A DNA stretch of 46,809 bases from assembly GCA_043228905.1 (NCBI GenBank), contig JBHGNT010000236.1:1-46809 (forward strand), given 5' to 3'. Below are positions 1 to 46,809 of this stretch, piece after piece; within the stretch, counting starts at the first letter, position 1, and each line of letters opens with the position of its first letter. Both the position numbers and the translations under genes were made by a program. The notes below the pieces were generated by a model. The model made no database searches, was not told the DNA's origin, and was given only the letters and a program-made list of their open reading frames with translations. This DNA comes from Azolla caroliniana (Eukaryota > Plantae > Polypodiophyta).

Positions 1-2598
1 AGCGCTGCCACAAGCCTTTAAGCAACAAGTGTAACTGGCATTACTTGAAAGTATTCCATTGTCTTCCATTTGTTCAAAACATTGCAAGGCTTCAGAACTG
101 AAGCCATGTTCTACATACCCTGCAATTAATGCGGTCCATGAGCTAACTTCAGAAACTTCCATATCAATCATCACTTCACGTGCTTCAGTAAGAAAACCAC
201 ATTTAGCATACATGTCCACCAACATGGTTCCAATGGATGCATCGTCTTCAAATCCTTCTTTAGCAATCTCGGAATATATTTCCTGACATTTATGTATATT
301 TTGTATATTACAACATGCTTTTAAAATACAGGCGTATGTTACAGCATTAGGAAACACACCCTCAACTGCCATCTCTTTCAAACAATTAAATACATCCTGA
401 ACCAAACCGTATTCAGCATGACCCACTATTAATGAAGTCCAAACGACGACATCACGTTCTGATATGCTTTCAAATACTTTACAAGCATCTACAAGAGAAT
501 CACATTTCACATACATGTCTACCAGAATGCTTTCGATGCAGGGAACTTTTTCAAGGGCTCTTTTTATAACCTCAGCATGCATTTCCTGCCCACTTTCTAA
601 GGATCCTATACAGCTACACCCTTTCAGAACACATACATATGTAACAACATCTGGCATTACACATTCAAGGTGCATTTTCTGCATACAACCCAGTGCTTCT
701 TCTCCAAGACCATGGTCAGCATACCCTGCAATCAATGCATTCCAAGGAACTGCTTCACAAGTTCTAGATTCTTCAAGCACACTACATGCTTCTATAAATA
801 AACCAAACCTTGAATACATGTCAATTATCGTACTAGTGAGGAATATCTCAAATTCAAGTCCATATTTCATGACCTCAATGTGCATTTCACGACCTGTTCC
901 TAGTGCTCCAATCATGGCACAGGACTTTAGGTTGCAAATGTAAGTAACTGTAGAAAAGGGAATCCCTTTTATGCTCATCACTGAAGACATTTCTAGGGCT
1001 TCTTCATAATTTTGATTTTCAGCAAACCCTGAAATTATAGCATTCCATGACACCCCATCTTGAATCGGCATATCATAAAATACTTCTTTCGCTTCGATAA
1101 GCAAACCACCTTTTGCATACATATCTATCAAAGTGTTGCTAATGAATTGGTCTTCCTCATATCCTTCTTCAATTAAGTTTGCATGTAGGGCTTGGCCTCG
1201 AGAAATATCCCTAACAATACTGCAAACCTTTAAGCTGCAAAGGAAAATGGCATTATCCATATCTAAATCATCCTTTTGCATCTTTTCCAGGCATGCTACT
1301 GCTTCGTCTCCGAGGCCAAGGTCAATATACCCAGAAATTATTGTAGTCCAAGATACTACATCACAAACATGATGCTTTTTATCAAACAAATCTAGGGCCT
1401 CCTCAAGAAAACCACATTTTACATATGTGTCCAATAATACATTGCATACAGAGATATCCCCATCATAGCCCTGTTTTATAACCATCGCATGTATTTTACG
1501 TGCCACATTTATGGTTCCCAGGCTACCACAAGCTTTGAAGTAATGGATTAATGTGCCACCTTCCAAAGAAATGCCCTCAATATCCATATCCTCTAAATGA
1601 ACTAGCACTTCATTAAAAAGTTCATTTTCTATAAACCCTCCAATCAGTGTATTCCATAAAATAGTATCATGCACAGGCATGGCATTGAAAAGTTTGAGTG
1701 CATCTAAACACAAGCCACATTTTGTAAATGTATTCACAATAGTAGTGCAGAGATTAAAATCTTGCTCTAGGCCTTTACTTGTGATTTGACTATATAATGA
1801 TTGAGCTATATTAATCATTTTTATGTCACCACAACCTTTTAAACAACAAATATAAGTCACCATATCTGGTGACAAACCTTCAAACTCCAAATGTTCTAAA
1901 CTATCTAACATGGCTCCATAAGCCCCATGTTTAGCATATCCTGCTATTAAAGCATTCCACGTGACTATATTCCGCAGTGTCAGCTCTTCGAATATTTCTT
2001 GAGCCTCTTTGAGAAAGCCACATTTTGCATACATATCTACCAAGGTGCTCCCTATAAACAATTCTTTCTCAAAACCCTCCTTTACAATTTCAGCATGCAA
2101 TCCATATCCCATATTGATTTCTTCTAAGTTACCACAACCCTTCAGAGTGCAAATATATGTAACACAATTGGGGGATACATTCTCTGCTTGCATTCGTACC
2201 AGGCATTTTAATGTCTCCTCATTGAGCCCATTTTCAGCATAACCCGAAATTAATGCAGTCCACGATACTACATCATGTACTGCTAGTTCATCAAAAATCT
2301 CTTGTGCATCTACAAGGCAACCACATTTACCATACATGTCCACCAAAATTGTTCCGAGAATAAGGTCCCTTTCCATCCCATGTTTTACAGATTCAGCATG
2401 TATTGCCCGGCCTCTTTCTATGGATCTAAGCTTAGCACAAGCTTTGAGCAAGAGCAAAAGAGTTTTTTTATCTGAATGAATGGAATACTCAAGGAAGATG
2501 TGGATGGCTTGATCAAATTTACCACTTTCAATAGCTGCCTTAATGTCAAAAACACAATGATTCTCAGGCATTCTAATGGGAAACTTGGCATGCAGCAT
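1..2598 (-). CDS. PLS-class pentatricopeptide repeat protein (likely organellar RNA-editing factor), 3' end lies outside the window
   Basis: I read one uninterrupted minus-strand frame of 866 codons from ATG 2598 (MLHAKFPIRMPENH...) to base 1 with no stop. It is absent from the ORF track because it runs off the edge. P-L-S triplets recur with a ~303-306 bp period: LVDMYxKCG-type motifs near 2335, 2032, 1729, 1426, 1120, 817, 514 and 211, plus DVVSWTALISGYAENG-type and VTYICTLKGCG-type motifs. The E/DYW domain is not visible. Confidence 0.95.
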   Translation of the reverse strand, partial: MLHAKFPIRMPENHCVFDIKAAIESGKFDQAIHIFLEYSIHSDKKTLLLLLKACAKLRSIERGRAIHAESVKHGMERDLILGTILVDMYGKCGCLVDAQEIFDELAVHDVVSWTALISGYAENGLNEETLKCLVRMQAENVSPNCVTYICTLKGCGNLEEINMGYGLHAEIVKEGFEKELFIGSTLVDMYAKCGFLKEAQEIFEELTLRNIVTWNALIAGYAKHGAYGAMLDSLEHLEFEGLSPDMVTYICCLKGCGDIKMINIAQSLYSQITSKGLEQDFNLCTTIVNTFTKCGLCLDALKLFNAMPVHDTILWNTLIGGFIENELFNEVLVHLEDMDIEGISLEGGTLIHYFKACGSLGTINVARKIHAMVIKQGYDGDISVCNVLLDTYVKCGFLEEALDLFDKKHHVCDVVSWTTIISGYIDLGLGDEAVACLEKMQKDDLDMDNAIFLCSLKVCSIVRDISRGQALHANLIEEGYEEDQFISNTLIDMYAKGGLLIEAKEVFYDMPIQDGVSWNAIISGFAENQNYEEALEMSSVMSIKGIPFSTVTYICNLKSCAMIGALGTGREMHIEVMKYGLEFEIFLTSTIIDMYSRFGLFIEACSVLEESRTCEAVPWNALIAGYADHGLGEEALGCMQKMHLECVMPDVVTYVCVLKGCSCIGSLESGQEMHAEVIKRALEKVPCIESILVDMYVKCDSLVDACKVFESISERDVVVWTSLIVGHAEYGLVQDVFNCLKEMAVEGVFPNAVTYACILKACCNIQNIHKCQEIYSEIAKEGFEDDASIGTMLVDMYAKCGFLTEAREVMIDMEVSEVSSWTALIAGYVEHGFSSEALQCFEQMEDNGILSSNASYTCCLKACGSA

Positions 2599-2624
2599 GG
2601 TCTCTACTCAACACACTTAGTACA

Positions 2625-3300
2625 GGAGACTGGACATATAGCATATTTTTTACCAGCTAAAATATGGCAATGCAATCCAAGGCACAGAGTATTTTCACAA
2701 GTTAAAAAATATGGATAAATGGCCTTTTAACTAGAGGCATATTACATTGTTTCCGTGAATGTGAAAAAGATGCATTCCAACAACAGGAATTTTACCAGAG
2801 CAAAATACGAAAACCCAACCAGAGGTATTTGTATATTCTTACTCACTAAAATAACAAAAAACAGCATTACAGAGGGAGGTATAGTACTTTTTACCACCTA
2901 AAATTTCAAGAACAAAACATGTGTTCCATCCGGGAACCTGAGGTGTATAGCAGATTAATTAAAGGCTAAAAATACGAAGAAAAACATGAATTCCAATCGG
3001 TGGCACAGTGTTTTTTTATTTTACAGTCCAAAAACACACAAAAAACAATATTCCAAACCAGTGGTATATAAAACATACAAATAATATTGCAGCCAGAAAT
3101 ACAGTACATTTTCATGAGCTAAATAATATGAAAAACCAGGGGGGTAACATATTCTACTGGATTAATTCATGAAACAAACGGCATTCCTATCAGAATTACA
3201 GTGTACTTCTTATGAGCTAATGATGGGAAACAAGCATTACAACCGAGGGTATAATGTGTTTCTGACAGGCTAAAATTTGAAAAAAAACGGCATTCCAAAA
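2625..3300. repeat. Degenerate ~55-60 bp minisatellite upstream of the PPR ORF
   Basis: Recurring unit approximating GCATTCCAACCAGAGGTATAGTATATTTTTACCAGCTAAAATATGAAAAAAACA, roughly 10-12 diverged copies. Confidence 0.6.
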
Positions 3301-4049
3301 TTGTTTGTCTTATCAAAACCAAAACCAATTTGATATCTTTCTCAATAAAAAAAAAGGCAAATTTTATATTTTTCCTTCACTATGCCAAACTAGTTTTTCG
3401 TGAAATCTATACAATCAAATACTCAAAAAGAAAAGTTTAAGTTTAGGCATTTTGATGGTTCCTTATTCTGGCGCGATTTTCTTATTCATCTTCTTTTTCG
3501 TTTCTTTTCTTTTCTTTTCGTTTCTTTTCTGTCTGAACTGTGGCATTAACCTTGTGTAGAAAAATCTGAAGGAGCGTGGAATTTCTTACCTGGGAGTTTC
3601 TGTGAGAAAGATCCACAAATCCATACATATACATATCTCGCAAATCTTCCAATGGCATGACAAATAACTCAGCTAATCAATTTACAAATTACCCATTGCC
3701 TCTTCTTCTTATTTGAATCATTATAGATCGGAGAAAAACCCATCACATAACCAATACCGGCTTGAGTTTCCTTTACTTCCCTGTATACCCCCTGCATTTT
3801 CTGATATCTCTCCAGATGCCCCCCTCCATCCAATGTATTTGGGCTGATACATCACACTGGGCGTTCGAGGACAAGTAGTACAAATCTATCTATTTATCTT
3901 CTTTATCAAACACCATTCCTACAATTTGAGCATTTCGTACCCCCTCCTCGATTCATATTCTAAGTATGGGCGAAATCATACATACATATGTATGTTGACA
4001 CTTTCTTCTCTCTTCTAGAAAGGTCGGTTGGCTATAGGGGCATTCAAAT

Positions 4050-4420
4050 AAATAATGAAAACTTCGGGTTATTTTGAGAAAAATAGAGAAATGTTCTCGG
4101 GCTATTTCACATATTATTTAATTTTTGCACCGGTGCATATGTTCTCCGATGCATAGTAAGTCCTCTTTCCCACTTCCTCGTGGTGAGTACCAGCACACGT
4201 TCATTCCATCTACGATTGGACGGAACCTCGAGCCCATGATGTTTGAAACTTTCTACGACTTCAAATGGCTTATTATTGTCTGCCATGCATGTTTTATCTT
4301 TATTTTGACTCTTCGCAACCATAACCTTCATTTTTTGAGCTATTCACATTCATGTTACCGTGGATATGAAAGTTTTCCAATACACCCATTCGCTTTTAGC
4401 CATCTTTAAAAGTATTGCAA
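4050..4420 (-). mobile_element. Decayed non-LTR retrotransposon (LINE) reverse-transcriptase C-terminal fragment
   Basis: The minus-strand translation KMKVMVAKSQNKDKTCMADNNKPFEVVESFKHHGLEVPSNRRWNE matches the KTKVM...LEVVESFKYLG pattern of LINE RT. It is frameshifted and contains stops. Confidence 0.7.
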
Positions 4421-5589
4421 AAAGCATCACATTATTCACCAACATATAACAAAAGCATGATACTACATTCCAATTGTAACTTCCTTAATGCTTTCTTGCT
4501 TTACAAACTAATTGGCCATTTTCTCCAATTCATCCATGCAAAATCCAAGAAGAAAAATTTGAATTTTCAAGCAAATATGTATTCACTTGGTACCATAAAT
4601 TCTTACATGTGTCTCCAAAGATGCTCACAGGGCAACATATCAAAAGGTTTCTTGAACTATACCAAAACCAATGTAATGGTTTACCTTTCAAACATATTTC
4701 TTTCATTAGCACTCGAAAAGCGACAGATGATCAAATGATGTTGTGGAGAAAACCAACTTATTTATAAGCTCTCTTATTGTTTTTTTTAGCCTATACACTT
4801 AGCTTGGCTTCCATTATACATCCAAATAGCTTCCCACAAGAGAGCTAATTATGATTGTTCGATAGTTGTTTACATTATTTATCTTCTCCCCTTTATATAA
4901 ATGTTTGATCCAATTTGTACTCCAATTGTGAGGCACGTCATTTTGCAAGCGCAATTAAACATATTATTGTTCAAACATTTTCTTCCTTTCCTATTCATTT
5001 GAGCATTTTGGTTTGAATACCTCAATTATCTATTGTATTGTGAGTGGCAAATTCCTTAACTCCTTTGAACGCGTCCTCAACGGTAGTGAAGGAATGCATG
5101 TGCAAAGAGAACTATAACACACAATTGTATTTTGTAGGGAAATTTTCCTTGGAGGAGTTGCCTTTATGTCAACTAGTCTCACAAGACCTTAGATGGTTTA
5201 GTTTGCCATAAGATCCTTAATATTGTTGGGACAATAAGGGCTTTTATGTATTTGTTTTGTTGTTTCAACATATATGTAACTATTTTATGTAGAAAAAACA
5301 ATGTGTATAAATGTCTTGACTTTATCTTGATGCATACGAGTGTGAATGATGATGCCATTAAAAATTACAATTGCATTGGAGAGAAACGTTTTGTCACATA
5401 GTGTATAGAAGTTTGTGACAATTTGATATATGTAAGGTTACCAAGATGACTACAAAATTTCCTTACATTATTAGCCTTGAATCACTTTGAGGAAGTTATT
5501 CGTACATTGTCTGATGACTTAAATAAGCTTTAATTTATCTATATAGATATCATGAAGATATATGCACAAGATCTAAATTTATTAATGCT

Positions 5590-6720
5590 ATGTTACTTAG
5601 GGAAGCTACTAATCAATGGATGACAATGGAGAAGGGGATAGGTTATGAGGAGGAGGGCTTTGTAATCCCAATAGGTAGGGAAACACCAAACAAGTTTGAA
5701 GGCCACAAACTACGAGACAATGAGATACCAACATTGAATATGGCAATTCGAGTACTCGCATATACCGGTCATAAATGGATTGTAGATCCCGATCTTATCA
5801 AAGTACAACCAGAACATGTAAGTTTATGAAAACACATGGCTACGTAAGGACAATTGGGACCCTTTGCAATGGACGTGGTGCGACCTTATGCGGGTCAAGG
5901 AAGCAACGTCATCCCTTTCTTCCAATTCACGACTAGATTAGGTCGCCACATTCTAACTGCTCAAACCGTCTGAGAGTTGGTTGTTGCAAAGGTATGGGAC
6001 ACATCATGTTCCTCATACAACTATCACTACTTTTTGGCAAAAACTCTAAAAATAAGAACACGCTCGACGAATTACAACATTCCAATGACTATTAATACAT
6101 AAATCACTACCAATTGGACCGTGGCAACACGGGAACCTTAACTCACTTGATTGTGTAGCATGCCCAAATGCAATAGAATGATTCAATCCGACATGCCCTA
6201 TGGGACTGCCCATAGACCCATCAATTATGGCGGGGGGTTGGCCGCCTATTGCAATAATGCCAAGTGCAAGGCATAATCAAGTGGGGAAATGTATGTTGGT
6301 CATTATGGCAAGGCCCAGTTGATAGGTACAAACATCAGGAGGAAGGGAGGATTTTGTTGATAAAAGCACAAGAGGTTTTTTTTACCACCATCGGTAATAT
6401 CCACTTAACTCCTATTAATGTCAAATCTCAAGTTGTGTTGGAAGTGATCAACCCAATAACTCTTTGGACTCTATGGAAACATGGATGTAGACGGGTCTTC
6501 TCCAATCAAACCGTACATCTAGTAATTTTAATGCAAGAGATATGGAGTGAAATTGTAGCCACTCTAAAGAGCCAATATAAAGGCCTCACGGGTGGATCCG
6601 ATGGAGTTGAAAGACAACGACTAGCCTTCATCGAACAATAGTCATCATCTCCCTTTATTGAGTCAGTGGGCATCCACATAAGATGGAACTATTGCGTTCC
6701 TATAGGGATTTGTATATAAC
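5590..6720 (+). mobile_element. Decayed LINE ORF2 3' fragment (L1-like C-terminal region)
   Basis: Broken ORFs 5590-5829 and 6264-6641. The latter contains ITLWTLWKHGCRRVFS, resembling the 'LWxIWKxRxxxVF' motif that follows the C-terminal zinc finger of plant L1 ORF2. Confidence 0.55.
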
Positions 6721-9700
6721 ACTCTCATTTGTAAAAAATTTATCACCAATGAGTTTTTTTTTGAAAGAAGAATAAGAAGATATATGCACATACACTTAAA
6801 TGAATGGGCAAATACCAAAGGGTGTTATGAGAAATATTCTATAGTCCACTTAAAAAATTTCATATGACTGGCATTTTTTAACCACGATGACCTTCATCAA
6901 TGATCGCAATGTGAATAGCAATATTTCTTAGATACAAAGCATACCTTATTGCACATAGGGTCATGAAAATAATCAATGAGACAATTCAAACACGTACGTT
7001 TTAACCCAATGTTATCATTTTGGTAGCCTAGCAGTTAATACATGGTGGCACAACTAGAACTCTCATATGATCACATACGACTTTCTTTGGATCAAGCAAA
7101 ATTACCTTATAAACCCTTTTTGTGACATTGAATGAAAGTTCATGAATCTTGTGTGTCAAAATATTGAGTGTTTATCATCTCGTAATATGATATGTCATTA
7201 TTTAGTGACAATGAAATTGGATTGTTGCTTCATAAAATTTTGTACACATGCTTAAAAAATGATTGGAACATAGTGTGTAAAGCACCAACATTACCTCTAA
7301 GAAATCTACTCAACAAATTTTGTATTGAAGAATATACTGTAAAATACCCAAGAAATTAGATTAGTTATGCAAATGTATGGACATCGATGGACAATTCGCC
7401 AAACATATGTAGATATATGTTAATATTGAAAATTTATGCAAATGTCTATTATCCTAGCTGAAATAATGTACGTTAAAAAACTTGAATAGTAGGAACATAT
7501 TTGTTCAAACATGTGTACTTTATCGGTCCATCTATTTGTCATAATTAATATTACCAAATGGTGATAAAGAACATGCACCATTTTTTAGTAATGATGAAAT
7601 GTCAGTGAAACGACTTCAATGTCTATCAAACAAAAACGAGAAGATTCCTCTTGGATGATAGGTTGATGGAAAGATACTGTGTGACTTTGTTAGAACTCAA
7701 GTGATCTCATTGTTGTGATGTGAAATATGGGATTTCCTTGATTGGCCCACTGTAAAATTTCCATTTTGATCTACACAAGGATGATATAAACATTTGATGG
7801 GTTTCCAAGAAATTGAAGATGCATGCCAATCAACTAAAAATGGTAAGCTTGTGTCAGTCAAGGATGAATTATAGAAGTTCGATTGACATTCAATAATGCA
7901 ATACTTGGCCTAGATACAACTTCGATGGCAAATGATGTGATGCTAAAATTAATATTCGTTGCAAAACCTTTATTTTAAATCTATATACAATAAACATGAT
8001 TGACTTGACATTTGTGGTTGAATTTCTCAAATACTATCAATTGAGGGCTTGTACTAGAGAAACATCACTTGATCTCCATGTCACATTTGTATATCATTTG
8101 GAAATAAGGTAGCCTCATCCAACCAAAAAACATCCCATATGGAATGGAAATGATTATGTACGTATTTCATGCATTATGTTATGGATAACAAAGGTTGTAT
8201 AACCATGAGCGTTGAAGATTATTAATGTTCCCTTGATGTGGAGAGGCAATGAGAATACTTGGATTTGTGACATGCTTTCATGTTCACCGATACTTCATTA
8301 AATTTCATTGTTATTTCTCTCAATCAATTGGATGAACCAATTCTTATTTTTCCTAAAGTTGGATAGTTGGGTATTGGTCGATAAATAATATGTTAGATTC
8401 TAAAAAACAAGCAATGTGATGGGGATACATTGCAAAATAGCTCCATTTGTCCTTCGGCCCCTCTTCTAGATGGTTCTAAAGCACTTTCATATGGTGAAGC
8501 TCTCATATCTACACAATTGATATTTTAATCTTTAGTTTTTTTGTGCCTTAAGTGTGAGCAATTAAAACTTCCAATCAAATTCAGAGAACAACGATTTGAT
8601 GGAAATATTATTAATGAATGCAAACCATATGTAGCACTCTAGTCACTTAATGAGGTTCTCTCTAGTAAATTAAGGACTCCTATAGAAATAACTTATTGGG
8701 ATTCACAAACTATCTAATTGATGGTATAACATTAGTTAAATATACACATGGGGGGGGCTCTACTACCGATGGGCTTCTAATGCAACTAAGTGGTATGATA
8801 TTAGCTCATAGATTTCCTTAGGCTAAAGTTAATTCATATCTTACAAGCCCATATCTTTCATGTACAAAACTTAAAGATCGATATTGGTACACAATGTATG
8901 TTGGGAAGCGAGGCAACTATGCTCTCGACACGTGAGCCTTTTGCAAGAAGGGTGTTGTCAATATCTTCGTAAATCCAAAACATTTTACGACATTTTGAAA
9001 GGTTGGTCAGTAAGCTTAATATGTACATACAAAAATACGCTACTGACTCGTTATGGAATTGAACGATCGGATTTGAGTGATGTGATGAGCGAATTTGCAA
9101 TACATGAGATACTTTGTTCGAAGGGAAAAAAGTTTATCGTTCTACAAATCTATTTCTAGCACTTAATTAGGATTTTCAATTTAGAAGTAAAAAGAAAATT
9201 TTAATAAGAATTCATATTCTTTTGAACAATAATTCAAATCGATACAAAAGCTTTTTAACAATTTCCCAAAACACCCTTAACCCTAGAATATCTTTTATGC
9301 ACATTTGTTTTTAACTACAAGAATGCCATTATCATTGCATGCTAATCAAGTGTGTTGATGATGAGATCTTGTTCCCTAAATTAGAAATAACCATAGTAAT
9401 CACTCAGATTATGTCAAAAATTAGAATATGATTATTAGCGATTTTTTTGCACGATAGTTGTCAATAAACAAGGTAGGGATGTGTTAGTAAATTCAAAAAA
9501 CATGTATTGTTGAAGGCTTTCACAAAGTGTTGTTGTAGACATCACAATGTATCATCGCTTGGATCACAAAATGGAAAGAGTAGGTTAGTAATTCAAAAAA
9601 CATAAGGCTTTTCACGAGATGTTACGCATCAATGTTGTTCCAATATGTTGTCTCATGATCGAGGCAAGGTGTAGGGGTATGTTGGCAATTTCATAAAAGA

Positions 9701-9879
9701 CATGCTATCATCGCAATGTTCCAACTTTACCGCTGAAGGCCTTTAGCAATGTGTCGTGGGCCATTAGCATCGCCCGATTGGAGAAGCCACATAACATATG
9801 ATTAGTGCTAATTACTTAGATTCGTGAAAGGCACACGTGATAATAGTACATAGTGACTTTGGATCGGGGATAATGATAT

Positions 9880-10036
9880 GATCGGTGGTAAGGACTTGGA
9901 TTAGAGAAGGCACACATAGTGTGATTAGTGGTAGGGACTTGGATTAGGGAAAGGCACACGTACTGTGATTAGTGGTAGGAACTTGGATTAGAGATAGGCA
10001 CACATAGCGGGATTAGTGCTAATGACTTGGATTAGC
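9880..10036. repeat. ~44 bp tandem minisatellite, about 3.5 copies
   Basis: Unit GATTAGTGGTAGGGACTTGGATTAGAGAAAGGCACACATAGTGT is repeated head to tail. More diverged pieces extend back to ~9790. Confidence 0.85.
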
Positions 10037-10086
10037 ACTAAACTCCCTCACACACATTGAACATTCATTTACTCTCTCCTTACAGC

Positions 10087-10526
<440 letters not shown>

Positions 10527-10539
10527 GAAAAAAAGGCCG

Positions 10540-11406
10540 AGAAATCTCAGAGCTTCTCCTCGTTTTCTGAGAAGACAAACTCCATCGCTGCTCTCATCTC
10601 TTCTTCTTCTTCTTCTTCTTCTTCTTCTTCTTCGAGCTCCAGAAACAATTTCCTTCTGCGGTGCAATCTCTCCCGGTAAGCTCACCCCTCTCTTTTTCTC
10701 TTCTGTTCCTTCGATTCATTTCTTTCTCCATTTCTACAGACTGCTCCATTCGCTGGCATATGAACTGACAGAAATTAAAATGCATCTCTTTCTCTACCTG
10801 ATTTGCCATGTCTTTCCCGTTGTTGATCTCCGCCGTTCCATGGGTTCCTTCTCTTTTCATACCTCATAGCTGTCTTCTTCAGTTTTGTTCCATTGATTGA
10901 CATATGATGTAGCAGTAAGTAAAATGCATCTCCTTCTCTACCCCATATCCGTGTGTGTATTTGTTATGGTGTTTCTTTTTTCTTCTATCATTTCCTTCTT
11001 TGCATTCTCCTCTCTTCATATTGTTCCTCAGCTCTTTGGCTAATTAGTAAAGAAGGGCTATAGTTTTTGGGCCATCAGGGGTCAGCTTGCTTATCCAACG
11101 GCAATCTAGCTTCTTGATTGAAATTAAGTCTTATTGAGTTCAAAATCTCTATGAATTTTCCTTTGATTATAAAAGATCACTTAAGTGTGAAAGTTTAGTT
11201 AAATTTGGTGGTTCTGTTGGTGTTTACCATCCATTTTAAGTTCCAGAGTCTAGCTTAACTGGGTTCTGAACCAACTTTTTTATATCGTCAAGATATTTTC
11301 TGAATGCACAACACTACCAACTGCTACGGTTTATTGAACAATGAAGAAACTAAATACAATTTCATATTTCTGTGTGATTCAGGAAATCTAATTCTTTCCT
11401 TACACG
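10540..11406 (+). other. Probable 5' UTR of CYP40 with (CTT)n tract and a leader intron at 10676-11382
   Basis: CTT repeat at ~10599-10633, strong donor CCG|GTAAG at 10676, and acceptor TTCAG at 11382, 24 nt before the ATG. Confidence 0.65.
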
Positions 11407-14400
11407 ATGGTGAATCCGCGATGTTTTCTAGACATAAGCATTGGCGGTGAGCTTGAAGGCCGGATAGTTATTGAGCTTTATCAAGATGTTGTGCCGCGCA
11501 CTGTTGAGAATTTCAGGGCATTGTGCACTGGAGAGAAAAAGTCCAGCTGTGAAACTGGTTCCTGTCTGCATTATAAGGTGCTCATAGCTTCTATATTTCA
11601 GCTGTTATGTATTGCTTAAAATTTGAGCATACTTATGGATACATATATTATTATTCTACTAGGATTCTGAGCCTATATTTGTCTACCTTGAAGGGAATTC
11701 CATTCCACCGAGTTGTGAGAGGGTTCATGATTCAAGGGGGTGATGTTTCAGCTCGGGACGGAACTGGAGGTGAATCAATCTATGGTCCCACTTTTGAAGA
11801 TGAGAATTTTCAGCTAAAACATGAAAGGAAGGGAATGGTATCTATGGCAAATTCTGGGCCTAACACTAATGCCTCTCAGTTTTTCATATCGACTACCCGA
11901 GCTTCTCACTTGGATGGGAAGCATGTTGTGTTTGGGAAGGTTATAAAGGGCATGGGAGTTGTTCGGAGCATAGAACATAGCCCTACAGATGAAGAAGGGA
12001 AACCATTTAATGAAGTTCTCATTGAAGATTGTGGTGAGATTCCAGAAGGAGATCAGGATGGTGTTATTGGGTTTTTTAATGATGCAGACACATATCCTGA
12101 CTGGCCAGCAGATCTTGATGAGCAACATTCGGATTGCTCCTGGTGGATTGGTGCTGTAGATTCAGCCAAAACTTTCGGAAATGACTACTATAAGGTCTGG
12201 TTACTTATATTTATGATAACAGTGTTTCTATTGAAAGTATGAACTCTAGAATTTACTCTGATTTTTTTTGTTGCAGAAAGGAAATTATAAAATGGCCTTA
12301 AGAAAATACAGAAAAGCTTTGAGATATCTGGATGTTTGTTGGGAGAAAGATGGTCTAGACGAAGGTAAAATAGACACTTTCCTGTCATGACTGTACCCGT
12401 GTGTGTCTTACCTACATAATTGACATTGAAATTATTACCTCATTTTTCAGACAAAACAGATCTTCTGAGATTAATGAAGTGCCAAGTATTAACAAACAGC
12501 TCCGTAAGTACTCATCTAATCTTTTCTTCTTGATATGTTTAGAATTTGCCTTTGATTGTGCTGTTTCATATTGACATAGGCTTGCAAACTCAAATTGGGT
12601 GATGCAAAAGGTGCTCTTTTGGACACAGACTTTGCCACTCGTACTGGAGAAGATAATGCAAAGGCTTTGTTCCGTCGAGGCCAGGCTAGTTTATAACTTT
12701 ATACTTCTTTTAGAGAGTAATGTTGTCTTTTTAAGATGGAAATTAAATTCATGAGACAGCACAGAACATGGAAAGTTTTTCTTGTCTACTATTCAGTGCT
12801 GCGTTTGAGAGATGGGTTATGAACGTGACATCCTCATAGTCATAAAGCAGTCTTGATGTTTGGTTTTTCTTTTCCAATTAGAAAAATTTAGCCATACATT
12901 TAAATTGATGTTTATGTCTTATGCATACATGTATATATATTGCATTCATCCATATCTGGGTCACTATGACATAAATGTAAAGAGATTTCTGTATGCATGT
13001 TGTATGGTATGGGGCGTGTCTTAATAAAATCATTTCTGTTATAGGCAGTTTCAAATTTCATGAAAGATTATTGCTTCTAGGATCCATTTCTTCAGGCCTG
13101 AGTGAAGTGTCAGTATGTGGGTTAGGACTGTTATCTTGTCTGCACATATGGGATAGAAAGATTACTCAAGTCTTATATAATAACATAGAGCCCTCTTTGA
13201 TGACATAAGCTGGTAAAGAAAATAACGGCGTTGCTAACAACAACTCCAAGGAGAAAACTCGGAAATATCCATAGTAGTTTCTTTCTTTTCCCAAACGACC
13301 CTAATTTATGTCCCAGAAATACCCTAGAAATAGACAAAAGGAATAAATTGACCATGTATTTGCTCAAATAGCACTTATAATTGAGAAAACGCATATAGGA
13401 TGATCATTTAAGTATCCAAACAGCACATATAGTTTCTCAATAGTTGAGTGTTGATTTTATACTAATCAAAGATTTCTCCAGTGACCATATAGGAGGGATT
13501 TCTATGAAGGAAAGCAAACAAGAAAAAGGAAATGTAAAACTGGTTAGGAAGAGTCATGTTTTTTTGTGGGCAACAAGCATTAAAGCTAACCTGGTCATTA
13601 CTGTCTTTCTAGCACTTAATATGATGGTGGAAAAGCAGTAATTGAAGAATTTTATCACTACTGTCAAAATATTTCAGTGTTGAGAAATAAATGTATAGCT
13701 GTCAGTCACCAAAGAACAGCAAAAAACATGCAAAACAAATGTAAAAACGAGAACCAGATGCTGAAAGCAACTCTCAAAACTATATTATTAATGAGTCAGG
13801 GTTCGGAAATGGTATTCCTTCCAGATTTTGTGAATGATTGAGTATTCACAATTGATTAAAGATATTGCCTACTGTATAACACAGACGTTTGCATTAAATA
13901 ATTCTTTTCCTTAATGGAATCACCAAAATATATTTCACACTTGCAAAATGATTGTTGATCCATCAAAACTCGAGCCTGTAGTCTTGACTCAAGTATCTAT
14001 TGCTGAGATCTTATTAATATATTCTTACACTTAGATACTTGGTAGGCTCTTTAATCAATTGATTCTCAAGCTCATCAATGCTATACCTGGAATGGTACTA
14101 ATCATCTTGGTATGATGGAGAGTGATTCTGTTTTCTGTATCATTTTCATCCTAGACTTTGTATTTCTTCGTATTACCGTGGTCATCAATATTCTGATGTC
14201 ATCTCTATTTGCCATCCTAACATAATAACTCAATGCTTATGGTGACACTTGAAAAAATTGCACAGTATTAGGAGGAAGAGATGTTCTATTTATGCAAATT
14301 GTAATCTGTAATACATCGTCGTATTGATCATGCCACAATTATATAATGAAGTGTATTTGACCATTTTGCAGGCATACATGGCTTTGAATGATGTGGATTC

Positions 14401-14936
14401 ATCTGCGGCATGCTTTCTGAAGGCTTTAGAACTCGAGCCTACTGATGGTATTAAACTTGCTAGTAGAGTCTAAATGTGAGTAAAGACAACAAAAGGATAA
14501 CTGAGATCAATGTCCTCCTTTGGTCATTTCAGGTGGAATAAAAAAGGAACTGGGGATTGCGAAAAAAAAGGTATAACTCTTTATACCAATATATGATGTT
14601 TATATATATATACACACGGAAAGGCTCAGAAATACCCCTTAAGTATATAACGAAAAAACTCAGAATAATGAAAATCAAGAACTTCACTTTAAATCCTGGA
14701 CTTCAGCACCGGATGGGCCAATTGGGGCAATAAAGATCTTGTGCATTTGATAGTTTTCCCTCATGTGTATATATTTGAAATTGGGAGCTCAAATCAAATT
14801 TTTTACAGATAGCTGAACGGAGAGACAAGGAGAAAAAGGCTTATGCAAGAATGTTCCAGTGGTATATCTCTGATTTATTTCCCTTCAATTTGCTGTTTAT
14901 GACACAGCTTAAGTGCTTCTGTCATGATTTTACAGA
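11407..14936 (+). CDS. CYP40: Cyclophilin 40 (PPIase plus TPR domain, SQUINT orthologue), 361 aa
   Basis: Exons 11407-11577, 11694-12194, 12277-12364, 12451-12503, 12580-12684, 14372-14447, 14533-14570, 14809-14861 and 14936 total 1086 nt. Cyclophilin motifs: [56 protein letters not shown] part: [26 protein letters not shown]. Confidence 0.95.
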
Positions 14937-16299
14937 TAAAGGTGAATGTAGAACCAGGAGGTTTTGGCACGGTATTTTGAAAGCTTCAAAAGATATGTTG
15001 CAAAATCAACACTTGTATACCATGCGAAAAAATATACTTGTCATTGTTCCTGTTTTCAAGATACAGGTTATTAAGGACAATATATGCAACCAAGTATAGT
15101 AGAGAAATGTGTAAAATCTCCTGTTTGACAAACAGAATCCAGCCCTGATTGTTGAATCAGAGGTCAGCGGTCAGCAAAAAGAATTATGAAACTTCAACTC
15201 AGATTCAGGTAGGATTGCAGAGTTTTGCTAAGAGCAAATAAGGCTTATTCCAGATTTGTACTGCGAAGCAGTTTTGATAGAGATTTGTTTCGGTAATTGT
15301 AAAGAATTATTGGTACTCATGTTTTGGTTGATGGTTTCAGTTGAACTGTTGTAAATATCTCTGTTTTATGAGGTATTAAACATGGAGATTTCAGGTTATA
15401 ATCACGTTGAATTTGTGACGAATGTGAGCGGCAGATGTGTACTGTCTTGAAACTCTTATTATTCAGAATGAGCTTTTTTTGTTTGCCAAACTAGGGGGAT
15501 TACAAACGCTATCTGAATTGTAATGTGTTTTTTGAGAATCATGTGAAAACATAAACTAAAAGGAAGCATCACATTATTCAAATGGCACTGTTTACCAAAA
15601 CTGCACCTTCTTGCATGTGGTTTGCCCATTTACTTGGGTAGAATTTGACACTTGTTGAACATTACTTTTCCCTTGGACGCATTAGGTTCAAGCTTTATAG
15701 GTACAGATTCTGAAGCTGCTGCAGTTCTGTGGTCTTCCTTCCTCAAAACAGAATAGGTTGATATAAAAGGGGAAACCCTGCCTATCATGGATCGGTTATT
15801 TGCAAGGACGGAGGGAAAGAAATTCTTTTGAGGAAATATGTTTTCATGATTCAGAAAGCGATCCTTGTTGTGTTGTGCTCATTGTGATAATACACGAATT
15901 AAAAAAAATAGTTACAGCAATTTGCCATGTACATTATCATTGACTCTTAAGCATGAGCATGGCATATAGTAAACTGAAACAGAATGTAGAAGATGTTAGG
16001 ATTGGAAAAATTACGTTATGTGATGATTTGCTTAAATGAACAGTCTCAAAAGAGGGTTGTGTGATGTGTTGGACAAAGTGGCTAGGTGCAATTGGAGCTC
16101 ACAAAAATAACAAATTACTTAATATTGTTTTGATCTCTCTTTCAGTTTTTACTTGTGCTTATAGCCTAGTGCTAAGCTACATGCTTACAAACCCATGTGT
16201 TAGAGTATTAAATCTCATTAATTGCATTAATTTTAAGATGGCAATACAGAATGAAGGTTTGAATGCATGACTGCTAGTTCCACTGAACAATATTACAAA

Positions 16300-19200
16300 A
16301 CAATCAACTTTAACTGCCAACACAAATTCACTCCTAGTTTGTCTCATCTCCTACTTTTGTCCTACCCTAGATGTTAAATATCTTTAATTTATTCTCACTC
16401 ATTGTCTCATTATTTAAGCCCATACTAATGATTAGTTAGAAAAGCTATGGCTTGAATTGGAGCACACTACAAAATCTACAATATACAACGAAAAGGGGAA
16501 ATCATTTAGTAGGAGAGATTGGTAAGAAGATGGAAATGAACCTTTCACTAAAAATATTTTTTTATCTCAATGTAATAACATTTTTTACAATAAAAATGAT
16601 GGTTATGTCACTTGCTTTGCTAGAAACCATCAAGAAACAAGGTGAAAACTTGCCATCCTTGTGATAGAAAATGGGAAATTAAACAAGCATCTCAAAAAAA
16701 TTGATTGAGATGCAATTGATCAACTAACATAACTTGAGAATAAGTGAGCAATTCAAAATAATAATGCCAAATGATATTCCCAATTTCATAAACTTATACT
16801 TTTGAATGCTATATTTGTTCTGATGAATATAACTCTACTCTTGTTTTGGATAGAAATCACTTTACAAATCCCATTGTGTGAAAAGCAACATCCAAACATC
16901 ATGTTGAGGTCTAAAAAACTCAACCTCAACCATCCTATGAACTTCAACCCAACCATCACATCAAGGATTGAAAATCTCACTTACAATTATCATGTTGAGT
17001 TTTTTAATAGTCCCACCTTAGGTGCTCCCATTGTGTGGACATGACCCACAACACCCAACTTGACCCATAGTGTAGACAAGGAAACTTGAGCAATTAGGCG
17101 GAGCTATAAACAACTCCCGTCATATGATTGTGGTGATCATAATGTAGAGGTAACACTACACACTTTTTTAAAGCATAGAATCTTGCTTTCAAGCTCAACA
17201 ATTTTGGCAAATAGATTTATGGAACACTTTGGTTTTCAAGGTATCTGAAAATCCTTGTAAAGCATTGAAAGTGCATATCCCATACCATATAGCCACAAAA
17301 AGCTAATGATGTGCTAGAAGGTTGGAAATCCAATATGACCTCAATTGTTAGTATTGTTAGTGGAAATAATGTCATACATCTTTAGTTATAACAAACCCTA
17401 TAAGGTTTATCATTATTTCCAATCTCAAATATTAGTTATAGACAAATTATGTAAGAAACATGGTTATATTGTAATTTTTGGAGAACTACCCTTTACTATG
17501 TAGGAATAGGCAATGTGAAAGTGACCCTTTGGGATTTCCTACTTGTATAAAAATGTCAAGAGCTCTTATGTAAAAGAGGCCTTTGGGCTGCCAAGTTTGG
17601 GGCTACCTTTTAGCCCTCATTATCTCCCCTTTGTGTTTACTAAGAGCCAGTTTCCTTTATGTAACTTTTCCACTCTAATTAATAAATATATAAATGTTTT
17701 TACGTAGTAATTATCACTTATTTGAGACACCTTATATGTTTCTTATATAGTAATATTTGTTTAATTAAGGCAATTATATTTTTTAATGAGTGTAGTGTTA
17801 GGTGCCTTAATCTTATATCAAATTAAGAATCCGTAGAGGTTTTTGGCAATTGTTTGGGATGGAAAGATAGGCGGTTTTATGTGTTGATGTGTGACATGGT
17901 CTTTGCCATTGGGGAGTGATATCCCCCAACCCCTCGGTTAGCTCACTCTGCGAAAGGCGACCCCTTGGGACTTCAGAGTGATTCAAGGTATGAGTTCTGT
18001 TGGTCCCTCTAGGAAAATGCGATTCATCAACCACAAGAGGCCAAACAAGGAGGGGTATGTTTAGCAGAATTTCCTCATCTCCTTTCCCAAAGAAGGGTTG
18101 GCCAAAGTTGGGCAGACCTCATGCACTTCGTAAGTGATCAATCTTTGGTTAGGAAGATGTTGGCCTTGAACTTAAATTCTTGAACTAAGTGATCAATCTT
18201 TTGTTAGATCAACTTACGAAGGGCAAGGGCCGAAAGAGATTGTAGACATGATTCCATCCATCTTAGGAGAGTGCATAGGTTCTCATAATAGCTTGTACCA
18301 CCATGTTCACTAAATTTGTACTACCATGTTCACAAACACTATGTCCATTGCTAACTTTCACTTAGCTAGTCCTTCCACTAATCACAAGGATCCACCAATG
18401 GGATCCCAAAATAGCAAATAGCCACCAACAAAGCTTAACCCAAACCCAACAACCCTACACACACATATCGTAATTGAAAACAACATATCAAACCCAAAAC
18501 TAGTTGTTCCACTATAATCCATCCAAATAATGCTAGACTTAGTTGATCAATAAAAGAGACCCACACCCTCTAGATAAACGATCACAAGACTGGGATGATT
18601 TTCTTACAAAAATTAAGACTTTTTTTTGACAAACTCTTCTCCCACAAACTTGAAGCAAAAGAGACATTGTGGGCATTTTAGACCTAAGGATCTCCAATCA
18701 TCCCTAGATCCTCATTTTAAACCTAAGGACCTTCAATTGTCCCTTGGCCCATTTTGAACCTTAGTGTCCAAAGGTTCCTTGCCCATCCCTAGGATCTTCC
18801 TTACAAACACACACACACACACTCACTCACTCACTCACTCACTCACTCAAACACATTACAATAAAAGACACATTTCTATTCATTCATAGATACACTAACA
18901 TAATTATATTCACACGATAACCGACAAACTATTGCGCATAAAATACAAGCACTTAATCACACATTCACACACTTATCTATATACATTTACCTACATTAAC
19001 TTGTACAAACGTACAAATAAATAATAAAAACATGTACATACTTAAACATACATTGTAACCAACACTTATACAACTAAACACATTTGCACCTAAGAACTAA
19101 TTCATGCACATGCACATATTCGTGAATAATTTTTCAAGCTAGTGCATATGCTAACATTGATATCTTGAAAGAGATCCAATTCACTTGTGACCTACATTCT

Positions 19201-20870
19201 CAAAAATGGAAATTTCAAGTGCTCCTTGATATATCTAAGTGGGATATTATTTATCCAAAACCCTTACCAAGGACACCATCTTTTCTAGTCCTAGCCCCTA
19301 GGGGTCCCACGTAAGATGGCTCTAGCAAAGGTAAAACACTACATGTCCAATGGTTTGATCCAATGTCTTGGGGCCATGATAATAGACCACCCTTTACTAT
19401 CAATGATGTTAAGTATCAATTTACATATTTTCCTATTGGGATGATATGTCATTTACATAAGTCGACTTGTGATAAACTTCAAGAACGAGGTTCTCTACAA
19501 GTGAAAGGATAGTAAGATGTACCAAGTTCATGTGTACACTCATGGATAAAGATGAATAAGAAGGTTGATCACTCATGGATGACAATCTATGGAGTTGCTA
19601 CTAGCTAGCAAATGAAGAAAATAGTGATGAGGATTGCATAGAAGAGGAAGATTATGGTTTAGACCACATGATATGATTTGGTCATGAACTAAGTGCATAT
19701 GCTTGCTAGTGTAGACAAAATTCATCCCATCACAGCCCAATGTGGTGATGAGGATGGCTTATTTCTTGATTGCTTCATGGTAAACACAAACAACATTGGG
19801 AAGCATGGGTCCCACAAATAGCCTAACACATGTCCACAATAAAAGCCAACTTCTCACCTCTTTAACATAATCCATGGGCGAATCACCATAGCTTTAGTTG
19901 ACGTGGACACTAGTATCACCACCCTCTCGTATGAACATTGGTTACACTTGGGTTTGCCAACCTTAGTAGAATGGAATGATTCCCTCTTGAGCCTAGATAC
20001 CAACATTATCTATTGTATAGGGTCACTTGCTTGTACAGTGACCACTTACACTAGTAAGACTCACATTGAGGCCTAATGAATGCATATAGGAACCTTGTCA
20101 TAATCATGTATATTTTGACATTATTGGTGTGACTAAAGCAAGTGTATGATAGAGCCAAGTGCCCAATTGGTAGTCTTATGAATCATCGATGATCTTTAGC
20201 CAAAACTCTTAGTATAGGGTGTAACCCTGAGCCAATTACCTTCTAAGGGGATCCTTATCAAATCCCACATCCCTTGTCATCAACGTCCCTACAATTAACC
20301 TACATGAGGAAGATTTAACACAATTTGTTGGACATTGTGATACATCCAATGAGGTAATGGATACTTTGACAAGCCCTAGTCCACTAGTTTTCACTTCTCC
20401 ATGAACCCGAGCTCCGAGACAAGCATTGAATGAGCATTTGTGGAATCATTGCCAACAGTGTACAAGGGTACCTCAACAATGTCGCAAGTGAAGGTATTGG
20501 TGACAACTAAAATATAGCATAAAGGTAATTCCCAAAAAATGCTGAAATTCACCCAAAATCAAAACCCACGTAGGCAAAACATATAAAGTTGCACACCTTG
20601 CCTACCAAAACAATTAACGTTAAGGGCTATCCACATTAACGCGATAGGATATGTCTTATGTTGCCAATTATGCATTTGATGAACACATATTACCCTCACC
20701 GAAACACATTGCTCCATCCAAAACCAAGAGTGCTTGTCACCCAACATGGCACCTGCCTTAATGCACTCTAAAGTGCGCACCCACGAGATCAAGGGGAATA
20801 TTAAGTATTCGCCCAACTTCTTACCTCCAATGCTACAATGTGAGGATAGATTGAAGATTTCTTGTAGAAT
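16300..20870 (+). mobile_element. Heavily decayed Ty3/gypsy LTR-retrotransposon remnants (approximate limits, probably several pieces)
   Basis: Aspartic-protease-like IHGRITIALVDVDTSITTLSYEHWLHLGLPTL near 19870-19965. Integrase-like fragments near 17220-17330 (HFGFQG...) and 20570-20710 (KSCTPC; MHLMNTYYPHRN, cf. HxxSTPYYPQxNG). There is no intact ORF, and I could not pair LTRs. Confidence 0.55.
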
Positions 20871-22389
20871 TAGAGATAGATAGATAGATAGATAGATTAT
20901 ATTATTGTCTTCGGAGGTCAAATATGACCTATGAGACCAAAAATATTACATTTCACGTGATACGTGTGAAAGTGAGTAGTGACTCTCAATGGTCAAGAAC
21001 TTTACCAATGAATGTTGCAATCAAGAGTGCACATTGTGGTTGTGAGAGGAATTCATGCAAGGATTGGGTTCGGTTGAAGAGATGTGGAAAGCATATTTAA
21101 TGCAAATGAGACACCTCTCTCTCTCTCTCTCTCTCTCTATGTCCTAGGCTCTATACCCAATTTCCTCACCTCACTATTACTCCATACATATCCTCTTAAT
21201 TTACAAGATGCCATTGTGGAATGTCTTTTAGGAACACCAATCAAAGAAATCTCTCTCCCTCTCCCTCTCCCTCTCTCTCATGCATTTTACAATAATGAGC
21301 CACTTTAAAGTATAGAAAGCTTCAAATAGCTTGATAGTGACGTTCCCTCTATGATTAGAGGGAATGAATGTGCTAGCCACTATTTCGAAGTGGGAAACAT
21401 GACTTAACTATGCATTTGAGAACATATTCAATGGTGGAGAAATTATGTATTGTGTTCTCAAGAAAACCCGCTTTGGCACATTGGTAAACCAGTGCTTCTG
21501 TATGAGTTTGAATTATAGCATAGTAGCATGCCTAAGTCTAATGAGATAGATTTAAATGTCCAAAACCACTTCCTTATGAAGTTTCTTCAAGTGAACCCAA
21601 CCCACGAGTGTCATACATGTTTCAACGTCTTGAAACCATATCACTTTACGTTGAGATTATGGTCATGGAAAGGATAATCGAGTACATGCTAAAGGTTTAA
21701 AAAGAAACGTCTCATCGATTTCATAGGATCTCGTGGCAAGTAAAAATATTCAAAACAAACACAAGCAAAATTTTGAGTTAGAAATTGATAGAATATAGAA
21801 AGAAATGGTTTGGAAAATGGGATGCATCAACATTTGCTTCATGATATGTCAATAGATTCTCTTGTGAATAAGGATTATATGCAACACCCATGTATCACAC
21901 CTTGGGAACGATGTAGAGGCTCATTGTTCACACATTATTACAAAAGTCTCACTAATATGCAAAACCATCTTATGATTGAAATGGAGAAATCACAACTCAT
22001 CAATATATGCTAGAGCACATCACTTTGACTGCCATCCATACCATTGCCCTGGCCCCCGACACAACTCAACATACATTCTCTTTTATGTGAAACGGGGCAC
22101 TAAGACACAAGTGAGGAGACTCGTCAACTATGCATCTTTGCCTAGAACATGTGTGGGAGTAAAAAAAGTATCACATTTTGATACAATGTGCAAGAATTCG
22201 ACCACATACAAGTTTGTTTTGCACACATAGCAATCTTGCCTACTCCCTACACACATTCCTCTCACAAACACAATACGCACTCTCTATTGCAACTTTTATC
22301 AATACAATTCTTTAGCATCGAGAGTCACTATTCAATTACAACCACACTATGCAAAAATGATGGAATTTTGGTTCCACACCATAATAAAA

Positions 22390-22420
<31 letters not shown>

Positions 22421-23555
22421 TACACATTTTGGTTGTTTTGAGGTTGTGGCCAACACAATTGGGGCAAAATAAGGATGCCTACTATAACCCACTCTATAGA
22501 TGAGGTTATCAGTTACATATGAAATTTTGGCAGTTCCGGAGCATGCCTAGTAGGTATAGGCTTATAGCAGTATAAACATTCAGCCCACATAACAATATAC
22601 TGATGATGCTTGGAACTCAAGATACACAGAAAACAGTGCTTGGACAATGATAGAACCAAACAATTTATTAACATTTAAAGATGCGTCCAAAAGTGTGTGC
22701 CACTTTGAAATGATGCAAAGCAACACATTCCAATTCATATAATCAGAAATTACAGAGTGACTTATTAACATTTCAAAGACACTTAGTGACATTCTTGGAA
22801 GGATTACTCACTCCTAGAAAGATTACACTTTTTAAATCAAAATTTGCTCTTATTGATAAATGCAGGCTTGACATGTTCTAATTATGGCAACACAATGAGA
22901 CATCAGATCCATGATTCAACGAATTTTCGTCAATGTAATCAAAACCAAAAGATCTGTTAATTGAATGTGCAGTGTGGAATCAATTAAACTTCAGACATTG
23001 AAATCAAAAAGTCTGGCCGTGAATAAAGCTAAAACTAAACACAATCGGATACATTTTGACACATGATTGAAAAGTGAAAATTTCATAAAAATTCGCTACA
23101 TAAAATAAGTACATGTATTTGGATTCAGAAGGATTTGCAAACAAAGCAACTGCTAAGGGAACCCACTATATAGAAAGCTCGCACGGACGATAAAATTCAG
23201 TATTCCAATACAAAAATAGTTATGGCTTTCCTAGGATGATGATGACAATCATTCAGTTTCTGAGAGACTGAAAGGAGCATCGTATCAGAATCCAAAATAA
23301 AATAAGCAAAGAAGAATACTACAAACATTCATCCATGTCATATATACCTAAAGATAGCATTCTATAAACCTTTTTCTTTTACTCTTTCTAGGAGTGTGTT
23401 CCAAGCTTTACATGCTTATAAGCTATGAATCTCATAATAGATGCAAGGCTAAACGATTCTCATAACAGACTTGAAAAGCAAGCAAAATGGAAAACTAACC
23501 GAGGAAATGTTATACGATCCAAAGTCCAACGAAAAAGGCTCAATAATTGACTATG

Positions 23556-24944
23556 TCATCCCGAGCGAGAATTGGCAGGGATTCCAATAAGAGTAGTATT
23601 CTCTTCAAGATGAGACATGGTCCGCATACCTACTAGAGTAGCCAATACCCCAGGTGTGGTTCTTGCAAATTGGATTGCACATTGTGCATTGGTACGATTC
23701 TCCCCGAGTTCAGGAAACTTGGCACGGATATCAGGATTCAAGCTCCTTGTCAAATACCCGTTATCCAAGCTCGATGACGCTATGACTGAGAGGCCAAGAT
23801 GATGGGCAGCATGGAAAAGAGGCATCCGTTTGCCTCGTATAGCTTGAGTGGGTTGGTTCGCCGCCTCTTGAAGCTTCCCATTGTAAGGTGCTTGGACAAC
23901 CTTGAAATGATGGCCTTCTCCGGCAATCTCCTTCGCGTACGACATGAGCTCTTCGAGAGGCAGGTGTTGTTTCCCGCTCGAGTTCACGCGGAACGCATTC
24001 CATGTGGCCACACCATACGCGGTGATCTTCCCTTCGGAACACAACTCTTCCATCGCTTGGAAAGCCCCTTTCATCCGGCCCAACACCGTCGACCTCGACA
24101 CCATGTTGAGTTGCGTCTCGGGGTTGTGCACAAAGTAAATGTCGATGGTCTCGAGCCCGAGATTGCGCCGGCTGACCTCGACCTGGTTCTTGAGGAACGC
24201 GGGCGAGAGGCAATGGCAACCGCCGACGAACTCCTCCCGAGTGAAGAGATTCGTGTTGATATACTTGTTGTCGATGTAGGTGTAAGGATCGATGTCTTCT
24301 CTATAATCGAACGAGAGGAAGCCGGCTTTGGAGCAAATGATGACCTCGTTACGGCTGATCACGCCTTGCTTGATGGCAAGGGAGATGCATTTCCCGAGCG
24401 CGAGCTCGCTGTGCATGGTGCGATAGTTGGATGCGCAATCGATTAGGTTAAGGCCAAGGGACATACCTCTGGTGAGGGATTCGACATATTCGCGATCGCA
24501 GATGTCGGTCTCGGGGCCGCCGTAGGTGCCCATGCCGATGGAGGAGAGGACGAGGTCTCCGACCGTGCCGCCCAGGCGGAGGCTGCGGAAGTGTCCGGGG
24601 GCCGCCCGGGCCCCGATCTTCCGGGCGAAATTGGCGGTCCCGGCGGCGTCAGCGTGGCCAGGTATGAAATCGGAGGGACCAGGCGTGGGGGTGGGGGAGA
24701 CCGACGCTGCCGCAGAGGAGGTAGAATAAGAATGGCCCTGTTGTTGCTTCGTTGCTTCCAAGATGGAGGAGGAGGAGGAAGAAGAAGAAGACAGGCCGAT
24801 GCTACCTTGTCTGCTCCACTGAGAAGAAGACGAAGGAGAAGGAGAAGGAGAAGGAAGCGCCATTTCTCTGAGGCCTCTGGATGCTAATAGCGAGGACTGA
24901 GAAGATGAGCGCCGGAGGGCTGTGCGTGCAGCTTGGAAGGCCAT
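23556..24944 (-). CDS. Intronless aldo/keto reductase, prokaryote-type subfamily, with N-terminal organellar (likely mitochondrial) presequence, 462 aa
   Basis: First in-frame ATG at 24944 (GCCATGG context). The longer ORF-track start is non-ATG and runs through a GAA repeat. AKR motifs: LSSIGMGTY, GLNLIDCASNY (catalytic Asp/Tyr), EVIICSKAG (Lys), SRRNLGLETIDIYFVHNPE (His), EGKITAYGVATW, TLVGMRTMSHLEEN. The N-terminus is rich in Arg, Ser and Ala (MAFQAARTALRRSSSQSSLLASRGLR). Confidence 0.92.
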   Translation of the reverse strand: MAFQAARTALRRSSSQSSLLASRGLREMALPSPSPSPSSSSQWSRQGSIGLSSSSSSSSSILEATKQQQGHSYSTSSAAASVSPTPTPGPSDFIPGHADAAGTANFARKIGARAAPGHFRSLRLGGTVGDLVLSSIGMGTYGGPETDICDREYVESLTRGMSLGLNLIDCASNYRTMHSELALGKCISLAIKQGVISRNEVIICSKAGFLSFDYREDIDPYTYIDNKYINTNLFTREEFVGGCHCLSPAFLKNQVEVSRRNLGLETIDIYFVHNPETQLNMVSRSTVLGRMKGAFQAMEELCSEGKITAYGVATWNAFRVNSSGKQHLPLEELMSYAKEIAGEGHHFKVVQAPYNGKLQEAANQPTQAIRGKRMPLFHAAHHLGLSVIASSSLDNGYLTRSLNPDIRAKFPELGENRTNAQCAIQFARTTPGVLATLVGMRTMSHLEENTTLIGIPANSRSG

Positions 24945-25042
24945 GGCTAATCGAATTCCTCTGCAGCAGCTATGAAAGAAAGGGAGAGAAGCTCTGTTCT
25001 TTCTTCTGATCTTCTTCTTCTTCTTCTTCTTCTTCTTCGCCA

Positions 25043-25079
25043 AAACCCTAGTGGCTCAATGAAGTGTGGACTAGGGTTT
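25043..25079. promoter_or_regulatory. Pair of telo-boxes in inverted orientation upstream of the AKR gene
   Basis: AAACCCTAGT at 25043-25052 and ACTAGGGTTT at 25070-25079, adjacent to the (TTC)n tract at ~25010-25038. Confidence 0.55.
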
Positions 25080-25599
25080 ATATGTATGTATACATATATT
25101 TGTCTGATTTTTCTTTAAAACTCAATAGTCTTCTTAACATCTTAACATTTGTAACTTGTTTGTTTGTTTGTTCCATCGAAAGATGACTCTCTATGTATGT
25201 ATGTATATATATTGTCTCGATCCAAAGGCGCGTGCGTGCGTGCATGCATCATCTCGTGTATCGTATCCTATTTTTGTCCGCCCATTCCTTCCTCGTCCGC
25301 CTCCCCCGGACATCCCCGCTCCCCGTGTTTTGCCGGCCTTCCATTCTCGCGCTTTCTCCCTCCTCCTTCCGCCCCCATCGAAAATATTGTACTTCTCTGG
25401 TCGAATTCCGTCGTCCCCCTTCCCGGCCGTCCGTGGCTTCGTAATGCTCCCTTTGATGTTGTTGACCCAACTGCATTCTCAATTTATTCATTTGAATGTA
25501 CGTGAAGATTCGCGCTTTGTCCTTTGATGCTTGCTCAACTGCATTCTTGATTTTTTCGTTAGAATGTACGTGAAGCTTTGTGCTTGTGTTGGGCCTATA

Positions 25600-28500
25600 G
25601 GCTAAAAGTCACTTTCTAGTTCGCTAAATAACCACCTTTGGGTACCCTTACATTCTTCTCCAACTTTCGCACTTTTAATAAACCCTTGAAGTTGTCCGGT
25701 CGAAGGCTTGATACAAACTACGCTGTCAAGCATTGGCTTTAGCATATATACGGCTCCAAAATGTTTGGGCAATCTTATTTTCGTCCAAGGTCATCAAGTT
25801 GGACAAAACATGGAACATCACGTGGGTTTTGAGCTCAAGCACAATACCATATTTATTCAAATTTCAAGTGATCTAGATAGTGCAACCAAATGTTTCCACA
25901 AAGAAATAGGTAGACGCGAACCATGCAATAGAAATGTTGGTCTTATCTCTTGATAAATTTTTTAAATGAGCATTGACCTAATCTTGTGACACTGAGATTT
26001 ATGTTGTCTAATATTTCAAGTCCAAATCAATGGGTTCAACCTTGTGTGATAGAAATGCGATAGCAAATAAACGAACACCAACATTTCTATCACCACACAT
26101 TTATAAACTCGAGCTCCAAAATCTCCAATAGCAAGGAGATGGGGATGAATATTGCGTTATCCCTCCATCTCACTTTGTGGTGTTAATAACTTCCTCGAGA
26201 TGCTTGATCATGAAAAGCTTTCAAATAACAACGTTCAAAACCTATGAAGCTATTGCGTGACTTTAAAGATATTTCTTTTCGGAAACTCATGTTAGTGATT
26301 GATGCCCTCAAATTGGGGACACTAAAAAATGTAGTTCTATCATTGGGTTCAATGGAGTCGAGTTCGTTTGCACAATCGTATCTAACATGGGTCTCACAAT
26401 GTCAAAATGTGTTGTGGAAATGAAGTATAATAAAACATTTCATGTGTATTTATGAGCATTTGTGAATTCTAAAACATTGAATTGATGCAAGCAACATAGA
26501 TACCTCACAAGAAGTTATGGTTGATCTTTAAGATATTTTTGTTTTAGTATTGCCCAATGAGCAATGTAATGAACATCTTGCTCAACATTGATTTATTTTG
26601 TAGGAGTTGTCCCGTTGCCTCATGTTTGTTATTATTGCTTCAAGATTTCACATATAAGCTTGTTTATATGAAATTATTTAGAAAAATTCTTGGTCTTGCA
26701 TTTTTCAGACACTCAAATATGCTCTCACAATTTTAATCACCTCGTTTTGCTCCACATTGAGTATATGTTTTGCACAATTCTCATATTCATGTTCTATTTC
26801 ATAGAGATCATATGTTATGATTTTTTGCACATTTTAACCAACAAAATGATCATGAATTATGCTTGCCCATATCCTTGTTGTCTAATGAATTGTAGGAACA
26901 CTAATGGGCTTTCAACATTCTGCTTTTTATGAACCATGTGAATTCATGCATATTCTATAACATTAACTTCTAAAGGACAATGCTATCATTTTCAACTAAA
27001 CCCTAAAAGAAACGACAATGTCATTTTTACATAACCATTCTTTCAATGCATAGTTGTCAATGTTCATGCGCTCGAACTAAACATGTGAAGATTTCTATGA
27101 TAAAAACCCATTGCTTTGGACTTGAATGTAGGTGTGTTCAATGTTGTTACTATAACACCTCATGTTTATATATTTAGATTTATAATGTCTCATGTAAGTT
27201 TATGAATGCGTATAGCCAATAACATTTAGGTTATCTAAAGTCTCTCGCATCATGCATACTTTCACATTTGTGTTTGAACGACTATGTATTGTTTATTTCC
27301 AATTAAGGTATTCTTCATGCACAATCTTTTGACCTAAGACCATTATAGAATATATTTTTCTAAACTTTTAATGGTGCCTTTTAGTGTAGAAGTAATGAAG
27401 GATCTCATAACAAAGATAATTGTGTACTCGGTAGGGAAGGGTCATTGGATAGGATGGAATCAAAAGCAAAGTACATTTTATTGGCTTTGGATGGTGGTTG
27501 GATGATCATTTAAAGCATAGGAAGCTTACATCTATTGAATAAAATGTAAGATGATCTTATTGATGATCGTGAAAGTGCAAGGATTATCTTATTTCTATAT
27601 TTTCTCCCTTTGCCCTTATGTCATCCATGTTTGTAACCTGTGCTCTACTCTAACATATTCCCATACATTGTGCTTTGAGACAACCATACATTTCAATCCT
27701 AGGTTAGGTTAATTGACACTTAATCTCCTAGCCTTGGCATATATGTCTAGTACAAATGGTAACTAGGACCATCGGTCTTATGGTGTTCTCTCTATCTTTA
27801 TATATTTGAGAGCAAATTGTCTACAACACGAATGTTTCAGACATCTAATCAAAATGAGAGATTGAAGGAGATGTTGCACACTCTTGATGTCTTACCCACT
27901 CACAAGTATGTTCTAATTTGTTCTACTTAGATTCTCCACAACTCTCCAAACAATCGCAACAACTCTTACTAAGATATTGGATGGGCAATCAAGGACCTCC
28001 CTTGAAAGGGACGATGCCTTTGTTGGTGCATTTTCTTGACGTTGTGGTAATACCAATGAGTATTCTATCGATGATTGGCAGAGTTTCGGTGCATAACATT
28101 GGTCACAAATACAATGAGGAGATTTCATCTCTTTTGAGTAATTTAGGAGTCTTTAATTAACCTATGAGGTAATCAACAAAAATTCCATTGGGAAAATTTT
28201 TGTTTACCCCATTTTTGTTGAGCCCATTGATTAAGTGTCATCCCTTTGTGGGTTTTTATTGGGGAACTCAATCAAAATATAGCCTAAATTACCTAGGTAA
28301 TAATAATTGTAAAAAGGCAAGCAAGTATGTGTATGAACTTTTTATTTACCAAAGTTTTTGCACCTAGTATTTACAATAATATGATGAAGTCAATGTAGTG
28401 CAATGCAACGGTTTATGGGGAGAATATGTTTGTCTTCAATTTGATCATGATCTAGATATGTTGAATTGTTCTTATATTGTTGCACAACTTTGTGTGTTTT

Positions 28501-29300
28501 AACATGATTTAGAACTGAAAATTTAATGACCTTTTAAAGAGACCCACATCACAATACTACTTTTGTTCTTTGCATAGCACATTGTGCACATAGTATATGA
28601 GGTTATTCCTTTAAGAGGTAAGCATTTTGACACTTTGGATTAATGACATGCTTTTAAAGTAGACCCTTTTCTCTCAATGACAAATGCATGACCCATACAT
28701 GAAATATTCCACAACATGTCCGTGAAATTGATGACACATCCATGGCCCATCTAAGACCATCCATAGCAACCATCTATACAACAACCATGAATTACCTTGA
28801 TCATGTTATTTCCCGAGAGATAATTTACACATCCATGACATACCCATGAACATCTATAAGGCTTATGATCCATGTTCACAGATAAAGAGTTGTTTGCAAA
28901 ATGATTCTCGTTAATCTAACCAATGTCATGGGATTAATAAAAACAAATCATTGGTGTATAGTTAACATAAACCCATCTTGTTGCTACATATATATTTATA
29001 TACCCATCAATAGAATCATTAACATAAACAAAAGTCCCCCCATGAGTATATGTTTGATTACACCACATTCCTTTAAAATATTGTGATAACAGTGATGCTT
29101 CTGAGTGACATGGCGATTCACTAGATTTGTGTCCAATATGAAGTGAGATACTTGTCCACATCGACACTCAAACCTGGACGAACACATTCTTCTTGGAGGA
29201 GGATGAAGTGTTTGTGGTAGAAGCGAACACAATCCCATTGAAGGAAATAAGGAAACAAATTTGGCAAATGAATTCAAGAGAACCCATGATCCTTAAAGGA
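25600..29300. mobile_element. Degenerate TE-derived intergenic sequence, family unresolved
   Basis: CpG-poor, stop-riddled sequence. A weak LINE-RT-like stretch lies near 27890-28100 (MPLLVHFLDVVV, cf. LLLFADDVV). Confidence 0.3.
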
Positions 29301-30147
29301 AGAAAAACTACCACGCAAAAGTTTTTCAAAGTTTTTTTTTGCTTCTAAATGTAGGCTAATCTCTATTAATACATACATGATTTATTTCAATGTTGTTAGT
29401 ATGCTAAGTTTTTTTATTACATTTGATTCATTTTTTTAAACAAATATAGGCAACTCATATCTCATGGATGAGTCATCCACACATCATGTATGGAACATGC
29501 GTGGGTGTTATGGATTGTCATTTATTGGGCCATGATCCATGTTTTTTGAATGGTCATACAAAGAACGAAAAGGGGACCTTTAAAAGAAGCTCCCTTTCAT
29601 ACACAAAAGAGCGATGGAATTAAGAAGCTCATTTGTCACGTGCTCGTGAAAACAGATTCCATGCTTATAGCCACTTCACATTTCGATAGATAAATAGCTA
29701 ATGTGCACACATATCTCCAAGCCTTCCTATATAACTCTTTACTTCTTCTTTTTTACTGGGGCAACTTACCTAGGGCATCGTCTAATCGCGCAACACTTTC
29801 ATAATATTTCCTCCTCTATCTTTATAGGAAAAAAGCAAACGAATGAAGAAGATCAGGGCAGAGCTCTTCCAGTTGTGTGTAGACTAGAGATTTTACTGTG
29901 TGTGTGTGTGTGTGTGGAAAAGCGAAAGTCTTCTGGGGTTAAGAAAGGGGTCTGAAAGGTAGGCAGAGGAGCCTTCTCTGCTCACATAGGAGATGTATGT
30001 ATGTATGTGTTAAGAAGAAGAAGAAGAAAGAGGGGTGTGTGTGTGTGTCTGTCTTCTCATGAAGGTGAAGGGGCATCCGCTTTGAAATTTATTGAAAAGT
30101 GAGGAAAAAGGGTATTTTGGGAATTTCCTATTTCTCCTCCAAAACAC

Positions 30148-30151
<4 letters not shown>

Positions 30152-30191
<40 letters not shown>

Positions 30192-30281
30192 CTGATACAA
30201 TCATAGATCACACAGAACAGAACAGTACAGTGAGCAGCAGGAGCAGGGCAGGGGGGTTCCTACAGAAAGCCTCCTCTTCTA

Positions 30282-30323
<42 letters not shown>

Positions 30324-30374
30324 AGAAGCAAGCAAGGAAGGCTAGGGTTTAGCAGAGAAGCAAGGCTAGGGTTT
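30152..30374 (+). promoter_or_regulatory. (CT)n tracts and two reverse telo-boxes (TAGGGTTT) in the promoter/leader of PDH E1-alpha
   Basis: (CT)n at ~30152-30186 and ~30286-30318. TAGGGTTT at 30343-30350 and 30367-30374 lies within a 24-bp local duplication. Confidence 0.55.
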
Positions 30375-30453
30375 TGCAGAGAAGAAAGGAAGGGAAGAAC
30401 AAGGAAGTTGCCTCTCCCCGTGTGCGCAGAGGTACTGAAAGGGAGCCTTCTCC

Positions 30454-33122
30454 ATGGCGCCTCAGATGAGTAACCTTCGTCATCTCCTCCGGTCCACGTA
30501 CCCTTGTCTCGCATCTTCGTCGACTTCTTTCTCTTCCTATCAAGCTTTGTCTTCCATATCTGCCAGATCCTTTTCGTCTTCTTCCTCGTCTGAGGAGGAT
30601 ACCACTCCTTTCACTGTGGAAATTGCAGTGCCATTCAAAGGCCACAACATCGAACCACCATCTCAGACCTCTGAGACTTCACCCAAGGAGGTTCTCGGAT
30701 TCTTCAGAGACATGTCTCGGATGCGAAGGATGGAGATCGCAGCAGATCAGCTATACAAATCGAAGCTCATCAGAGGTTTCTGCCATCTCTACGATGGCCA
30801 AGAAGCCATCTGCATAGGTATGGAGGCTGCCCTAACTCGCCAGGACAACATCATCACCGCTTACAGAGACCATTGCACGTACCTTGGGCGTGGAGGAACA
30901 CTGAAGGAAGTGTTTGCAGAGCTGATGGGTAGAAAAGATGGGTGTACACTAGGGAAGGGAGGATCTATGCATTTTTATAAGAAAGAGAACGGTTTCTATG
31001 GTGGACATGGAATTGTTGGAGCTCAGATACCCCTTGGTGTCGGTTTGTCATTCGCACAGAAGTATGACAAGGTAAGAGCAGCCACGTTTGCGCTCTACGG
31101 TGATGGTGCAGCCAACCAAGGACAACTGTTTGAATCCCTCAACATTGCAGCCCTCTGGGATCTCCCTGCGGTCTACATTTGCGAGAATAACCATTGTGAG
31201 GGATTCTTTTTCTTCTGCTTTGCTTTGATTTACTTAAATTTTTTTTTGATGAAGAGGGATAGATAGATAGCATGGGTATATTTATGACTTTGGTGTCTGG
31301 TGCAAACTGCCTTTCTGCTTGCTGAGAGAGAGAGATGTATAGGATGGAACTCAAACATGGTTTTTCTCTCGAGTTATGAATTTGACGCGACAATGTAAAC
31401 TGCCAATGTGAGATAGAGATTAACGTCCATGGGATTGGACTTGGGTTCCCTCAATTTTATGAATTGAATGGTACAGTGTAAGCCACAAAGATAACAGCCA
31501 GAGAGAGAAAGAGAGACTACTAATGTCCATGAGAAACTGAATACAATGTATGGGATGGGGCTAGGCCCATGGCGAGGAGCAAACTTGAGTTTCCTGGATC
31601 GGATGACTGAATTTGATGCTTGGCATGGGGCCAAACCTGTTGTGAGGATCAAACTTGGGTTTCCATGGTAAAATATAAAGCACAAAGACAACAGAGGGAT
31701 TATTAATGTGTGTGTGTACTTGGGTAAGAGACTCTCGTTGTAACAGAGCGTAACAGAGCGTAAATGTTTGTGGGCCTTATCTTTATTGAACCATGATTTA
31801 GGTTAATTCACATTTTATTTTGCCTATATATTTATTCTGGAATTTAATTGAACCATGGTGTGGTTTGGATACCATTAGATGGTATGGGAACTGCAGAATG
31901 GAGAGCAGCCAAAAGTCCAGAATATTACAAGCGTGGTGACTACGTCCCTGGTTTGAAGGTATATAATAATGGGAGTGGTCTGTTAGCATTTGGAATAGAG
32001 CATAAAGTAGCTTTACATCATGTGGTCTCAGGTTGATGGCATGGATGCATTTGCTGTGAAAGAAGCTATAAAGTTTGCCAAGGAATATGCTCTTTCGAAA
32101 GGGCCGATCGTAAGTTAAAATTCCCAATTTCAATATTCGCAAGACAGTTTATGAACAAAATGATGGATAATTATATATTATTGGAAGTAGAAGATTCTTT
32201 GGTAACTAGTGGGCAATCTTATGTTCAAGTTCCATCACTTTTCTTAAGCTACATGATCATCTAGGCGTAAAGGGAAGGAGAATCTTATACACATTGTGGC
32301 ATGCATATAAGGTGAAATCACATATTTATCCTAGGAATTTGATATATGAAGTGTTTTTTGTATGAAATTGACAGATGCTCGAGATGGATACATATAGGTA
32401 CCATGGTCACTCTATGTCAGACCCTGGAAGTACTTACCGAACCAGGGATGAGATTTCGGGTGTCCGACAGGTTAGCTTGTGGTTATAATAAACAATGTTT
32501 TATTGTTCATTTCAGAATGAAAGCAAATTTTTGCCATGTTTGAACTACAGGAGCGTGATCCTATTGAGAGGATTAGGAAACTTATCCTTGGAAAAGAGAT
32601 TGCCACGGTCGCTGAGTTGAAGGTACAGTGTTTATTATTGGTATTAATTATTAAATTATATTTGCCAAGATGCTGATTTCCATTAAGATTGCTTTTACTA
32701 TTCTAAGTAATTTGTTACCTTCCACTGCAGAACATCGAAAAGGAGGTGAAAAAAGAGGTCGAGGATGCAGTGGCTGAAGCAAAGGTAATTTAAAGAATTC
32801 AAAATTTTACATATTTGAGAGGACAACTTATCATTTATTACTTACGCCCAATATGGATTTGATCGGATGATGTTGATCTCTCGCCAAATGAAATGTTGTT
32901 GTAGGAGAGTCCTCAACCTGATCCTTCGGAGCTCTTTGCAAATGTGTATGGGAAAGGTTATGGCACTGAGGTAAGAGTATTGCCGTATCACTAAGTCCCA
33001 TGATATCGATGATTTTTTAATTTTTTTCTAATTATGATAGAAGAAATTCCTAACTATTCATGTATCCTTGGGTGCAGGTTTTTGGTTGTGATAGCAAGAC
33101 TTCCTATGCTGTTATACAATAA
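30454..33122 (+). CDS. PDH-E1 alpha: Pyruvate dehydrogenase E1 component subunit alpha, mitochondrial, 410 aa
   Basis: Exons 30454-31195, 31879-31958, 32032-32109, 32375-32470, 32551-32622, 32731-32784, 32905-32970 and 33078-33122 total 1233 nt, all GT-AG. Motifs: [23 protein letters not shown]-binding [10 protein letters not shown]...CENNHYGMGT, kinase site [15 protein letters not shown]. Ser/Arg-rich presequence. Confidence 0.97.
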
Positions 33123-33721
33123 AAACAACAGTTGATAAAGATGGTTGTTTTTATGTGATGTCAATTGAACTTACATGAATGATGTGCAGGATTGCACACG
33201 CGAATTAGATGGTGAATAACATGATAAAGATTTTGCACACACTCTTGGTGTATAGTAAATTTTCATCCTTTTGTCTCTTAATACAGGCTAATAAGTGTGA
33301 GGATGCTCACTGTCATTTTTCAAGAATGAAATAAAATCTTCCCAAGTATTATATGTTGATGTATGATTATGATTTGTGGGTTATCCCATCTTCGTCAGAA
33401 TTGATAATAAAAATGATCTCCTTGACTTCATAGTCATGATAGGTGTTCATCTTGCGCTTCTTTGAAAATAGAAATTTTCTAGAAACAAAGACCTGCTAAA
33501 TATGAACGAACATTTATTTGATGTTACCATTGCTTTCCATATATTACTTTATAGTTTTATATGGTAAAACATAATATCTACTGATCCATATTATAATCAC
33601 CTGATTCTATTTATTTTCTTCTTTAGAGAATGAAGCAACATCACTAAATGGTATGCATGTAGAATTCCATTGTTTTGTTGTCTTGGAGGTCAGGGGTAAA
33701 CCATTGTTTGTGTGGAAGGAA

Positions 33722-33920
33722 CTTTGAAACATATTAGATGAAGATTCTCGTGCCTTGTAGTAGTTATGTCTAGAAGTTCGCATTCTAGTTTCAATCGCAA
33801 TGAAATCAATTTAAATCTACTCTTAGTCTAGATCTCAAATCCTATTTCGAATGCGAACTTCTCTTTTTATATCTTTGAAACATATTAGATGAAGATTCTC
33901 GTGCCTTGTAGTAGTTATGT
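33722..33920. repeat. 48-bp perfect direct repeat enclosing a 91-bp segment with 14-bp perfect inverted ends
   Basis: Direct repeats at 33722-33769 and 33873-33920. Inverted repeats AGAAGTTCGCATTC (33772-33785) and GAATGCGAACTTCT (33849-33862). Confidence 0.85.
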
Positions 33921-35618
33921 TATCCATCATTCTATGCTAAAACGACCCATGTATATGAAACTAACACAACATGTTAGAACTATATTGTTGGGGTAACTCG
34001 TGTCTTTACAAATTTTGATTTAAATTCAAATACTTCTTAATGTGGAATACGGAATACTATCTTAGATCTTCTTGGTGTTTTCCTTCTAGAAATTGCCCCA
34101 GTAAGTTTTTTTTTTCTTGCCAACATATCTTAATATTAATATTGGTCTAGGTTCCTTGATTGGTAATGGAATCTAATGAGCAATGAATACTTTTTTAACT
34201 TGCCCAAAAGGGGAGTGTTCATAACATCGAGAGATTAGAATCATTGATCTAGCATCACATATATTATGGGCTCGTGAACAATCTCCTTTTAAATCACAAT
34301 TTGTAAGAATTATATGTGTGCACATGCATATATTCCATTATCGAATTTATGGACATTGGGTTGTGAATTTGCTACTTGTAGTTCATAGAGTTTGAGGTAG
34401 GATTTTCTTTGAGATGCATGTTGAAAATTTTCATATAAACTAATTAATATATTGTCATGTTTTTAGTGTTCTGATGAGCGAAAGTGCCAAAATACAACTA
34501 ACTCATGTTATGTTGTTGTGCATCCAACAAAACACGAATATGTTGCCATATGTTTTAGTGTTTTTTGGGCATTTACTTCTAGAGACAAGTATTCTAATTG
34601 GTTTTGGACAGGGGATTATTCTTGATAAGTATCCAAAAATATAGAAATTCTACTTCAACAAATATGTTTTCTAATTTTTGTGTGGAACTCCTACTACTAA
34701 CTCAATGATTTAATTCAACTCAAAACTTGCAAAATGAATAACTAGGGAAAAAAGCAATGTAAGGAGGGATAAAAATGCAAGTGGTTTTTGGTAAGGCAAA
34801 ATGCAAGAGACATTTACTGTTTAATAGCGATCCTTTTCTTTATGGTATAACATGACCAATTGTAGTTTCACATATTCTAAGAGTATATACATATTCACAC
34901 TTGGATAAAGAAAGATGATACAGTAATCTCTTGCGCATTTCCTAAATATAGGATGAGACGCATGTAATCATTCTCGGGAGGTCAATTTCATACTTCATGA
35001 ATTACTTACTAAGAGGAAAATACATGTTATCTATGAAAGCTCTTTTCTATTATTATGATGTACCATCATTGGTCTCTCTTGAATTGATATAAGATGATAT
35101 TGTTTGTCCATATTAATGTAAGGTAAGATTGTATCCATGATGAGGTGACTAATTTTGGGTCTATGGAAAAATTTCCATACCTTATTCATAATTTCTAAAT
35201 TATACCTCCAAAAACACGAGCTTATTCTGAAAAATGTATAAGCATTTAATTATTCTAATATGCCCTTGTTTGTCCCTTTCACGTTAATGCATGTACTCGT
35301 ATTTGTGTGAGGTTAGACCATAAGACTACATATATGGTTCTTTCCTTCCGTACTATAATAATTCACTTGAACTCGCTTCATTACAAAAATGCAATACTAT
35401 CATACAAACAAATCAATACTCTCTAAGCTCTTTATTATTTTATTCAACATAGTTAACACTTGCATAACTTAATTAAATTGTTCAACATAGTTAATGAATT
35501 CCATTGAGGATATTGTTTTTTGTTTTTTCTATGAGTTCAAAAGTTAGTTATATAGAAAATAAAGTATCACATTGCATTTTTTATGTGAATGGAGACAAAA
35601 CTAGTTCAAACATAAAAG

Positions 35619-35692
35619 CTCTAGATGGCGTAGTTGGTTATCATGCTAGTCTTACACAATTGAGGTCTTCAGTTTGCGTCTAGGTTTGGACA
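35619..35692 (+). pseudogene. tRNA-Val pseudogene (TAC, probably mutated CAC), first array copy
   Basis: 74 nt with a recognisable D-arm. The anticodon and T stems are disrupted. Confidence 0.75.
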
Positions 35693-35785
35693 AGTAAAGA
35701 TGCTACTTACAACGATGAGAGTGTTTTGCTCTTTTCTGAAATGACAACTTGAATTTCAATGTAGTCTTTTATTGAATGTATTGTT

Positions 35786-35859
35786 GACCGAACGGTGTAG
35801 TTGGTTATCACACTAGTCTAACACACTAGAGGTCTCCGGTGCAAGTCCAGGTTTGGACA
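35786..35859 (+). pseudogene. tRNA-Val(AAC) pseudogene
   Basis: Perfect anticodon arm CTAGT-CTAACAC-ACTAG. The T-loop (TGCAAGT) and acceptor stem are mutated. Confidence 0.8.
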
Positions 35860-36424
35860 AGCAAAGATGCTACTTACAACAAGGAGAGTGTTTTGAACTA
35901 TTGTTTTCCGAATTGACATCTTGAGTAGACCCAAGTGTAATCACTTTAATTAAAATTCATCTCAGCAAATATTCAAATTGTGTCCAGATGCTGTAGTTGG
36001 TTATCATGCTCGTGTCACAGGAGTCTCACACACTAAAGGTATCCAATTCGAATCCTAGGTTGGACAAGTAAAGATGTTATTCACACCAAGGAGAGTGTTT
36101 TGCTCTTTTCCGAAATGACATCTTGAATTTCTACTAAGAAAAGTATATTGTTGCATAGATCCAAGCTACTTACCAAATGCAATCACATTGCTGATCAGAT
36201 GTGTAGATGGTGTAGTTGGTTATCAGGCTAGTCTAACACACTAGAGGTATCCAATTCAAATTTGGGTTTGGACAAGTAAAGATGCTACTCAGAACAAGGA
36301 GAGTGTTTTGCTCTTTACCGAAATGACATCTTGAATTTCTACTAAGAAAAGTCTTTTATTGAATAGATCCAAGCTGCTTACTAAATGCAGTCACTTTGCT
36401 GATACAATAAAGCATTATTGAAAT

Positions 36425-36498
36425 GTCTAGATTGCGTAGTTGGTTATCACGCTAGTCTAACATGCTAGAGGTCTCCGGTTCATGTCCGGGTCTAGACA
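36425..36498 (+). pseudogene. tRNA-Val(AAC)-like copy with well-paired stems
   Basis: Acceptor GTCTAGA/TCTAGAC is perfect and T-stem TCCGG/CCGGG is intact, but the T-loop TTCATGT lacks A58 (B-box broken). Confidence 0.8.
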
Positions 36499-37256
36499 AG
36501 TCAAGATGCTACCTACAATGAGGAAAGTGTTTTGAACCATTTTTTTCCTAATTGACATCTTGAAAGAAGAAAAGTCTTTAATATTGAATAGATCCTAACT
36601 GCTTAGCAAATAATCATTTTAGCAATACAACAATGTATTACCGAAATCTCCAGATGGTGTAGTTAGTTGTCGCACTAGTCTAACACACTAGAGGTCTTTG
36701 GTTCAAGTTCGGGTTTCGACAAGAAAATATGTTAATTAGGATGAGCAAAATGATCGGTATCGTTCCTTGGTGCCCATGTTGTAGAAACATCCAAATCGCT
36801 TTGGTCTAATTAGCAAATTCATCATCGTAGATGTCCATGAAATTGATTTTCACAAAGGGTCCAGGTGGTGTTGTTGGTTATCCATTAGTGCTATCTTGTT
36901 CTTCTATCTAAAAAGAACATAGTCACAAAGACTTCATGAAGCCAAATGCCACTACCACTTGTCAAACTTACAAACACATGGTGCCCATGTAGTAGAAATT
37001 CCAAGTTCAGGTTTGGATAAGAAAATATGCTAATTAGAATGAGTAGGATGATTGGCACCGTTCATTTTTTTGTAAATAATAGTCATTTATTCAATCAAAC
37101 TATGCGCAACTCATGCATGTATCGTAAGTAAAGAAGAAAGAAGTCTTCATTTCTTGTGTCCATTAAAGCTATCTTTTTCTATTTAAAAAGAATGTAGTCA
37201 CAAAGATTACCAAATTCATGTCAGTAGATGTCCATGAAATTAAATTTCACAAATGG

Positions 37257-37330
37257 ATCCAGATGGTGTACTTGCTTATTATGCTAGTCTCACACACTGG
37301 AGGTCTCCGATTCGAGTCCGAGTTTGGAGA
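37257..37330 (+). pseudogene. tRNA-Val(CAC) pseudogene
   Basis: Anticodon arm CTAGTCTCACACACTGG and T-loop TTCGAGT. The D-loop and G53 are mutated. Confidence 0.78.
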
Positions 37331-38036
37331 AATAAATATGCTACACGCTAGTCTAACACACTAGAGGTCTCCGGTTTGAGTCCGGGTTTGGACAAGTAAA
37401 GATGTTACTTACAACGATGAGAGTGTTTTGAACTATTCTTTTTCAAATTGACATCTTCAATTTCTGCCAAAAATGTCTTTTATGTGATCCAAACTACTTA
37501 CCAAATGTAATCATTTAGTGAAAAAAGAAAATATATATTTGAAATGTCTAGATGGGGTAGTTGGTTATCATGTCTAACACACTAGAGGTCTCAAGTTCAA
37601 ATCTAGGTTTGGACAAGAAAAGATGCTAGGTTTGGACAAGAAAAGATGGTATTTACAATGAGCATTATATTAATTAAACAATAGTCATATATTCAATGAA
37701 ACTATGTGTAGCTCAATCATGCATGTATTCTAAGCAAAGAAGAAAGGTGTAGTTGGTTATCATGTCTAACACACTATAGGTCTCAGGTTCAAACTTGGGT
37801 TTGGACAAGAAAATATGCTAATTACAATGAGCAAAATTATATTAATTAAATAACAGTCATATATTCAATCAAACTATGTGTGACTCAACTCATGCATGTA
37901 TCTTAAGCAAAGAAGAAAGAAGTCTTCATTTCTTCCATCCATTAAAGCTGTTTTTTTTTTATATCTAAAATGACGTAGTCACAAAGAATAGCAAATTCGT
38001 CTTAGTAGAAGTTCATAAAATTGACCTAACAAATGG

Positions 38037-38110
38037 CTCCAGATGGAGTAGTTGGTTATCACACTAGTCTCACACACTAGAGGTTTCCAGTTGGAGTCTG
38101 GGTTTGGACA
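38037..38110 (+). pseudogene. tRNA-Val(CAC) pseudogene
   Basis: Perfect anticodon arm CTAGT-CTCACAC-ACTAG. The T-loop TTGGAGT is mutated. Confidence 0.8.
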
Positions 38111-40241
38111 AGTAAAGATGCTACTTATAACAAGGAGAGTTTTTTGAGCTATTATTTTCCGAATTGACATCTTGAATTTTTGCTAAGAAAAAGTCCTTTA
38201 TTGATTAGATCCAAGCTACTTACAAAATACAATCACTTTGGTAATGCAACAATATATTCTCGAAATGTCCAGATGGTGTAGTTGGTTATCACGCTAGTCC
38301 AAACACACTAGAGGTCTCCACTACAAGTCTTGGTTTGGATAAAAAAGATGCTAATTAGAGTGAGGACAATGATACTTTTGTAAATAATAGCTATTATTCA
38401 ATCAAATTATGTGTAACTCAACTCATGCATGTATCGTAACGAAAGCAAAAAGAAGTCTTCATTTCATGCCTCCATTAAACCTACCTTTTTCTATATAAAA
38501 AGAATATAGTCACACGATTAGTACATGCCTATAAAATTTATTTTCACAAATGGGTCCACATGATGTAGTTGGTTATCATGCTAGTCTCACACGTTGGAGG
38601 TCTTTGGTTTGAGTCCCTTGTTTGGACAAGTAAATATGTTACTTACAATGCAAAGAATGTTTTAAACTATTTTTTTCTGAATTATCACCATGGTCTCACA
38701 CACCAGAGGTCCATGGTACGATTATGGATTTGGACAAGTAAAAATGCTAATTACAACCAAATGAAATGTAGTTGGTTATCACATTAGTCTCACACACTAG
38801 AGGTCTCCAGTTCGAGCTTGGGTTTGGACAAGTAAAGTTGCTACTTACAACTGGGAGAGTGTTGTTTTAAACTATTCTTTTCCGAATTGACGTCTTGAAT
38901 TTCAGCTAAGAAAAGTCTTTTATTGAATATGTCCAAGCTACTTACCAAATGCAATCACTTTGGCAATATTGCTAGAAGTATTATGGGCAACAACATTGCA
39001 AAACTTGATTCTTTGGGAAAAGGTAAATCGCGAAAAGGAGAGGTTTCATTGTTAATATCAACTACCTAACCAAGGAGAGTTAACAAAACTACTTGATTAA
39101 TGAAATTTCTTGAAGAATCCTTTTTATTTATGACACTATTTGGTGTTTTTTAAATAGTCTCCTCACAATTTTTTTTATGTTTGATAGGATTCAAAAATTT
39201 ATTTGGATAGTACCACCACGAAAAATGCAGTCAACGGTTAGAAAGTAAATACGAAACATGTAAGATGTTGTGAAACCGGTTGTGATAGCTACCACATTAG
39301 AATCTATTGGATTTTTTTTGTTCAGATTCGCTTTTTGGGAGTAAACTGATTGGGAATCAAATTACACAATCATGGATGGCTAGCCTAGCAATAAGCTAAA
39401 CCACAAGATAATTTCTAAAAAAGATGTGAATTTAGATTCATTCACAAATTTAAAAATGAAAGAATATGTGTAATATATCAAGTTGATGTATCATTTTTTT
39501 AAATAAAGACGAATGTATTATTGAAATGTTCAGATGGTGTAGTTGGTTATCAAGCTAGAGATCTCCGGTTCAAGTATGGGTTTGGACAACAAAAAATGCT
39601 AATTAGCATGAGTAGAAATTAGAATGATTGACACCAATTTTGTAAACTATGTGCAACTCATGCATGTATCTTCTTCATAAGCAAAGAAGAAAGAAGTCTT
39701 CATTTCTAGCCTCCATTAGTGCTATCTTTTTCAAAATAAAAAGAATGTAGCCACAAAGACTCCATGGAGCTAAATGCCACCACCACTTGTCAAACTTACA
39801 AACTCTTGTTTCCCATGTAGTAGAAACATTCCAATCAAGTCCTCATTTTTTGCCTCCTAATAGCGCAATCTTTTTCTATCTAAAAAGAATGCATTCACAA
39901 ACACCTCGTGGAGCTAAATGGCACTACAACTTGTCAACCTTACAAACTTGTATTGCGCATGTAGTAGAATCATTCCAATCCCTTTCTTCTAATTAGTAAA
40001 TTCACCTTAGTACCCTCAAATGGGTCTAGATGGTGTAGTTGGTTATCGTGCTAGTCTCACACACTAGAGGTCATTGGTAGTCCGAGTTTGGACAAGTAAA
40101 CATGGTAATTAAAACGAGGTGACTGTTTTGAACTATTCTTTTCCAAATCGACATCTTGAATTTCTTCTAAGAGAAGTCTTTTATTGAATAGATCCAAGCT
40201 ACTTACAAAGTCTGATCAATGTACCAACTTATTCTTGAAAG

Positions 40242-40315
40242 GTCCAGGTGGTGTAGTTGGTTATTATGCTACTCTAACACACTAGAAGTCTTCGGTTCGA
40301 GTCCAAATTTGGACA
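40242..40315 (+). pseudogene. tRNA-Val(AAC)-like copy with intact A and B boxes
   Basis: TGGTGTAGTTGG and GGTTCGAGTCC are retained. Mismatches in the anticodon stem (C-C) and T-stem. Confidence 0.72.
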
Positions 40316-40425
40316 ATTAAAGATGCTACTTACAACATTTTGAATTTTTTATAAGAAAAGTCTTTTATTGAATAGATCCAAGCTACTTACTAAATCCAAT
40401 CAATGTACTAATGTATTCTTGAAAG

Positions 40426-40499
40426 GTCCAGATGGTGTAGTTGGTTATTATGCTACTCTAACACACTAGATGTCTTCGGTTCAAGTCCGAGTTTGGACA
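40426..40499 (+). tRNA. tRNA-Val(AAC)-like copy, the best-preserved in the array, possibly still a pseudogene
   Basis: Acceptor GTCCAGA/TTTGGAC and T-stem TTCGG/CCGAG pair, and the A box and B box (GGTTCAAGTCC) are intact. The D-stem is weakened (G-U pairs) and there is one C-C mismatch in the anticodon stem. Confidence 0.5.
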
Positions 40500-41289
40500 A
40501 TTAAAGATGCTACTTACAACCAGAAGCTATTCTTTTCCGAATTGACATTTTGAATTTTTTATAAGAAAAGTCATTTATTGAATAGATCCAAGCTACTTAC
40601 TAAATTTGATCAATGTAGCAACATATTCTTCAAAGGTCCAGATGGTGTTTTTGGTTATTATGCTACTCTAACACACTAGAAGTCTTCGGGTCGAGTTCGG
40701 GTTTGGACAATTAAAGATGCTACTTACAACCAGAAGTTATTCTTTTCTGAATTGACATTTTGAATTTTTTATAAGAAAAGTCTTTTTATTGAATAGATCC
40801 AAGCTACTTATTAAATACAATCTTTTTAGCAACAACAATATATTATTGAATTGTTCAGATGGTGTAGTTGGTTATCACGATAGCCCAACACTAGTTATCT
40901 TGAATTTCTACTAAAAGCAATCTTTTATTGAATGGATCCAAGCTAGCTGCCACAACACAATCGCTTTGGCAGCATTTCCAATTTTGTTTTAATGGATCTA
41001 TGTGCAATTCAATGATTTATTGTCAACAGGTTTAGATGGTGGTGTTGGTTATCATGCTAATCTAACCCACTCGAGGTCTTTGAATCAAGTCTGGATTTGG
41101 ACAAGTAAAGATGCTAATTAGAATGAGCAAAATGTAAGGCATTGTTCTTGACAGAATTGACATGTTCTAATTTTGTAAATAGTAGTCATAAATTTAGTCA
41201 AACTATGTGTAACTCATGCATTCATCGTAAGCAAAGGAAAAAGAAGGGTTCATTTCTTGCCTCCAATATGGTTGTCTTTTTCTTTTACG

Positions 41290-41661
41290 TCAAATTAATT
41301 AACCATTTACGTCAAATTAATTAAAAATCTAAATAAACAAAAATACATTAAATTCAATAAGCATTTAACTTAAATTTAAAAAAAAACTTTAATTAAACCA
41401 TTAAATTAAATAAATATTTAAGTTAAACTAATAAAATCAATAAAAAACCATTAAATTAATAAACTATTAAGGTGAAAAAAAACAGTTAACCAAAAACCAA
41501 TAAAGCTTTAAACCGATAAACCTGAGTTTTAGGACCAAACCGAACCGAAACTGAACCATTTATTAAAAGTTCAAACCATTATTATTTGTTGGGACCAATA
41601 AACCGTTAAACATGGCTTAATGGTTCGGTTCGGTTCGAGCCGAAAACCGTGCTCATCGCTA
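41290..41661. mobile_element. Truncated hAT-like MITE (AACCG-repeat type)
   Basis: AT-rich body with clustered AACCG/CGGTT subterminal repeats (41510-41650), ending in GTGCTCATCGCTA. Its reverse complement TAGCGATGAGCAC resembles TAGGGATG/TAGGGGTGAGC-type plant hAT MITE termini. No partner end was found. Confidence 0.55.
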
Positions 41662-42580
41662 AAAGTGCGCATGTTTTCATGAAAAAGCAAGTTTCGGGAG
41701 GCCAATGGGGGGGACACGGTGTGGTGAAGGGGCTTTCCGAGATGGCTACTAGTGTAATCACGTGGAGGGGGCAGAGTGTGTGTGTGTGTGTGTGTGGTGT
41801 GGTAGTTAGTAGATAGGGAGGTAGGCCGGTGAGCTAAGGCACGCACGAGGGGAAGCCTGGGTGCACTGATCATAGAAGCAAGGGAACTGAAGCAAGTGGG
41901 ATGGGCGGGCGGGCGGGTGGACGGATGGACAAGGAGCTTGCTCGAGGTTTCGGGTTTCCTTAAGGGGGGGGGGGGGGGGGGAGAGAAAGGGATGGTGGTG
42001 GGGGGCCCAGAATCATTGGGCGGACGGGAGAGAGAATCGGAGGGCCGAGGAAAAAAGGACAAAAAAAGACGCAAAAACAGAATGGATGGACGGTCAGGAT
42101 GATTTGAGGGCGGGTGGGGGCCCAACTAACCCGTTTCCTCCTCCAACCAAAAGAAAATAATAAGTAAAGAAAGAAACAAGATAAGGGTTCATTTACACCT
42201 AATCTCCTCCTAAAAAAGCAGGCGGTAGAGAAAAAAAAACACAACAAACAAAGAAAATGAAGCATTTCATATTTTCTCTAGAAGGAAATGTGTTTTATTA
42301 TTTATATTATCTTCTTATTTGTTTTTTTTTCATTTTTTCTTGCTACTGCAAAAGCGCATCCATAAATTAACATACATAATCTCGATAAATAATCAACTAA
42401 TAAATTACATAAAAATAAATAAATAAATATCTTACGGAGATTCTTTTTATTTATTTTTATTTCTATTCACTCGATTATTGCTGATTATTTATTATATTTA
42501 TCATTTATTTTCCATTATTTAGAATTTAATAATTAATTAATTCTTCTTCTTCTTCTTCGCTCACTGTGCGCAGACGCTGC

Positions 42581-42656
42581 AGAACGCAGAAGCAGACGAA
42601 GAAGAAGAAGCAGAAGACGCAGAAGACGCAGAAGAAGAAGAAGAAGAAGAAGAAGC

Positions 42657-42684
<28 letters not shown>
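42581..42684 (+). repeat. (GAA)n/(GCAGAAGAC) repeat in the 5' leader of the aspartate aminotransferase gene
   Basis: Directly visible, ending 6 nt before the ATG. Confidence 0.9.
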
Positions 42685-42687
<3 letters not shown>

Positions 42688-42690
42688 TCC

Positions 42691-46391
<3,701 letters not shown>

Positions 46392-46479
46392 GTAATAATG
46401 TTGCTATGTTATTAACTTAAACACATTGCCAAATAAGGTTAGAAACCACAATAGAATATTCCATGAAACAAATATCCAA

Positions 46480-46809
46480 TGGACTATATTGTCTTCTCAA
46501 AAAGAACTCTAAAGGTAAATCCTGGAAGGTGTATAGTAGAAGGTCATTTAAACTTAAGACAAGCATACAGATATTGTCTCCTCAAAGAGCACGCAGACAC
46601 AAATTCTTGAAGTTGTATAGCGGAAGGTTGTTTAACCTTAGACAATTATATACAGTCATTGTTTCTTTCTAAAAAAGGAACTCAGAAAATCTCTTGAAAT
46701 TTTGTAACAGAAGGTTGTTTATTAACCTTTGACGATCATATACATATTTTCTCCTTCTAAAAGAGAACTCAGAAATATCGTAGAAGTTGTATAGCAAAAG
46801 GGCATTTAA
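46480..46809. repeat. Degenerate ~85-90 bp intronic tandem repeat, about 4 copies, running off the window
   Basis: Recurring CTCxTCTAAAAGAGAACTCAGAAA...TTGAAGTTGTATAGCAGAAGGTxxTTTAA...TAGAC...ATACA unit. Confidence 0.7.

What the first reader, a model, noticed from the sequence alone, without database searches (positions are those of the whole stretch)
35619..41103. 5.5 kb head-to-tail array of ~23 tRNA-Val-derived units between two housekeeping genes
Seen: ~17 near-full-length and ~6 partial 74-nt tRNA-Val copies, all on the + strand, typically ~180-300 bp apart, between PDH E1-alpha and ASP1. The spacers are themselves homologous, so gene plus flank was amplified as a unit. Established: tandem tRNA clusters occur in plants (Arabidopsis tRNA-Pro and Tyr/Tyr/Ser clusters, largely methylated and silent), and tRNA-plus-repeat arrays exist in Entamoeba. 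I do not recall a described tRNA-Val array of this kind in ferns. Inference: this is a tRNA gene cluster turning into a satellite. It could act as a TFIIIC/Pol III boundary element, a source of tRNA-fragment or siRNA species, or a SINE precursor.
Basis: partly seen in the sequence, partly recalled or inferred. Interest (0 to 1): 0.85.

Follow-up and report, generated by a model that had tools for sequence, protein, structure and literature searches.

The report
Decayed tRNA-Val tandem array in Azolla
A water fern (Azolla) carries 23 worn-out, head-to-tail copies of a valine tRNA gene pair between two ordinary genes; it is a dead example of the tRNA gene clusters already known in plants, and arrays like it may inflate this genus's very high tRNA gene counts.

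Summary
The array is real: 23 plus-strand tRNA-Val-derived copies (16 near full length, 7 partial) at 35619-41103, between mitochondrial PDH E1-alpha and aspartate aminotransferase, most likely in Azolla caroliniana. Three DNA runs tile it at single-copy depth. The amplified unit was a gene pair: Val(CAC)-spacer A-Val(AAC)-spacer B. No copy is intact (6-14 changes from the intact gene). Changes concentrate at CG (30%) and CHG (24%) versus CHH (6%), the footprint of methylation. At A/T sites the tRNA bodies decayed as much as spacer A (5.8% each) and a 530-bp plastid insert (4.4%); B boxes are not protected. An Azolla metagenome contig holds a piece of the same ancestral array (same plastid junction) in other flanks, with one perfectly kept Val(CAC) gene identical to the inferred ancestor. 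No SINE hallmarks. Verdict: a methylated, neutrally decaying tRNA pseudogene cluster, a new member of a known kind; boundary, small-RNA and SINE roles have no support. This scan noted similar Asp, Trp, Glu, Ala, Tyr, Arg, iMet and other Val arrays elsewhere in this genome (unchecked). Its value is as a testable explanation of Azolla's reported >7,500 tRNA genes.

The parts
35619..41286 (+). Whole array: 23 tRNA-Val-derived copies with spacers A and B
35619..35692 (+). u01, decayed copy (anticodon reads TAC), followed by shortened spacer A
35786..35859 (+). u02, AAC copy, T8 and T-loop changed
35982..36066 (+). u03, CAC copy with 11-nt insertion, T arm broken
36201..36274 (+). u04, AAC copy, B box broken; sister of u03
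36425..36498 (+). u05, AAC copy, best Rfam score (44.9 bits), T-loop invariant A lost
36648..36721 (+). u06, AAC copy followed by spacer B
36859..36884 (+). u07, 5' fragment (26 nt)
37257..37330 (+). u08, CAC copy after spacer B
37344..37394 (+). u09, 3' two thirds, AAC
37546..37615 (+). u10, AAC copy with 4-nt deletion in the anticodon stem
37746..37807 (+). u11, 5'-truncated AAC copy sharing u10's deletion
38037..38110 (+). u12, CAC copy, T-loop C lost; with u13 the best match to the L002 dimer
38111..38266 (+). Spacer A, complete example (~150 nt, T4 run near +30)
38267..38341 (+). u13, AAC copy, B box broken
37808..38036 (+). Spacer B, complete example (~230 nt; ends in a CAA-containing motif just before each CAC copy)
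38554..38628 (+). u14, CAC copy
38682..38736 (+). u15, 5'-truncated CAC copy
38767..38830 (+). u16, 5'-truncated CAC copy
38967..39288 (-). Plastid insert part 1: ndhF fragment, inside spacer A of u16
39289..39497 (+). Plastid insert part 2: ccsA 3' end and following spacer, joined to ndhF at a junction shared with L002
39528..39588 (+). u17, anticodon arm deleted
40024..40094 (+). u18, CAC copy, 3-nt deletion in B box
40242..40315 (+). u19, AAC, A and B boxes kept, anticodon and T stems mismatched; part of later sub-array u18-u21
40426..40499 (+). u20, AAC, least damaged copy (6 changes, boxes kept, anticodon-stem mismatch)
40636..40709 (+). u21, AAC, A and B boxes broken
40853..40893 (+). 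u22, 5' half only
41030..41103 (+). u23, AAC, most decayed, followed by spacer B
30454..33123 (+). Flanking gene: mitochondrial pyruvate dehydrogenase E1-alpha (only exon 1 searched; end read from the sequence)
42691..46809 (+). Flanking gene: mitochondrial aspartate aminotransferase, ASP1-like (only exon 1 searched; runs off the window)

Best explanation
An old tandem cluster of tRNA-Val pseudogenes. A working cytosolic tRNA-Val(CAC) gene was duplicated; the copy changed its anticodon to AAC (and G to A in the T loop) and got a different 3' flank, giving the cassette CAC-spacer A-AAC-spacer B. The cassette was amplified head to tail in one main burst, probably by unequal crossing-over or slippage using the near-identical tRNA bodies as homology, which also yields the AAC-spacer A monomers and fused half copies (mechanism inferred). 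A plastid ndhF/ccsA fragment was captured in one spacer, and soon after a piece of the array ended up in other flanks (L002). The copies were methylated at CG and CHG (inferred from the mutation pattern), silenced, and decayed without selection; a few damaged units were copied again later (u03-u04, u10-u11, u18-u21). Today it most likely makes no working tRNA and has no sequence-specific job.
For: Shown: consensus folds as a full cloverleaf and equals the intact L002 gene except at one decayed CpG and the anticodon. All 16 full copies carry 6-14 changes; all but u10, u19, u20 lose an invariant base, and those three have stem defects. Deamination at CG 44/147, CHG 29/122, CHH 28/498 (p<1e-7). 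A/T-site change: tRNA 5.8%, spacer A 5.8% (p=1.0), plastid insert 4.4% (p=0.46). B boxes intact 3/20 vs 5.2 expected. Dimer: 4/4 copies after spacer B are CAC, 7/7 after intact spacer A are AAC (p=0.003), and L002 shows the same order. Star-like tree. Shared ndhF|ccsA junction and 7 shared derived changes in window and L002. Known parallel: clustered Arabidopsis tDNAs are methylated and silent (PMC7544208).
Against: tRNA bodies changed less than spacers at CHH sites (10% vs 16%, p<0.01) and less than spacer B at A/T sites (5.8% vs 10.6%); this may come from majority consensuses hiding decayed CG/CHG sites and from only six indel-rich spacer B copies, or from an early phase of selection. u19 and u20 keep both promoter boxes and could still bind TFIIIC. 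Methylation and silence were not measured. The amplification mechanism is not observed.
Confidence: 0.85

Rival explanations
1. Chromatin boundary or TFIIIC/Pol III platform that insulates the PDH and ASP1 genes, with or without making tRNA.
For: Lies in a 9.5-kb gap between two housekeeping genes, 1.4 kb before the ASP1 start; u19 and u20 keep A and B boxes; present in a second labelled organism.
Against: B boxes not kept above chance (3/20 vs 5.2); A box changes as often as the rest of the body (16/248 vs 62/875); heavy CG/CHG decay argues for long-term methylation; two other species of the same study hold none of the sampled words (weak).
Confidence: 0.05
2. Tandem array of a tRNA-derived SINE or SINE precursor whose units also occur as dispersed retrocopies.
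For: Related sequences exist elsewhere: 360 contigs lay on the array in run X1, most under 99% alike, depth over tRNA parts up to ~19-fold, and joints in other orders recur in all three runs; L002 has the cassette in unrelated flanks.
Against: No A-run of 7 or more and no flanking duplication; the head is a complete, real tRNA; L002 carries a multi-unit piece plus the plastid junction, which is DNA-level copying, not a Pol III transcript. The extra depth is also expected from ordinary Val genes and other Val arrays.
Confidence: 0.05
3. A partly active reserve cluster (like the Arabidopsis Ser-Tyr-Tyr cluster, reactivated in some cells) supplying variant tRNA-Val or tRNA fragments.
For: u20 has only 6 changes, keeps boxes and has a T4 run at +34; reactivation of a plant cluster is reported (cited in PMC13437025).
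Against: u19-u21 share an anticodon-stem mismatch and were copied after damage; no copy approaches the perfect conservation of the L002 gene; no RNA run holds the units (poorly suited data).
Confidence: 0.05

Closest known systems
Arabidopsis Ser-Tyr-Tyr and Pro tDNA clusters (PMC7544208; PMC13437025)
   Same: Compact head-to-tail cluster of a multi-gene module duplicated with its flanks, copies at the same module position more alike, intergenic, CG/CHG methylation
   Different: Val CAC/AAC pair in a fern; every copy is damaged, whereas the Arabidopsis clusters keep mostly intact genes
Plant same-amino-acid, different-anticodon tandem tRNA pairs, including Val (PMC12652284)
   Same: Neighbouring isoacceptors differing by very few bases, arisen by tandem duplication and anticodon change
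   Different: Here the pair became the repeat unit of a 23-copy array; that survey has no fern
Azolla filiculoides tRNA gene excess: >7,500 genes, >10,000 tRNA-like sequences (PlantRNA 2.0, 10.1101/2021.12.21.473619; PMC13578239)
   Same: Same genus, many tRNA-like pseudogenes and organellar inserts
   Different: Those papers ascribe the excess to genome duplication and repeat content and suggest a growth benefit; tandem pseudogene arrays are not described there; the species differs
Plant tRNA-derived SINEs (own knowledge)
   Same: tRNA-related head followed by unrelated DNA, many relatives in the genome
   Different: No tail, no target-site duplication, complete tRNA head, tandem and DNA-level copying
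Entamoeba tRNA-STR arrays (own knowledge)
   Same: Tandem units with tRNA genes
   Different: Those are homogenised, functional and very long with short tandem repeats in the spacers; none of this holds here

Membership tests
Plant tandem tDNA cluster | Five or more tRNA genes within 5 kb (Hummel et al. 2026) | tested here: met
   6-8 Rfam hits above cut-off and 23 homologous copies in 5.5 kb; only 4 by ARAGORN; none fully intact
Plant tandem tDNA cluster | One or few isotypes, same orientation, module duplicated with flanks | tested here: met
   All Val, all plus strand, CAC-A-AAC-B module
Plant tandem tDNA cluster | Derived from a real cytosolic tRNA gene | tested here: met
   Inferred ancestor equals intact L002 gene, 61 bits
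Plant tandem tDNA cluster | DNA methylation and silencing | tested here: inconclusive
   Only the mutational footprint; no methylome, no suitable RNA data
Functional tRNA genes | Intact cloverleaf with invariant bases, under purifying selection | tested here: not met
   6-14 changes per copy; decay equal to spacer A and plastid insert
tRNA-derived SINE | A/T-rich or simple-repeat tail | tested here: not met
   No A-run of 7 or more in the array
tRNA-derived SINE | Target-site duplication | tested here: not met
   Best shared word between the flanks is 6 nt in AT-rich DNA, not at the ends
tRNA-derived SINE | Dispersed single copies genome-wide | not testable with these tools
   Relatives exist elsewhere but the genome could not be searched; the one locus seen (L002) is an array piece
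Satellite DNA | Long, homogenised head-to-tail array | tested here: not met
   5.7 kb, 79% mean identity, irregular units; TRF finds only 2-copy runs
TFIIIC boundary element | Conserved B boxes with TFIIIC binding | tested here: not met
   Sequence side only: 3/20 intact vs 5.2 expected; binding not testable

The most novel reading that the evidence does not exclude
Azolla has a lineage-specific, tRNA-gene-driven DNA amplification process (for example breakage or circle formation at Pol III genes) that expands tRNA cassettes in tandem, captures plastid DNA and seeds pieces at new sites where a single gene can be kept, sometimes with a switched anticodon; this, and not genome duplication or growth demand, would explain the genus's thousands of tRNA genes.
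Probability: 0.2. Interest if true: 0.62.

Novelty: new member of a known kind. Interest (0 to 1): 0.3.

Why it matters
Little as a single locus. As a worked case it bears on a stated puzzle: a 2026 review lists Azolla filiculoides with more than 7,500 tRNA genes, ascribes this to genome duplication and repeats, and suggests a link to fast growth (PMC13578239). Here standard tools still-8 of 23 dead copies tRNA genes, so arrays like this can inflate counts without adding decoding capacity. The locus also records an anticodon change (CAC to AAC) in a gene pair before amplification and gives an internal control: one perfectly kept sibling gene beside decayed ones. I found no paper describing tRNA arrays in Azolla, within a library that lacks most subscription journals.

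Tried and rejected
Misassembly or collapse: rejected, spacers at single-copy depth and tiled in three runs (X1 may be the source sample). Single-monomer unit: rejected, two spacer families. Apparent compensatory stem changes (12 pairs) not taken as selection, because C>T on one arm and G>A on the other of CCGG stems both arise by deamination. T-loop position 58 was first counted as CpG decay, then excluded because it separates CAC from AAC-spacer B copies (6/6 vs 6/6). Other RNA families: none credible. Synteny in Adiantum and Ceratopteris: no DNA returned. Placing L002 by its RT-like ORF: not on record. Using between-sample differences as a selection test: dropped, only 40 of 165 rows shown and tRNA parts are masked by paralogs. 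Flanking genes were searched by first exon only; the joined spliced proteins were not built or searched. The plastid insert was searched in pieces between stops. Loose-end letters have no reference, so they were compared by eye with plastome text and not sent to any tool.
Full report
Observation. A profile built from the four best copies finds 23 tRNA-Val-derived copies and one 18-nt scrap between 35619 and 41103, all on the plus strand and none elsewhere in the window. Sixteen are near full length and seven partial. Spacing is mostly 167-300 nt. ARAGORN accepts 4 and Rfam 6-8. The neighbours are mitochondrial PDH E1-alpha (exon 1, best named hits in ferns) and mitochondrial aspartate aminotransferase (exon 1). 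Contigs from three DNA runs tile the array with 0-2.5% differences; spacer contigs have the same depth as the flank (61-77 vs 63 in X1), so the array is neither collapsed nor invented, though no one contig spans it. One run is labelled as a second organism, so the array is older than that split.

Organism. A stretch at 38967-39497 has read depth up to about 200 times single copy in runs X2 and X3 and matches Azolla plastomes: an ndhF piece joined to the ccsA 3' end. It is closest to the plastome with the A. caroliniana ndhG (89%, versus 88% and 87%), and the plastid loose end in run X2, labelled as the window's organism, matches that plastome exactly and differs from the others. PDH DNA is 89% identical to that of a sample with an A. 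filiculoides plastid and 86-92% to other metagenome copies. The window is Azolla, most likely A. caroliniana (inference).

Unit. Spacers fall into two families, A (~150 nt) and B (~230 nt). All four anticodon-bearing copies that follow spacer B are CAC, and all seven that follow an intact spacer A are AAC (p=0.003); T-loop position 58 is G in CAC copies and A in AAC copies followed by B. The amplified unit was therefore CAC-A-AAC-B, a reading first suggested by note s1-497503 and tested here. AAC-A monomers and fused half copies fit crossovers inside the tRNA bodies (inference). The consensus of the AAC type differs from the CAC gene only at the anticodon, position 58 and three CG/CHG sites, so the AAC gene was probably a sound cloverleaf when amplified: an anticodon shift on a CAC body. 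The tree of tRNA+spacer A units is star-like, with two later groups (u03-u04, u18-u21); u10-u11 share a deletion and u19-u21 an anticodon-stem mismatch, so damaged units were copied again.

State of the copies. The consensus folds as a complete tRNA, but every full copy has 6-14 changes, and all but u10, u19 and u20 have lost an invariant base; those three have stem defects. C>T/G>A changes hit 30% of CG, 24% of CHG and 6% of CHH positions, the pattern left by MET1- and CMT3-type methylation (established knowledge; Arabidopsis clusters are methylated this way, PMC7544208). At A/T sites tRNA bodies and spacer A both changed 5.8%, and the plastid insert, a neutral yardstick that arrived later, 4.4%. 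B boxes survive in 3 of 20 copies against 5.2 expected. Against strict neutrality, tRNA bodies changed less than spacers at CHH sites and less than spacer B at A/T sites; consensus error in the spacers or an early selected phase could each explain this.

A sibling locus. A metagenome scan returned one contig, L002, from Azolla: its 2.7-kb ndhG-I-A insert is 99.9% identical to a plastome of the A. mexicana ndhG type. It holds a Val(CAC) gene identical to the inferred ancestor, then spacer A, a decayed AAC copy, part of spacer B and the same ndhF|ccsA junction, with 7 derived changes shared with the window. It is collinear with u12-u13 and the insert (85%) but lies in unrelated flanks, next to a decayed tRNA-Lys cluster. 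Both loci thus descend from one array that already had the insert, and a piece was moved or copied as DNA. The L002 gene has no change in the 39 positions not fixed by my search pattern, where window copies average 5.2 (P about 0.006): selection (or conversion from a working gene) kept it, and no window copy shows this.

Other copies. About 300 contigs below 99% identity lay on the tRNA parts, with depth up to ~19-fold and joints in other orders in all three runs: relatives exist elsewhere. There is no A-tail or target-site duplication. No RNA run holds the units, but these data cannot show tRNAs well.

Mechanism. Shown: real tRNA origin, dimer unit, decay pattern, plastid capture, shared ancestry with L002. 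Inferred: unequal crossing-over or slippage, methylation, present silence. Best reading: an old, silenced tRNA-Val pseudogene cluster in birth-and-death turnover (0.85). Boundary, SINE and active-reserve readings each get about 0.05.

Comparison and novelty. Compact clusters of duplicated tRNA modules are known in land plants (PMC7544208; PMC13437025), as are same-amino-acid, different-anticodon pairs including Val (PMC12652284). Azolla filiculoides is already known for more than 7,500 tRNA genes and more than 10,000 tRNA-like sequences, without arrays being described in the papers I could search. Unchecked notes of this scan list arrays of Asp, Trp, Glu, Ala, Tyr, Arg, iMet, Pro/Val and Val(TAC) in the same genome, several far larger. 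This locus is a new member of a known kind and one of many here. Interest 0.3, mainly because it makes the cause of Azolla's tRNA gene excess directly testable.

Noticed in passing
window 38967-39497: Chimeric plastid insert (ndhF fragment joined to ccsA 3' end, about 4.6 kb apart in the plastome), ~10% diverged from the nearest Azolla plastome, inside a spacer of the array.
   Followed up: yes
L002 1911-5063: Decayed cluster of cytosolic-type tRNA-Lys(TTT) copies on the minus strand, one well kept (71 bits), with duplicated flanks: another tRNA array in Azolla, 3 kb from the Val piece.
   Followed up: partly
L002 whole contig: Assembler coverage 61 and rank 291, whereas nuclear PDH contigs in assemblies with neighbouring accession numbers have coverage about 2; it could be multicopy or mitochondrial although it carries microsatellites, an RT-like ORF (446-1435), a ycf2-like piece and nuclear tRNAs. 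Unresolved.
   Followed up: partly
L002 5130-5205: A tRNA-like sequence on the minus strand (CCA anticodon by eye) not called by ARAGORN or Rfam.
   Followed up: no
window 41290-41650: High-copy element right after the array (depth about 65 times single copy in X1) with AT-rich repeats and 24-nt inverted AACCG-type arms; looks like a DNA-transposon or MITE remnant in the ASP1 upstream region.
   Followed up: partly
window 33722-33920: Exact 48-bp direct repeat enclosing a 14-bp inverted repeat, downstream of PDH: a small foldback insertion with an unusually long flanking duplication.
   Followed up: partly
window 23556-25043 (-): 495-codon intronless aldo/keto reductase ORF (Pfam PF00248); already noted by the scan as s1-497504.
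   Followed up: partly
window 10087-10526: AAAT microsatellite of 110 copies; nearby ORF 11607-12242 matches a cyclophilin.
   Followed up: no
window 46548-46801: 87-bp tandem repeat, about 3 copies, in an intron of the aspartate aminotransferase gene.
   Followed up: no
run X11: A run labelled as the window's organism carries plastid alleles like those of run X3 and unlike X1/X2, hinting at mixed species labels in Azolla.
   Followed up: no
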